64,000 nucleotides of DNA from Bdellovibrionota bacterium (GTDB taxonomy: Bacteria > Bdellovibrionota_C > UBA2361 > JAAYZI01). Position numbers and translations under genes: made by a program. The notes below the pieces were generated by a model that saw only the letters and a list, made by a program, of their open reading frames with translations, was not told the origin of the DNA and searched no databases. The stretch is taken from assembly GCA_050950765.1 (NCBI GenBank), contig JBMNIF010000001.1, positions 96,001-160,000 of the forward strand, given 5' to 3'. How positions within the stretch are numbered: the stretch's first letter is position 1; the number at the start of each line of letters is the position of its first letter. Below, in pieces: positions 1 through 64,000 of this stretch.

Positions 1-4
1 AAAG

Positions 5-940
5 ATGAAAAGTTTAACGAAAGTTAGTGACATGACTAAAGAAGATGTCGAATTGATAATGACACGAGCACGGGCGTTCGATGAAGCCTATTCTAAAGGT
101 GTGCGTAGAGATGATATTTTACACGGTAAAGTGGTTGCTATGGTGTTTGAAAAACCGTCATTACGTACAAAGGTTGCCTTTGAAGTTGCCGCAACGTATC
201 TCGGCGGTACGCCGGTGTTTCTTTCTAGCTCTCAGATCCTCGCTAGCGGCAATAATGTTAAAGGGAGAGAATCAATTCCAGATATCGGAAGAAATTTAGA
301 GCGTTTTTGTGATCTGTTAGTAGCTAGAGTTTACAGTCATAACACAATTATAGAGCTTAGAGATTCTATCACTATTCCTGTTATTAATGCTTTGTGCGAC
401 AAGCACCACCCGACACAAGCGCTAGCTGATCTTTATACGATAAGATTGAAAAAACCAGCTTATCCTAAGATTAAAGTTTCTTACGTTGGTGATGGGAATA
501 ATGTAGCAACTTCCTTGATGCAAATCTCTGCTTTAATGGGGATGGATTTTGCGATAGCAACGCCAAAAGGTTATGAAATCCCGCAAAAAGAACGAGAAGT
601 GGGAGAGTCGTTTGCTGCACAAAGTGGATCAACGCTACACTTTTTGCAGCATCCTGAAGAGGCAGTTGCAAATGCCGATGTTGTTTATACCGATACTTTC
701 GTTTCTATGGGGCAAGAAGAGGAGACTCAAATTAGAAGAGACGCCTTCGCAGGGTATCAAGTAAACCTTAGTTTGTTAAAAAAAGCTAAGCCTGATGCGG
801 TTTTTATGCACTGTTTACCGGCACATCGTGGTGAGGAAGTAACAGATGAAGTGATGGACTCTGCGCAATCCATAGTTTTTGATGAAGCAGGTGCAAGGCT
901 ACATATCGCCAAAGCTTTAATATCTTTAATGTTGGAATAA
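5..940 (+). CDS. argF: Ornithine carbamoyltransferase
   Basis: FEKPSLRT carbamoyl-phosphate motif, HPTQ, GDGNNV, DTFVSMGQ (SMG loop) and HCLPAHRG motifs; 311 aa. Confidence 0.92.
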   Translation: MKSLTKVSDMTKEDVELIMTRARAFDEAYSKGVRRDDILHGKVVAMVFEKPSLRTKVAFEVAATYLGGTPVFLSSSQILASGNNVKGRESIPDIGRNLERFCDLLVARVYSHNTIIELRDSITIPVINALCDKHHPTQALADLYTIRLKKPAYPKIKVSYVGDGNNVATSLMQISALMGMDFAIATPKGYEIPQKEREVGESFAAQSGSTLHFLQHPEEAVANADVVYTDTFVSMGQEEETQIRRDAFAGYQVNLSLLKKAKPDAVFMHCLPAHRGEEVTDEVMDSAQSIVFDEAGARLHIAKALISLMLE

Positions 941-961
941 ATCGTTAAGATAGAGTGAAAA

Positions 962-994
962 GAAAAAAGGCTGCTCAAATAATTGAGACAGCCT
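962..994 (-). terminator. Intrinsic terminator between convergent argF and terC-family gene
   Basis: Hairpin aggctgctcaa-ataa-ttgagacagcct preceded by an A-run (U-tail on minus strand). Confidence 0.55.
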
Positions 995-1026
995 CTTACT
1001 TAATCCATTAAAGGCGGTATAAAAAA

Positions 1027-2043
1027 TTAACTCCTCTTTTTCGCTACGATACTAGCGAAAGCAGCGATACCGATCAGGAAGAGGATGATAAAAATAGAAT
1101 ATAAAGGATCGATCTCCATATATTCTAATCCAGGGATACGTTGACAGATCGCTGTTGTCATCCCTACTTCTGCGTTTGGATCTACTTCTGCAAGGTGTAT
1201 TAACGTTTCACAAGAGTGAGCAACCATCTTTAGTCCTGCAAAAATTAAGACTGCTGCTAAGCCGTAATGTAGATACTTTAAGTCAGCGATCAATCCAGCT
1301 AACAAAACGTAAAGAGCACGGAGTCCTAAGATGGCAAAAGCGTTAGAGCTGTAAACTATGAAAACCTCTTGTGAAAAGGATAGTGCAGCAGGCACTGAAT
1401 CAATGGCAAAAACTATATCAGTTAATTCAAGTGCTACGATTGATATCAAAATGGGGGTCATCTTTAACTTGCCATCTTCATGCACAAAAAAATGTGCTGT
1501 TTCAGGGTTTTTACTGATGGGCAGATGTTTTGAGAGCCAATTCACGATGGCACTCTCTTCATCATCACTATGCTTTGCAAAAAACGCTTGAATTCCAGCG
1601 TAGAAAAGTAAAAGGGCAAATATTATTCCGACGGCAGCCCACCGTTCCAGTGCGGCAGCACCCAAATATATAAAAATGGCACGGAAAACTAATGCTCCGA
1701 GAATACCCCAAGCTAACGCCGTTCGTTGGAACTTTCTAGGGATCTTCATCGCTCCAAAGATGAGGAGGAACACAAAAAGGTTATCTACACTAAGAGCTTT
1801 CTCTATAAGATAGGCAGCAAGGTATTCATTGCGCGCCTCGCTACCCCATCTGAAGTGTACATATAAGGAGAAAGCCAAGCCGATGCCGACCCAGATACAG
1901 CTCCAGATGGCAGCTTCTTTTTTGGAGCTGCCGTGATCGTTTCTCTGAATCCATAGATCAACAAATAATAGAGAGAAAAGAAGAATGCAAAAAAATCCCC
2001 AGTCCATTGGGGTAGTATTAAAATCAGGTAATGATGTTCCCAT
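1027..2043 (-). CDS. TerC/Alx family metal homeostasis membrane protein
   Basis: YLIEKALSVDNLFVF, GILGALVFR, DIVFAIDSVPA and SNAFAILGLRALY signature motifs; multiple TM helices. Confidence 0.93.
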   Translation of the reverse strand: MGTSLPDFNTTPMDWGFFCILLFSLLFVDLWIQRNDHGSSKKEAAIWSCIWVGIGLAFSLYVHFRWGSEARNEYLAAYLIEKALSVDNLFVFLLIFGAMKIPRKFQRTALAWGILGALVFRAIFIYLGAAALERWAAVGIIFALLLFYAGIQAFFAKHSDDEESAIVNWLSKHLPISKNPETAHFFVHEDGKLKMTPILISIVALELTDIVFAIDSVPAALSFSQEVFIVYSSNAFAILGLRALYVLLAGLIADLKYLHYGLAAVLIFAGLKMVAHSCETLIHLAEVDPNAEVGMTTAICQRIPGLEYMEIDPLYSIFIILFLIGIAAFASIVAKKRS

Positions 2044-2197
2044 AGTTTATGTGTCCGTATAAAAATTGTGATAAGAAATTATATCGCGCGGAATATAGCA
2101 CCATTGTGAAAACGGTAGAAGATGCCTTTTTTCTCACTTTATCTGATAGAGATTTTAGAGTAAATTGCCTTAAGACTTTTTAAATGAGGATAAAACA

Positions 2198-2935
2198 GTG
2201 AAAGGAGTATTTCTTCAACAACAACTTGAATTCCGATTGAATGCGGAAGGTGATTTTAGGCAGGGTTCTGCCATAAAATGTGAGATGTCTGTAAAAAACC
2301 ATCTTGCAGAAGATAGGGTCTTAAAAAACTTAGCACTCTGTTTAGCTTTGGGCGATTTAAAAAAAGTTAAACGAAAAGAACAAGATGCCTTTACTATTGT
2401 ATCTGCTGCAGAGTTGCCGCTTGAGGTGCACTTGAAAGCGGAAGATACGGTGAATTATTCTTGGACATTCACGATTGATCCTAACGGTGTTATTAGTGAT
2501 AAATCTCAAAGTTTATATATTTTATTCGGAAATAGTGCGAATCTTGATGTTTTAGGGCAGTTGCCACTTACCGTAACACCGCATCAAGATATCGTCGAGG
2601 TGTTGGCAGTTTTTGAAAGCGCCTTTAATTTCGTTGTAAAAGGGAAAAAATCATCAAAAGATTGGCTCTGTATAAAAATACAACCTGCCGCTGCGGCGAA
2701 GTATTCGATGTTGGATCAATTAACACTCTCTACACACTTCGACGGAGAACTACTAAAATTAAAATATGTTTTTGATCTGAAAAGATTTGAAGCTACTGCG
2801 TCATCTCTCGGTGTCAGTAAAAAGAAAAGTACTGTTTTGCAAGATTTTCCCGCTGAACAGTATAAGCGAGATGGTTTTGTAGATCACGGTGTGATCGAAG
2901 AGCAGATCAATGCAGCTTTAGCAGAGGTGATATAA
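2198..2935 (+). CDS. Hypothetical protein (245 aa)
   Basis: Long ORF with GAGGA RBS before GTG start; no recognised motif. Confidence 0.7.
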   Translation: MKGVFLQQQLEFRLNAEGDFRQGSAIKCEMSVKNHLAEDRVLKNLALCLALGDLKKVKRKEQDAFTIVSAAELPLEVHLKAEDTVNYSWTFTIDPNGVISDKSQSLYILFGNSANLDVLGQLPLTVTPHQDIVEVLAVFESAFNFVVKGKKSSKDWLCIKIQPAAAAKYSMLDQLTLSTHFDGELLKLKYVFDLKRFEATASSLGVSKKKSTVLQDFPAEQYKRDGFVDHGVIEEQINAALAEVI

Positions 2936-2952
2936 ATATTTTTTAAAGGTGT

Positions 2953-4149
2953 TTATCCGTTCTGTACTAATGGCTCACTTAAACTTTGATCCGCTGAGAA
3001 GTGCTCTTGTAACAGATCTTGATAAATAGCGTTATAATCAGCACCCATAGCGTTAACATAGCGCGGCTTGGGGAGTTGCCAACTTTTCCAATCTTCATTT
3101 TGCAAAAACCATTTTAGTGCTGCAACTAAGGAAGCTTTATCTCCTGCTTTGAACTTCTTACCGTTTATTCCATCATCAACACGCGCTTTCATAGCACCGA
3201 TATCAGATACAAGCGGCACCACATGACCTTGCCACAACTCTGACAATACTAAACTGTAAGTTTCCGGAAAGAGAGAGGGGATAACTCCAACGTTTATATT
3301 GGAAAGAATCTTGGGTAGTTCACTACGTTTATAAAGTCCGTGAAAACTGATATTGGGACGTTTATAACTCGGATCAGGCACACCGCCGTAAATATGAAGT
3401 TGAGCATCAGGAAATTCCGCTTGCACATCGCCGAAAGCTTCTAACAACATCTCCCAACCTTTTTGTGGCTGCATAGTCCCGATATAACCGAAGCGAAGCC
3501 CCGTCCAGTTGCGTGAAGGATCTTGAATAGTAAAAGGTTTAATGCCGTTTTCTATGACCGTAAACTTATATGGGAAAACTTGTTGTAACTGTTCTGCTAA
3601 ATATTGAGAGGGTACGATCAGTTTTTTTACGTAGCGAAAACTACGGATTAAATTATTACGTCGACTAATTAGATAATCAGAGATATCAGCATCAAAATAT
3701 TGTAAAGAATAATCCTTCGAAACAAGCTCTAAGGGGTTCTCTGCACCCTGCATAGTGTAGGACGGTGTAAGTGCGTAATAGTCGTGAAAATTAACAACTA
3801 CTGGCACACCTTTAGCTGTGGCTTGATCTATTATTGAAAGAGGCCAGTTCAGGAAGTGTTCAAAGTGAATTATATCTGGAGAGACACGATTTAAGATCTG
3901 CGCAAACGCCCACTCACTTTTTTGGGTGTGATACGGTGCAATTAGATCAATCTGATCCCCAGGGTAACGTAATAATCCTGCTCCATCTTGCATTAAAACT
4001 ATGGAGTTCCCATCGGGAAAACAAACGGAGATCTGATAATTATTTCTCAGGTATGAGACTAGAAGTTTTACATGCTCCTCAACACCTGCTTTGTTATTGT
4101 AGCCGTGCACTACAAAAAGAAGTTTTGGTTTTGTTTTAATAGCCCGCAT
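2953..4149 (-). CDS. Glycosyltransferase family 4 (GT-B)
   Basis: AGVEEHV N-terminal loop, FHDY, KG motif, PSLFPETYSLVLSE (ExxxxxxxE). Confidence 0.88.
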   Translation of the reverse strand: MRAIKTKPKLLFVVHGYNNKAGVEEHVKLLVSYLRNNYQISVCFPDGNSIVLMQDGAGLLRYPGDQIDLIAPYHTQKSEWAFAQILNRVSPDIIHFEHFLNWPLSIIDQATAKGVPVVVNFHDYYALTPSYTMQGAENPLELVSKDYSLQYFDADISDYLISRRNNLIRSFRYVKKLIVPSQYLAEQLQQVFPYKFTVIENGIKPFTIQDPSRNWTGLRFGYIGTMQPQKGWEMLLEAFGDVQAEFPDAQLHIYGGVPDPSYKRPNISFHGLYKRSELPKILSNINVGVIPSLFPETYSLVLSELWQGHVVPLVSDIGAMKARVDDGINGKKFKAGDKASLVAALKWFLQNEDWKSWQLPKPRYVNAMGADYNAIYQDLLQEHFSADQSLSEPLVQNG

Positions 4150-4662
4150 TTCTACGCCTTATAAAAATCTTTCAGCGTTGCAGGGCATGGTAGTCTTATT
4201 TCTATTACTGCGCAAGAAAGTAAAAAAATCAGATTTTTTATGTAGTTATCATGATGATAAAATTAAAAATACAGTCGGAAGAGCGCAGATATGTTTTTCA
4301 AACGCCTTTTAAATATTGAATCCGATCCGCATGGTGTTGTGATGTAAGAAAATTTTTTTCCTACAAGATTATGATTTTATATGTTACTGTGTAAGGAAGT
4401 AAGACCGTTGTGTGTATGTAGTGTTACAGGTTTTCTTCTGAAGTATTTTTATTTAAGCGCTGAAAGTGTTGCTTAATAAATTAAAATACTTGTGGTTATG
4501 CAGATTGAAGTGCTTGTTAAGGCTTCTAATTTAATTATTTACACCTAAGAGTAACGCAATATCTTACATCTTTATTTGTAGCGTAAGAGATGGCTTGCTT
4601 CTGGCGGGTGTGAGTAGTTTTTGCTTTAATAATAATCTGACATTTGGTAAGCGGGTGTAGAG

Positions 4663-4896
4663 ATGAGAAAAAAGAATCTAAATAGGGTTAAAGAGCAGGT
4701 CTTAACCGCATTACATTATCCTGAAGCAGAAGACGGGTTGTTCTTTAGAAACTTCTTCTATGTTCACGAAGAAGATGATCGACCTGTTGTAGAGGCTGAT
4801 CAAATTGATATCCTTAAAGCTTTAAATGAATTGGTTAAAGAGGGTGTTGTTAAGATAGATGACTCGGAAGAAGAGATGATCTTCTCTTTAGCTTGA
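4663..4896 (+). CDS. Small hypothetical protein (possible winged-helix-like)
   Basis: 77-aa ORF, protein-like composition, ends ALNELVKEGVVKI. Confidence 0.6.
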   Translation: MRKKNLNRVKEQVLTALHYPEAEDGLFFRNFFYVHEEDDRPVVEADQIDILKALNELVKEGVVKIDDSEEEMIFSLA

Positions 4897-4919
4897 TAGT
4901 GCCTGTTTTGTAAAAATCA

Positions 4920-5150
4920 CTATCTTCGTTTTATAATCGGGATGGTGTAATAGATCTCGTCTAAGTCGTAGTTTTGAGCGATTTCAAAGTAGTTCAAAGA
5001 GTTCAGCTCTGGATAATATCTTTGGACGGTCTTTAGTTTAAAAAGAAGGAGGTCCTCTCTAAATGCGCGCACTCTCTGCGCTTCTGACACTTTGCTAATG
5101 TATAGTGTTACAAAAATTGAAAACATGGCAAATAAGAAAGCTGCTGTCAT
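4920..5150 (-). CDS. Small hypothetical membrane-anchored protein
   Basis: 76 aa, N-terminal hydrophobic helix, AAGGA RBS upstream on minus strand. Confidence 0.55.
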   Translation of the reverse strand: MTAAFLFAMFSIFVTLYISKVSEAQRVRAFREDLLLFKLKTVQRYYPELNSLNYFEIAQNYDLDEIYYTIPIIKRR

Positions 5151-5600
5151 CTTGTAAGTCCTTTTTAGCTAGGTAAGATATCTCCCCGTCTAGCTCTAAT
5201 TAACGGCATAACTGATAGAATTCTTGACCTGATTTTCGAGTTTTTTGAAGTTTTTAAAGGCGTTTTAAAGAAGTGCCGTTGGTGCCACCATTTTTTGTGG
5301 CGGTTTTTACATTAAGAAAGATGGGTGTCATTAGTACAGACGGGGAATTTGGTGCCCCTTCAGCTAGGAGATTTTGGGAAAGTGTCTATATTGGAGGAAG
5401 TCAGGAATAGAGCTTTTGAGGTAAAAAATTTAGAGTTATTTCATTTTTTTCATTAGATATGGTTGTTGTAACTATATCAATTCGTTATGCTTTATGATAT
5501 CTTCCCTGCGGTCTCGGGAGTTGCAAAGCATAGGTACAAAGTTTTTAGTTTACATCAAGTTGTTATCTTGTTGCGTTTATATTTTATCTTGAGGGGATAA

Positions 5601-6221
5601 ATGTCACGATCTTCTTTGAAGTCACTTCTGTTTTTTTCGTTCATTTTAGCTTTTATACCGTTACAGATAGCCATCGCTCAAGAAAAAGAGGTTGTCGGAT
5701 ATATTGAAAAGGTGCGCTTACATCCTGAAAAGATTTTAGCTCATGCTAAGCTTGATACGGGAGCAGATATATCCGCTTTAAATGCTGAAGATATCGTTGA
5801 ATACAAAAAAGATGGTGTGCCGTGGGTGCGTTTTACGATTAGGAATCGTTTCGGAGAGCAGTTCCGTCTTGAAAGGGAGATTAAACGTACTACACGTATT
5901 AAACAACATAATAGACCGAGTCAAAAAAGATACGTTATCCGTTTAGGAATCTGCTTAGGGTCTGCCTATATGGAGGAGGAGGTCTCTCTTGTTAATAGGT
6001 CTCAATTTACCTCTCAGATGTTGGTAGGCAGAAGCTTTCTAGCTGGTAATGTTATAATCGATCCAGCGCAAACATATATGGTTGAACCGACGTGTCGGAA
6101 ATCTCCTTCTAAAACTGAAGTTAAGAAAGTTAAAAAAAATAAAAAGGTAGAAGATACACAGAAGCAGGAAGGACAATCTGTAAAAAAAGTTGAAGAAAAA
6201 ATTATTGAGAAGGAAAAATAA
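5601..6221 (+). CDS. RimK-associated retropepsin-like peptidase ('ATP-dependent zinc protease' family), exported
   Basis: Signal peptide, AKLDTGADISAL (DTG) motif, MLVGRSFL motif; first gene of a three-gene operon. Confidence 0.88.
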   Translation: MSRSSLKSLLFFSFILAFIPLQIAIAQEKEVVGYIEKVRLHPEKILAHAKLDTGADISALNAEDIVEYKKDGVPWVRFTIRNRFGEQFRLEREIKRTTRIKQHNRPSQKRYVIRLGICLGSAYMEEEVSLVNRSQFTSQMLVGRSFLAGNVIIDPAQTYMVEPTCRKSPSKTEVKKVKKNKKVEDTQKQEGQSVKKVEEKIIEKEK

Positions 6222-6223
6222 GA

Positions 6224-7744
6224 GTGAAAAAATACCATCTTCTATTATTAACGATAGCGTTGACCTTTTGTGGCGTGGGGATGTTCCTCTATAAAGCGTT
6301 GTGTTTAGATTATCCTGTTGTGCCGAATACTACGGAATCACGTTGGGTGGTGGAGGCACACCTTTCGTTTAACGCTAAAAATAAAGCAGTAAAAGCAGCT
6401 TTAAAGATCCCTAAGAGCACTGAAAATTTTCTTTTAATGGATGAAAATTTTATCTCGCGTGGGTACGGTTTGGCAACACGTACGATCGGCGATGATAGGG
6501 AAGCCACATGGACACGACGCAGCGCTATCGGCAGGCAGGGGCTTTATTATCGTGCTGTGATTAAAGATGGTGGTATTGATGGCAGGGTGGATATTCCAAA
6601 AAGTAGAGATCAAACTCCTGAAGGTGCTTTAAAAGAGGCGATGAACTCTATTATTGCAGATGCTAAACAGAAATCTGCTGACACCGAGACCTTTGTGACA
6701 TCACTAATCGGACTTTTTCAAACAAAAAATTCTAACGTAAAGATGTTACTCGGTTCACGACCTGATCGTGCCAAGAAAGCAAAAGTTGCTGTTGCTATTT
6801 TAAACGAATCAGGGCTGCGGGCGCGGGTGGTGCACGGTATCTTTTTAAATGTCGATCGAAATGTTCCAATAACGCAACGTGTACAGGTTCTTGATAATAA
6901 GACTTGGTTGATGTTTGATCCTGAAACGGGTGAGCGTACGGGGCAGGATCTCTTTTTGCCGTGGTGGTATGGTGATGCAGATATCGCTACCGTTACTAAT
7001 GCTTCTCAAATTCGAACCACTATTTCAGTTGAACGTTTTCAAGAAGAGGCTTTAACTGCTGCTAGTGAATACGCGCGTAAGGTTGCACCTAAGTTGGTGG
7101 ATTTTTCTCTTTTTAGTTTGCCCGTTGAGACGCAACGAGTTTATCGTGTTTTGTTACTTGTACCGATCGGTGCTTTCTTGGTGGTGCTTTTACGAAATAT
7201 TGTGGGCTTTGTTACGTTTGGTACCTTTATGCCAGTCTTGATCGGACTCTCTTTTAGAGAGACTGGGTTGAGTTGGGGTATAGTATTGTTTTCGCTTTTA
7301 ATTGGACTGGGTGTTATAGCGCGTTTTTATCTAGAGAGTTTAAAGTTACTTTTAGTTCCGCGTCTTTCGGCAGTGTTGATTATTGTAGTTTTAATCATGG
7401 CTGTTTTAAGTGTTATTACACACCAGTTAGGGTTGGAACGTGGTGTTTCAGTGGCGCTTTTCCCGATGGTTATTATCACGATGACGATTGAGAGGATGTC
7501 TATCGTCTGGGATGAGTTAGGAGTTTTTGCGGCGTTTAAGCAAGGCATCGGAACACTACTTGTGGCTTGTATAATTTATTTGATTATCAGGAGTCACTAT
7601 CTAGAACACCTTATTTTTGTATTCCCTGAGTTATTGTTGGTTGTGCTGGCTATGACCCTGTTAATGGGGCGTTATAGCGGATATCGATTGTTGGAATTGC
7701 GTCGTTTTCATGCTTTAACAAAAGAGCCGGTAAAAAATGATTAA
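6224..7744 (+). CDS. Inactive transglutaminase fused to 7TM domain
   Basis: DENFISRGYG, LRNIVGFVTFGTFMPVL, LFPMVIITMTIER, GYRLLELRRF motifs; operon context. Confidence 0.88.
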   Translation: MKKYHLLLLTIALTFCGVGMFLYKALCLDYPVVPNTTESRWVVEAHLSFNAKNKAVKAALKIPKSTENFLLMDENFISRGYGLATRTIGDDREATWTRRSAIGRQGLYYRAVIKDGGIDGRVDIPKSRDQTPEGALKEAMNSIIADAKQKSADTETFVTSLIGLFQTKNSNVKMLLGSRPDRAKKAKVAVAILNESGLRARVVHGIFLNVDRNVPITQRVQVLDNKTWLMFDPETGERTGQDLFLPWWYGDADIATVTNASQIRTTISVERFQEEALTAASEYARKVAPKLVDFSLFSLPVETQRVYRVLLLVPIGAFLVVLLRNIVGFVTFGTFMPVLIGLSFRETGLSWGIVLFSLLIGLGVIARFYLESLKLLLVPRLSAVLIIVVLIMAVLSVITHQLGLERGVSVALFPMVIITMTIERMSIVWDELGVFAAFKQGIGTLLVACIIYLIIRSHYLEHLIFVFPELLLVVLAMTLLMGRYSGYRLLELRRFHALTKEPVKND

Positions 7745-8744
7745 AGAAACTTGGAAAGAACTACGTGCACGTGGTGTGTTGGGATTAAATGATCGTAATC
7801 TACATTATGTTTCAAAATATAATGAGCGTCGTTTGTATCCTTTAGTTGATGATAAATATCGAACAAAAAAATTAGCGCGTGCAGCTGGTGTTGCAGTTCC
7901 TGAACTGTATGGCATGGTAGAGATCTTGAGGCAGGCACGCGATCTGCCTGCTGTGGTACAAGATAAGGCAGGTTTTGCTATAAAGCCTTCGCAAGGTAGT
8001 GGCGGATCGGGAGTATTGGTATTAACGGAGCGGACAAAAAACGGTTGGAGAAAATCTAGCGGTGATATTTTAACGTGGGAAGATCTGCAGTATCACATCT
8101 CACTAATCCTTTCTGGAATTTTTAGTTTAGGTGGACAACCGGATAAAGCGTTAGTTGAGTATCGAGTAGTTCCTGACAAGGTTTTTAATCAGATTAGCTA
8201 TCTGGGTGTGCCCGATATGCGTATCATAGTTTTCTTTGGGGTGCCTGTTATGACGATGGTGCGCTTACCGACACGAATTTCAGGCGGTAGGGCTAATTTG
8301 CATCAAGGCGCTATCGGAGTAGGGATTGATATCGCTACGGGGCAGACTCAAACAGGGGTGTGTCAAAATGAGATTATCACTGAGCATCCTGACACTGGTT
8401 ACAGCATTATGGGGATTGAGATACCACATTGGGAAGAGATGCTTGCTTTAGCAGCAAAATCTTATGAATTAACGGGTTTGGCGTATCAAGGTGTTGATAT
8501 CGTACTTGATAGAACGCATGGTCCTCTTTTGTTGGAGCTTAATGCACGTCCAGGTTTGAATATTCAGATCGCTAATAATTGCGGTTTGCTACCACGTTTG
8601 AAAAAGGTGGAGTGGAACAGAAAAAAACTTCGTACGCCAGAAGACAGGGTGAAGTTTGCGAAGGATGAATTCGGGGTGCAAAGCACTTTAAATGAGGCTT
8701 GGCGGAGGTATAAAAGGAGCACTTTTTTTGGGCGTGTCAAATAG
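7737..8744 (+). CDS. Alpha-L-glutamate ligase-like ATP-grasp protein
   Basis: YPLVDDK, KPSQGSGGSG, ANLHQGAIGVG, LELNARPGLNIQIAN motifs; overlaps upstream gene end. Confidence 0.9.
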   Translation: MIKETWKELRARGVLGLNDRNLHYVSKYNERRLYPLVDDKYRTKKLARAAGVAVPELYGMVEILRQARDLPAVVQDKAGFAIKPSQGSGGSGVLVLTERTKNGWRKSSGDILTWEDLQYHISLILSGIFSLGGQPDKALVEYRVVPDKVFNQISYLGVPDMRIIVFFGVPVMTMVRLPTRISGGRANLHQGAIGVGIDIATGQTQTGVCQNEIITEHPDTGYSIMGIEIPHWEEMLALAAKSYELTGLAYQGVDIVLDRTHGPLLLELNARPGLNIQIANNCGLLPRLKKVEWNRKKLRTPEDRVKFAKDEFGVQSTLNEAWRRYKRSTFFGRVK

Positions 8745-8885
8745 GTAAAAAACAGCTAGAGGCAGATCTGAATAAAAAATAATATTTTAAGTGGGAGATC
8801 TTCTAAAAAAAATCGTTTTTTTACACTTGATCGGTTGCTTCTGAAGTCTCTCTTCGATACATTCGCACTGTTTTGATTCTTTTAT

Positions 8886-8969
8886 GCCGAGGTGGTGGAA
8901 TAGGTAGACACACAGGACTTAAAATCCTGTGAGCTTTGGCTCGTACGGGTTCGATTCCCGTCCTCGGTA
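8886..8969 (+). tRNA. tRNA-Leu (anticodon TAA)
   Basis: Acceptor gccgagg/cctcggt, anticodon arm cagga-ctTAAaa-tcctg, long variable arm, GGTTCGATTCC T-arm; CCA not encoded. Confidence 0.96.
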
Positions 8970-9071
8970 CTCCTTATATTTTTCACCATCTACTCGTTCG
9001 TGTTTTACCCTATCTTTAATCTCTTTTATCTAATCTAATTTTACGCAACAAGATTTACGAACTTTTACGCA

Positions 9072-9098
9072 GTAGAGGGGTGGCTACCTCTCCTCTAC
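9072..9098 (+). terminator. Hairpin downstream of tRNA-Leu, possible terminator
   Basis: gtagagggg...ctcctctac stem; no clear U-tail. Confidence 0.35.
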
Positions 9099-9285
9099 AA
9101 GGGGTTTAGACTTTTTATAAAAAGCTATTGTCGTAGGTGAATAATCTTAAAAATAAAGCTTAAAAAGCTAAAGAAATTGAATAATTAATTTTTGTTGAAA
9201 ACGTTTCTTAAGTTTTTAAAAACATTATAATTCAAAAAACGTGTTTAATTAAAAAAGTATTATTATATTTGTATAAGGTAATATT

Positions 9286-10098
9286 ATGTCCGATCTTAAT
9301 TGTAATTGTGAATCAGAGGGGGGTGACTTACGAGCTGAAAATAAAACACAAATTCCACCTCTTAATCCTGCAAATGATCTATCAGCTAACCATTTCCGTT
9401 CTTCATCTGCTTCGGTCGCAAAAGGTGTTCTTATTGCTGCAAGAGAAGAAGAATTAAAAAAAGCAGGCTTTTCAGCGGAAGATGATATTGTTGCAAGAGA
9501 AGAAAAATTACATAGGGCAGGCTTTTCAGCGGAAGATATTGCTAAGATCAGAGAAAAAGTTCCAGATCTTGATGTGAGGACTATTCCAGTGAAGGAGGGT
9601 AGTCATATTCGGAAAATAGTGAATAATGCGATTAAGGTATGTAGAAAAACAAGCTCTTCAGTTGTATTTAAATCCGATAACATTGTTGTGATAGTTTCTA
9701 AAGGAGATACTAGGAAAGAAATACTTAAGGCGTATAATGCAGAATTGGAAGCTACAACAAAGAAGCCTAACCCGTATACACCTGAAAAAGCTGCTGCAGA
9801 GAAAGCGGAGACGGATGCTACTTATGAAGAATTGCCTCAATTTTTTAAAGATTGGGTTGATAAGGATGGAGGAGCTGATTGCTTCAGAAGACTTTATGTT
9901 AAGACAGCGGAAGATGCTTACTTGGTAGCGAAAACCTTAGAAACAATCGAGAAGGTTGAAGAGTGGTATAATTCTAGTTCAGAAAAGAGGGAGACGGATG
10001 TGCCAGGGTTCAAAAATGATGGCCATACTGGCTTTTCTCTTAGAGAAATGGTTGAGCTTGCTGTGAAGTATTTAAAATCAAAGAGTGCGGAGAGTTAA
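9286..10098 (+). CDS. Hypothetical protein with duplicated AREExLxxAGFSAED motif
   Basis: 270-aa ORF with TAAGG RBS; shares an approximately 85-aa segment with the C-terminus of the downstream macrodomain gene. Confidence 0.8.
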   Translation: MSDLNCNCESEGGDLRAENKTQIPPLNPANDLSANHFRSSSASVAKGVLIAAREEELKKAGFSAEDDIVAREEKLHRAGFSAEDIAKIREKVPDLDVRTIPVKEGSHIRKIVNNAIKVCRKTSSSVVFKSDNIVVIVSKGDTRKEILKAYNAELEATTKKPNPYTPEKAAAEKAETDATYEELPQFFKDWVDKDGGADCFRRLYVKTAEDAYLVAKTLETIEKVEEWYNSSSEKRETDVPGFKNDGHTGFSLREMVELAVKYLKSKSAES

Positions 10099-10952
10099 CG
10101 ATTTCTTTTCGTAAAAAGAGCAGAAGCCATCAACCATACCCTAAATATCTAAAGCTTAAAGACAAAGAATATCTGGAGCAGAGCTTTAGTTTAGGTAGAC
10201 AAGGTAGTGGGGAGGTCTAGGAGGATCTGATGTCATTTATTAGATCCTGCACAGTTTAGTTGTAGTAGCGGTTAAAATTGCTCATGGAGTAATAGTAGTA
10301 GTTAATTAGGGATTCGGATAAATTAAATTCGTAATATGCCGATTTGCTTATTAAAGAAAAACGTATCACATCTTTTAGCAAGTTGGTTGGAGTTGTGTTC
10401 AGAGTTTAATAAAGCGGCGACTTGCTACAAATGATAATTATCGCTACTCAGAATTTTTTATTTTAATTTTGGAGGAACAGAATGGGTGTGAATAATTATC
10501 TTGCGTCAGGCAGTGGACCAGAAGCACAAAGAGCCCTTAGTGATGTCAGCATATCTGTGAATGACGTAGCGTATAATCTAACACCAGATTCAACGGTTAG
10601 GATAATTTCAGGCGATATTTCACGTATTGACGCGGATGCTCTTATTACGGCTATAAATAGCAAGCAATGGTGGTCTGGTAATATTGACCGCGTTATTATG
10701 AAAAAAGCTGCGTACCATTTTCACCAGCAGGCTTCGGAATGCGATTTGCAAGATGGAAAGGCAATCGTCGCACGGGGTTCACAGGACGAAACAATAAGTG
10801 GTTCATTTCGAAATGTCGTTTTTGTGGTTGACGATTTAAAGCGTCCACTTCACGAAATTGTTCGTACAGGACTAGAGGCAGCCGCTGACGCGGGTTTTCA
10901 AAAAGTATCGTTACCAACTATTCGTATGGGTACAATGCTTGGTCGAGTTGAA

Positions 10953-12517
10953 CCCAAACTTTTCTGTGATTTACGTAACAATAAAGTAACATATTGTTAT
11001 AACCTATAGAAATTTTTTAAAAATTAACAAAAAAGGGGGTTGACTTTTTTGTTGTTTTGACATACGTATTTAGGTATGGGAAAGAAAGCAAAAATACACC
11101 CTGATTGGGCAACAAAATATCGAGAGAAAGGAAAAGAGGTACGTCTTATCAATGGGAGATATTACCTATATAGCTACAGCTATAAGTATGACCCTGAGAG
11201 GAAAAGGAGCGTGAAAGTTACTGGTAAATTACTTGGACGAATTACAGAAGAGGACGGTTTTATACCAAGTGAGAAGAGAAGCCTTGTACCTGCTGTGAAT
11301 ATTAAGTGCAGAGAGTATGGTTTATCTCAATTTATCCTCAATCAAAAAACAATTATTGAAAGACTTCGGTGTTATTTTCCAGATAAGTGGAAGGCTATTT
11401 TGCTGATGTCATACAGCAGGATCAAACATTGCTCTCCTATTAAACGCATGAATGATGATTTTGAAAACAGTATGTTGAGTGAAAAACTTAATTTTCTTCT
11501 TAATAAGAAAGCTATTCCGAATATTTTGCAATCGATTGGGAAAGATGAATTTGCTCGTTCTGAATATATGAAGAGTTTTATTCATGGAAAAGATTTTTTG
11601 TTAATTGATTCTACATTTCTTAGAACATCTATGAGAAAGTCGAGTCTTGCTAAAGGAGGATATAATAAAGACCATTTTTGGGAAACGCAGGCGAGTTTGC
11701 TTTATATTTACTCTAAAAAATTGCAACAACCAGTCTATTATAGGTTATTGGCTGGGAATATAAGAGATGTAAAAGCTCTATCTTTAACTATCCAAGAATC
11801 AGAAATTGGTGATGCTACTATTATTGCAGATAAGGGTTTCTATTCAGAGTCTAACGTTAAAGATCTTATAGAGAATAAACTTAGCTTTGTTATTCCATTG
11901 CGTAGAAATAGCTCTCTTATAGACTATGATGGAATAGAAACAAGCAGGAACGTTATTGAATATAATAAAACGTACTTAAGATATAAAAAATATAAGATTG
12001 GGAATGGATTTATATATCTGTTTAGAGACCCGTTTTTAGCAGGTGAAGAGGAAAATAACTTAGTTTCATTAACAATATCTCATCCAGAAAAATACAATTT
12101 AACAGATGTTGATTTAAAAAAAGTGAGGCTAGGAACTGTTGCATTCTTTTCAAATTTGGACTCATCCGCAGAAGAAATATACACGTTATACAAAATGCGA
12201 CTATCTATTGAACAATCTTTTGATACGTTAAAAACTGTTTTAAAAGCAGATGCTTCATATATGAGTGATGATGATAAATTTCAGGGATGGATGTTCGTGA
12301 ATCACATAGCAATACAGTGGAGCTATGAAATATTAAAAACAATAAAAAAACATAAACTTTCGACTTCAATATCATTAGAAGATGCTATCAGAAGGTTATC
12401 TGAAATTAAAAAAGTTAGGCTTGGGGACTCTTGGTATTTAGCCGAGCAAACTAAAGCAGAGCTAAAAATAGCCGAACTGTTACTTACTTAACATACGTAA
12501 AAAGGGGAAAGTTTGGG
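10953..12517 (+). mobile_element. Insertion sequence, IS1634-like (IS4 superfamily DDE), 1,565 bp
   Basis: Terminal IRs CCCAAACTTT/AAAGTTTGGG (10 bp perfect, about 24 bp imperfect to TACGTA); 6-bp target duplication GTTGAA at 10947-10952 and 12518-12523. Confidence 0.93.
11076..12491 (+). CDS. DDE transposase (IS1634/IS4-like)
   Basis: LIDST, IIADKGFYS and YKMRLSIEQSFDTLK (Y-R-E-K) motifs; intact 471-aa ORF inside the IRs. Confidence 0.93.
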   Translation: MGKKAKIHPDWATKYREKGKEVRLINGRYYLYSYSYKYDPERKRSVKVTGKLLGRITEEDGFIPSEKRSLVPAVNIKCREYGLSQFILNQKTIIERLRCYFPDKWKAILLMSYSRIKHCSPIKRMNDDFENSMLSEKLNFLLNKKAIPNILQSIGKDEFARSEYMKSFIHGKDFLLIDSTFLRTSMRKSSLAKGGYNKDHFWETQASLLYIYSKKLQQPVYYRLLAGNIRDVKALSLTIQESEIGDATIIADKGFYSESNVKDLIENKLSFVIPLRRNSSLIDYDGIETSRNVIEYNKTYLRYKKYKIGNGFIYLFRDPFLAGEEENNLVSLTISHPEKYNLTDVDLKKVRLGTVAFFSNLDSSAEEIYTLYKMRLSIEQSFDTLKTVLKADASYMSDDDKFQGWMFVNHIAIQWSYEILKTIKKHKLSTSISLEDAIRRLSEIKKVRLGDSWYLAEQTKAELKIAELLLT

Positions 12518-13200
12518 GTTGAAAAAACGACTGAAGAGGCGGTACAAGAAATGATTAAAGGAGTTGAAGAGTTTTTTAATGCGAATGCTAATTCATCGCT
12601 CAAGGAAGTTACTTTCGTTGTATTCGCAGATCCGGAAATTAAACGTGCTTTAATTAGTGCTCTTAAGACGGCAGCAGCTTTATCAACTAAACCAACTAAT
12701 GTGGAAGGGGATTTGTTAAATGAAGGATTTGGATCTCCACTCACAGACGCTGAACGTATCGCTGCAAGAGAAGAAAAATTAAAAAAAACAGGCTTTTCAG
12801 CGGAAGATATTGCTGAGATTAAAGGAAGATTTCCCAACCTTAATGTGGTACCTATGACACCTATAGCAGGTGATGATATTTCAGGGATTGTTGAAGATGC
12901 CGTAGCACTTAAAAGATCATTAGACCAAGGAGAAACTGAATTCGCAGTAGTTTTTAAGCTTAACGGTGATCTTGTGTTTGTTGATGAGGATGATACGCTT
13001 AAGAGAGTATGTGATGCTTATCTAAAAGCGAATTAGCTTAAGGACGTGTTGGATACTTAAAGGAAGATCTACTCTCCCCTTTCCAGTAGTAATCTTTAAC
13101 TTAATACTATTATATCAGATGTTTTATATAAAGTGACACGTTTAAAAAAATGTGTTCTCTTATATAGAGGATCAATAATCTTTCAAAATCACTACAAGGG

Positions 13201-13680
13201 AAACCATTCACATACAATGAAGCTTGTAATCAGGGGTTAACGTAGTATGTTACTCGAAAATTACTTAATGCGGGAGTAATTAAACATCTTGAGCGGGGGC
13301 TTTGTTGTTCAGTAGATGAGCTCTTTCATGATCTCGAATGAACGGAGTAAGGAAGTGCGTCTTGCATTAGCGAGCCTCTCGAAAACATCACCGTTTCCAA
13401 TTAACGAACTTCATGTGACGCAGCTAATTCACGAGCTAAGGATCTTTTTGATCTGGTTGTGATTTACGATGAAGTTAAAACTAGGGTGCGATTGAAGAGA
13501 GCGATCAAGAAAAGTTTTGCAGATCGTAAAACAGATCTGCCCGCTTCATTCCTAGCATTTTTTAAGACTCTTGATCTTACGATTCTCGAGCGTTCATGGA
13601 GTAGCGTTAAGCTTTCAGGTGTAAAAAATGACCTTTACAACTTGCATACGAAGAGTGTCTTCGATTTTAAAGGGTGTTGA
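13201..13680 (+). pseudogene. Decayed type IV toxin-antitoxin (AbiEi N-terminus plus AbiEii C-terminus) remnant
   Basis: From 13201: KPFTYNEACNQGLT*YVTRKLLNAGVIKHLERGL (AbiEi-like wHTH with internal stop). From 13426: NSRAKDLFDLVVIY...AIKKSFADRKT (AbiEii SRxKDxxD motif), in frame with ORF 13459-13680. Confidence 0.7.
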
Positions 13681-13922
13681 TTCAATCCTCACCGAAAAAA
13701 AAGAAGCGATAATCATTTCTCTTAGTTCTTATGACCACTCTCCCTCACCTCTCTAAGACATACTAAAATAAAGTAATTTTAAGTCTAGCGATTTTTCTTA
13801 GAGAAAAATGAGAAGTTTTTAGGCGTGATTTATAAAGCGTAAGGTGTTTATAGTCGAACTCTCCCATATCTCCGAAGGTGTCTGGGTAGGACATCTTGCA
13901 GGTTGTACAGGGGGGGGGAATC

Positions 13923-14591
13923 ATGCAGACAGATCCGTTTTTTAGTTATATGGCTAGCGCTGCTCAAGAAGTAGGGGGTGAAAAGGTCTTTTTCGTTTTG
14001 GCGGCTGTTTTTAGTCTACTTTTTTTGAAGAAGATCTTACTTTTTTCTAATAAAGCAACTTGGGGTGTAATGTTGTTACCAACGGCGATTTATCTCATTC
14101 AACACCCTCTATGCGCACAACTCTCTTCACAATATCCGATAACAACCCTTATTCCTGCTGTGTGGGGGTGTGAGCTACTTTTATTTGTAGCTTTAAAGAT
14201 GGGACTCGGACTTTTTTCCGTTTTCACTCCTGTTAATTCAAAATTTTCGGTGTGCTTGGTTGTCTTTTGTGTGGCTTTTTTAGCTAGTGTTTATTTAAAA
14301 CCAGATTGGATCGCCACATACCTCCCTATGCTTAATAAAGAAACAGCCTGTCTCGTGGCGTGCGGTATGTTGTTAACGCTAGCTCTTTGGAAGGTTTTAA
14401 AAGCAGTACTCCCTGTTTTTATATGGAGTGGAATTGCTGTAACGATGCTCTTTCTTGTTTTTGAAAGTAACTATGTCAATAATTTAACAGATAACAGTGA
14501 AATTTTGGATTATAAACAAAAAGCGCTTAACGCATTCCATGACGGGAAAGCTGTACTAAATATCGCTATGCGTAACTATTTGGAATTATAA
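13923..14591 (+). CDS. Hypothetical polytopic membrane protein
   Basis: About six hydrophobic segments; ATG at 13923 follows a G-rich RBS (ORF track starts at TTG 13896). Confidence 0.7.
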   Translation: MQTDPFFSYMASAAQEVGGEKVFFVLAAVFSLLFLKKILLFSNKATWGVMLLPTAIYLIQHPLCAQLSSQYPITTLIPAVWGCELLLFVALKMGLGLFSVFTPVNSKFSVCLVVFCVAFLASVYLKPDWIATYLPMLNKETACLVACGMLLTLALWKVLKAVLPVFIWSGIAVTMLFLVFESNYVNNLTDNSEILDYKQKALNAFHDGKAVLNIAMRNYLEL

Positions 14592-14824
14592 AAAATATTT
14601 TTTTCTCTAACCTCCCTTTAAAATGCTTGCAGATATCTTTTTTGCTATGTATCGTTTAATACTTGTAGTTAATCTGAAAGCTTCTTTTTTCAGAGTAAGG
14701 AGTTTTTAAAGATTGTTTTAATTTATAAAAAACCGCGCTTCAGAACATTCGGGTATAGTTGAGAGTGTTACAACAAAAGATCGAGGAATGGTCATGCGGC
14801 GGTATATGACGTTAGGAGAATAAA

Positions 14825-15007
14825 ATGGCTGAGTGTGCTGTTGTAAATGAAGATCAATGTGTAGGTTGTGGCGCTTGTGTAGGTGTTTGCCCGGCTGAAG
14901 CTATTACAGTGTCAAGCACTGCGGAAGTCGATCCCTCAAAGTGTATAGGTTGCGGTGAGTGTGCTTCAACCTGCCCGACCGAAGCGATCACAATGACGGA
15001 AAAATAA
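14825..15007 (+). CDS. 2[4Fe-4S] ferredoxin
   Basis: Two CxxCxxCxxxCP motifs in 60 aa; AGGAG RBS. Confidence 0.95.
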   Translation: MAECAVVNEDQCVGCGACVGVCPAEAITVSSTAEVDPSKCIGCGECASTCPTEAITMTEK

Positions 15008-15030
15008 GTTTTTTACTATAATTAACTCTT

Positions 15031-15072
15031 AAAAAGGAGATCGGCGTTATTAAATTCCGACCTCCTTTTTTT
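15031..15072. terminator. Bidirectional intrinsic terminator
   Basis: aaaaaggagatcgg...ccgacctccttttttt between convergent genes. Confidence 0.7.
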
Positions 15073-15103
15073 GTAAAATAATTTATAAAATAAAAGATGT
15101 AGA

Positions 15104-15853
15104 TTAGTAAATTATAGCATCTGGAACTTCTGAAGAGATAAATTGTAAGAGCGCTTCATTCTGTAAGTTTATGTAATAAGCTGTCTCTCTGTTCGTACAT
15201 CCCATACCGTCGCCACTTGAGGTAATGCCCACTAAGGAAGTTTCAATATGTCCATCACTAAATTGAAGTTGCGCAACAACAGGTCCACCTGAATCGCCTA
15301 TGCAGGTGTTTTGATCGCCTTCAACAAAATCAATAATATGATTCGGAGTGATCTCATCAGGGTATATAACACCGCTACGCAACACACCGTAATCACCAGC
15401 TTCATTCAATCCGAAGCCGAACACTAAAAGAGGGGTGAACGGCTCTATCTGAATAGATGAAAGAAGTGGGAGGACGGGTAAGTTTAAGGGAGTCTCTGTT
15501 CTTACGATCGCTATGTCATTAAAAAGAGCTACATCATTTGAAAAAAAGTCAGGTGCGACGACGACCTCCGTAACGGGATAGACACCGTCTTTAGTGCGAA
15601 GTGTTGCAGCAGTAATACCATCTTGAGCAAAACAGTGCGTCGCCGTAATGACAGCATTTGATCCGATGATTACTCCGGAACAGAGGCTTTGACCTTGATC
15701 TGAGGTTAAAATAATCTCGACGAACTGAGGAGATGCCTCTTCAGATACTTCAACGCCGTTATATATCTTAGCGATAAAGTTGGAAGAGTCTTCCGATGAT
15801 TGAGCACAACCGACCAATAAGAGGGTAAAAAGTAAAAACGGTAATGTTTTCAT
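15104..15853 (-). CDS. Trypsin-like (S1) serine protease lipoprotein
   Basis: TATHC, NDIAI and GDSGGP catalytic triad motifs; lipobox LVGC after MKTLPFLL start; IYNG mature N-terminus. Confidence 0.92.
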   Translation of the reverse strand: MKTLPFLLFTLLLVGCAQSSEDSSNFIAKIYNGVEVSEEASPQFVEIILTSDQGQSLCSGVIIGSNAVITATHCFAQDGITAATLRTKDGVYPVTEVVVAPDFFSNDVALFNDIAIVRTETPLNLPVLPLLSSIQIEPFTPLLVFGFGLNEAGDYGVLRSGVIYPDEITPNHIIDFVEGDQNTCIGDSGGPVVAQLQFSDGHIETSLVGITSSGDGMGCTNRETAYYINLQNEALLQFISSEVPDAIIY

Positions 15854-16135
15854 CGTAATATTCCAAGAGAAAAGTATATCGTTGTAACGATTAGTCATTG
15901 TGGCATTGTAACTTATGATGCAAAAAGTGACCAACATTTATTTTTTACTATATGCAGTGCTTTTGAACGGGAGATAGCCCCTTGATTTTATTACTAAAAT
16001 ATTCAAAATCATAACAATTAAATTCTCTTAGCTTCTGTAAAAAGGCTTTTAAAAATATCAGATTGAGGGAGTCCAGATCTTATCCTATTATATTAAGAGG
16101 TTAAAGAAGTTCCTGTTTACGCTCTATAAAAAGGT

Positions 16136-16711
16136 GTGCATATGCTTTCAAGTGCAGCAACTAAATATATCAAAAGACTACAAAAAGGGTTTAAGTTCGT
16201 ATGGGGTTTGTGTGTAGCGATGCCACCACTGGCAAATCTTTTGGTCTGCATTTATATAGCCGGAGATGTTGTTGAAAGCGGTGATACGTTTTTTATAATG
16301 CCATACTATCTTCTTGCTTTATTATGGGTACTCGTTGTTTTCTGTATCTTTAAAAGGTTCGATTCTACAAAGATTTTAAAGAAAATATATAAAAAGGTTA
16401 ATCTTTTTGGGGCATCAATAGAAACCCTAAATGATATAAAAACTGCTCTCCCTACTGCAGCAGTAAAGGAGATTACAGAGAGGGAGATGAAAATTATTGA
16501 AGTGTTTAAGAGGTACACCTTCGCTTTTTTTTCTTATGTGGCGCTTGTTGATTCGGTATCCGTAGTGGGTTTCCTACTTAGTGTTCGGAGTATGAACATT
16601 GATATTATGTTTCTCTTTACTGTTTTCGCTCTTCTTCTTTTATGGATGATACCTCGTCCGCAGTTCGATCAACTCCTTGATCAGATAGACCGAGAAGTTG
16701 TTGAACAGTAA
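16136..16711 (+). CDS. Hypothetical membrane protein (about 4 TM)
   Basis: 191-aa ORF with four hydrophobic helices; 3' end overlaps the convergent gene. Confidence 0.65.
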   Translation: MHMLSSAATKYIKRLQKGFKFVWGLCVAMPPLANLLVCIYIAGDVVESGDTFFIMPYYLLALLWVLVVFCIFKRFDSTKILKKIYKKVNLFGASIETLNDIKTALPTAAVKEITEREMKIIEVFKRYTFAFFSYVALVDSVSVVGFLLSVRSMNIDIMFLFTVFALLLLWMIPRPQFDQLLDQIDREVVEQ

Positions 16712-19661
16712 GAAGGATCTTGATTGCTGCAATAGAAAGGTCTTCTCTTGATCTCTCTGTTAAAAGGGTCTCCTGTTTTGCAAGCTCTGCTATAATAATT
16801 TGAGCCTCTTCTATCTTAAAGCCTAGTTGGCGTAGTGACATAAAAAGGTCTATTTCAAAGTTTTCAGGATCGTCAAACCTCCACTCTTCTGGCTGAAAAA
16901 AGGGTTTCCGTTTCTGAAGTGCTAGAAAATTTAAAAACTCAATGATTCTTGCTGCAGAATAATCTATCTTAATTTTTTTAACTTTCTCCTGTCGTGGTGG
17001 AAGTTCCTTAGTAGAAGTTTCCTGCATAGTGGGTCGGCGTGGAGAATGCTCCTGAAGTTGTTTGCGGAACCTTTCAAGTATCACCTCTCTAGCACGACGT
17101 TGTTTTTCTAAAACAGCTGCAATGTGTTTCCGTTTTGCAGCGCTATCAATGGCACGTCTTTTTCGTTTTGTCTTAAAGGAGTTTTCCCTCTGCTGCTGCT
17201 CAACGTGAAGTGGTGTAGGTTGTGATGGCTTAGGTTCTATCTGTTTTGGTATAGCCCCTGTTTTTATAACGGAAAGTTTAGGCTGTGATTTTGTAGGAGG
17301 CGAAACACGATTTTTAGAGGTGTCATCTGTTCGTTCATTTATGCCTTTTTGTTCTCGTTGCTGCTCCGCTAAAGGTTTATTTGCAGTGCTTCTAATATAT
17401 GGTTGTTGCTTTTGTGCAGGTTTAACTTTTGTAGAAGATGGAGCGTGTTGTAAAAAGGAAGTGGTGTTATCTTTTTCGATCTTTCTTTGATCTTCCTTTT
17501 TAAGTGGATTGGTTGGAGTTGCTACGTGTTGTAAAGAAAATCTAGTAACCTCTTTTTCGGCAGATGGTTGATCTGTTACTACTGTTTGAAGAACGTTTTG
17601 AGGTGGTGTCTTTCTAAGGTGTGTTTGTTTAGAAGAGGTAGTAAGAGCGCTCTCTTTCTCTCGCAATTCAACCGCAGCAGGTTTTTTTAACGCCGTGTTG
17701 TACAGTGCTTCATTTATTCTACTTATCTCTCTTTCTCTATGTAGTTTTTCGTCTTGTTGAAAACTTTGCTTATTAGGTTGCTTAAATGTTTTTTCTGTTT
17801 CTATTTTAAGTAACGGCTTAGTAAGGCTTGCGTCTACTTTAGAGGTATCAGTATTTTTTAGTAGGGGCGATCTTTTGTTTAATGGATCGTGTTTTGCCAC
17901 TTGTAGAGGTGTTGTTTGTGATTGTTGTTGTGGTGGTAGCTTTGTCTGTTGTGCTTCCGTATATTGTGTTAACGCTTTCTGCCTTATTAAGTGTTCTTCT
18001 CTCTGTTGTGATGGTTTTAAAGGCTGCGTTGCAGTAGATAATTCCTCTTGAGTGTGTATCGCTTTAATACTTGTAGCTTGTAGCTGTTTATTCGTAACAG
18101 GGTGAAGATATTTTGCAGAAAGTTGCTCTATGTTTTTTACCTCGTTTTTATTTTTATTTATAAGGGGGATCTGCCCTCTATTTTTTAATAAGTTATCTTG
18201 ATTTGCTAAAGTCTCAACGTGTCCAATTTCTATACTTTCAACTATCGGAGTTTTGTTAGTAGTAGCAGTTTGTAGTGTTGTTTTAGTGTTAAGTTGGGTA
18301 GGGGTTGTAGAGATAGTTACATTTTTCTGTGCAAGATCGTTTGAGGTAGGTATGGCGTTTTTTATTTCGTTTTTATTTATAAGGGGATTTTGTTCTATAT
18401 TTTTTAATGAATCACTTTGATTTGCTGAAGTCTCAACGTGTCTAACTTCTATACTTTTAACTATTGGAGTTTTGTTAGTAGTAGCAGTTTGTAGTGTTGT
18501 TTCAGTGTTAAGTTGGGTAGGGGTTGTAGAGATAGTTTGTCCATCTACTTTAGTAAGATCGTGTAAAGTAAAAGTTATATTTTTATCTTCTCCTTTAGTT
18601 ATCGGGGTATTTTGTTCTATATTTTCTAATGAAGTGTGGCGATCAAATACAAGATCGGTAACGGAGGGGTGCTCTTTAGAAGGTATTAAATCTTCAATGG
18701 AGAGTTCACCACGTACGAGAGGCAACGCTATCTGACATAACTTTAAAACGCCCCTTTCAAAATCGTCACAGTTATTTAAATAGGTTTTAAAAAGCTCTTT
18801 AATCTCTGTTTGACGATTTTTTAATTCGTGTTGATATCTGTCAAACTCTTTTGCTAGAGCCACCTGACGTTCAAAAACTCCTGCGGTAAGGGGTTGATAC
18901 GTTTTTAAGTTTTCTTCCATTAAGGTTAAGATATGTTGTACTTCGATGGGTGTTGCTTGATCAAAGAGAAGAGGGACGGAAATACCGAGTTTTTGACCTT
19001 GCAGGTCGCTTGTGGGGATGGCTTTTTCTTGTAAAGTAGTAAGTAAAGCTTGTAAGCCTTCATTTGAACTAGGGTATTCTAAGGAGATGGCGGAAACCTT
19101 TCGTGCTTCAATGTCAAAAGTATAAATATAGATAAATGAACCTGAACAGTAATTCTCTTCCTCTTCTTCTTCGGCTTCACGGCGTGGGCTGATTAAAATA
19201 GCTTGTTTTATCCCTGACTGTTCGGCAAAGGCGTCACGCATCGCAAGTAGGCCGTCAAAGATCTCAGAGTCTGCACGATTATGTTGTAATGAGCGCTCTG
19301 CCATCTTTTCAAGGGTATCACCTTGAGAGGTGACCATAGTGTTATTTTGCCAGTCATAGCCGAAAGAGATTAAACCACTCGGTTCGATGATTGCAAAAGC
19401 GGTATCTTCCGCCATAATCTGAGCGATAATCTCGGTTTTTTCAGAGCGGTCAAAGTTATGAGAGTTTAAAGCTGAAAGTAGACGTGTTACGACAGCAGCT
19501 TGAAGGGTAGGGTCAAAATATTTTTCCAGCTCTTTAGAATTGTTATTTATTACTTCGGATACGATGTTAGAAGTTGCAAGATCGTGGTCCCCTTTTGGGG
19601 GAGGTATGGCAATGGCATCTAATTCTTGTGCGGTGTTATGTATGGAGATGTCTAGTGACAT
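16617..19661 (-). CDS. Large hypothetical protein with globular N-terminus and Q/T/K-rich low-complexity middle
   Basis: 1,014-aa uninterrupted ORF with an internal 73-aa repeat. Confidence 0.8.
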   Translation of the reverse strand: MSLDISIHNTAQELDAIAIPPPKGDHDLATSNIVSEVINNNSKELEKYFDPTLQAAVVTRLLSALNSHNFDRSEKTEIIAQIMAEDTAFAIIEPSGLISFGYDWQNNTMVTSQGDTLEKMAERSLQHNRADSEIFDGLLAMRDAFAEQSGIKQAILISPRREAEEEEEENYCSGSFIYIYTFDIEARKVSAISLEYPSSNEGLQALLTTLQEKAIPTSDLQGQKLGISVPLLFDQATPIEVQHILTLMEENLKTYQPLTAGVFERQVALAKEFDRYQHELKNRQTEIKELFKTYLNNCDDFERGVLKLCQIALPLVRGELSIEDLIPSKEHPSVTDLVFDRHTSLENIEQNTPITKGEDKNITFTLHDLTKVDGQTISTTPTQLNTETTLQTATTNKTPIVKSIEVRHVETSANQSDSLKNIEQNPLINKNEIKNAIPTSNDLAQKNVTISTTPTQLNTKTTLQTATTNKTPIVESIEIGHVETLANQDNLLKNRGQIPLINKNKNEVKNIEQLSAKYLHPVTNKQLQATSIKAIHTQEELSTATQPLKPSQQREEHLIRQKALTQYTEAQQTKLPPQQQSQTTPLQVAKHDPLNKRSPLLKNTDTSKVDASLTKPLLKIETEKTFKQPNKQSFQQDEKLHREREISRINEALYNTALKKPAAVELREKESALTTSSKQTHLRKTPPQNVLQTVVTDQPSAEKEVTRFSLQHVATPTNPLKKEDQRKIEKDNTTSFLQHAPSSTKVKPAQKQQPYIRSTANKPLAEQQREQKGINERTDDTSKNRVSPPTKSQPKLSVIKTGAIPKQIEPKPSQPTPLHVEQQQRENSFKTKRKRRAIDSAAKRKHIAAVLEKQRRAREVILERFRKQLQEHSPRRPTMQETSTKELPPRQEKVKKIKIDYSAARIIEFLNFLALQKRKPFFQPEEWRFDDPENFEIDLFMSLRQLGFKIEEAQIIIAELAKQETLLTERSREDLSIAAIKILLTVQQLLGLSDQGVDRTADEVSSIKEEERKQ
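18201..18537. repeat. Intragenic direct repeat, 219-bp period
   Basis: Near-identical 118-bp cores at 18201-18318 and 18420-18537 encoding TISTTPTQLNTxTTLQTATTNKTPIV... Confidence 0.9.
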
Positions 19662-20022
19662 ATCAGTTTGTTTTATGATTATAGCCCGTATATAAACGAA
19701 GCATTCTCTCTAAAAATACCTTAACTGGCAAATCTTAAACGGTATAAAAATAATCTTGCTTAAAACGTATTGATTATATTTATAAATTTACTAATTTCAT
19801 TCACAAATCTTTCCTACCTTTTAAAAACTATATTCTCAAAAAATGACCTCTTTTTCACTATAATTTCACATTACAGCGGCGATTTTTAAGCCTTTTTCTA
19901 TAAAAATAAGGTATTTGCCGATCGTGAAAAATATAACAGAATAAGAACGCCGCAGAGCTGCTTTCTAGGAAGCGAATAATTTCAGCAAAACAAAAAACAG
20001 AATAAAAAGAGGTATAACTCAG

Positions 20023-23000
20023 ATGGAAAAAGAAAGGATGATGAAGGTAAAAGCAGTAGTGTTTTTATTGGCTCTAATCTTACTACTGCTAATTGGTGTC
20101 CCGAACTTTTTTAACTTTACCTCTAATGCTCCTAATAACGTTCCTAGCTCTGGCGGTGAGAAGTTAGAGATAGGAACTGCCCTCTTACCCGCAACACTAC
20201 CGTTTGACCTCACTACTAAAAAGGGAGGAGAGGTTGTAAAGTGCACTAACTTTAGCGAGACTTTAGACGCTACTGTTTCAATAACTGTAATCGGTGCTAA
20301 AAATGAAGTTACAACTGAAGATATCTCTATTAAAGCAGCTTCTGAAGAAGTTTTCGATATTAGACAGATTGCAGGATTTAAAAAGAAAATTAAAAGGTCA
20401 AAATACGGTATAATTGATTTTAACTCACAAGATAAAGATGTAAGTTGTGAGATAATCAATTATGACTATCAGTATCGTGATATTTTAAAAGATGTTTATA
20501 GTACCCGTTCAGTTGGAAGAGACGACATCCTCTCTGGAGAGAGTTACATTATCGCAAGCCCTCATATCTATAAAAAACCCCTTGATCTAAAAACCCTCAT
20601 TATTCACAACACTGCTTCAGAGCCGTTAAACCTAAATATTACAGGATACTCTAATGTAGGAAAGAAGATTCTAGGAAAGGATAACGTTTCAATCCCTCCT
20701 TATGGCAGATACGCCTTAAGAGTACGTAATTCTGCCCACGCCACATATCACCTTACACCTAACGTTACAGAAGGGGCTGCTACACCTCAATATGTAGCTT
20801 ATTTAAAGGTAACCTCTAATGCCCGTGAGTCTGCTCCTTATCAGAAAGTACACTTTATAAAACCGAGTAAAACCTTTGAAGAGAGCGCTCTTTTCCCTGC
20901 AAAAGGGGTGCTAGTTGTTTCAAATATAAGTTCAGCTCCTACACTATTTAACTATGAAGTTTATACGAAAGGTTTAAAGGTTTATGAAGGTACAGAGTGG
21001 GTTTTACCGTATGCACAGAGGTACTTGGATTTAAAGAAACAACTTAAGAAGTTAGATAAACCAACGATAAAACTTATCCCTGAAAATCAGTTTCGTCCTA
21101 AGGTATGTGATAGTGAAGGTAATTGTGTAACCTCCATGCAGCGGGGACTCCTCGTAGTTAATCAGTATGACAGTGTAAAACGGAATCCGTACCAAGTTTT
21201 TGATAACCGCTATTATAACGGCACCTCTTTATTTGCTACATTTGATAATACCTTAAAGGAGAAGACAACATTACAGATAGTTAACTCAAACCCTAAAGAT
21301 GCGGAGGTATCTTTACTGATAAATCAGGGTGGTGATTATAAAGAGTACGGCTATACACTTGGAGGGAGCTCAACTTTAACCGTAGCATTAAGAAAACTAG
21401 TTAAGAAAAACACCTTAGGTTATATCCTCTTTTCTTCAGATAAGGCTATTACAGTACATGTTCGTTCTTTTTATAAGGGAGGTTCAAGTAGAGAATACTT
21501 TGCTATTCCGTTAGAGAACTTAGATAGTGATTTTGTTAGTGATAGTAGCTTTAGAGATAATACCTTACAGGAGAGTTTTAACTTTAGCTCCGCCGTTACC
21601 TATTCAAAATTACCTGTAACGTGTTTTAAGTATGCTGGTTTTAAAGACAGTGATGGTGATGGTTTATGTGACCACGAAGAGGCGGTAATCGGTTCTAATC
21701 CTAGAAAAGGAGATACAGATAACGATGGTATCTCTGATGGTGAAGAGCTTTATCACTATTTTTCATCACCTCTTTTAAAGGATAGTGATAACGACGGTTA
21801 CTCTGATGCAGAGGAGATTGAAGCGGGAACAAGACCCTACGATGCGAATGTTTTTCCTGAAAGAGAGCTTGGAGATTTAACTATTCGTTTTGATAGTATA
21901 GGGCAGGTTATGAAAACCCGTCCACCTATCTCTTATGCTTTAAACTCTGCACATACTTGGCCAGGAAATACATTTAAAAGTAGTGATTGGGAGTATCCAA
22001 GTATTACGGCGCTGCTGCCTTTTGGAAGCTATCACCACGTTAAACTTTACAATAAAATAGCAAGTGGAGAAACTATTACCTATGCTGTTATAGATAAGAG
22101 AGAATCTAAGACTACACGAAAAAATTTTTCTCGGGATGATGTTGCAAAGCTTACACGGATGTATATTGAAGCTTATTTGGGGATGATAAGAGACGTTATA
22201 AAAAATGCTTCCTGTAAAGTTATAGATGTGACATATGCAGTTGATGCTGGTCATATAATGAGTTTTCCAGATATTAAAATATCTCTCCGTGATACAATAC
22301 CGTTATTTCCGATTGAATATAACGAAGTTGGACGTTCTTATGCTATATGCCAAAATAATTCTGTCACGTTATATCGAGTAGGTATCGCGCCTTTTTCTAA
22401 AACAGAGCAGACACTTGCACATGAGCTTGGGCATAAGTTCGGTTTAGATGATTTATATTCACCAGGAATAAGGAGGATGGCTCCTAAGGGTATGATGGGA
22501 TGCGATAGCCCCTGCATGACAGATTTTGATGTGCTTAATATCTATATTAGAAGCATTATGCAGCTAACTAATTTTAGCCTCTCTTACTCTGATATTATTC
22601 AAGAGCATCTAGTAAATTGTTCTACAGATTCTGCACCTGACGGAGTAAAGATAGTTTTTGAATATAATGGTGAAGTTCAAGAAACACCCTGCCTTAAAAA
22701 AGATGAGATAATAGTCAGATCTCCTCTGGCTCCTGCAAAAGAAGATACTGATAAATATAAAAAGTGCGCATTAACTGCATTAAACAACACCCAACCAGAA
22801 GAGATCTTTCCTGTTAAGGTATTAAGCCAGAACTGTCTTGCTACTGATGATAATTGCAATAATAAGGAAGTTAAGTGCCGAGCAGAGTATATGACCCATT
22901 ATAATAACGATTGTTCTTCTTTTGATGGTGAACAGAAGCAAGCCTGTGAAGATACTAATAGTTCTAAGAGAGCTTTCTATGCTTGTAAGATAAGGAATTG

Positions 23001-25572
23001 TAAAGACCTTTTACTAGAAAATAACTCTTTTAATTTAAGCGTAATGCGTTGCGATATCTTTTATTGTGAAAAGAAGATGGCAAATTTTCAGGATGCCGTA
23101 GAAAATTATCATAAAAAATATGGAGATAAGTATCATTACCATACCTGCGAAAAAGGCACATGCCCAAGTAATCAACATAAAAAATATATAAAGCCTTGGG
23201 GGAAAAACTTATGTCAGTGTAGTAATAGTAGGTGTAAGGAAGGAACGTTTTTAATTGAAAGCCCTGATAAAGATGGTAATGATCTCTGTTGTCCGCGTAA
23301 TGATGATAAGTATTGTAAAACACTAACAGGGGAGCTTGGAGCTACTTGTTGTCCTGCTAGTTGGAGTTGTATTAAAGATCACTTTAATGATACCTCTAAC
23401 GGAAGGAAAGTCTGCTGCGATAAGCCGTTTACAGATCCTAGTGGAACTACATTTTGTTGTGATAGTAAAAGAGCCCAAAAACTTCCAGCATGTAGATGTG
23501 GTGGTAAATATCAGATCTTTACATCTTCTAAAAAAACTGACTACATCTGTTGTAAAGATAAAAACGCCGTAGCTTGTAGCGGAAAATGTTGTAACGGTAT
23601 CTGTGATAATGGTAAATGTTGTGGGAAAAATAAGATAAATTGTGGTGGTGCCTGTTGTGCAAAGGGTAGATGCGCTCAGTCTCCCATAAAATCAAAGTGC
23701 TGTCCATCAGGAACGAATGCTTGTGGAGACCTCTGTTGTGAGAAGTGTAATGTTGTTAGATCTAGTAGTGATGTTGGTTATTTTTGTGAGGGGTGCCCAG
23801 AAGGGCAATATACCTGCGGAGGAAAGTGTTGTAAGCCAGAAGATTGTGAGAGGGCTTTAGTTCCTTTTCCACCAAGTGGGTTTAAATATACTTGCCATAA
23901 TAATTGCGGAGCAGATCAATACGAATGTCCTGATAGTGAAAGGTGTTGTCCACTAGATACTGAGTGTTGTGATAATACAGATGAAAAAGGTTGTTGTCCT
24001 AAGTGCCCCAGAGGGGATGTCTTTCTTGGAAGAAAAGATAATGAAAAAAGAGATCCTATCTGTTGTCCGGAATTAAAGCCATATTATAAAGGTGATGATA
24101 GTGAAGGAAATACAGTCTGCTGCAATGAAGATGAGATTAATTGTGGCGGAAGGTGTTGCGGAGAGGCGTATTGTGAAAACGAAAAGTGTTGTTCAGGAGA
24201 TACCCCTCATTATATCAGTAGAGTAAAGCCGAGTGCCGGAAAGTGTTGTAAATTTAAGTCAGACATTCTTTGTGGAGGTTCTGAGGTGCAGTGTTGTGCT
24301 AAAGGGCAATGTACCTCAGGAGATTGGGGAAGTCAGATCTGCTGCGCTGATACTACCCCTGATGGTAAAGAACAGATAGCTTGCGGAAAAGTTTGCTGCG
24401 AAAAAGAGTATTGCGAAGATGGAGTTTGTAAAACTCCTACGCCCACCCCGACTACAACGTCATCACCCACACCAACGCCGCACCCTGAGTGCGTTGATGG
24501 GATAGACTTTAATGAGATGACGGGAGAGTGTTGTCCATTAGACCTTCCTCACTATGCTGTTAAAGTAGGTTCTAATATAGGGCTATGTTGTAAATCTGAA
24601 ACAGAAGTCTTTTGCGGAGGAGTCTGCTGCGAGGTGCAGTATTGTAAAAATAAAAATCAAGTTTGTAGAACTCCGACACCAACTCCGACTACAACGTCAA
24701 CACCGTTTTACACACCAATCCCTACAAAGACTCCTACACCGTCAAAGAGTCCAACAGCAACACAAACACCTAGTGAGACGCCGCCACCTTTTGTAACAAA
24801 AACTCCGTTAAGAACGATAACTCCTACGGTAGTGCCATCTGGGACAGTAATACCTAGTAAGACTCCGACTATTACAAAAACTCCTACTCCAACAAAAACG
24901 GCTACACCAACGAAAACTCCGACAAAGACAAGAACACCTACAAAGACTCCGACGAAAACACCTACGCCGACGAAAACCCCTACGCCTACGCCGACGGTAA
25001 CAAAAACACCAACTCCTACACCTACATGCTCTGCGGGAGTAGACTTTAATGAGATTAGTCAAAGGTGTTGTTCGAAAGACCTTCCGCACTATGTCACTAT
25101 GAAAGATCCAGGTATTGGGATGTGTTGTAAAGGTGCAACAGATACCCTTTGCGGAAGTTATGAAGTACAGTGTTGTGCTAGTGGACAGTGCACTTCGGGA
25201 GACTTGGGAAATCAGACCTGCTGCGCTACTACTACCTCTAGTGGCAAAAAGCAGATCGCTTGCGGAAGTGTCTGCTGTGAAGAAATATATTGTAAAAACG
25301 GAGTTTGCAAAACTCCTACACCGACTCCAACGCCCACGCCCACACCTAAACGGACTGCAACGAAGACTCCAAGTGTAACAAAGACACCAACGCCAAGCGC
25401 AACAAAAACGCCTTCATTGTTCTACACACCTAGTGCAACAAGCTCTCCGTTCTGGGCCTATACACTACCACCAACCCTTTCCCCGTTCTTCTCACCAACC
25501 CCAATGCCAACACCGTTCTACACGGAGACAATAGGTGTGCCGACGCTATCCCCAACCTTCTGGGTATGGTAA
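20023..25572 (+). CDS. Giant exported protein: TSP3-like Ca-binding repeats, metzincin-like protease motif, Cys-rich repeats, Pro/Thr stalks
   Basis: N-terminal hydrophobic signal/anchor; [38 protein letters not shown] then GMMG; many CC doublets; (TP)n tracts. Confidence 0.85.
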
Positions 25573-25844
25573 GGGGCTTAATAAAATTTACGGAGGTTCT
25601 TCTTTAAACAGAGTCTTACATTATTTTGTTCGTTATCTCGCAAGAAAAAATCTTAAGATCGGATTTAAATTGTTGTGACTTAATATGTACATTTTAATCT
25701 GTTGTCGTTGACAAAAAGTAGTTAAAAGTACAAAGTTCCAACGAAGTTGATTTAGAGAGGATCCGCATGATTGTGTGACGCTACGTTTATGTAATCATGC
25801 GGATTTTCTTATATCTAGCCTTAATAATATCGGAAGAGGAATGT

Positions 25845-27242
25845 GTGGCTGTAATTGCGAAAAATAATATTCATAATGAAGGAGGCTTTAGTGATAGTGG
25901 CGAGGTGTCTGAAAAGAATACTAATTTAAAAGATGTAGCTACAATCTCTCAAAAACAACTCTTTTGGTTGTGGTTGCCGCTGGTTGCGACGTGGGCTCTG
26001 ATAGGGCTGGAGCTGCCTATGGCGCATATTATGTTAACACGCCTCCCGAATGTAGAAGAAAATCTGGCAGCTTTAGGTGTGGCGTTCTCCATTTTTATTA
26101 TCGTGGAGTCTCCGATCTTTTCAATGATGTCGGCAGCCACCGTCTTAGTCTCCGATAAAAAAGCGTATTACAAGTTGCGTAATTTTAATTTTTGCTTAGG
26201 TGCTACACTTAGTTTCTTTCTAACGTTGCTTTTGATACCAAGTGTCTTTAAGTTTTTGACGACTACAATTTTAGCGTTACCTGAAGACATTCTACACAAT
26301 GTTTGGTGGGCGTTATTACTGTATGTGCCGTGTCCATTCTTTGTTGGATACAGACGCTTTTATCAAGGTATACTCGTGCGTTCTGGGATGAACTCCAGAG
26401 TTGGTATAGGAACTATGGCACGTGTTTTCGTTTCTATCGGTTCTATGCTGCTCCTCGCCACCTGCGGTTTCCCAGGGGCAATTGTTGGAGTAGGGGGGTG
26501 TGTTAGCGGTATGCTTTTTGAAGCTGGTATTTCACGTTATATGGTAAGACCCGCCTTGAAAAAACTTCTTGCAGATCCAGCTTCGGAGAATACTTTAACT
26601 TACCCCTATATCGCTAAGTTTTATGTGCCGTTGGCATTAGCAAGTATTATGGGAACTGCCATCACACCCGTCTTGGTTTTCTTTTTAGCGCGAGGCTCCT
26701 TTCCAGTCGAATCTTTGGCGGTATACCCCGTTCTTTCGGGAATAATAAACTTCTCTGCTTCAGCTATAATCGGTCTACATGATCTTATGCTTGGAACACT
26801 AGGAGATAAATATGAAAATCTTTTACAACTAAAGATATTCACAAAGCGTGTCGCCTTTACGCTTATAGCTATTTTATCTATCTTGTTATTTACTCCACTT
26901 AAACTTCTTTTATTTGGAGTTATCTACGGATTGCCTGAAAACTTAATACATTTTGCTACCGATGCCGCTATCTTTATAGTTCTGTTTTTGATCACTGATG
27001 TTTATGCTTTTTATGTACGTGCAGTTTTGATTCGCGCCAGAAAAACAGCGATTGTTACCTTCTCCAGTGTTATGTTTTTGCTTTCAGTTTTTGTTTTGAT
27101 GATGCTTTTGATTGATCACACTTCAATTTACGGTGCTACTGCTGCTGTTATTGCATTAGTAATCGGAAATTGTATCGGGATAATGAGCTTTTTACCTGAA
27201 TACAAAACTACTCTAAAGAATATTCAGAGACTCGCACCTTAA
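25845..27242 (+). CDS. MATE/MOP-superfamily (ANKH-like) transporter
   Basis: About 12 TM helices in two related halves (FWLWLPLVAT / FYVPLALAS), RRFYQGIL motif; GTG at 25845 follows GAGGA. Confidence 0.75.
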   Translation: MAVIAKNNIHNEGGFSDSGEVSEKNTNLKDVATISQKQLFWLWLPLVATWALIGLELPMAHIMLTRLPNVEENLAALGVAFSIFIIVESPIFSMMSAATVLVSDKKAYYKLRNFNFCLGATLSFFLTLLLIPSVFKFLTTTILALPEDILHNVWWALLLYVPCPFFVGYRRFYQGILVRSGMNSRVGIGTMARVFVSIGSMLLLATCGFPGAIVGVGGCVSGMLFEAGISRYMVRPALKKLLADPASENTLTYPYIAKFYVPLALASIMGTAITPVLVFFLARGSFPVESLAVYPVLSGIINFSASAIIGLHDLMLGTLGDKYENLLQLKIFTKRVAFTLIAILSILLFTPLKLLLFGVIYGLPENLIHFATDAAIFIVLFLITDVYAFYVRAVLIRARKTAIVTFSSVMFLLSVFVLMMLLIDHTSIYGATAAVIALVIGNCIGIMSFLPEYKTTLKNIQRLAP

Positions 27243-27244
27243 AA

Positions 27245-27283
27245 GACATGCAAAAGGTGGTAAGAAAACGCCTTTTGCATGTC
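27245..27283. terminator. Hairpin between convergent genes
   Basis: gacatgcaaaaggtg...cgccttttgcatgtc 15-bp stem. Confidence 0.65.
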
Positions 27284-27303
27284 GGACTACTAGAGGTTAT
27301 CAG

Positions 27304-27669
27304 TTAAAAGCTTCTGATGAAATCGGTGATGCCCCAGACAGCACTGGTGGTGCCACGAACCTCGTTAATTCTGTTACGGATAGAATCATGACGATTCTTT
27401 TCGGCGTGACCTTCAACCCCTAAACGATGGTCTGCTACGCCTAAGACGGCATGTTGAGAATCTGCGTTGTTTTTAACGATCTCGTTTTGTAATCCGGTAA
27501 CGACAACCTGTTTCTGTAATGCGGCGACGTTTTGAGTGTTCGGAATACCACCGTTAAATGCAGCAGCTTCTGCTGTATATTGACTGGTAGCAAGTTGACT
27601 ATATCCAGTACATCCGGTAGCAAAACAAACGAGAGCAAGTGAGAGGTAGTATTGAACCTTTTCCCCCAT
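27304..27669 (-). CDS. Hypothetical lipoprotein
   Basis: Hydrophobic leader with lipobox-like ATGC; 121 aa. Confidence 0.65.
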   Translation of the reverse strand: MGEKVQYYLSLALVCFATGCTGYSQLATSQYTAEAAAFNGGIPNTQNVAALQKQVVVTGLQNEIVKNNADSQHAVLGVADHRLGVEGHAEKNRHDSIRNRINEVRGTTSAVWGITDFIRSF

Positions 27670-27778
27670 AAAAACGGGTGGTTATGTTTGCACTTGGTGT
27701 TGAAAAAAATAATTAGGCGCTAGTTCTGCAAAAGATTTTTTTTAATCGGTGTCATCCATCAGGGTTAGAGACTTCATC

Positions 27779-29665
27779 TTAAGCGGAGAGCCCGTAAATC
27801 TGAGATACTAAAGCATCAATTTTAAGATCTAATGTAGAGGAATTATCTTTAGCGTTAAGCCGTTCTTTTGCCAGTGCGGAAAGAGCTTCAATATGAAGTT
27901 TAAAATCTTTAGGGATAGGAAAATTGTGAAGATCGGCAGCGACGATTTTAGGGAAAAGATTACGCTGCGACTTTCGACCTTTTAATAATATAATCAAGGA
28001 GCCTAAGTTTGAATTTAAAATAGTAAGTAGTGCCTGTAATGCAGCGGAGCTATTTTCTCCCCGTTGAGAGATATGCAAAACAGATTTATTGTAAAGATAT
28101 GGCGTATCAACATAAGTAGCATAAAGCATGTAGGGGCGTGGTGCTAAAATTTCACGTAAGATAATACGAGGTCTAGTATAACGCTCTAACGGTTGAAACT
28201 CTGCTAAGCAGGGGCCGTGCTTTAGATATGACCCCGACCATTGTACGGCGTAACGTGTGATGTCAGCACCTTCTAAGTACGGTAAAAAATCAGGGCTGTC
28301 TTTTGTTCTTGAGTGATAGATATGATTTTTTACATCCTCTGCGCTTTGTGGAGGTGTGCCTTGACCTGTGGCGTAGGCTTGTAACGCAATGGCTGGTACA
28401 AAACCGAACTGAGTAATAGCGCTACATGAAGATCTTATTTTTCTTAGGAGATCTTCTGCATTATCAAACCAGAAAGTGGGGATGCGTGATCCGAATTCGT
28501 CTAAACAGACCTGATGTGAAATGCTAAAACTTTCTTTTTTCGGGATCTCGTCTTTAGATTTAGCATTAAAGATCTTTATAGCAGAGGTTGGCAAATCCTT
28601 TACTACTTTAAAGATAACCGTTTCAACACCGAGATTACGGAAAACAGGTTTCTCAAAAGTTATTAACTCATGTAAAGAGGTGTCAGTTAAGAAACGTTTG
28701 CGAATAACACTCCCGCCATCTATACCGAGCCAAGCATTAGGAACAATAAAGGAGAGAGTCCCGCCGCTCCTTAAGAGATCATAACTTCTAAGCATAAAGG
28801 CGATGTACTTATTAATCTTACCTGATGAGGCAGTGTTGTATTTTCGTAAAAGGCAGGAGTTTTCATGCTCTGATAACTGTTCATTACGTTTTAATCCGTA
28901 AGGAGGGTTGCCGATAATGTAATAAAACCCGCCTTGCTGCATAATTGCAGGAAATGAAGCTTCCCAGCTTAGAGCATCAGGGAGTTCATGGGATAGGGAA
29001 AAATCATCTTCTGGAGAAAGTAAGGAATTTCCACAAACGATATTTTTTGAAAGGTCTATAAATGGCAAATTAGCGCAAGAACCTTCTTCAAAAAGTTTGC
29101 AAAGAAGAAGTATTTTACAGATCTCAACAGTGGCTCTCTCCTTATCAACACCGAAAATTAAATTTTGTAAAAGTGTTACCTTCTTATCAAAAGTTTTGTT
29201 GCTTGATTTAGAAAAAAGAAAATCCAACGCTTCAAGTAGAAAAATACCAGATCCACAAGCTGGGTCTAAGATCTCTTTATTAGTATCACTTGTTATTGTG
29301 TTGTGTATGATATGGCGTACAACGGGAAGGGGGGTGTAAAAAACCCCACCTTTTTTTGATTCGGTAAGTGTTAAAGTGTCTTCCCAAAGTATGCTTAAAT
29401 CACCCACTGATAAAGAGCGAGACCTCTGTTCTGCGCTAAGAAGATCTTCAATAGAAAGGTCTTCCTTTGTAGTAAAAAAGATATCTGTTCTGAAAAAATT
29501 ATTTAAAGTGTCAAAAACTGCTAAAACTTGAGATGGTTCTTTAAAAGATGGTGCTGTTACAATGTAAGGAAAACGATAGGCGATAAAGTTTGCTAAAAGA
29601 AGAAGAAAAGATTGACGTTTTAATCCACCCTCTGTTTTTTTATTACTTGTTGCTTGATTCTTCAT
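27779..29665 (-). CDS. N6-adenine DNA methyltransferase (Eco57I/TaqI-like gamma class) with C-terminal specificity domain
   Basis: GVFYTP, LDPACGSGIFL (motif I), GNPPY (motif IV), FIVPNAWL, C-terminal PRIILRE...ILNS. Confidence 0.9.
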   Translation of the reverse strand: MKNQATSNKKTEGGLKRQSFLLLLANFIAYRFPYIVTAPSFKEPSQVLAVFDTLNNFFRTDIFFTTKEDLSIEDLLSAEQRSRSLSVGDLSILWEDTLTLTESKKGGVFYTPLPVVRHIIHNTITSDTNKEILDPACGSGIFLLEALDFLFSKSSNKTFDKKVTLLQNLIFGVDKERATVEICKILLLCKLFEEGSCANLPFIDLSKNIVCGNSLLSPEDDFSLSHELPDALSWEASFPAIMQQGGFYYIIGNPPYGLKRNEQLSEHENSCLLRKYNTASSGKINKYIAFMLRSYDLLRSGGTLSFIVPNAWLGIDGGSVIRKRFLTDTSLHELITFEKPVFRNLGVETVIFKVVKDLPTSAIKIFNAKSKDEIPKKESFSISHQVCLDEFGSRIPTFWFDNAEDLLRKIRSSCSAITQFGFVPAIALQAYATGQGTPPQSAEDVKNHIYHSRTKDSPDFLPYLEGADITRYAVQWSGSYLKHGPCLAEFQPLERYTRPRIILREILAPRPYMLYATYVDTPYLYNKSVLHISQRGENSSAALQALLTILNSNLGSLIILLKGRKSQRNLFPKIVAADLHNFPIPKDFKLHIEALSALAKERLNAKDNSSTLDLKIDALVSQIYGLSA

Positions 29666-29796
29666 GGTGATTAAGTTAAACGCTGCAAAAAAAACATATT
29701 GAATATTACGGGGATAGTATTTAAAAAAATGAATACTTACAAGTTGTTTGCTCTTACCTTAGAGTATGATATTAATCGGAAGAGGGGTATTTTGAT

Positions 29797-30735
29797 ATGG
29801 CAGATTCAACAAAAGATGGGCACATTCTCCTGTTCTTTCTAAAAATAGCGGTTTTTTTACTATCTCGATTTCCGTATCTTACGCGAATTAAAATTCTTAC
29901 GGCATTGATACGTTTCGGTGTGGCGTGCTCGCCGAGTCATAAACGGGTAGCACATAAAAATTTAAGTTTTGTATTCCCAGAAAAAGATGCCGCATGGCGT
30001 GAAGAGATTATTCGCAAACACTGTACAGTGCTGGCGCAGCTCCTTGTAGATTTCTTTCGTATCCCCTCTTTAGATGAAGAGTGGGTTAAAAAGCATATGA
30101 AATTCCCAGAAATGCAACGTTTTACTGAAGTCGTCAGGGCAGATCCTAATAAAGGTGCCTTCATTATGACGGGGCATATAGGATCTTTTGAATTAGCGCC
30201 GCTTGCTTCCGCAATGGGGCAGGCACCTGTCTGCATTATCGTACGTGATATGAAACAAAAAGCGGTAAATGAGTGGTGGAATGCCTTTCGTTGTACTCAC
30301 GGAAACACCGTTCTCTCTCGTAACGGTGCTGTAAAGGGTATGATCAAGAGGATAAAAAAAGGTCAAGATATAGGCTTTCTTTTTGATCAAAATGTAACAC
30401 GGAATAATGCTATCTTTGTTAATTGGTTTGGTCGTTTAGCAGCAACTTCTGAAGCTTTCGGACAATTAGCGATGAGGCTTAAAACACCTGTTGTTATCAT
30501 TTGCGTCCGTACGCGTGGTGTAGATGACTATGAAATCCCATTTTACCATGTACAAACAGATGATCTTTATAATGATGAAACTATCACTATTGATGAAGGC
30601 GCTAGAATCATAACTGAAAGATCTGTGGCAATTATGGAAAAAATAATTAAAGAAGAGCCTGAAGCTTGGTTCTGGTTTCATAAACGTTGGAGAACCACAC
30701 CTTCAGAAGATATCCCAGAAGATTTTTACGATTAA
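29797..30735 (+). CDS. lpxL: Lipid A biosynthesis acyltransferase (LpxL/HtrB family)
   Basis: GHIGSFE (HxxxxE), FLFDQ, WFWFHKRW motifs. Confidence 0.85.
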   Translation: MADSTKDGHILLFFLKIAVFLLSRFPYLTRIKILTALIRFGVACSPSHKRVAHKNLSFVFPEKDAAWREEIIRKHCTVLAQLLVDFFRIPSLDEEWVKKHMKFPEMQRFTEVVRADPNKGAFIMTGHIGSFELAPLASAMGQAPVCIIVRDMKQKAVNEWWNAFRCTHGNTVLSRNGAVKGMIKRIKKGQDIGFLFDQNVTRNNAIFVNWFGRLAATSEAFGQLAMRLKTPVVIICVRTRGVDDYEIPFYHVQTDDLYNDETITIDEGARIITERSVAIMEKIIKEEPEAWFWFHKRWRTTPSEDIPEDFYD

Positions 30736-30770
30736 ATAAGTTTTTGCAACTGAATTAAAATTAGATAAAT

Positions 30771-31245
30771 TAAGGAAGAAAACGCTCATCGAATCGCGTT
30801 TCCGTATTGTTGCTATCACTCAGTGTAAACATTCGTTTACACGAAAAAATAAGGAAGGAAACGCTCATCGAATCGCGTTTCCGTATTGTTGCTATCACTC
30901 AGTGTAAACATCCGCGAAGCTCCGTTTGCAAATAAGGATGAAAACGCTCATTGAATCGCGTTTTCGTATTGTTGCTATCACTCAGTGTAAACATTCGCGA
31001 AGCTCCGTTTACAAATAAGGAAGGAAACGCTCATTGAATCGCGTTTCCGTATTGTTGCTATCATTCAGTGCAAACATGCGTTTGCAAATAAGGATGAAAA
31101 CGCTCATTGAATCGCGTTTTCGTATTGTTGCTATCACTCAGTGCAAACATGCGCGAAGCTCCGTTTGCAAATAAGGAAGAAAACGCTCATCGAATCGCGT
31201 TTTCGTATTGTTGCTATCACTCAGTGTAAACATTCGTTTACACGA
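30771..31245. repeat. Six-unit structured tandem repeat array in the tRNA-Glu 3' trailer
   Basis: Units start at 30771, 30850, 30933, 31016, 31089, 31172; consensus TAAGGAWGRAAACGCTCATYGAATCGCGTTTYCGTATTGTTGCTATCACTCAGTGYAAACATBC[GCGAAGCTCC]GTTTRCA. Confidence 0.97.
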
Positions 31246-31246
31246 G

Positions 31247-31319
31247 TGACCCCAAGGGGACTCGAACCCCTGTTTCCGGCGTGAGAGGCCAGCGTCCTAG
31301 ACCACTAGACGATGGAGCC
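31247..31319 (-). tRNA. tRNA-Glu (anticodon CTC)
   Basis: Reverse complement ggctcca...tggggtc acceptor, anticodon arm ctggc-ctCTCac-gccgg, GGTTCGAGTCC; CCA not encoded. Confidence 0.95.
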
Positions 31320-31478
31320 ATATAGCATGAAGGGCGAATAGTACATATTTTATGCGCTTTAGGCAACCTCTGGGAGTCAGCTCAGTTATAAAAAATTGTA
31401 AAAATACCTAATGACCTAGAAATGATACGGGAAATAACTTGTTTTTTCTGATAACTTCGCTATAGTTTTGCACCGTGT

Positions 31479-31552
31479 TCGCCCATGGTGTAATGGTAGC
31501 ACGCCAGGTTCTGGCCCTGGAAACCGAGGTTCGAATCCTTGTGGGCGAGCCA
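31479..31552 (+). tRNA. tRNA-Gln (anticodon CTG)
   Basis: Acceptor tcgccca/tgggcga, anticodon arm ccagg-ttCTGgc-cctgg, GGTTCGAATCC, encoded CCA. Confidence 0.96.
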
Positions 31553-31602
31553 TAATTTATCATTATATATGCCTCATCTCCTCGCAGAGGCGGAGATTCC
31601 TA

Positions 31603-33414
31603 ATGAATTATTTTTTCAATATTCGTTTTGATACCGCACTTTTTGGATTATTTCGCTCTCGTATTATTTTACTTGTAATTGTTGCATTATTAACAAATGC
31701 CTGTTCCATCAAGACGAGCCGAAGTATTCCGCAAAAAGAATTAGCTTTAGGTAAAGAGAAAAAAAACGTTAAGGATCCTAAATTTGAAAAAAAATCTAAA
31801 GCTATGCACCACTACTTGGTAGGGCAGCTTTCTTTAAACAAACAAGATTATTCAGATGCTCTTACTAATCTAGCAAAAGCTAGTGACCTCGTGGGGGGAT
31901 CCTCCAGTACGCTACACCTGCAACTAGCACAACTCTATATGAAAGACGAACGGTTTCAAGAAGCCTTAGAGGAGCTGCAAAAGATATTAAAAACAGATCC
32001 TAAAAATGAACAGGTCTTACTCCTCACAGCAACTGTTTATCAATCCTTAGATCTGATAGAGGAAGCAGAAAAAACATATCAGAAAGTTATAAAAAATAAT
32101 CCAAACTCTTTGGAAGCACACGTGCTTTTATCAAGTTTATACACTAAACAGGGGGAAATTGACGAAGCGTTCTCTGTTTTAAGGGAACTTGCTGCAAATG
32201 ATACGCATAAAACTTTGGCACAGTATTACATTGCTCATATTTATGAGTTGCAAGGAGATTTTGAAAAAGCGGAAGAAGGGTATCTTGCCGTATATAACAG
32301 CGCAGAAAAAAATGATGCTGTTATTAATGATATCTTACGAGTTTATTTAGCTAATAATCAAACCGATCGGGCAGTTAGCTTTTGTGAGGAGATCGTAAAA
32401 AAAGAGCCTAAAAATATCGTAGTAAGACAGACTTTAAGCCAACTTTTTGTTGCTTTGAAACGGTATGATGAGGCGGTGTTACAACTTAGAGCGTTAAGTG
32501 AATTAGAAGAGAGTCCGAAGGAAAGCCTTTTTAAGATAGCTTTAATTCGTGCGCAGCAACAGAAGTTTGATGAAGCAGAAAATGAGTTTAGAAATATCTT
32601 AGATAAAGATCCGAGATATGCTGAAGCTAGGTATTATTTAGCTTCTACTTACGCATTTAACGGTAAAAATAGAGCTGCTATCGAAGAGCTTTTGCAGATA
32701 AATTATCCGAAAAAGATGGTGGCACGAGCACGCTCTTATGCAGCTTTCTTGTATAGACAAGAAGGAGATCTTACAAGAGCTGTTCTGGTTGCAAAAGAAG
32801 CCTTTGAAGCAAATCCTAAAGATAAGAAAACTATTTCAATGCTCTTGATGTTGCTTAGAGAGTGTGGAAGAGAGAGCGAGGCTATTGAAGTGATAGAAAA
32901 GTGCCTTGCTGATAATCCAGAAGATATTACATTGTGGTTTCAATATGGAGTAATCCTAAGTGAAAGCGGTAATAATGCAGCAGCTGTTGAAAAAATGTTC
33001 AAAGTGCTGGAGCTCGATCCCGATCACGCTAATGCCCTTAATTTTATCGCTTATACCTATGCTGAGAACGGAAAAAATCTCGATGAAGCTTTGCAAATGA
33101 TCCGTAAAGCTTTGGAGTTTAGCCCTGAAGATGGCTTTTTAATTGATACGCTAGGTTGGGTGTATTACAAACAGGGGCGTTTAAAAGATGCCGAAAAAGA
33201 GTTGGCGAAAGCAGTTAGTATTGTGGAGACAGATATTGTGATTTTAGAACATTACGGTGATGTTTTATCTGAATTGGGTAAAAGAGATGAGGCCACTGCT
33301 ATCTACAAAAAAGCCTTAGAGTACGCTTCTGCTGATGAAACTGTTAAAAGTCCGGAAGAAGAACAGGCGCTTAAACGTATTTCTGAAAAATTAAATAGAT
33401 CTGAAGTTAATTAG
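31603..33414 (+). CDS. Tetratricopeptide-repeat lipoprotein
   Basis: Many TPR helix pairs, ALNFIAYTYAE and DTLGWVYYKQG motifs, lipobox-like TNAC; start moved to 31603 because the ORF-track start overlaps tRNA-Gln. Confidence 0.88.
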   Translation: MNYFFNIRFDTALFGLFRSRIILLVIVALLTNACSIKTSRSIPQKELALGKEKKNVKDPKFEKKSKAMHHYLVGQLSLNKQDYSDALTNLAKASDLVGGSSSTLHLQLAQLYMKDERFQEALEELQKILKTDPKNEQVLLLTATVYQSLDLIEEAEKTYQKVIKNNPNSLEAHVLLSSLYTKQGEIDEAFSVLRELAANDTHKTLAQYYIAHIYELQGDFEKAEEGYLAVYNSAEKNDAVINDILRVYLANNQTDRAVSFCEEIVKKEPKNIVVRQTLSQLFVALKRYDEAVLQLRALSELEESPKESLFKIALIRAQQQKFDEAENEFRNILDKDPRYAEARYYLASTYAFNGKNRAAIEELLQINYPKKMVARARSYAAFLYRQEGDLTRAVLVAKEAFEANPKDKKTISMLLMLLRECGRESEAIEVIEKCLADNPEDITLWFQYGVILSESGNNAAAVEKMFKVLELDPDHANALNFIAYTYAENGKNLDEALQMIRKALEFSPEDGFLIDTLGWVYYKQGRLKDAEKELAKAVSIVETDIVILEHYGDVLSELGKRDEATAIYKKALEYASADETVKSPEEEQALKRISEKLNRSEVN

Positions 33415-33445
33415 ATTTAAAATAAAAATTTCTTTACGAGGAGTT

Positions 33446-34243
33446 ATGTCTAGGTATCTTACGTTACTGTTTTTAGTGATAGGTTTAACAGCTTGTGCGG
33501 TGCGCTATCCTGTCTTGCCAAAACAGACAGTGACAGAAAATGAATTGCAAAAAATTGTAGCTGCTGTTTCTAAAAAGAGCGCAGAGGTTTTTTCTTTAAA
33601 AGCCCTTTCAAAAACACGACTCTCTTATAAAAAAGATCGAATGGTGCTGAAACATGCCATCAGCGCTCTACGTCCAAAGATGTTAAGGGTAGACACCTTG
33701 CCGCAGATGGGTGCCTTTACATTGGGAATACTTGTTGCGACAGATGAAGGTGTAATATTTTTAGATCCGTCTGCAAAAGAGGTGTTAAGATCTCGAGATG
33801 AGGCGTTGCTGATTGAAAAAACCTTAGGAATTCCACTAACTGCTAATGAGATCTTTGCTTATGTAACAGCTAGAGTTCCGAATGACCTTTTAAAAGCAGG
33901 TTCTAACTCTGCTTCAATTAAAGGTTACCGCGATGATAACGGCGATTATATCTTGGTTTGGGAAAACTTTCGTTACTATTGGAAGATTGGCGCTAATGAT
34001 CTCTTGTTAAAAGAGTTTCAATCATATGATCGTTTTAACGGAAAGTTATCACTGGTAATTACTTACGACGGCGATCTTAAAAGTGAAGATATCCCCCTAA
34101 AACGCAACGTACATATCGCCTTTCCAAGAAAAGGGGTGACAGTGCAACTACTTTTTTCAACGTTAGTTGCTAACGGAGAGATCCCAACCTCACGCTTTGA
34201 AGTTATCATCCCTGATGATTACAAAGTACGAGAGGTCTCGTAA
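33446..34243 (+). CDS. LolB/DUF4292-like outer-membrane lipoprotein
   Basis: Lipobox LTAC, beta-rich LolA/LolB-like pattern, typical position after the TPR gene. Confidence 0.6.
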   Translation: MSRYLTLLFLVIGLTACAVRYPVLPKQTVTENELQKIVAAVSKKSAEVFSLKALSKTRLSYKKDRMVLKHAISALRPKMLRVDTLPQMGAFTLGILVATDEGVIFLDPSAKEVLRSRDEALLIEKTLGIPLTANEIFAYVTARVPNDLLKAGSNSASIKGYRDDNGDYILVWENFRYYWKIGANDLLLKEFQSYDRFNGKLSLVITYDGDLKSEDIPLKRNVHIAFPRKGVTVQLLFSTLVANGEIPTSRFEVIIPDDYKVREVS

Positions 34244-34346
34244 TGCCTTTAGTAAACACCGATCCGGGCAACTTAGATCAAAGCTTCCTCATAAAAAATA
34301 TAGGGAAGCCTTATCAGTTTTGATAGAAAAATAGTTTGTTCTATTT

Positions 34347-34529
34347 TTAACTATAAGAAGGCAACTTTTTGCCGTGCTCAGTAAGAATCTTTTCAATTGC
34401 TAGAGAGGCTAAGACATAGCCTTCTTCTTTGGTTTTTCCTGATTTGAGAGCGATTTGAGTAATCGCCTCGATTAATTCACCAACCGTAGTTTCTACTGCT
34501 TGATCGTTTTGAGTTACTTCAGAGTTCAT
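34347..34529 (-). CDS. Small hypothetical protein
   Basis: 60 aa, AAGGT RBS, helical protein-like sequence (TTVGELIEAIT). Confidence 0.6.
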   Translation of the reverse strand: MNSEVTQNDQAVETTVGELIEAITQIALKSGKTKEEGYVLASLAIEKILTEHGKKLPSYS

Positions 34530-34849
34530 AGTTTACCTTTTAAAACCACCATAACCTTAATTGGTTAATGAAAACACACATCTGTTAAACTAAGATGCAC
34601 AAACGTCAGAAGGTATTCAAAAAAATGAAGTTTAAAAATGAAAAAAAGTGGTAGTAGCACCACTCTGTTCCATAACCTTATTATATACTATATTTTAGAA
34701 GGCGGCGAAGTTTATTTATTAAAGATGAAACGAAAGTTCTAATCTAAAAATATCCACAATTTAGCTGAAATACTACATAATTAGGGGCAAAAATACTTTA
34801 TTTTGGTAAATGGAATAAAATCATTCAGCGGAATAACACACGGGTGACG

Positions 34850-35515
34850 TTATTTAATAGAGGCTTTCAGATAATAGATCGGCATCCCTTTTGAATGAAA
34901 CATCTTCTCAAATTCAGTCACCCCCCGTTTCGGGATGGGATTATCTTTATATAAGTCATGCACTAGCTCCGTAATTTGATAATGGGGATGTTGTGCAATA
35001 ATTTTAGCAGTTGATTCAAAATAGTTTAGGTGGTCTGTTTTATATGAAAAGAAACCTCGATCTCGGATTAAGGTAGCTAAAAGATCGATATATGCAGGTT
35101 GGAGGATTCTGAATTTTTTCCATTTCTCCAGCTCCCAAGGATCAGGGAAATTTATATAGACTCCGGCTAGAAATTTCTGCGGGAAAATTTGAGAGATAAA
35201 ATTAGCATCAGTGCGAACAGCTAAGATATTGTTAAGGGATAATCGCTCCGCTTTTTTAGCGATGTTAAAGGCACGTTTAAATCTTAATTCGAACCCGAGA
35301 AAGAGAGTGTCGGGGTTGTCTTGTGCAAGTTCAACTAAGTGCCCGCCTGAACCACAACAAACTTCACAGATGACATCTGAAAAATGGGTGCATTTTTCAC
35401 GGATAGCAGTGATCTGCTCCGTAGATAACTTATCACGCTCCCCGAAGACGATATAATCCGGCTTGGTTTGAATTAATGTTATATACGGATTTATCCATTT
35501 TTTTCTTTCCTGCAT
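34850..35515 (-). CDS. trmB: tRNA (guanine-N7)-methyltransferase
   Basis: EVCCGSG SAM motif, INFPDPW, KTD, TEFEKMF motifs. Confidence 0.93.
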   Translation of the reverse strand: MQERKKWINPYITLIQTKPDYIVFGERDKLSTEQITAIREKCTHFSDVICEVCCGSGGHLVELAQDNPDTLFLGFELRFKRAFNIAKKAERLSLNNILAVRTDANFISQIFPQKFLAGVYINFPDPWELEKWKKFRILQPAYIDLLATLIRDRGFFSYKTDHLNYFESTAKIIAQHPHYQITELVHDLYKDNPIPKRGVTEFEKMFHSKGMPIYYLKASIK

Positions 35516-35761
35516 GCGCCGTAAGATACGTGATATTTCAGATAGTGCAAATATGACAACCCCAATTTTAAGTACTTTAATTGCTCACGGGCAATAATTA
35601 AGGCACCTGCCTCGCCCGTTATTAAAGAAAAAAATAAATAAAAGTAAGATGTTATAAAGTAATATCATATACTGTTCTAAAATATATGACTTTCTCTTTA
35701 GTTTTCATTACAATGCTGCAACGTTTGATTATATTATACCCGCTTGGAGAGGGGAGAAGTT

Positions 35762-37963
35762 ATGGCAAATACAGCTGATGATATAAAATCCGGACAAGTA
35801 AGTTCCGAAAGTGTTCCGTCTAAGAAAAATCAAAAATCTGTAAAAAGAAAAAAAACAACTAAGCAGACAAAAGATGAAGCTCAAAAGACACCAAAGAAGA
35901 TGGAGTCTGAGCTAACACCGAAGGCTGCTTCCGGAGATACTCTCAGTATGAGTGCAAAGGCAGTGGAGGTTACGAGAGCGGCTATTGCGAATCAGGAGGC
36001 TGCAGAAACAGGGGCTCGAGCAAAAACAAAAGCTGAGATTATCCCTATCAACCCTGAAGTCGTTGTATCTGATGCGCCTTTAGCAAGTCAGCAAGAACGG
36101 ATTGAAGCTGTCGCTAAGATCTTGGATGAATCTGGAAAGATAAATGATGCTGAGTCACGAGCAGCTACGAAAACTTTTATCTTCGATGATGTAAATGATG
36201 TAACAAAAGAAGATGAGAGTTCAACCCTTGATGAAGCGCAAGATGTTTCCGCTGATGTAGTTAAGGTTGAAGAAAAGAGTAGCGTTGAAGCAAAGGATAA
36301 TGCAGAACAGGTTTTACAAGAACCTTCTTCAGTTTTAACTAAAGATGCAGATGTAAAACCTCCTTTTGAATTCGTAAGCAAATGTGAGAATTCTTGTGAG
36401 AATTCTGGAGCTGCTTTGGCAGCTGTAAGGGCGGCTGCTGTTAAATCTGCCGCTAAAAAAGAGGGACGGTGGTTCTCGCGCTTATTATCACTCGCTATAA
36501 TCGTTATCTTTTCAGTTGTAATAGTTAATTTCTTAAGGAGTGGTGTTTCAACGCCTTCAACTGATCTTAGTTTAGATCACGTTGATTCGTACGCTATTCA
36601 AGATGATCTTTTTGATAATGTTCCTGTAGAAGGGGCACAAAAAGAGGGAACAACCGTAAAAGTTGAAAATAAAGAGAGCGCTACAAAGAAGCCCATTGTT
36701 GTTGCGGAAGTTAAAGTTGAAAGTGATGTTAAGGCAAGAAACTCTGCTAGAGTAGCTGAAAAAATTGATGCTGCTGCTAAAGCTGTGACAGAAGCGGAGT
36801 CACAAGTGATGTTGGCACCTGCTTATTTAAAAGGCTCTGAGTTTGAAAATGTAGAACAGGCTAAAGCTGGGCTTATTGCTGGTTTTAAGCGTGGTAGGGT
36901 CGGGCTTAAAGAAAGAGAGAGTGTCTCATCTTTAATTGCTAATAAGAGTATGGCGGCAGGTATCTCTCCCACTTTAGTTGCTTCCGTTGTAATGGCGGAG
37001 AGCTATTTTGATCAAAAAGCTGTATCAAGAAGTGGGAAAAAAGGTTTGATGCAGATCTCTCCAGAGCGAGAAGCTTTGATTAAACAGCTACGTGGTGGTG
37101 ATGCTAAAGCAGGAGATCTTTTCGATCCAGAATACAATTTAGAGTTAGGTGTTTGGTATCTTAAATATTTATTGAATAAATATGATGGTAATTTACAAAA
37201 AGCTTTGTTGGCTTATTCATGGAATGAAGAGACGTTACAAAATGTTTTAGATGGAAGTGAGAAAGCCCCCAGATGGGCAGGGCTCTATTTTGCAAATGTT
37301 CAAAGGTACTATAACGCTATCACAGGCTCTAAGGGACCTCGCTTAGTGTTGTCGTTGCCGACAGCGGAAAGAAACCTTCCGAAAAAAGTTAGTAGCATTA
37401 AGGTAGCGGAGCAAAAAGTTGAAACCGAGCAAGAGGCTTGGGAAAAGGCGATTATGGCTGTTGGGCGGCACGTCTCGCCACAGACAAAAACAGAGATTAT
37501 CTCTTTAATTAAGGAGCAGAGTCTGATCTATGCTATGGATCCGGCTTTTATCTCCTCCATAATCATGGCAGAGAGTGCTTTTAATCCGTCAAGTAAATCA
37601 AAGACGGGTAAAAGAGGGTTGTTTCAGTTGGAGCCTGAGTGGGCGAAAATTGTTGCAGCTACTCTTGGGGTGACTTGGCAAGATGATGCTGCCTTGTTTG
37701 AGCCTGCTTATAATATTGAATTAGGGGTGGCGTACTTACAACACTTACAGCTGCTTTTTGATGATGACGAGGAAAAGGCTGCTATCGCTTTTAATCTTAC
37801 TCCGTATAGGGTTTCACGCATCCTTGCTGGTAAAAAGAGACTTCCAGCTTCTGCTGAACTTTATGTTAAAAACGTTAAGAAGTATTGTGAGCAGTTCGGT
37901 TGCACTAAAAAAGTAGCTACTGAATACATTGAACGTTTAAAGAGGGTGCAATTAAAGAAATAG
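35762..37963 (+). CDS. Membrane-anchored protein with two SLT lytic transglycosylase domains
   Basis: Two MAES...GL(M/F)Q...(D/E)PxYN(L/I)ELGVxYL domains after a single TM helix and a long charged N-terminus. Confidence 0.85.
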   Translation: MANTADDIKSGQVSSESVPSKKNQKSVKRKKTTKQTKDEAQKTPKKMESELTPKAASGDTLSMSAKAVEVTRAAIANQEAAETGARAKTKAEIIPINPEVVVSDAPLASQQERIEAVAKILDESGKINDAESRAATKTFIFDDVNDVTKEDESSTLDEAQDVSADVVKVEEKSSVEAKDNAEQVLQEPSSVLTKDADVKPPFEFVSKCENSCENSGAALAAVRAAAVKSAAKKEGRWFSRLLSLAIIVIFSVVIVNFLRSGVSTPSTDLSLDHVDSYAIQDDLFDNVPVEGAQKEGTTVKVENKESATKKPIVVAEVKVESDVKARNSARVAEKIDAAAKAVTEAESQVMLAPAYLKGSEFENVEQAKAGLIAGFKRGRVGLKERESVSSLIANKSMAAGISPTLVASVVMAESYFDQKAVSRSGKKGLMQISPEREALIKQLRGGDAKAGDLFDPEYNLELGVWYLKYLLNKYDGNLQKALLAYSWNEETLQNVLDGSEKAPRWAGLYFANVQRYYNAITGSKGPRLVLSLPTAERNLPKKVSSIKVAEQKVETEQEAWEKAIMAVGRHVSPQTKTEIISLIKEQSLIYAMDPAFISSIIMAESAFNPSSKSKTGKRGLFQLEPEWAKIVAATLGVTWQDDAALFEPAYNIELGVAYLQHLQLLFDDDEEKAAIAFNLTPYRVSRILAGKKRLPASAELYVKNVKKYCEQFGCTKKVATEYIERLKRVQLKK

Positions 37964-37994
37964 ACTACAAAAAGTAATTAAGTAGATAATAAAT

Positions 37995-38037
37995 AAAAAA
38001 GGGAGCGAGGTTGTTTTTTATACCTGCTCCCTTTTTT
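37995..38037. terminator. Bidirectional intrinsic terminator
   Basis: aaaaaagggagc...gctccctttttt between convergent genes. Confidence 0.8.
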
Positions 38038-38047
38038 AGTATGGAAC

Positions 38048-39631
38048 TTAGTCTATACGAGAGCCTGTGCCAGGAACCTTCCAACAATAAGTTCCGCCAT
38101 TATAATGATCCGCTGCGAAGATGTGTGCTCCGAACGGTAGCCGTTTGCTGTATAAACGGAAATGACTACGTCCGCCGTTTGCAACACCTGTATATTTCGT
38201 TTTTGCTATGAGCTTATAGCTTCTTGGACTTAGGACACGACCGTTAGAAAATCCAGCTCCAGGGGTTAAATATACAGTACCTGGATGAAAGTCTGAGTTC
38301 TTAGCAAGAAATCCCATGTTCCCATCTCGAGCATTCAATATCTCGGTACAAGGTGTTCTTGCCATACCTGTATTAGAACCGTACTGAACGATTGATGTGA
38401 CATACCCTATCTCATTGGCAACAAAGTAGTCGTCATCTTTTTCACTATTCTTACCGGGGGTTGTTTTTCCATCTCCTCCATTAGCACTACCACCACCACT
38501 ACCACCACCATTAGAGCCGTTATCACCGATAATCCTTTCGCACTCTTCGAAATTATCTTCCTCCTTCTCCAAGATATTAAGGATACGCATCATTTCCGGA
38601 TAGTTGCCAGCTGCTACAGCAGCATTTAACTTATCAACTAAAGCTAAAATCTTATTGCAGTATGCGGCATCAACCTTTTGACTGTAAGCTTGAGTGGCAT
38701 AGGGGCGTTTTAATCCGAGAGCTAAGTTTAGTGTGACGACCCTTGTGCTTTTTGTCTGCGGATTTATAAGTCTAATCGTCGCCGTATCCGTACTGTAATT
38801 AAGCGCTTCTCCTATGGCGAGATCTGATATTGTGTTTGATGAGAAAAAGCCAGTAAAAGCTTTTGATGTTGTCGTTTTAACAAAAGAGTTTCGCTGAACC
38901 TTTTCTCCAAAGAGTTGCAATCTCTTGGGGGTGGATTGAACGATAAATCCAACTCTCCCTTCACTTAAAAGGACGGGAAAGGTACGTTGAGCATGAGTGG
39001 CGATTCTTATTTTTTTCTTTCTTCTAGAACCGTTTTTATAAGTGATAAAGTTTCTCTTCCCTGAAAGCTTTTTGGTGCTTCCTTTTGCATCAAGAAAATT
39101 TTTATTTAACTCTTCAAGTTTCAACGATGCTACATTAGCTCCGTTTAAAGTTAAAAGCGGCACAGCATCACTTAAGGCTGGAAGCTTGACCCTTGTAGTA
39201 TTTGCAGCATTAATAGCGGGGTCTAAATAAATCCTCACAATATTTTTTTTGTATTGAACAGCGAGGTCGCTTATTCCGTTTTTATTGTAATCAAGAGAAA
39301 AGATACGTAGCGCATTTTTTCCTAAGTTTATTTCAGTTCTAGCTCTACCAGAATTATCCAGAATAAAAGCGGAGAGATTTTTTTTCTTTAAAATAAGTGC
39401 AACAACGGAGTGTTTGTTCGCTATCCAATTACCTGATAAAAATTGTGCGTTTTTATAAGCATTATCGATAGGAATATCTGAAAGGTGGGCTCCCGTGCCA
39501 CTATAAACACGGATAAACTTGCCTCCACTATTATTTGTGGCGGTGATGTAAAAGTTATCAAGAGCAAAAGCTGCTTGAGTTTGAAAGAAGAACATACTTA
39601 AAACTAGAAATAAAACGCTTAATCTCTTCAT
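38048..39631 (-). CDS. Secreted hypothetical protein
   Basis: Sec signal peptide (MKRLSVLF...AFA), one FG-GAP-like DYNKNGISDLA motif, Gly-rich linker, C-terminal domain. Confidence 0.75.
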   Translation of the reverse strand: MKRLSVLFLVLSMFFFQTQAAFALDNFYITATNNSGGKFIRVYSGTGAHLSDIPIDNAYKNAQFLSGNWIANKHSVVALILKKKNLSAFILDNSGRARTEINLGKNALRIFSLDYNKNGISDLAVQYKKNIVRIYLDPAINAANTTRVKLPALSDAVPLLTLNGANVASLKLEELNKNFLDAKGSTKKLSGKRNFITYKNGSRRKKKIRIATHAQRTFPVLLSEGRVGFIVQSTPKRLQLFGEKVQRNSFVKTTTSKAFTGFFSSNTISDLAIGEALNYSTDTATIRLINPQTKSTRVVTLNLALGLKRPYATQAYSQKVDAAYCNKILALVDKLNAAVAAGNYPEMMRILNILEKEEDNFEECERIIGDNGSNGGGSGGGSANGGDGKTTPGKNSEKDDDYFVANEIGYVTSIVQYGSNTGMARTPCTEILNARDGNMGFLAKNSDFHPGTVYLTPGAGFSNGRVLSPRSYKLIAKTKYTGVANGGRSHFRLYSKRLPFGAHIFAADHYNGGTYCWKVPGTGSRID

Positions 39632-39942
39632 ATTAACTCCGCAAAATAGTTTAAGAGGCACAACCATACACCTCTAATATCGTGCTAAAGGTGGGTTTTG
39701 ATCCTAGCTCTCTTTCTAAAAAATAATGGCTAACCCCCTTAAATTTATTCTGTTTTGCTAGGAAAAGGAGTGGATGGGGTTGGAAATTGTTACTAATGGA
39801 TTGTTTTTATTTATAAAAATAAATAGAGAAGCAGAAATATCAGTATTGATGATCTCTCTTCTGAAAGTCGGATTGTTTTTACTAATGATATCTTTCAATA
39901 TATTAAATATTTTAAGTAATGATTAAAAAGAGGGGTCGTAAT

Positions 39943-40386
39943 ATGAGATTTTTAAGTGGAACAAAATTATTGCTAACTCTTTTAATTCCAATAACTTTGA
40001 CTTCATGTTCGTGGTTTAGTAACCCCTATGTTAAAAGCGGTACGGTAGGTGGCGTGGTTGGTGCTGGCGTTGGCGCTGGAACAGGAGCTTTAGTCGGAAG
40101 CGCGATCTCCAGTGGTGATGTCGCTGCAAGCACCTTATTGGGTGGTGGCATAGGGTTGCCGGTGGGAATCCTCGCTGGTGTCTTGGTGCAATCCTATACG
40201 GAGAAAAGCGAAATCGAGAAAAATAGTGAAACCATCCAAGCAAACTATCAATATATCATGTCTCGTCAAAGAGAGATTGATGAAGAAAGAGAAAGGCTTA
40301 TAGAAGACTCCTTAACGATAACACCTGATAAGCATTTACGTGCTGAAATCTACACCGGTCCCACAATAGGCACTTATAATAGATAA
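39943..40386 (+). CDS. Glycine-zipper lipoprotein
   Basis: Lipobox LTSC, GGVVGAGVGAGTGALVG glycine zipper, coiled-coil tail. Confidence 0.8.
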   Translation: MRFLSGTKLLLTLLIPITLTSCSWFSNPYVKSGTVGGVVGAGVGAGTGALVGSAISSGDVAASTLLGGGIGLPVGILAGVLVQSYTEKSEIEKNSETIQANYQYIMSRQREIDEERERLIEDSLTITPDKHLRAEIYTGPTIGTYNR

Positions 40387-40419
40387 ATACCTATTGTGAA
40401 CTCAATCTGTTCTTAGGTG

Positions 40420-41652
40420 TTATCCGTTACAGCAACAACATCTACTGGTTGCTACTGCGGTAGCTTCGTTATTGAGTAGAAGCTCTTTTGGGAAGAGATC
40501 TCGCAACTGTTCTACTTTATCTGTCCTTTCCCAAGTAAAATACCCGTCTTTAGTTGGGGTTCTGCCGAAGTGACCATAAGTTGCAGTTTTCTTATAAATG
40601 GGTCTTAACAGATCTAGAGACTCTATAATTCCACGTGGCGTTAAAGAGAAGATCTTGCGTACAGCAGCTGAAATTTTAGCATCTTCAATTTTAGCAGTAC
40701 CGAAAGTATTAACAAAGACTGAAACAGGTTCTGCTACCCCAATGGCGTAAGCGATCTGCACTTCGCATCTCTCTGCTATTCCAGCAGCAACTATGTTTTT
40801 GGCGATATGACGTGCGGCATAAGCTCCAGAGCGGTCGACCTTTGAAGGATCCTTACCTGAAAAAGCACCACCTCCGTGTCTACCGTAACCGCCATACGTA
40901 TCAACTATAATTTTACGTCCCGTTAGACCACAATCACCAACAGGGCCGCCGATCACAAAACGGCCTGTCGGATTAACGAAGATCTTAGTGTCTGCTTTTA
41001 AAAGCTTACACGGAATAACTTTTTTTATAACATTTTCTGTTATAAAGCCTTCTAATTCTGTTAGTGATTTATCAGCGCTATGTTGAGTGGAAACAACAAT
41101 AGTATCAACAGCCAGCGGCGTGTTTCCGTTATAACGAACAGAGACCTGCGTCTTGGAATCAGGCTTTAAAAAATCAACGCCACCTTCTTTGCGAACTCTG
41201 CTTAATTCAAAAGCTAACTTATGAGAGAGCGATATCGGAAGTGGCATCAGCTCAGGGGTCTCGTTGCAGGCGAATCCAAACATCAAACCTTGATCCCCAG
41301 CACCCTGTTCTTTTTGATCCGAGCTATCTACGCCCATGCTGATATCAGGTGATTGTTGATTGATAAACTGCATTATTTTACACGTGCTGTCGGAGAACCC
41401 TAAAGCTGGATCGGTGTATCCGATCTCTTTAAGAATTTCTTTTATGATCTGTTCATAGTTAATTGCAGCACTTGAAGTAATTTCACCAGCAAGAATGATA
41501 TTTTCATTTTTAACTAATGCTTCGCAAGCGACACGACTAGCCCTATCTTTTGCTAAAAGTGCGTCGAGAATGGCATCACTAATCTGATCTGCAACTTTAT
41601 CAGGGTGCCCTTCAGAAACTGATTCCGAAGTAAAAACGTAAGAGTTCGTCAT
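40420..41652 (-). CDS. metK: S-adenosylmethionine synthetase
   Basis: [35 protein letters not shown] motifs. Confidence 0.98.
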
Positions 41653-41947
41653 ATTTCAACCTCCAGTGGATTTAATGTAGATCACTTCGCAGATATCAGC
41701 AGTTGGGGTCCTTGCCGGATGTGTAGAAATGATATTTTAGCATAGTATTACTGCATGAGGCGTCATCGTGCAAGGTCTCAGTGTTATGAATTTCCCCCCT
41801 TGATATATAAGGTTTTCACCTTTTGGATAAATAAGAAATAGGATCCATGATTTTAAAATATTGAGATTAAAAGCGCAGTTTTTTGGGGCTACCGAGTTCC
41901 CCGCCATATTGTTATCCTCTTGAAAAAATTACCTGTTTTTAAAGGTC

Positions 41948-43504
41948 ATGGATATGGATCTAAAAAAGATTATACGTCCTTTGGGGATTCAAGACATAGT
42001 AATGCTTGTCGCCATAGTGAGTTTAACGTGTGTACAACTTAGTAGGGTGACATCGGATCCCGGTTTCGGTTGGCATTTAGCAACAGGCGATTGGATCATT
42101 AATAACTTAAAATTGCCCACTGAAGATCCGTTCCTATCAATTTCACGCCCTTGGATAGTGGAACAGTGGTTGGCAGAGGTAATAATGAGTGCCTCTTTTC
42201 GATTAGGAGGTTGGTCCGCTCTTTATCTGTTGACCATTATTGTGTACCTCTTTTCCTTCACGGTTCTGTTATACCATTTCGCTTCGCATATTGTTAAAGA
42301 TCTCTTGGCTGTATCATTAAGTTGCTTCTTAGCGTTTAAATTAGGGCAGGTACATTTTCTTTCCAGACCTGTAATGTTCAGTTTCCCCTGTTTTATTGTA
42401 GTCTGTTCTCAGATCTTTATCTTATTAAGGGCGATTAAAACAGGGCAAAGTGATGGTATTAAAAAAGCTTTTAATAAAGCTTACCTTTATATTCCTATAA
42501 CTCTTGCAGTGTGGGTTAATCTGCATCCGAGTTTTATGCTGGGGCTAGCTGTCTGTGTTTTGTTACCTCTAGCGCTAGTGCTTGACCGTATCATTTTGCA
42601 CGCTAAGATCGTTATTCCATATAAGTATATTACAATTCTATTGATACTTGCTTTTTGTGCTACATTACTTAATCCCTATGGTTTTAAACTACACTACCTT
42701 GCATTTTCAGTTAATAATAGTGAGTTTATAAAATCATTATTTAATGAGTGGCATAGTCCAAACTTTAGAGAGTACAGCGGAGTTCTTTTTGAAATCAGTA
42801 TCATGGCTTTACTTGGCAGCCTCTTTATCAGTCGTTGTAAAGGATTGCAATGGGGGTTCTTTGAGTTTTTACTTTTAACGGGTTTAGGATATGCAACTAT
42901 CAATTCTGTTAGAATGTTGCCGTATTTCGGTATCGCATTGGTTATCCCATTGGCAGAAGCCTTTTCTTCTGCTGTGACTCAACTCCTTGAGGGTAAATTA
43001 AAGATTATCGCAGTTGCTCTTAAAAATATCAGTAGAAAAGAAGCATTAACTTTACGAGGGAAAGGCATTTTTTATGCCTTTCTTATTATAAGTGTACTTT
43101 ACGCCTCTTTTTATCAAAAAGTTCTGTTTTATAATGGAGAGTTTGGTCCAGAACAGGAAAAATATCCGTATAAAGCTTTAGACCTGATTAAGGTTCGTGA
43201 AAGAGATAGCGCGCGCACTGTTGTTGCGGCTATTATGAATTGGGGTGGTTTTATTACGTGGTATGGAGAAGGACGGATAAAAGCTATTATAGATGATAGA
43301 AGCGCTTTATTGGGAGAGACTTTTATCAAGAGGTATCTCAAGGAGATAGAAGGTGGCAAGAATTGGCGCGATCTGTTGAAAGAGTTTGAGGCAAAGTATC
43401 TTTTATTAGAACCTGAATCTACTTTTGCAAAAGAGTTAAAAAGCGATGCACCCGAAAGTGTTTTGTATGAAGACGACCATTCAATTCTATTTTATGGCTT
43501 GTGA
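41948..43504 (+). CDS. Polytopic membrane protein, probable GT-C-fold glycosyltransferase
   Basis: DPGFGWHLATGDWI loop after TM1, WVNLH, LLNPYG, EW motifs; about 12 TM helices. Confidence 0.6.
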   Translation: MDMDLKKIIRPLGIQDIVMLVAIVSLTCVQLSRVTSDPGFGWHLATGDWIINNLKLPTEDPFLSISRPWIVEQWLAEVIMSASFRLGGWSALYLLTIIVYLFSFTVLLYHFASHIVKDLLAVSLSCFLAFKLGQVHFLSRPVMFSFPCFIVVCSQIFILLRAIKTGQSDGIKKAFNKAYLYIPITLAVWVNLHPSFMLGLAVCVLLPLALVLDRIILHAKIVIPYKYITILLILAFCATLLNPYGFKLHYLAFSVNNSEFIKSLFNEWHSPNFREYSGVLFEISIMALLGSLFISRCKGLQWGFFEFLLLTGLGYATINSVRMLPYFGIALVIPLAEAFSSAVTQLLEGKLKIIAVALKNISRKEALTLRGKGIFYAFLIISVLYASFYQKVLFYNGEFGPEQEKYPYKALDLIKVRERDSARTVVAAIMNWGGFITWYGEGRIKAIIDDRSALLGETFIKRYLKEIEGGKNWRDLLKEFEAKYLLLEPESTFAKELKSDAPESVLYEDDHSILFYGL

Positions 43505-43531
43505 TCATTCGAATATCTTAGGGTGCTTTAC

Positions 43532-43575
43532 AAAGGGACCGCTCGGCTTTTCTTTTTAAGTACCGAGCGGTCTTT
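43532..43575. terminator. Hairpin between convergent genes
   Basis: gaccgctcgg...ccgagcggtc 10-bp perfect stem with aaag/cttt flanks. Confidence 0.7.
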
Positions 43576-43579
43576 ACTA

Positions 43580-44722
43580 CTAGCGGTGTTGCTGCATAAA
43601 TTCGCGTAGTGCCGACTCAATATCTTGAATGATGACAGTATGAGTTTTCTTCTTACTCCCTGCCTCTCGTTTAAAGGCGTTTAATCCGGCTTGCTGGCAG
43701 ATGGCCTTTATATCTGCTCCAGATTTTCCTTCAGTGAAGTGTGCCAGAGCTGGTAAATCGACCTTATCTTCGAGTGGCAATTTTTGAAGATACAGTGCAA
43801 AGAGTTGTATTCTAGCTTCAAAATCAGGTAGCGGAATTTCTATTACTTTATTAAGTCTACCGGCACGTTTTAAGGCATCATCGACTAATTCAGCACGGTT
43901 AGTTGCTGCGATAATATAGAGCCCCCTTGTTTTTACAACACCATCAATCAACTGTAAGAGGTGATTAAGTAAGTTGTCAGCCCACTGTTCGTTACTACTG
44001 CTGCGACCACGACCGATAGAATCAACTTCATCAATAAAGATAATAGCGGGAGCGTGTTTTTTGGCAGCATTAAACAAACGAGTCAGATTCTTTTCTGATT
44101 CGCCCACCCACTTTGAAACGATCTGATCGGTTGAGAGTACAAAGAAATTCATTCCGGCTTCATTAGCCATAACTTTAGCAATAGTGGTTTTTCCTGTACC
44201 TGGAGGTCCCGTAAAAAGAATCCCTTTGGGCAGATCGATACCGTATTTTTGAGTCTCTTTCGGATCTCTTAGGAGGTGTGCAACTGAGATTAATTCAGCC
44301 TTTAAATCATTCCCGATAATAATATCGTCCCATGTTAACCGTTCAATGGCAGCATTAACAGGAGTTGGAAGGGGGGCATTATCGCGAGAGCGATCGGGAG
44401 AAGCGCCTGCTGTGTAATTAGCAACAATATTCAAAACTCTTTTTTGATAAGAGATCGTTAAAAAGGTGAAGATGATAGGGATGATGTGTAAAATGATTAG
44501 TAATATTTCATCGTTGCTGGCATTAGGAAGAACTCTTACGCCCTTAACAATAATTATGGCAGCAATTATGATGCAGACGGCACGTAAGAAAAAATCAAAA
44601 CTTTGTAGTTTATTAAAATCATACCAATATTTAAAATGTACAATAAAGTACAGAAAGGGCAGAGACATTAATATCAGTAATGTCAGGTGTGAAAAGCGGA
44701 GTGAGTAGATATAGTTCATCAT
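43580..44722 (-). CDS. Membrane-anchored AAA+ ATPase (Cdc48/FtsH-type AAA domain, no protease domain)
   Basis: GPPGTGKT Walker A, IIFIDE Walker B, AATNR, ALKRAGRL; three N-terminal TM helices. Confidence 0.88.
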   Translation of the reverse strand: MMNYIYSLRFSHLTLLILMSLPFLYFIVHFKYWYDFNKLQSFDFFLRAVCIIIAAIIIVKGVRVLPNASNDEILLIILHIIPIIFTFLTISYQKRVLNIVANYTAGASPDRSRDNAPLPTPVNAAIERLTWDDIIIGNDLKAELISVAHLLRDPKETQKYGIDLPKGILFTGPPGTGKTTIAKVMANEAGMNFFVLSTDQIVSKWVGESEKNLTRLFNAAKKHAPAIIFIDEVDSIGRGRSSSNEQWADNLLNHLLQLIDGVVKTRGLYIIAATNRAELVDDALKRAGRLNKVIEIPLPDFEARIQLFALYLQKLPLEDKVDLPALAHFTEGKSGADIKAICQQAGLNAFKREAGSKKKTHTVIIQDIESALREFMQQHR

Positions 44723-44968
44723 GGCGTACTTTTATAGTTTCAAGCGCTTATCTTTTATGTACAAGTAGACGATAAGTTAAGAGCTCCTTATTTAAATATC
44801 ATAATCGGGAAAATAGTTGTGAGTAAATACAGCAAAAAGGGGCTTAGTGTATTGTTATGCGGCAATTGCTAGCGGGGGAATCGTAATTTTTAATAAATGA
44901 GGTTTCAGAATTGTTCTAAGCTATGATAAGTTATTGTAAGAGTTGTTTATTTTAAGGATTTTAGAAGG

Positions 44969-46153
44969 TTGGAAGAGATATCTGATAGACAAGAGGAAAG
45001 TCGTTTACAAAACGTTGATGTTATCACTCTAAATGGAAAAACTATATTTTTAGTGGGAACGGCGCACGTTAGTAAGCAGAGCGTTGAGCTGGTTGATGAA
45101 GTTATTTCAAAAGAAGTCCCTGATGCAGTAACTGTGGAGCTGTGTGAATCACGTTATAAGTCGTTACAAGATCCTGATCGTTGGAAAAATATGGATCTTT
45201 ATTCTGTGATTAAAGAGGGGAAGGCTTACGTTTTAATGGCGCAGTTGGCACTTGCTGCTTTTCAAAAAAAACTCGGGCAGCACCTTGATGTAGCTCCAGG
45301 GGCAGAGATGATGCAAGCCATTAATGCAGCAAAGCGAGAAGAGATTAATGCAGAGATTGTGTTGGCTGATCGTGATATTAAAACGACACTAAGGCGTACT
45401 TGGAGCGCCTTAGGACTGTGGTCGATGTTGAAAGTGATCGGATCAACAATAAACGGAATGTTTACAAGTGAAAAATTTGATGAAGATGATATCGAGAGGT
45501 TAAAATCGGCAGATGCACTTGATGAACTGATGAAAGATTTTTCAAAAGCGCTTCCTGATGTTAGGACTGCGCTGATTGATGAAAGAGACCAATATTTAGC
45601 TGCTAAAATCGCAGAAGCTCCAGGCAAAAAGATCGTTGCCGTTGTTGGAGCGGGGCATGTAGCGGGGATTAAAAAATGGATCGATAAAAAAATCGATACG
45701 GAAGCGTTAGAGGTTATTCCACCGCCTAAATTGTTAACACGCATCATAGGTTGGGGCATACCGCTATTACTAGTTGCGTTGATTGCTTATGGATTTATAG
45801 ATGGCGGAATGGAGCAGGGAATAGAAAAGATTTATATCTGGCTTGCGGTTACTTCTATTACGGCAGCTTTCGGATCTATTTTAGCGCTTGCTCATCCCTT
45901 AACGGTTTTAACATCTTTTATAGTAGCACCCCTTACTACTATTCATCCACTTTTAGCTTCAGGTTGGTTTGCTGGATTAGCAGAAGCTTCTATCAGAAAG
46001 CCGAGGGTGAGCGATCTTGAGAATATAGCAGAAGATGTAACGACGCTTAAAGGTGTTTGGAGGAATCGAGTTAGTAAGATCCTTTTAGTGGTGATCTTAA
46101 CTAATTTAACGGGAAGTTTAGGGACTTTTTTAGCTCTTTATCTCTTGAGTTAG
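44969..46153 (+). CDS. TraB/PrgY (pheromone shutdown) family protein
   Basis: LVGTAHVS, VELCESR, PGAEM, LIDERD, VVGAGH motifs and C-terminal TM helices. Confidence 0.92.
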   Translation: MEEISDRQEESRLQNVDVITLNGKTIFLVGTAHVSKQSVELVDEVISKEVPDAVTVELCESRYKSLQDPDRWKNMDLYSVIKEGKAYVLMAQLALAAFQKKLGQHLDVAPGAEMMQAINAAKREEINAEIVLADRDIKTTLRRTWSALGLWSMLKVIGSTINGMFTSEKFDEDDIERLKSADALDELMKDFSKALPDVRTALIDERDQYLAAKIAEAPGKKIVAVVGAGHVAGIKKWIDKKIDTEALEVIPPPKLLTRIIGWGIPLLLVALIAYGFIDGGMEQGIEKIYIWLAVTSITAAFGSILALAHPLTVLTSFIVAPLTTIHPLLASGWFAGLAEASIRKPRVSDLENIAEDVTTLKGVWRNRVSKILLVVILTNLTGSLGTFLALYLLS

Positions 46154-46174
46154 GGGGAGTCGAATTTATTTAAA

Positions 46175-46293
46175 ATATAGGTGAGGTCAAATTGCGTTAA
46201 ACTTGTGAGGGTTTTTTTGCAAAGGGTAGTATTACTAGACCTTAAAGTGTTTTTAGATATAGGTGAGGTCAAATTGCGTTAAACTTGTGAGGG
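46175..46293. repeat. Perfect 37-bp direct repeat pair separated by 45 bp
   Basis: ATATAGGTGAGGTCAAATTGCGTTAAACTTGTGAGGG at 46175-46211 and 46257-46293. Confidence 0.95.
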
Positions 46294-46306
46294 AGTGAGA
46301 CTAATA

Positions 46307-46756
46307 TTAAGCTGCTACAGTAAGAGGAGCTCCTTTTCCTTCTCCGTTATATTTAAAAACGTTATCTTTTGGGTGACTAGTAATTTTTCCTTTGCCGTTC
46401 CCCCTGTATGTCGGAACGATATAGAGTGGAAACCCATCAAAATTAACAACACCGTCATGAAATGTAAGGGTTATATTTGCATGACCTTTGCCATTCTCTA
46501 ATACGATGGGATTATTTACTGAAATTTTTATAAGATCAGGGTGTTTTAGGCCGGTAGCTAGTTTTACTCCATCGACAGGGTTATTTTCACTATCGATAAG
46601 TGTCATCTTTGGAGTAACAGTAAAGGTGCCTGAGATCTCCTCCGCTAATGATGGCTTGTGCATAGCACAGAGAGTTATATTCTTATTACGATTGGGGTGA
46701 AAATCGAAACGAGTAGCACCTGAATGATTTGAAGAAACTGCATTATTTTGTGTCAT
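46307..46756 (-). CDS. Hypothetical protein (beta-rich)
   Basis: 149-aa ORF, AGAGG RBS on minus strand. Confidence 0.65.
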   Translation of the reverse strand: MTQNNAVSSNHSGATRFDFHPNRNKNITLCAMHKPSLAEEISGTFTVTPKMTLIDSENNPVDGVKLATGLKHPDLIKISVNNPIVLENGKGHANITLTFHDGVVNFDGFPLYIVPTYRGNGKGKITSHPKDNVFKYNGEGKGAPLTVAA

Positions 46757-46948
46757 AAAACCTCTTTAAATTACCTTTTAAGGTGTGCCGCAAATTTGTT
46801 TTTTAGTAATGAGATGATAGTGGATAAGGCACTCCCCCTGTATATAGATCTTAATTGAAGCTAGTTTTGATCCTTTATTAATTTAAATTTTCTTTCTTTC
46901 CTGACTTAGTGATTTAATAATGTAAAAATATCCAGTAAAATAGAGATA

Positions 46949-47644
46949 TTAACAGTGTGCACGCCACTCCTTTTGAATGTTTATACCTGCTAGCTCTTCA
47001 GTAATAAAACTTATTTTATTTAAAAGGTCATCTTTTTGTAGAGGTTTAACGGTCTTATTTTTTAAATTTTCCGCTGTGATGGAGATATTAAGATCCTCCT
47101 TACAACAAGATATTTGAAGTGTTTGAGTCACGATTGGTGCAAACCCGAGCGATGCGAAGAAGCAACGACTTTGGAAAACTTCCAATCCTAAACGGAGTGT
47201 GTTGATCTTTAATGGGAAGACTCGTCCCAACTGTCCTACGGAGAGGTAATCAGGGAGTTCTGAAGAACGGATAATCTTTGTGCGGTGTTTAATATGGTGA
47301 TTTCCTTCAAAAGAGTCGAATTCTGAAAGGATCTGCAAGGTAAAATCCACATACACCGTTTGCTCTGAATCTGGATCATCATCTAGTATTTGTGTTTGCG
47401 GCGCTTCTCCTGATACGTAAAAGATCTCTTCTAATAGCTCTTCAGAACCTTTTGCAACGGGGAAATCCTTACCCTTTAAATCTAATAAGATACCGCCACT
47501 AAGAGTTGGAGCAGGTAGGATAACATTAAGGATATAATCTGTTAAACGTGCAATACCGCTAGGTTTTATTTTGGAATGAAGTTGATATTCAGCATTGTAA
47601 CCACCGAAGATAAACTGTTTTTTGAAGTTTAGTGTGGAATTCAT
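46949..47644 (-). CDS. Hypothetical protein
   Basis: 231-aa ORF divergent from the tad operon. Confidence 0.7.
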   Translation of the reverse strand: MNSTLNFKKQFIFGGYNAEYQLHSKIKPSGIARLTDYILNVILPAPTLSGGILLDLKGKDFPVAKGSEELLEEIFYVSGEAPQTQILDDDPDSEQTVYVDFTLQILSEFDSFEGNHHIKHRTKIIRSSELPDYLSVGQLGRVFPLKINTLRLGLEVFQSRCFFASLGFAPIVTQTLQISCCKEDLNISITAENLKNKTVKPLQKDDLLNKISFITEELAGINIQKEWRAHC

Positions 47645-47954
47645 AGGGTAATATTCTTTAGTAGTTAGAAAGCGCTACCTTTGTAACAATTTAAAGGTGT
47701 TTTCAGAAGAGGGAAAAGCTTCTCTTATACCGTTCTTTTTTAGAAGAGATGCTTCACTTTCTAAGTTAATACTGCGAAAAATCTGCATTTTGTAAAAATA
47801 TCCATTTTAAGAAACATTTTGCAAAAATTAGCGAAAGAACCTCAAGTTTCCTCAAAAAGTAATAAAAAAGTCATTTTTTTTTGCTTAGGATATTTGTAAA
47901 GAGTATCCTGCTTTAGTCGCTTTTTCTTAGAAACCTTATATGGAGGACGGCGGG

Positions 47955-49376
47955 ATGTTGACGCTGTTTGTTGTTGATAAAAGTGCAGAAGCGCGTACAA
48001 GGTTGGTTGAAAAGATAAATGCTTTTTTGCAAAGTGATATCTCACTACTATCTTTTCTTCCTCAAATTAGTGTAAAGCCGCTCTCACTTGAAGAGCTTAA
48101 ATTTCATGCAGCTCCTGATTTATGTATTCTTGGAGATGAGCTTTTAAATGATGATATCTTTGAGATAGGAAAAATCAGAAAACAGATTCCTAGTGCAACG
48201 TTGCTGATTTGGTTAAGCTCTGAAGTTCAGGATTTTTCAGTTATTGAGCAGTTAGCTGGGATGGGGGTGGACGACACCTTAAATGCTAATTTAACTCCTC
48301 TAGAATTCGCTAAAAAATTAGTGCTCATAGCAGGGCGTAAAAAAAATGTAAAACACCACAGTAAGATGATAGTTGTCACATCTGGTAAAGGTGGTGTTGG
48401 TACTACCAGTATTGCCGCTGCTTTGGGGGAAGGTTTAGCGACTAACGGTTATTCAACGTTAGTTGTAGACTTTGATTGTGAAACACAAGATTTAAGTCGC
48501 TTTTTGCAAGCACGTCCTTTTCTTAATGAAAATTTACAAGGAATCTTTGATAGGACGAAAGCGATTACAAAAGAATCAATAGAAGAGTGTCTCGTTCAGA
48601 TTTGGGAAGAAGAAAAACGTTTTAAGTGCATGACTCCCATTTTAGAAAATGAGGCTTTATATGATCCGAATGCTTCTTATTCACGCACATTATTGTCTGT
48701 CTTGGAGGTCTTAGACGGTATCTTTGATTTTGTAGTAATCGATAGCGCTGCTGTAAAAGGTAATATCTTGCGAACTTTGATTAGAGTAGCGGATGAATTG
48801 ATTTTCGTAATTAACAATGATCCAGCTGCATTGTATGCAGGGGTTAATCGATTGGTGCAATATAGAAGTTGGTTATCTGCTGAAGCTTCTTTAACGTTAG
48901 TTGAGAATGCACCTCTCCGCAAAGGGCTAGCTTCAACATTTTTAAGAAGAGAGTTTCAAGATGCTGCGCAATTAGGGATGGATCATACATTTATCTCTAT
49001 TCCGCACTGTCATGCCGGATCAAGATGGCCTGCTTCGGGCGGAACTTTGTACAGCACCTCATCGAGCCGAACCATTAAAGCTTTACGCACTTTAGTTGAT
49101 CGTATGATCCCGCCGGAATTGAAGCAGGAAAGAGCCGGATTTCTACCTGCTTTACAGACAATAATAAGACGTTCAAACGTTAGGTTGGCAGAGCCGAGCG
49201 TTGCTTCTGAAAAGAAAAAGGTTATTGAAATATCTGAACTCCGTAAGGATTTAAAAGCCCTTCCTGCACCGTTGTTGCAAATCACTGAAAAAGAAAAAGA
49301 AGAGATAGAAATTGTGCCAGCAGCAGATAGCGATATCAGATCTCTTGTTTCAGGAGCACAACTTTTTAGTAACTGA
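47955..49376 (+). CDS. cpaE: CpaE/TadZ-like pilus localisation protein (degenerate receiver plus MinD-type ATPase)
   Basis: SGKGGVGTTS deviant Walker A, N-terminal receiver-like domain, first gene of tad cluster; GGAGG RBS. Confidence 0.75.
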   Translation: MLTLFVVDKSAEARTRLVEKINAFLQSDISLLSFLPQISVKPLSLEELKFHAAPDLCILGDELLNDDIFEIGKIRKQIPSATLLIWLSSEVQDFSVIEQLAGMGVDDTLNANLTPLEFAKKLVLIAGRKKNVKHHSKMIVVTSGKGGVGTTSIAAALGEGLATNGYSTLVVDFDCETQDLSRFLQARPFLNENLQGIFDRTKAITKESIEECLVQIWEEEKRFKCMTPILENEALYDPNASYSRTLLSVLEVLDGIFDFVVIDSAAVKGNILRTLIRVADELIFVINNDPAALYAGVNRLVQYRSWLSAEASLTLVENAPLRKGLASTFLRREFQDAAQLGMDHTFISIPHCHAGSRWPASGGTLYSTSSSRTIKALRTLVDRMIPPELKQERAGFLPALQTIIRRSNVRLAEPSVASEKKKVIEISELRKDLKALPAPLLQITEKEKEEIEIVPAADSDIRSLVSGAQLFSN

Positions 49377-49398
49377 TTTTTATTTTTAACTATATTTC

Positions 49399-49614
49399 AT
49401 GGAGATGAAAAAAATGACTAAAGTAAATGAAAAAGAAAGAAAAATTCGGAGCAAAAAAGAGGCAGCTTATACGTTGCTTGAATATTGTGCCGGTGCTGCT
49501 GTCATAGCAGGTATTGTATGGGTTGCTGTGTCTGCACTTGGCAGCAATTTAGGTGACCTCTTAGGCGCTATCGGTGAATGGGCAACAACGCGTGCTACTG
49601 AAATTCGTGGATAA
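49399..49614 (+). CDS. flp: Flp/type IVb pilin
   Basis: Basic leader, YTLLEY (E+5, Y+6) Flp motif followed by a hydrophobic helix; 71 aa. Confidence 0.85.
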   Translation: MEMKKMTKVNEKERKIRSKKEAAYTLLEYCAGAAVIAGIVWVAVSALGSNLGDLLGAIGEWATTRATEIRG

Positions 49615-49637
49615 TCGCTTTTTAAGGAGAGGTAGAG

Positions 49638-50534
49638 GTGGCAGTTCGTTCAGCAGCAAAAGGTAGTTCAAGACGGCAACGCAATCGTTCATCTTTAGGT
49701 GGATCTATTGTAATTGCAATAGCATTTATTATCGGAGCTCATATTATTGCCGATAAAAATAAGAATGTAGAGGTTAAAGCAGTAGAACCGACTATTGTTG
49801 CAGAGTATGACACGGTTGATGTTCCTGTTCCGGTGGAAACTGTTCCGAGTGGTACGAAAGTAAAGGATATTGTAACGAAAGTTGTTAAATATCCGAGACA
49901 CCAGATCCCTTCTGGTGCGTTATTAACATTAGCATCCGTTCAAGATGCTGTAACAACAACGATGCTTCCTGCCAATCTTCCGCTTTTCCGCGAAAATTTA
50001 AGTATTGGAGTACATGCAGGTAATCCGGTTATTGAACAGATCCCACTAGGGATGCGTGCGATTACCATGCGAGTTGATGCTACTTCAGCCGTAGAAGGGT
50101 GGGCAGGTTCCGGTTCTATCGTAGACGTTTTGCTCGTAGAGAAAGACAGAACGAGTGTTATTGCGGAGCAGGTGCGGATCCTTTCAGCAGAACGTGTTGT
50201 AACACCCCTTGAAAATGTTTCCACTCCTCAGGTTCCAAGCACTGTCACACTCTTAGTAACGCAACAACAGGCGCTGGCTTTAACAACAGCAGTCCCGCGT
50301 GGTCGAATCGCTTTTGCTTTAAGGAGTAAAAAAGATGAAGAGAACTGGCAGGATAAGAATTTCACACCTGATAAGTTGCACGGTCGTACTTTAAATACTG
50401 CGGTTAAAGTAGATGTTAAAGGATTTGTGTCTGTTAAAACTGATAGTGGTGAGAAAAAATTCGCTCTAACTGATGACGGTTGGATCCCTTCAGAGGTAAC
50501 ACCTAAAGGTTTTATGATACCGATGGAGTTTTAA
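49638..50534 (+). CDS. cpaB: Flp pilus assembly protein CpaB/RcpC
   Basis: SAF-like domain, IPLGMRAITMRVD, VDVLL, TVTLLVT, FALR motifs. Confidence 0.9.
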   Translation: MAVRSAAKGSSRRQRNRSSLGGSIVIAIAFIIGAHIIADKNKNVEVKAVEPTIVAEYDTVDVPVPVETVPSGTKVKDIVTKVVKYPRHQIPSGALLTLASVQDAVTTTMLPANLPLFRENLSIGVHAGNPVIEQIPLGMRAITMRVDATSAVEGWAGSGSIVDVLLVEKDRTSVIAEQVRILSAERVVTPLENVSTPQVPSTVTLLVTQQQALALTTAVPRGRIAFALRSKKDEENWQDKNFTPDKLHGRTLNTAVKVDVKGFVSVKTDSGEKKFALTDDGWIPSEVTPKGFMIPMEF

Positions 50535-50539
50535 CAGAT

Positions 50540-51877
50540 ATGCAAAAGTTTAATTTGGCACTATTAGATGATGTACACTCTGTTAATCAGCAGGTTATTC
50601 CGATAAAAACTGCTATCCATCGCCGTCAATTATCTGCGGCGTTGCTGCATATTTTACAAGAAACGCAGCGGGAGTTGGGATGTCTTGGTGATGAAAATTT
50701 TATTCCAACAGGGCAAGAAGTAAGTGCTGTTTTGGCAAAGGTCTCAACACGACTCGGATTTGATCTCTCAACTTTTGAAAGAGACCAGATACTAGCTTTT
50801 ATTGAAACAGATAAGAAGCCGTTCGGACTTTTGCAGCCGTTAGTAGAAGATCGAAGAATTACAGATATTATCGTAACTGATTATTCTAAAGTTACTATTC
50901 AGCAAGGACGCAAAAATTTAAATACAGATATCGTTTTCCCCAGTCAAGAAGCTTACGAAGCATTTGTTGAAAGACTTTTAAAAAAAGCTGGTGCAACTGT
51001 TTCTACAAAAAAACCGATTGCTGATGGCATGATTGGATCTTTTGCACGTATTCATGCCGTGCATAAATCTTTATGTGAAGGTGGACCTTATTTAACAATC
51101 AGATTGAATCGATTCTCAGAAGTGGTTTGCGCTGACCTGATTAAAAACGGTTTGGCGCCGCAAGAGATCTTTGATTATTTGCAAAGTGTTGTAAGGGGTG
51201 GGCATACAGTATTGGTTGTCGGTGAAGTTGCTACTGGTAAGACTACACTAACTCGTGCTTTGGCAGCTTCTGTTCCTCAAGATGAATCAATTTTAGTTAT
51301 TGAGGATACCCCTGAAATAAAATTATCACATCCGCATGTTCGTTACATCCGTACTAGAGAAGCAAATACTGATGGTGCTGGAAGAGTTTCTCCAGGGGAA
51401 TGTATCAGAGCTGGTATGCGTATGGCTATGAATCGTATCATATTTGGAGAGATGCGCGATGCTGAAGCTGCCGAGTCATTTATAGATGTGTGTGCATCGG
51501 GACATCCAGGATTATCCACAATTCACGCCAAAAGTAGTTTAGAAGCGATAAGTCGTTTAGAGCTTTTCTTAGGACGTGCACAAAAAGGTGTTTCTGCTGA
51601 TGTTATAGCAAGACAAATTTCAAAAGCTGTGCAGGTCATAGTGCATATCAATATATGCCCACTTAGTGGACGCCGCCGCATTATGGAAGTAAGAGAGATC
51701 GGTGCTGTTGCGGATGGTGCTTTACGCCAAAAAGAGATTTTTAAATATGAAGCTACAACAGGTCAGTTGGGGTGGCGGGTTATGTGCAAGGTAAGTAATT
51801 ACCGTGATGCTTTAGAGAATGGTGCAGAACCTGTTTTGTTAAGTAAGTTCCCATCTTTCTTAGTGGCAACGGTGTAA
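50540..51877 (+). CDS. cpaF: Flp pilus assembly ATPase CpaF/TadA
   Basis: GLLQPLVED, GEVATGKT Walker A, IEDTPEI, GEMRDAEA, SGHPGLSTIHA. Confidence 0.93.
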   Translation: MQKFNLALLDDVHSVNQQVIPIKTAIHRRQLSAALLHILQETQRELGCLGDENFIPTGQEVSAVLAKVSTRLGFDLSTFERDQILAFIETDKKPFGLLQPLVEDRRITDIIVTDYSKVTIQQGRKNLNTDIVFPSQEAYEAFVERLLKKAGATVSTKKPIADGMIGSFARIHAVHKSLCEGGPYLTIRLNRFSEVVCADLIKNGLAPQEIFDYLQSVVRGGHTVLVVGEVATGKTTLTRALAASVPQDESILVIEDTPEIKLSHPHVRYIRTREANTDGAGRVSPGECIRAGMRMAMNRIIFGEMRDAEAAESFIDVCASGHPGLSTIHAKSSLEAISRLELFLGRAQKGVSADVIARQISKAVQVIVHINICPLSGRRRIMEVREIGAVADGALRQKEIFKYEATTGQLGWRVMCKVSNYRDALENGAEPVLLSKFPSFLVATV

Positions 51878-51891
51878 ATTAAAAATCGGAG

Positions 51892-52743
51892 TTGTTAATG
51901 TTTTTTAGTTCTCGACGCGATATAGAAAATTTGGCGCATGAATTATTGCATGGCACTCCTGACTTTCGAGACAACTTTGAAAAAAAAGATCCGGCGCTGC
52001 AAGGTGTTTTAAAGGAGCTCTTTTATTATACTGGATTGCAGCAGAGCGAGATAAAAAAATATCTCAGACATATTATTTTTGTAGTTCTTGCTATCATTCT
52101 TTTTGTAATTATTGTCGGACGCTTCGAGCTGTTGCTAGCAGTTCCTATTTATGTAGCCATTGAATACCTTTTATTGCAGCGAATTGCTTGGAAACGAACA
52201 GAAGATTTTGAACGCGATTATGTGCCGTTCTTACTCTCCTTAGCTTCCGGAGTTCGTACGGGTATGGATCCTTTTGTTGCAATCTGTGAATGCGGCAGCC
52301 TCTTTCCTAGCACATCATCTCTTAGAAAAGAGGTCTCCGATCTGCAAGAAAAAGTTTCAAGAGGTGTTTCTGAAGATACTGCTGTTAGAGAGTTTGCCGC
52401 ATCTATTTTACACCCTGATATTCAGCTTTTTAGAAGCACTTTTATCTTGGCTAGGAGGGAAGGCTCTTCTCTGGGTGATAGCCTGCGCAGGTTAGGAAGG
52501 GTAACACGTCAGAGACAATCGTTTAGACGAAAGTTGAAAGGCGCTCTCGCCATGCAACGCCTTTCAGCTATCGGAATTACGGGCTGTGCGGTGCTTATCG
52601 GTTTGTTACAGGCGGTAACTAATATAGATGCTTTAAAAGATGCTTTTAATCATCCTCTCGGATCTCTTGCTATGATGTTTGGCGTGGGTTTAATTGCGTT
52701 GGGGCTTGTTTGGATGCTGTATCTTTCACGGAGGAGGATCTGA
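51892..52743 (+). CDS. tadB: TadB inner-membrane platform protein
   Basis: LASGVRTG, REGSSLGDSL (T2SSF-like) and TM pattern; follows cpaF. Confidence 0.85.
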   Translation: MLMFFSSRRDIENLAHELLHGTPDFRDNFEKKDPALQGVLKELFYYTGLQQSEIKKYLRHIIFVVLAIILFVIIVGRFELLLAVPIYVAIEYLLLQRIAWKRTEDFERDYVPFLLSLASGVRTGMDPFVAICECGSLFPSTSSLRKEVSDLQEKVSRGVSEDTAVREFAASILHPDIQLFRSTFILARREGSSLGDSLRRLGRVTRQRQSFRRKLKGALAMQRLSAIGITGCAVLIGLLQAVTNIDALKDAFNHPLGSLAMMFGVGLIALGLVWMLYLSRRRI

Positions 52744-52744
52744 G

Positions 52745-53650
52745 ATGTTTAACTCGTCACTACTCTTATTCATCTTTATCGCTGTAACTGTTATCTATGC
52801 AGCAAATGTTGTTTTTCAAAGTAAGCGACGTAGCGCTACGGAAGTTTACTTTGATTTAGCTGATGACTTTGCAGAGTCTGATAAAGATATACAACAACAA
52901 GTTAAGGGGCTACGTTTATTTACGGATGAGTTCGGGCAAATGGGGCTCATTGATGCGGAAGAACGTAAGAAATTTAAGTTTTGGCAAGTAGCGATCCCTG
53001 TAATCGTTATACTGCTGTTAGAAAGTATAGTTTTTCTCCTTAATAAACAATCAATCTCTGTAATATGTGCAACGTGTGTGATGGGTTGGGGCATAGGTTA
53101 TATTATTACACGTTGGAGATTAAAAAACGGAATCACAACTTATCAAAGGCTATTGGAATTTAATCTACCCCTTGTTATGGAAAGATTGGTGATGGCGGTA
53201 GAGGCAGGGCTAGATATCGTTGCTGCTATGCAAAATATCGTTGAATTAGAAAAAGAGACGCAGAAAGAAGCACTACAACACGGCAGACAATATAAGATAG
53301 ATCCTGTAACAAAACTCTTGGAGATAGTAATAGGACTTTCTAACGCAGGGCTTCGCTTTGAGAAGAGCCTTTATGAAACTGCAAATATTGCAAATAATAA
53401 TGCAATAAAACACGCGTTTATTCACCTTGCCTTAGCGCAAAAAGAAGGGGGTGAATTGATCGTTCCATTAAGAGAATTGAGTGATGCAACACAGCTGCAG
53501 TATCAAGAAAATTTAGAAGAAGAGATCGCAAAGATGCCTGTTAAAGCGACTTTACCACTGGTTTTTACTTTTGCCGGACTGATTGTTTTTTTCCTAACGG
53601 GTCCAATCGTGCAGATTATAAAGATTACAACAAGTGCTATGCCGAAGTAG
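52745..53650 (+). CDS. tadC: TadC inner-membrane platform protein
   Basis: MAVEAGL, KMPVKATLPLV motifs; ATG immediately after the tadB stop. Confidence 0.87.
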   Translation: MFNSSLLLFIFIAVTVIYAANVVFQSKRRSATEVYFDLADDFAESDKDIQQQVKGLRLFTDEFGQMGLIDAEERKKFKFWQVAIPVIVILLLESIVFLLNKQSISVICATCVMGWGIGYIITRWRLKNGITTYQRLLEFNLPLVMERLVMAVEAGLDIVAAMQNIVELEKETQKEALQHGRQYKIDPVTKLLEIVIGLSNAGLRFEKSLYETANIANNNAIKHAFIHLALAQKEGGELIVPLRELSDATQLQYQENLEEEIAKMPVKATLPLVFTFAGLIVFFLTGPIVQIIKITTSAMPK

Positions 53651-53670
53651 TAAGAGGGAGCGAGTAAGAG

Positions 53671-54885
53671 ATGAAGATTTTTCCCATATTTCAAACGCTA
53701 CTTAAAAAGGAGAGCATTAGTATAGAGATACTACTCGAAAAGCTTTCAAGTATTGTAGGTTTATCCGCTTTAGAAACAGTAGTAAGAGAAAATATAGATA
53801 GACGTTTATTTATTTCTGCTGTTGCGGAACGTGCTGGAATTGATGAAAAAGTTTTAGTAAAAAAACTAGCAAAAAAGTTGAAGCTTAGGAGTGTAGAAAA
53901 CATTAGCGGTCTTGATTTTAGAGAGTTAACACAAGCGCTAAGTGTTTCAGAGTTGAGACAATACGGCATTATGCCGTTAGCGAACGGCGCAAACATTATA
54001 AGTTATGCTTGTAGTGATCCCAGCTTTGTGCCGGAAATTTACAGCAAACAATGCGAAAATGATCTGATCTTGGCAACTTGGGGAGATATTTCAAGAGCGC
54101 TTGAAGCAAGTGAAGCGTTATCGTCTTCAGATGGAGAAGAATCGTTAAAAAAATCGAAACGTGTCTTACGACTCTTAATTGATGAAGCAAGTTCTTATGG
54201 TGCTAAAGATCTGACCTTAAATTTTGATACTGATTCTCTACTGTATGAGTTTATGACACCTGACGGGAAATTGGGTAAGGGTAATGTCGACTTATCGATG
54301 AAGAGAAGTTTTCAAAACTTTTTTAATAAAATTATAAAAGAATCCTGCGGAAAATTTCCTTTAGAGGATAGTTTATTTATAAAGGTACAAAGCAATCCAC
54401 ACGGCTATCGTGTGGCATTTGGTGGTGTGCAAGATTTTGAAATAGAAGAAACGGAAGGAAAAGATATCCAAAAAAACGGGTACGTCCTTTTATTTGATGA
54501 AGACCACAATTTTTTGAATGTTCTCAAACGTTTTTTAGAGAGGATGGGGCTCTCTACGAAGGTTGTAACAACAGAAGACGGGATAAGAGAAAGTCTTGCC
54601 TCAGAGAATAAACCGCTTTTAGTGATTGCTGATTTTAAAACAACTAAAGGTGACGGAATTACTTTAATAAAAAATGTGAGAGATATGGAAAGGAATAAAA
54701 AAATACCACTCCTGATGTTGACAGATAATGAAAAGCTTGAAGACAAAGTAGCGTTTTTAGCTGCTGGAGCAAATGCTTATGTTTTAAAGAACGATAGCCC
54801 ACGTATCTTATATGCACAGATGGTGAGATTATTACAGGGGCAAGAAAAGTACTCTAAAAATATAACAAAGAGGGGTCTGTCATGA
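53671..54885 (+). CDS. PilB/GspE N-terminal-like domains fused to a response-regulator receiver
   Basis: LAKKLKL...QYGIMPL...YACSDP and LIDEASSYGAKDLTL (GspE N1/N2-like); C-terminal REC (LFDED, VIADF, MLT, YVLK); no Walker A. Confidence 0.72.
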   Translation: MKIFPIFQTLLKKESISIEILLEKLSSIVGLSALETVVRENIDRRLFISAVAERAGIDEKVLVKKLAKKLKLRSVENISGLDFRELTQALSVSELRQYGIMPLANGANIISYACSDPSFVPEIYSKQCENDLILATWGDISRALEASEALSSSDGEESLKKSKRVLRLLIDEASSYGAKDLTLNFDTDSLLYEFMTPDGKLGKGNVDLSMKRSFQNFFNKIIKESCGKFPLEDSLFIKVQSNPHGYRVAFGGVQDFEIEETEGKDIQKNGYVLLFDEDHNFLNVLKRFLERMGLSTKVVTTEDGIRESLASENKPLLVIADFKTTKGDGITLIKNVRDMERNKKIPLLMLTDNEKLEDKVAFLAAGANAYVLKNDSPRILYAQMVRLLQGQEKYSKNITKRGLS

Positions 54886-56747
54886 GAATAATATTACTTT
54901 GTTTATTTACCTTCGCTTTAATCATAGCTGCTTTAGCAGAAGATCCCTTTTTACTTTTTACCACAGGCACACTCATTTTAGGGTATTGCGCTTTAATTTT
55001 AAAAGATCTTTCGGGGATAAAAAAGATATGTGTTGGTATGTTAAACACAGCTGCTAATAATCAGACTTTAACCTTTGCAACACCACGAACCTCGAGTGGT
55101 CTTGAGTTGCAGACTTATTGTGAGGCTCTAAAGTTCAGGTTTAATACACTGCATAATGCCATTGAAGATTTAAATAGGTTGCAACGAGTACAAGGAACGG
55201 CTTCAATCGCTCCAGCAATTTGTGATGAAGAACAGTTATATGAACATGCCTTAAAATTTGCAGTACAATATCTAAATTGCTTTGCTGCTGCTTTAATCGT
55301 TGATGCCGGATCAAAAGATCAAAGAGTCTTTAGCTACGGTATTAAAGGGGAGCGTTTTGAAAAAACGTTACTAAATGTTATCGGTAACAGATTAAGCACA
55401 CCTTCTTTCGAAAAATTTCGGGAAGATGATGACGGATCTTTTAGCAACTTCGGTTTAAAACAATCGTTATGTTTGCCTTTAAAGTGGCAGGAAGATAGTG
55501 CTGTTAGAAGTGGTGCTTTATGGTTCGGTTATTCTAGTGAGAGACCGATTACGGAGTCTGAAGAAAAACTCGCAGAAGAGATTCAAAAGAAAGTTTCTGT
55601 TGAGTTAACTTCACGTTGGTTAGTATGTGAATTAGGGCAAAAGGTTCAGGAAGCTGAATATATTAGTAAGGGGAAAAGTGATCTGATGAAGCACGTTTCT
55701 CATGATATCCGTTCTCCACTGAATAATATAAAGGCAGTTTTAAATCTGTTGCAGATAGAAGGGACTCCTTCAGATTCTTCTAAAATTCTTGAAATGGGGT
55801 TAAGAAATTGTGATGCCATGTTGGATATTGTGGAAAATATTATGGACCTTTCTAAATTTAATGCTGGAAAACTTGTTCCACAAAAACAAACAGTGCACTT
55901 AGCAGAGGAGGTAAAAAGTGTAGTTGAGGCCTATCAAATTGCCGCTAAAGTTAAGGGGGTCACTTTAACTCAAACTAATAGCGATCTTGAAAATAGTATC
56001 GTTGTTGATCCGCATCATCTAAAAAGAATTGCAGCTAACTTGATTAGTAATGCTTTAAAATATACTCCAAAGGGGCATATCGAAGTTGATGTCTATGATG
56101 ATAAGGAAGGCACCGTCCTTTCAGTCAGAGATAGTGGTATCGGGATATCAACACAACAGCTACAAAGTTTATTTACCCCTTTTTCAAGATTCGAACCGCA
56201 TCTGGCTGATGGTGTGGGGTTGGGGCTGACTTTGACAAAGATCTTAGTTGAGATGAATGGCGGAAAGATATCTGTTCGGTCCGCTCAAAATAAAGGAACG
56301 GTTGTTGTTGTAACCTTTCCGACACAGGGGAAAATTGTAAAAGATAAAGAGAAGCCTTCTTTATATGAAAATATCTGTAAAAAAGTGCTGGTTGTTGATA
56401 ATGATGCAGATTCTGTGCTTAGTCTCGGTCGAGTGCTTGAACGTTATGGCTACGAAGTTTCAACGGCGATTAGTGTTGATAATGCCTGCGCACAACTGGA
56501 AAGAGATCTACCTGATATCTTACTAACAGATTCTGATATGCCGAACGGTGGGGGGCGAAGAATATTAGATTTTATTGCTACTAAGGGCTTGGATCTTAAA
56601 ACAGTTGTTATTTCAGGAGAAGAGGAGGATGAACTGAAAACTAAATTTAGAGGGGTAAATGTTGACACCTTTCTTATTAAACCTGTTGATATTCAAGGGA
56701 TGGTAAGGATTCTACACTCATTAAGTGGTTATAAGATGGCAGCTTAA
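54882..56747 (+). CDS. Hybrid sensor histidine kinase (TM, GAF-like, HisKA, HATPase, REC)
   Basis: SHDIRSPL H-box, NLISNALKYT, DSGIGI, GVGLGL, C-terminal receiver LLTDSDMP. Confidence 0.93.
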   Translation: MRIILLCLFTFALIIAALAEDPFLLFTTGTLILGYCALILKDLSGIKKICVGMLNTAANNQTLTFATPRTSSGLELQTYCEALKFRFNTLHNAIEDLNRLQRVQGTASIAPAICDEEQLYEHALKFAVQYLNCFAAALIVDAGSKDQRVFSYGIKGERFEKTLLNVIGNRLSTPSFEKFREDDDGSFSNFGLKQSLCLPLKWQEDSAVRSGALWFGYSSERPITESEEKLAEEIQKKVSVELTSRWLVCELGQKVQEAEYISKGKSDLMKHVSHDIRSPLNNIKAVLNLLQIEGTPSDSSKILEMGLRNCDAMLDIVENIMDLSKFNAGKLVPQKQTVHLAEEVKSVVEAYQIAAKVKGVTLTQTNSDLENSIVVDPHHLKRIAANLISNALKYTPKGHIEVDVYDDKEGTVLSVRDSGIGISTQQLQSLFTPFSRFEPHLADGVGLGLTLTKILVEMNGGKISVRSAQNKGTVVVVTFPTQGKIVKDKEKPSLYENICKKVLVVDNDADSVLSLGRVLERYGYEVSTAISVDNACAQLERDLPDILLTDSDMPNGGGRRILDFIATKGLDLKTVVISGEEEDELKTKFRGVNVDTFLIKPVDIQGMVRILHSLSGYKMAA

Positions 56748-56758
56748 TTACCTGTATA

Positions 56759-57259
56759 TTATTCTCTTATCTGAGGATGTTGCTGTTTCCCGCCGTGAAA
56801 GTTTAGTACCTGTTGCTTTGAAAGTTGAATGTTCCGTTGAAGGTGAATAAGTGCATCAATAACTGTTTCCGGTCGAGGAGGACAACCAGGAACATAGATA
56901 TCAACAGGTAAAATCTTATCTATGCCACTTACAACGCTATAATTATCATACATTCCACCTGATGAGGCACAAGCCCCGAACGCCATAACCCATTTAGGTT
57001 CTGTCATCTGGTTATAAACTTGGCGTAAAACAGGTGCTATCTTGTGATTAACTGTACCTACCACCATTAATAGATCGGCTTGTCGTGGGGTGAAGCGGGG
57101 TAGTGCTGCTCCAAAACGATCTGTATCGTAATGAGAACAGCTAAGAGCCATATATTCCATACCACAACAAGCTGTTACAAAAGGATACGGGAAAAGGGAA
57201 TATTTTCGTGCCCAGCCTAAAAGCTCTTCAAGTCTTGTGGTAATGTAACTGAAATTCAT
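56759..57259 (-). CDS. nuoB: NADH-quinone oxidoreductase subunit B
   Basis: [35 protein letters not shown] motifs. Confidence 0.95.
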
Positions 57260-57445
57260 ATCTGCAACTTACAAAATAATATAAAAAGTAAGCGACTAAC
57301 CCTCCACGTCCTTGACGGGTTTATGCTTTAGTGTATCCGTGCGGAAGGTGGATTTTTACAATAAAAACCCCCTCTAAATTAAGCTATGTTGAAATAAATA
57401 ACAAGAAGGAAGAATCGTATCTGCTTATGCTCCTGCTAAGTTATG

Positions 57446-58219
57446 CTAGGTCGGTAAATGGAAGAAATTAAGAGCTGTTTGCGTTGTTATCTCAGAAACT
57501 TCTTCAAGGGGGAGCTCTTTAATGTCGGCTAAGGCTTGTGCTGTTTTTATTATGTAGGCAGGTTCACACCGCTTACCACGATAAGGGACAGGGGCTAAAT
57601 AGGGCGCATCTGTTTCAAGCATTATTTGAGATAGCGGGATTTTTTTAGCTGCTTCCTTAACAGAAAGAGATTTTTTAAAGGTCAAAATACCTGTAAAAGA
57701 AACTAGGAAATTTAGTTCTGCCAGCTCGGCAGCAAAAGCAGCATCTTCTGCATAACAATGAAATACTCCGCCAACACGATCTGCATTTAGATCTTTTAAT
57801 ATCTTAAGACAATCTTGAGCGGCTTCTCTGGAGTGCACAACTAGCGGTTTTCCTGTTTGCAGTGCGACCTTAATGTGAAGTTTGAACCACTCTTTTTGTA
57901 GATCCTTTGTCTCGCTTGTGTAGTAATAATCTAAGCCTGTCTCCCCGATCGCTACGACACAATCTTCTAAGCCAAGTTTTAATAGCTTTTCATAATTTAA
58001 AGGAGTTGTAGCATCAAGGGGATGTACCCCTGCGGTTGCCCAAACGTTTTTATGAGATTTCGCCAGTGCTATCGAGGCAGCAGTTGATGTAAAGCCGTCT
58101 CCTGAGGCAACACAGATAATTCCATGAACTCCAGATTCACGAGATCGTGCCAAAACCTCTTCTAAGTCTGAGGAAAACTCAGATCCTGCTAAATGTGCGT
58201 GCGTATCAAATAGTTGCAT
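57446..58219 (-). CDS. tatD: TatD family nuclease
   Basis: DTHAH, GVHP, GETGLDY, HSREA, FHC, ETDAPYL. Confidence 0.95.
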   Translation of the reverse strand: MQLFDTHAHLAGSEFSSDLEEVLARSRESGVHGIICVASGDGFTSTAASIALAKSHKNVWATAGVHPLDATTPLNYEKLLKLGLEDCVVAIGETGLDYYYTSETKDLQKEWFKLHIKVALQTGKPLVVHSREAAQDCLKILKDLNADRVGGVFHCYAEDAAFAAELAELNFLVSFTGILTFKKSLSVKEAAKKIPLSQIMLETDAPYLAPVPYRGKRCEPAYIIKTAQALADIKELPLEEVSEITTQTALNFFHLPT

Positions 58220-58292
58220 AGCAGAGTTTTCTTTTTTGAAGCGGCACCTTTTTTAATGCCGCTTCTCTCTATTGTCTCGCAATTAAAGATAA

Positions 58293-58667
58293 TTAACGAA
58301 CTTCAGCTCCGGCAGCGATATCTTTTTCAGGTTGAAGAAGAACAATCCCTGATTGATCGTTACTAGCAGCTAAAAGCATTCCTCTTGATTCATATCCCAT
58401 CAGTTTTGCTGGTTTTAAATTAGCAACAACGATAATCTTTCTGCCGACTAACGTTTCTGGTGAATAAAATTGTGAGATACCTGCTAAGATCTGTCTCTCT
58501 CCGAATTCTTCACCAAGACTAATTTGAAGTTTGATTAACTTTTTAGAATTTGGCACTGCCTCAGCAGCTAATATTTCGGCAACGCGAAATTTAATTTTTG
58601 CAAAATAATCATAATCGATTAAATCTTCTGCTGACTCGGTTGGTTTTGTTTCTTGTTCGTTTTCCAT
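58293..58667 (-). CDS. Stand-alone tRNA-binding OB-fold protein (MetRS C-terminal domain/Trbp111-like)
   Basis: RQILAGI, VANLKPAKLMGYESRGMLLAA motifs; 124 aa. Confidence 0.9.
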   Translation of the reverse strand: MENEQETKPTESAEDLIDYDYFAKIKFRVAEILAAEAVPNSKKLIKLQISLGEEFGERQILAGISQFYSPETLVGRKIIVVANLKPAKLMGYESRGMLLAASNDQSGIVLLQPEKDIAAGAEVR

Positions 58668-58734
58668 CGTATTAACCCAAAATAAAAATTAAAAATATTT
58701 TTAGACACACGTCATTGACGGAGGGATTGTATAT

Positions 58735-59727
58735 CTAAACGACCACTTCGTGAAGTAGCCGTCCTTTTTGAGATAAAAATGAAGAGGTGGAGTCTTTTTG
58801 TTTAGCTAAATCTATTAAAATTAGTGAAAGCAAGTAGTTGGCTCCAATATTCCTTTCAAATATTAGAGACTCCGCATTTAGTAAATTTGTTAAACAGATT
58901 GACCAACTAAGACAGTTAGCGTCTGCTTTTAGCATCTCTGAACGAGCATAAATGCTCATCATGCGTAATTTTAAACGTAAAGCCTCCCTGTCTTTGTTAA
59001 GCTCGTAAGCCATTTCTCCGGCTAGTGCTATGTCGCCTGCTGCTATTTTTTTTAAAGAAGTTTGCAATGATTCCCAGAGTGAAAAATTTTCCTCTAAGGC
59101 TGTTACGTTTTCAAGTGTACCATCAGCTAATAATAGTAGCTCTTCATGATCTAAGTTCGAGGCGAGATCTTTTTGCTTTATAACTTCTTTGATTTCAGAG
59201 GTTGAGAGTTTATCAAAAAACCAATTATGACACCTTGATAGTACAGTCGGAGGAAGTCGTGAAGGGTTTGCAGATAACAAACAGAAATAAACATTCGGAC
59301 GTGGCTCTTCTAAAATTTTTAAGAGTAGGTTGGCACCTTGTGTTGATATCAGCTCAACGTTGTGAAAAAGAATAAAACGATATTTTCCAGCATAAGGAGT
59401 AAGGTGTAGTGAATATAAAAGTTCACGTAATTTTTCTACTGTTGTGTCTTCTTTGCAGAGGAAATCTCGCACATGAAAATCAGGATGATTACCAGCCGTG
59501 AAGAGGCGACAAGCGCGACACTCGCCGCAGCCACCATAGGTAGTGCCATCTTCACAAAAAAAAGTTTTGCTCAACTCTTTTGCAACTAGAGATTTACCGA
59601 TACCGGAAGAGCCCGTAAACATCATCGCTGACGGCACCTTATTAGAACGCCAAAGCTTCTCCAAACGTTGACGCTGCTTGGTGTGACCAATAATAAGATC
59701 AGAGTTTAGTTTCTTGTCATTTTCCAT
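58735..59727 (-). CDS. holB: DNA polymerase III subunit delta'
   Basis: GIGK, zinc-binding CGECRAC, NHPD, ANLLLKILEEP, PTVLSRC; follows tmk. Confidence 0.93.
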   Translation of the reverse strand: MENDKKLNSDLIIGHTKQRQRLEKLWRSNKVPSAMMFTGSSGIGKSLVAKELSKTFFCEDGTTYGGCGECRACRLFTAGNHPDFHVRDFLCKEDTTVEKLRELLYSLHLTPYAGKYRFILFHNVELISTQGANLLLKILEEPRPNVYFCLLSANPSRLPPTVLSRCHNWFFDKLSTSEIKEVIKQKDLASNLDHEELLLLADGTLENVTALEENFSLWESLQTSLKKIAAGDIALAGEMAYELNKDREALRLKLRMMSIYARSEMLKADANCLSWSICLTNLLNAESLIFERNIGANYLLSLILIDLAKQKDSTSSFLSQKGRLLHEVVV

Positions 59728-60377
59728 GATGCAATAAGGTTATCTATTACAGGTTTTATATCTTCCCACACTGCTTCTGGACTCTGCAAGGCATCGACTA
59801 ATAGACAAGGTTCTTGGCAAGTTTGGGCAAGTTCAATAAACCCTTGTCTGAGAGAAGTATGAAAGTCCAACTCTTCAGCCTCCATCTTATCTTGTTCTTT
59901 GGAAGCACGAGATTTAGCCCTTGCTAGTCCGATTTCAGGATCTAAATCCAATAAAATAAAGAGATCAGGATAACAATCTGCCACAGCTAGGGCGTTTACA
60001 TAATTAACTTGCTGAAGTGAAAGTTTACGACCATAACCTTGAAATGCGACGGTAGAATAATAATAGCGATCAGAGATCACAAACTGTTTTGCCGCTAACG
60101 CTGGTTTTATTTTTGCTGCAACGTGCTCAGCTCTATCTGCTGCGAATAAAAAGAGCTCTGTAAAGGATCCCGCACAATTTTCGCCAAGTATTAAAGGTCG
60201 TAATTTCTCACCAAGCTCTGATCCTCCAGGTTCTCTTGTTGAGAGGGGATTAAGATCTAATGAAAGTAAATATTGTGATAAGCGATTTATTAAGGTACCT
60301 TTACCAGCCCCATTAACGCCGTCAACAACGATAAAGCCTGACGGAGATTTAAATGTAAAGTCCTTTTTTATAAGCAT
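59706..60377 (-). CDS. tmk: Thymidylate kinase
   Basis: DGVNGAGKGT P-loop, REPGG, LFAADRAEH, SDRY, AFQGYGR. Confidence 0.96.
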   Translation of the reverse strand: MLIKKDFTFKSPSGFIVVDGVNGAGKGTLINRLSQYLLSLDLNPLSTREPGGSELGEKLRPLILGENCAGSFTELFLFAADRAEHVAAKIKPALAAKQFVISDRYYYSTVAFQGYGRKLSLQQVNYVNALAVADCYPDLFILLDLDPEIGLARAKSRASKEQDKMEAEELDFHTSLRQGFIELAQTCQEPCLLVDALQSPEAVWEDIKPVIDNLIASWKMTRN

Positions 60378-60464
60378 CGGTGTTTTTACCTGTTTAATTT
60401 GAGAATATTTCTGCTGTGGGCGTAGGATAGGCTAAATATCTATTTTTTAAAATAGTAAGAGAGA

Positions 60465-61427
60465 TTATTCTTTAATATCTTCTTTTTTTAGTGCTTCTGC
60501 TACTTGCAAAATAGTATCAACATAAGCGGGACTTTTATTGTATTTCCAAAGGGTCTGTTTCTTTTCAGCTTGTGTCGACTCATCCCGCCAGCCATAACTG
60601 GAAAGAAAGTGTGCCGTTGAAGCAATAGCATCTTCAGGGGTAAAGAGTGAGATTATACCATCGTTATTCCCATCAATGCCAAACTTTAAAAAGGAAGAGG
60701 GTAAAAATTGTGTATATCCGAAAGCTCCTGCAAAAGATCCTTTTATCTCAAAAACGTCAGAATTAGTGGCATGAGCAATTTTAAAAATAGCTAATATTTC
60801 AGGATAAAATGTTTCCACTAAATACGCCGCTCTATCTGCTACTTTTTGACGTGTCAGAGTTGGATCTGTTTGTTTTAAGCGCTTAAAATTATTAGTTACA
60901 TTGTTTGGATCATCGATATTTGCCAAACGTATTAAACGTTCAAAGATAACGGATCCGCCCGTAACTTTTCCGCAAAGTGTTTCTACAAGCATGATGGCTG
61001 CAAGGATATGGCGATCTACATTAAAATCACCTTCAGATTTTTTAAATCCGTCAGCGTAACGCTCTAAACAGGCTCGACCGGCTTTCAGTCGAGGCGGAGA
61101 TAAGAAGAGTTGATATTGAGCGTGACTCTCCTGCGGGTTTATCGCAAAATTTACATAAGTGAAGGGTTCGATAGAGTCTCTATTAAATACCGCTTTAACC
61201 TCATCTGGATCGATGCCGTCCGCAATTAGCCTTTTTGCTAAATTATCCCAACCTTTATATGCAGATGATGAAAGAGCTTCTGTTGTAGGAGTGGGAGTTG
61301 GAGTGGAGAGGATAAGATCTTCTGCAAAGCAGAGGGAGGGTGTTATAAAAAATAATAAAGAAACGGCTAGAAAGTTTATAAATATACCTTTTAAAAAAAC
61401 TATATGAGTACGTTGCGAAGTTATCAT
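60465..61427 (-). CDS. mltB: MltB-family lytic murein transglycosylase
   Basis: AIMLVET catalytic Glu, GSFAGAFGYTQFLPSS, DGNNDG EF-hand, DAIASTAHFL, YN. Confidence 0.9.
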   Translation of the reverse strand: MITSQRTHIVFLKGIFINFLAVSLLFFITPSLCFAEDLILSTPTPTPTTEALSSSAYKGWDNLAKRLIADGIDPDEVKAVFNRDSIEPFTYVNFAINPQESHAQYQLFLSPPRLKAGRACLERYADGFKKSEGDFNVDRHILAAIMLVETLCGKVTGGSVIFERLIRLANIDDPNNVTNNFKRLKQTDPTLTRQKVADRAAYLVETFYPEILAIFKIAHATNSDVFEIKGSFAGAFGYTQFLPSSFLKFGIDGNNDGIISLFTPEDAIASTAHFLSSYGWRDESTQAEKKQTLWKYNKSPAYVDTILQVAEALKKEDIKE

Positions 61428-61466
61428 AAACTGTTTGATCTTCTCTGTTGTTCTCTTTGCAAAAGG

Positions 61467-62483
61467 CTATTTTGCTAAGCTTTGTAAAAGTTCTCCCAGT
61501 ACACACTCTGGACTTAGAGATCTATTTTTCAACTTACTATCAGCTCGTAAAATTAACGCTACTTTTCTATGTAATTGTAAGGCAGAGTTTGTTTTTGCGA
61601 CAGCAAGATATTTATTAAAAACCCAAGTTGATTTTTGATTGAGTTGGGTTTGGGCTGCTTCGGGAGAGAAGCCTTTATCTAAAATCATTCTAATGAGTAG
61701 CGATTGTAGGTACGATTTAAATATCATGGCTACTAACAGGAACGGATTTTTTCCGCTGTTAAGTAATTGTTGTAAAAGAACCTCAGCATCTAAGGTGCGT
61801 TTTTGTTGAAGTGCGTCTATTAGATCAAACTCCCCTGGATCTGGAACCTCACGAAAAACAGCAAAAAAATCTTTTTCGGTGACGGTGTCCGCGCTAACAT
61901 AAAGAGCTAGTTTTTCGATAATAGCCTCTGCCTCATCAAGGGATTCTTGGGATTGTGTAGTGATTAAATTTAAAAGCTGCGAGGAACATTTTGTTATACC
62001 ACGCGCTTCAAACTCTTTTTGAATCCATTTTTTGGTATCTGCTGGGGATAGTTGTGGTAGTTCTATGCACCTATTTTTTGTTGAAAGGAATTTAAATAAT
62101 TTTGATGTTTTCGGAAGTTTTTGGAGGGTGATAATCAATAAGATATCACACAGGTCACCCTTTAAGATCTCCAGAAATTGTTCGGAGAGGGCTGCATTTA
62201 ATCTATCTGCATTGTTAATAATGACACACCGTTTTTTGGAGAATAAAGAGAGGGTTTGCAGCGAATCAGAAAACGCTTGAAGTGTTTTTGTAGACCAATC
62301 AGCGGCATCTTGCGTCTCCACCGCATTTTTAGAGGGCAACTCTTTAGGGGAGACCTCAAGGAAAGAGGAGATCAGTTTTTCTGCTAGTCTCTCTCTTCTG
62401 ATATTATCAGAAGATAAGATAAGAACAGCTCCAGATTCTTTTGAAAGAGCTTCAATCTGTTGTTTTGTTTGAAGTTGAGCCAT
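61467..62483 (-). CDS. holA: DNA polymerase III subunit delta
   Basis: TLSLFS, EKLALY, FDLIDAL, ADSKLK pattern; 338 aa. Confidence 0.85.
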   Translation of the reverse strand: MAQLQTKQQIEALSKESGAVLILSSDNIRRERLAEKLISSFLEVSPKELPSKNAVETQDAADWSTKTLQAFSDSLQTLSLFSKKRCVIINNADRLNAALSEQFLEILKGDLCDILLIITLQKLPKTSKLFKFLSTKNRCIELPQLSPADTKKWIQKEFEARGITKCSSQLLNLITTQSQESLDEAEAIIEKLALYVSADTVTEKDFFAVFREVPDPGEFDLIDALQQKRTLDAEVLLQQLLNSGKNPFLLVAMIFKSYLQSLLIRMILDKGFSPEAAQTQLNQKSTWVFNKYLAVAKTNSALQLHRKVALILRADSKLKNRSLSPECVLGELLQSLAK

Positions 62484-62574
62484 TTTTGGTGCTTATCTCG
62501 TTGTATTACAGTGTCAAGCTTTTCTCTGTATTACAATCTCTTAAAGCTGAATTGAGATCTCAAGGTGAAAAATG

Positions 62575-62647
<73 letters not shown>

Positions 62648-62804
62648 ATAGCGCATCCCTTAGCTTTGCCAGATTTTTTGCTGATAAAAGCAAACAATAC
62701 TGTGGCATTGCTTAAAAGAAAGCCGCTGGATGTGATTGTTATCATGAAGAAAAATCAATTACAAGGGGTTTGAGATGAATAAGCAACGCTTTACATAAAA
62801 ATAA

Positions 62805-63617
62805 CTAACGCCTATTTCTCCTGCGTTTCTTTATAGTTGAGTTCAGAGTTAATCCGGAAATGGTGTCATGAAAAGAATTTTTACCAATGAGAGGTGCAAT
62901 CCAGCTACCGAGACATAGAGAAGGGAAAAAAAGGACGCTACGAGTAAAAACGGCATACTTTGAGGGTTTAGATCCATCGCTACCGATAATATTATATCTA
63001 AAGATCTTTCCGCCCAAAGTGTTGTCGAATAGTAGTGTTGTAAGTAATGGATAGAAGATAGTAAAGAAAAGAAAGGTAAGCCAGAGATATGATAACGCTA
63101 AAAATAAGAGGGGGTCGTTAGTGTTTTTTGCAGAAAAAATAGGGATGCCTTCTACCAAAGTAAGAAGAGCTCCTCCGCCAATAAGGCTAAACAGGAGTAC
63201 TAAGGTGCTATCTATTAAAAATGCACAGAAACGGTGCATTGTTCGTGGCTTTTGAGGAGAAAACCGAGAAGGAGTCACGGGATTAGTTGGAAGTTCTTCT
63301 CTACGAAGCTCTGAAATCTTTTGTGCTTGTAAACTTTTTGAAAGAGCCTCTTCTGTTTGTTTTAATTGAGTTTTGATGATCTTGCTTTCAAGCTCTGTTG
63401 TTGCACCTTGCGGTACATCTTTAACGTACTTTGCCTGTGCAGTTGGGTCTTCCAATGATTCTAAAGCTAAATCAAATAGTATAGTTATTTTTTCATGCTC
63501 TAAACTTTGCTGAAATGTAATAGGAGCACACTCAAAAGAGGTTTCAGCGATGTTGTCTAGCGCTACGAAAGCCTCTTCAAAGAGGCTTTCGATTTCTAGC
63601 TTTTCAGAATCTTCCAT
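62805..63617 (-). CDS. RDD family membrane protein
   Basis: RFCAFLID, TLGGKIF, HDTIS motifs with TM helices. Confidence 0.85.
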   Translation of the reverse strand: MEDSEKLEIESLFEEAFVALDNIAETSFECAPITFQQSLEHEKITILFDLALESLEDPTAQAKYVKDVPQGATTELESKIIKTQLKQTEEALSKSLQAQKISELRREELPTNPVTPSRFSPQKPRTMHRFCAFLIDSTLVLLFSLIGGGALLTLVEGIPIFSAKNTNDPLLFLALSYLWLTFLFFTIFYPLLTTLLFDNTLGGKIFRYNIIGSDGSKPSKYAVFTRSVLFFPSLCLGSWIAPLIGKNSFHDTISGLTLNSTIKKRRRNRR

Positions 63618-63667
63618 ATATTAAATTTCTAATAAAATCAGTGTATTATTATGCAATACGACTAACG

Positions 63668-64000
63668 TTAATATGAAGTCGGTTGCCTTTCTTGGTCGCA
63701 ATTTGCAACACATCTTGTGTATTGAGCGACAAGCCCGCCACAATCCTGATAACACTCTCTGTAATCTTCTTCGCAACTATCAAAATCCGGACTTGAACAA
63801 TAGTTACTGGGGCAGTGACAATTCGCTATGCAACGCCAATCCCTGTCTTTTTCATCCCAAACAAGGTGTTTTCTCGCTTCGCAATCTCTCCTAATTCTTT
63901 GAGAGCGGTATTGGCAGGAATCATAAGAGCGTCTCTCTCTAGATCTACACTCTTCCCGTACTAAACGGCACGTCGTTATGCACTGTTTTCCAGAGTCGCT
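63668..64000 (-). CDS. Partial (5'-truncated) cysteine-rich protein, absent from the ORF track
   Basis: Open frame from window edge: SDSGKQCITTCRLVREEC...CEEDYRECYQDCGGLVAQYTRCVANCDQERQPTSY*. Confidence 0.75.
   Translation of the reverse strand, partial: SDSGKQCITTCRLVREECRSRERRSYDSCQYRSQRIRRDCEARKHLVWDEKDRDWRCIANCHCPSNYCSSPDFDSCEEDYRECYQDCGGLVAQYTRCVANCDQERQPTSY

Follow-up and report, generated by a model that had tools for sequence, protein, structure and literature searches.

A tandem array of six two-hairpin units adjoining the 3' end of tRNA-Glu in a Bdellovibrionota genome

The nearest described analogue of the locus reported here is found behind the Escherichia coli tRNA gene tyrT, where distal repeats of 178 bp, carrying copies of the tRNA 3' end, follow the gene directly with no terminator between, are transcribed with the tRNA and yield rtT RNA (RF00391). 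A tRNA trailer may also persist as a separate RNA that possibly has its own function, as in 3'ETS-leuZ, which is single-copy, Hfq-bound and pairs with known sRNAs. The ToxI arrays of type III toxin-antitoxin systems consist of units of about 36–45 nt, with the toxin gene directly downstream on the same strand. REP/BIME, BOX and NIME elements are hairpin-forming non-coding units that are sometimes clustered and that are dispersed in tens to hundreds of copies. In the literature searched, no description was found of tRNA-trailer arrays such as the one presented below.

The array lies in a 64,000-nt stretch of the Bdellovibrionota genome GCA_050950765.1 (contig JBMNIF010000001.1, positions 96,001–160,000), which is called the window and to which all coordinates refer; the genome itself is designated G000. 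The host bacterium is uncultured and digester-associated. Positions 30771–31245 of the window form a head-to-tail array of six tandem units with two perfect hairpins per unit, and the units abut one another without spacers. TRF delineated the array at 30771–31236, with a period of 83, 5.8 copies, 86% matches and a score of 673, and reported higher-order periods of 156 and 239. When the array was cut at TAAGGA, the units measured 79, 83, 83, 73, 83 and 74 nt; they are numbered in plus-strand order and are assigned to the minus strand, that of the tRNA most likely transcribing the array. Unit 1 (30771–30849) is a short form of 79 nt that includes an A-rich tail, units 2 (30850–30932), 3 (30933–31015) and 5 (31089–31171) are long forms, and units 4 (31016–31088) and 6 (31172–31245) are short forms, the last of which adjoins tRNA-Glu. 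The gene for tRNA-Glu(CTC) occupies 31247–31319 on the minus strand (ARAGORN start 31246/31247; Rfam tRNA score 58.9 bits). Its discriminator A is at 31247, and a single base (31246) parts it from the end of the array. An earlier note, made from the letters of the window, had described six units of 73–83 bp ending 1 nt from the discriminator; TRF, the unit cut and ARAGORN agree on this layout.

On the plus strand, each unit starts with TAAGGA(A/T)G and continues with hairpin 1, in which G(A/G)AAACGC and GCGTTT(T/C)C enclose a 10-nt loop, TCAT(C/T)GAATC, and which contains only three G-C pairs. A linker of about 19–20 nt leads to hairpin 2, with the stem TG(T/C)AAAC ... GTTT(A/G)CA. The hairpin-2 loop comprises 14 nt with the motif TTCGCGAAGC in units 2, 3 and 5, and 4 nt in units 1, 4 and 6, such that half of the G000 units are without this motif. 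The 10-nt length difference between the two forms falls wholly inside this loop, including the deletion in unit 4, and alignment thus bears out the placement of the indel in the earlier note. The same alignment shows a linker that is invariant across the six units except for one C>T substitution in unit 4, again as first described. Units 1 and 6 both terminate in ...TTTACACGA, and the units are 86–97% alike overall.

The stem variants recognized earlier were also recovered, with double substitutions in two base pairs. Pair 12-35 is A-U in three units, G-C in two and A.C in unit 1, where the minus strand has G.U; stem 1 of unit 2 is GGAAACGC/GCGTTTCC. Pair 59-82 is U-A in three units, C-G in two and U.G in stem 2 of unit 2 on the plus strand. 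The mismatches confirm that unit 1 favors minus-strand G-U pairing and unit 2 favors the plus strand. The score of this within-array covariation was reached in 25 of 500 shuffles. Such support is marginal and the units are paralogues, so that the double changes are suggestive at most; moreover, template switching within palindromes could yield changes of this kind without selection.

Two non-overlapping perfect hairpins of at least 7 bp occurred in only 13 of 20,000 shuffles of unit 3. The folding energy of the long units is weak (z −0.76 for the plus strand and −1.43 for the minus strand), that of the short units is better (−2.16 plus and −3.16 minus), and unit 6 together with the tRNA junction folds strongly (−4.93/−5.46). 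In each of the four plus/minus comparisons, the minus strand, which is the tRNA-sense strand, has the slightly better fold. At the junction, an extended minus-strand hairpin is predicted at 31217–31249, composed of TCACTCAG, hairpin 2 of unit 6 and CGAGTGA; here, TCACTCAG from the unit-6 linker would pair with the start of the trailer, the discriminator and the two terminal acceptor bases of tRNA-Glu.

Whether the array might be an assembly artefact, which the earlier note had named as a possible refutation, was checked with DNA unitigs from two runs belonging to different metagenome studies. These unitigs (30300–30800, 30815–30888, 30882–30952, 30968–31108, 31079–31138, 31114–31201 and 31216–31700) show no differences to the window across the array and its flanks, and they reproduce both flanks and every variant-specific unit junction. 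Because two independent DNA runs reproduce the unit junctions, the six-variant structure is real and an artefact is ruled out. At least 15 studies contain the stretch.

The array fills the gap between two convergent genes, tRNA-Glu and a plus-strand gene for a lipid A biosynthesis acyltransferase (LpxL-like, hereafter lpxL; 29797–30735; Pfam PF03279, E 5.3e-44), whose end is 35 nt from the array. On the other side, tRNA-Gln(CTG) (31479–31552, plus strand) is the divergent partner of tRNA-Glu, and a methyltransferase and a TPR protein are also among the neighbors. No open reading frame is contained in the array (475 bp), and none of at least 50 aa lies between it and its neighbors. A peptide-coding array was rejected, as 83 is not a multiple of 3, ATG occurs only in units 3 and 5, and the matching frame in the related locus of another genome (G007, see below) stops right after hairpin 1. 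The eight ORFs flanking the array include no integrase, relaxase, transposase or Cas domain. No promoter-like sites were found in the array, and the terminator scan of 30300–31900 returned no terminator-like sites, in agreement with the claim that none separates the array from tRNA-Glu. The tRNA-Glu gene does not encode CCA; CCA is encoded at the 3' end of 33 of the 46 tRNAs in this genome and is absent in 13, and three genes of the CCA-adding/poly(A)-polymerase family are present. No RNase Z equivalog scored above the cut-off, with the best candidate at 51+46 bits against a cut-off of 293.

Compared with tyrT/rtT, the array shares the position directly behind a tRNA gene without an intervening terminator, and for G000 unstranded RNA contigs of low depth bridge the tRNA and unit 6. 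It differs in that its units carry no copy of the tRNA-Glu 3' end (no shared 8-mers from the last 25 nt, in or beside the array), measure 73–83 nt with two hairpins instead of 178 bp, and have no Rfam match at E≤10. A tyrT-like tRNA 3'-end copy per repeat is instead present in the 270-bp period of G007 and in the tRNA-Asp trailer of G000, both described below. As with 3'ETS-leuZ, a role for the trailer as a persisting RNA is a candidate here; unlike 3'ETS-leuZ, no target or partner emerged from a complementarity search of the genome. Tandem short structured RNA units are likewise a feature of the type III toxin-antitoxin repeat RNAs (ToxI and relatives; PMC3401426). In the array, by contrast, the sequence downstream on the minus strand is antisense to lpxL and that downstream on the plus strand is antisense to tRNA-Glu, with no toxin ORF. 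REP/BIME, BOX and NIME elements resemble the array in their hairpin-forming, sometimes clustered non-coding units, but the unit is confined to one locus in G000. The hairpin-1 palindrome of A-run, GC core and T-run between convergent genes, with both runs present in G000 and G007, is reminiscent of a bidirectional intrinsic terminator, from which it departs in its three G-C pairs, its conserved 10-nt loop, its six copies in series and the absence of hits in the terminator scan. Unique spacers as in CRISPR are missing, as are Cas domains in the flanking ORFs. The att-type tRNA 3'-end repeats of integrative elements are matched in G007 and absent in G000, and no integrase was found in the eight ORFs flanking the G000 array or in the 2.5 kb left of the G007 array. 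The view that the G000 array is neither a CRISPR nor an att-site duplication thus stands.

In G000, the unit occurs nowhere else: blastn-short returned only chance matches of at most 16 nt, and a covariance model of the long form (R2; a model R1 covered the short form only) recovered only the six units. This single locus argues against the REP/BIME-like element that had been offered as an alternative. The covariance-model search, a step proposed in the earlier note, identified one other credible carrier, G007, from another family, when 91 genomes from the order and 124 from the phylum were covered; both R2 and MAFFT placed hairpin 2 of G007 out of register, and its stem was read from the sequences and folds. 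Further R2 matches were rejected on inspection, namely one in G061 (33.3 bits; a pair of unrelated hairpins some 150 nt behind a tRNA-Leu), one in G041 (28.1 bits; an AT-rich stretch, coding-like by eye) and one in G001 (25.4 bits; within pgk). An exact 20-mer of hairpin 1 matched G007 and one alphaproteobacterial MAG in a scan of 185,579 species genomes, the latter inside dense sequence that looks coding by eye, and had no matches in metagenome contigs or viral contigs. A looser two-part pattern hit three metagenome loci, and the two that were inspected are both in coding regions. The Infernal cmscan comparison with Rfam suggested earlier yielded no family match for the array: at E≤10, the region 29500–32500 contains only the two tRNAs plus noise, with no ribozyme, CsrB/Rsm or rtT match, and nothing beyond tRNAs reached the gathering score in the whole window. 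The same holds for an array of a 79-nt family and for the tRNA-Asp trailer (see below), in which only tRNAs were found. A hammerhead-like sequence on the minus strand, CUGAGUGA, fits the CUGANGA core poorly by eye and also has no Rfam match. Complementary targets of the units and linker in the genome remain at chance level (12–13 nt exact, or 16 nt with one mismatch; E≥2).

The tRNA-Glu/tRNA-Gln pair is conserved across the order, with 38 of 41 genomes matching the query. No array follows tRNA-Glu at the loci of the 11 relatives examined, nor in the same-family genome G001; G017 retains lpxL beside tRNA-Glu with about 72 nt between them and no array. This absence from relatives marks the array as a recent insertion or expansion that is specific to the lineage.

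The G007 array sits at the end of a 10.9-kb contig, which ends inside it. The order there is a 27-nt tRNA-Arg-like piece, unit a (91 nt), unit b (90 nt), a 62-nt spacer, the piece again and unit a, giving a period of 270 bp with one tRNA 3'-end copy per period. The piece matches the T-arm and acceptor 3' strand of tRNA-Arg (22 of 24 positions to tRNA-Arg(TCG) of G000) and is found nowhere else in the G007 assembly; neither ARAGORN nor Rfam detected a whole tRNA at the locus, where Rfam gave only a 13-nt T-loop match. In the tRNA-sense direction, the piece is followed by the spacer, unit b, unit a, the second piece and unique DNA, and the block of spacer, unit b and unit a (about 243 bp) lies between exact direct repeats of the tRNA-Arg-like 3' end. 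Direct repeats with unique DNA after the last one have the signature of integration into a tRNA gene. No mobility genes lie in the 2.5 kb left of the array, and tblastn of two G007 neighbors revealed no genes shared with the G000 locus below E 1.

Hairpin 2 of G007 is proximal and hairpin 1 distal to the tRNA piece, which is the orientation of the G000 units relative to tRNA-Glu. Over hairpin 1 (stem and loop), 24 of 24 consecutive nucleotides are identical between the two genomes; the AGGA just before hairpin 1 and TTCGCGAAGC in the hairpin-2 loop are also common to both. The linkers differ, and thus the invariance of the linker within G000 reflects recent amplification rather than constraint. 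The stem of hairpin 2 differs as well, with CATTGT/ACAATG and an added lower stem in G007 in place of TGTAAAC/GTTTACA around the same loop motif. This single genuine structural swap gives the strongest indication that base pairing is important and that something reads the loops. The proposal of a structure under selection accordingly finds its main support in the G007 stem, whereas the six units themselves contribute only marginal covariation.

In two metatranscriptome libraries from different studies, contigs bridge unit 6 and tRNA-Glu and extend back into unit 4; together they cover 31058–31317 (the last part of unit 4, all of units 5 and 6, and tRNA-Glu; unstranded). Those from library X18 span 31114–31226 and 31197–31276, and those from X19 span 31058–31138, 31114–31221, 31192–31226 and 31197–31317; the bridging contigs are 31197–31276 and 31197–31317, respectively. 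The X19 bridging contig stops 2 nt before the mature 5' end of tRNA-Glu, whereas DNA contigs continue through the spacer. Neither RNA run gave a contig in units 1–3, the tRNA-Glu/tRNA-Gln spacer or tRNA-Gln, and X18 also has one contig within lpxL. These contigs are assembled, unstranded and of depth 2–4, and DNA carry-over is possible. They are consistent with a transcript that starts at tRNA-Glu and extends 190 nt or more into the array. Read-through, and with it the co-transcription postulated earlier, is likely, with weak support from bridging contigs of two studies. A plus-strand CsrA sponge or lpxL 3'UTR was rejected, as no RNA contig covers 30614–31057 (in itself weak evidence) and Rfam gave no Csr/Rsm match.

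TRF analysis of the whole 2.64-Mb genome (period ≥25, ≥2.5 copies) identified 150 array loci, 106 of which are not contained in any open frame. These 106 non-coding arrays include 21 with a period of 41–47 and 50 with a period of 73–83, the mode being 79. Clustering by sequence sorts the 81 arrays with periods of 40–90 into 53 clusters. One family has 27 members and 50 clusters are singletons, among them the tRNA-Glu array; the period is thus common to sequences that are unrelated. An AGG(T)AAAA-type motif is enriched three- to fourfold among unrelated array units but has no preferred orientation with respect to genes. Array density is 16 per 400 kb here, compared with a single array in 400 kb sampled from G040, a closed genome of another family. 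On the basis of crude gene calls (ORFs of at least 110 aa, chosen greedily), 68 of 1912 genes have an array within 150 nt on their downstream side and 28 have one within that distance upstream, and arrays are over-represented between convergent genes (27/81 versus 317/1907). The T-run motif of the arrays was considered as a terminator and rejected, since genome-wide it has no orientation bias relative to neighboring genes. The excess behind tRNAs is not significant (4 of 46 tRNAs versus 68 of 1912 crude genes, Fisher p 0.086). The linkage to the tRNA proposed earlier has to be weighed against this background. Another trailer, that of tRNA-Asp, contains three 44-nt copies of the T-arm and acceptor 3' strand of its own tRNA, beginning 5 bases behind the gene and each followed by CCTTTTTCC; here, simple tandem duplication has produced a trailer resembling that of tyrT. 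In the literature searched, no description was found of genome-wide non-coding arrays of about 44 and 80 bp.

We tentatively favor the explanation that the array is a lineage-specific minisatellite, in which a horizontally acquired hairpin module was amplified in the transcribed trailer of tRNA-Glu, where its hairpins damp read-through and shield the 3' end. The unit would be a two-hairpin module older than the array, combining an A-tract/CGC...GCG/T-tract hairpin, whose 10-nt loop is fixed, with another hairpin that has TTCGCGAAGC in its loop. Judging from G007, it was probably acquired horizontally together with some agent that targets tRNA 3' ends, and the six copies may have come from the local tandem amplification that appears rampant in this genome. 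RNA polymerase would run on from tRNA-Glu into the array because the gene has no terminator and no encoded CCA, a step to which the RNA contigs lend weak support. An endonuclease would then free the tRNA after the discriminator, with CCA added afterwards. The hairpins in series, as a putative row of weak, bidirectional terminator-like structures, would most likely damp read-through towards the convergent lpxL and shield the trailer 3' end. Against a terminator-like role, these hairpins are poor terminators, and terminators need no conserved loops; the conservation of both the hairpin-1 and hairpin-2 loops between G000 and G007 goes beyond such a need and points to a possible specific reader.

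That loop sequences are kept while one stem is swapped would also suit a DNA-level relic of a mobile element integrating at tRNA 3' ends, with hairpins that served as a cis-acting site read as single-stranded or cruciform DNA (in attachment, transfer or replication), were later amplified and are transcribed only incidentally. The patchy distribution (two credible carriers from different families among 124 phylum genomes, and G007 alone in the species-genome scan) and the G007 unit pair between exact tRNA-Arg-like 3'-end repeats followed by unique DNA are in line with such a relic, as is the motif GCGAAGC, an unusually stable DNA mini-hairpin. Nevertheless, we consider it unlikely, given that no integrase, relaxase or transposase is encoded in the eight ORFs around the G000 array or the 2.5 kb left of that of G007, that no tRNA-Glu 3'-end copy is found in or beside the G000 array, that the viral contig collection has no matches, and that the motif in the loop of hairpin 2 has been lost from three of the six G000 units. 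The RNA contigs over the trailer, the double changes that keep the hairpins paired, and the conservation in two families of hairpin 1 with its loop, the AGGA/UCCU tract and the hairpin-2 loop motif, while the rest diverges, would agree with a functional multimeric ncRNA, either a six-site sponge or decoy recognized through hairpin 1 and the UCCU(U) tract, or a precursor of unit-length RNAs. E. coli tyrT rtT RNA, the 3'ETS-leuZ sponge and the ToxI repeat antitoxins are precedents. We regard this possibility as rather improbable: there is no sign of discrete RNAs of about 80 nt and no partner gene (the flanks are lpxL and tRNAs), the linker is not conserved in G007, complementary matches elsewhere in the genome have E≥2, no Rfam model matches, including those of ribozymes, CsrB/Rsm and rtT, and two carrier lineages are too few for a statistical test of covariation. 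Cutting into RNAs of about 80 nt and a decoy or antitoxin role, as envisaged in the earlier note, find no support in this analysis.

The 106 non-coding arrays with a period common to unrelated sequences, the p value of 0.086 for tRNA 3' flanks, and units that are as alike (86–97%) as expected after recent amplification could also be produced by the process that makes arrays of about 44 and 80 bp genome-wide, with the array a neutral by-product and its place beside a tRNA due to chance. This, too, seems quite unlikely to us, because the unit is common to a different family, again beside a tRNA 3' end and in the same orientation, and because chance seldom yields two perfect hairpins in a unit (13/20,000). 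A more far-reaching reading, which we hold to be very doubtful, is that the module represents a new class of horizontally mobile structured element that homes to tRNA 3' ends and acts as a multimeric trailer RNA, and that the periodicity of about 80 bp reflects an undescribed mechanism forming or selecting arrays. A dedicated protein or ribonuclease would then read the hairpin-1 loop, the UCCU tract and the palindromic hairpin-2 loop (UUCGCGAA), possibly giving unit-length products.

The array in itself adds modestly to what is known, as a second type of tandem repeat carried in a bacterial tRNA trailer, next to the E. coli tyrT/rtT case. The RNA signal for it is weak but direct and comes from natural communities. 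A hairpin module conserved across two families beside different tRNAs hints at an unknown element or factor that recognizes it, and a preference for non-coding arrays of about 44 and 80 bp would change the reading of intergenic DNA in this lineage.

The genome that carries the window (2.64 Mb) contains 106 non-coding tandem arrays, for example at C1:454234-454725, C3:143365-143899 and C2:818714-819046; a 400-kb sample of the relative G040, a closed genome from another family, contains one. The array periods show two sharp peaks, one at approximately 44 bp (21 arrays) and one at approximately 79–81 bp (50 arrays, 73–83 bp). Sequence clustering of 81 arrays yielded 53 clusters, so that the majority are without sequence kinship, and an AGG(T)AAAA motif is common to about one third of the arrays.

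One 79-nt family accounts for 27 array loci in this genome, with the unit pattern GGGTGGCACC...CCTCCGT...CAGCCCGTTC..., and an Rfam scan of an array of this family returned no match. At locus L063, two of its arrays (C1:75895-76376 and C1:77170-77709), mutually inverted, flank a 178-residue ORF, one on each side.

The segment 30300-31700 of the window, which includes the six-unit main array, is present in public sequencing runs from at least 15 studies, chiefly of anaerobic digester, bioreactor and wastewater metagenomes; contigs from four of these runs were aligned to it. In G007, the only other credible carrier of the main-array unit, the array is directly adjoined by a Cys/His-rich ORF of 145 residues (L005:1900-2337, minus strand), located on the tRNA-sense strand; a tblastn search with this ORF found no relative in the source genome.

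Elsewhere in the window, a minus-strand methyltransferase of 628 residues (27779-29665) has domain matches of the Eco57I/N6_Mtase/TaqI_C type and is a type IIG-like restriction-modification enzyme. Its adjoining ORFs (27304-27669 and 25797-27242) have no Pfam match. The overlapping 12-, 18- and 30-bp tandem repeats of the ACTCCGACAAAAAC... type at 24669-24996 are probably a coding low-complexity repeat.

The tRNA-Glu(CTC) gene (window 31247-31319) lacks an encoded CCA, and its divergent neighbor, tRNA-Gln(CTG) (31479-31552), encodes it. Thirteen of the 46 tRNAs in the genome are without an encoded CCA; despite this, an RNase Z equivalog search of the genome gave no hit above the cut-off.

Other tRNA genes are also accompanied by arrays. 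The interval separating tRNA-Ile(GAT) from tRNA-Ala(TGC), presumably the rRNA operon spacer, contains a 135-bp unit repeated 3.7 times with 99% identity (C2:475651-476146). At locus L064 (C2:311141-311279), three tandem 44-nt copies start five bases 3' of tRNA-Asp(GTC); they consist of the T-arm and acceptor 3' strand of that same tRNA, with CCTTTTTCC following each copy, and an Rfam scan matched tRNA and nothing further. L064 is a trailer repeat resembling the E. coli tyrT/rtT repeats, in the same genome as the main array.
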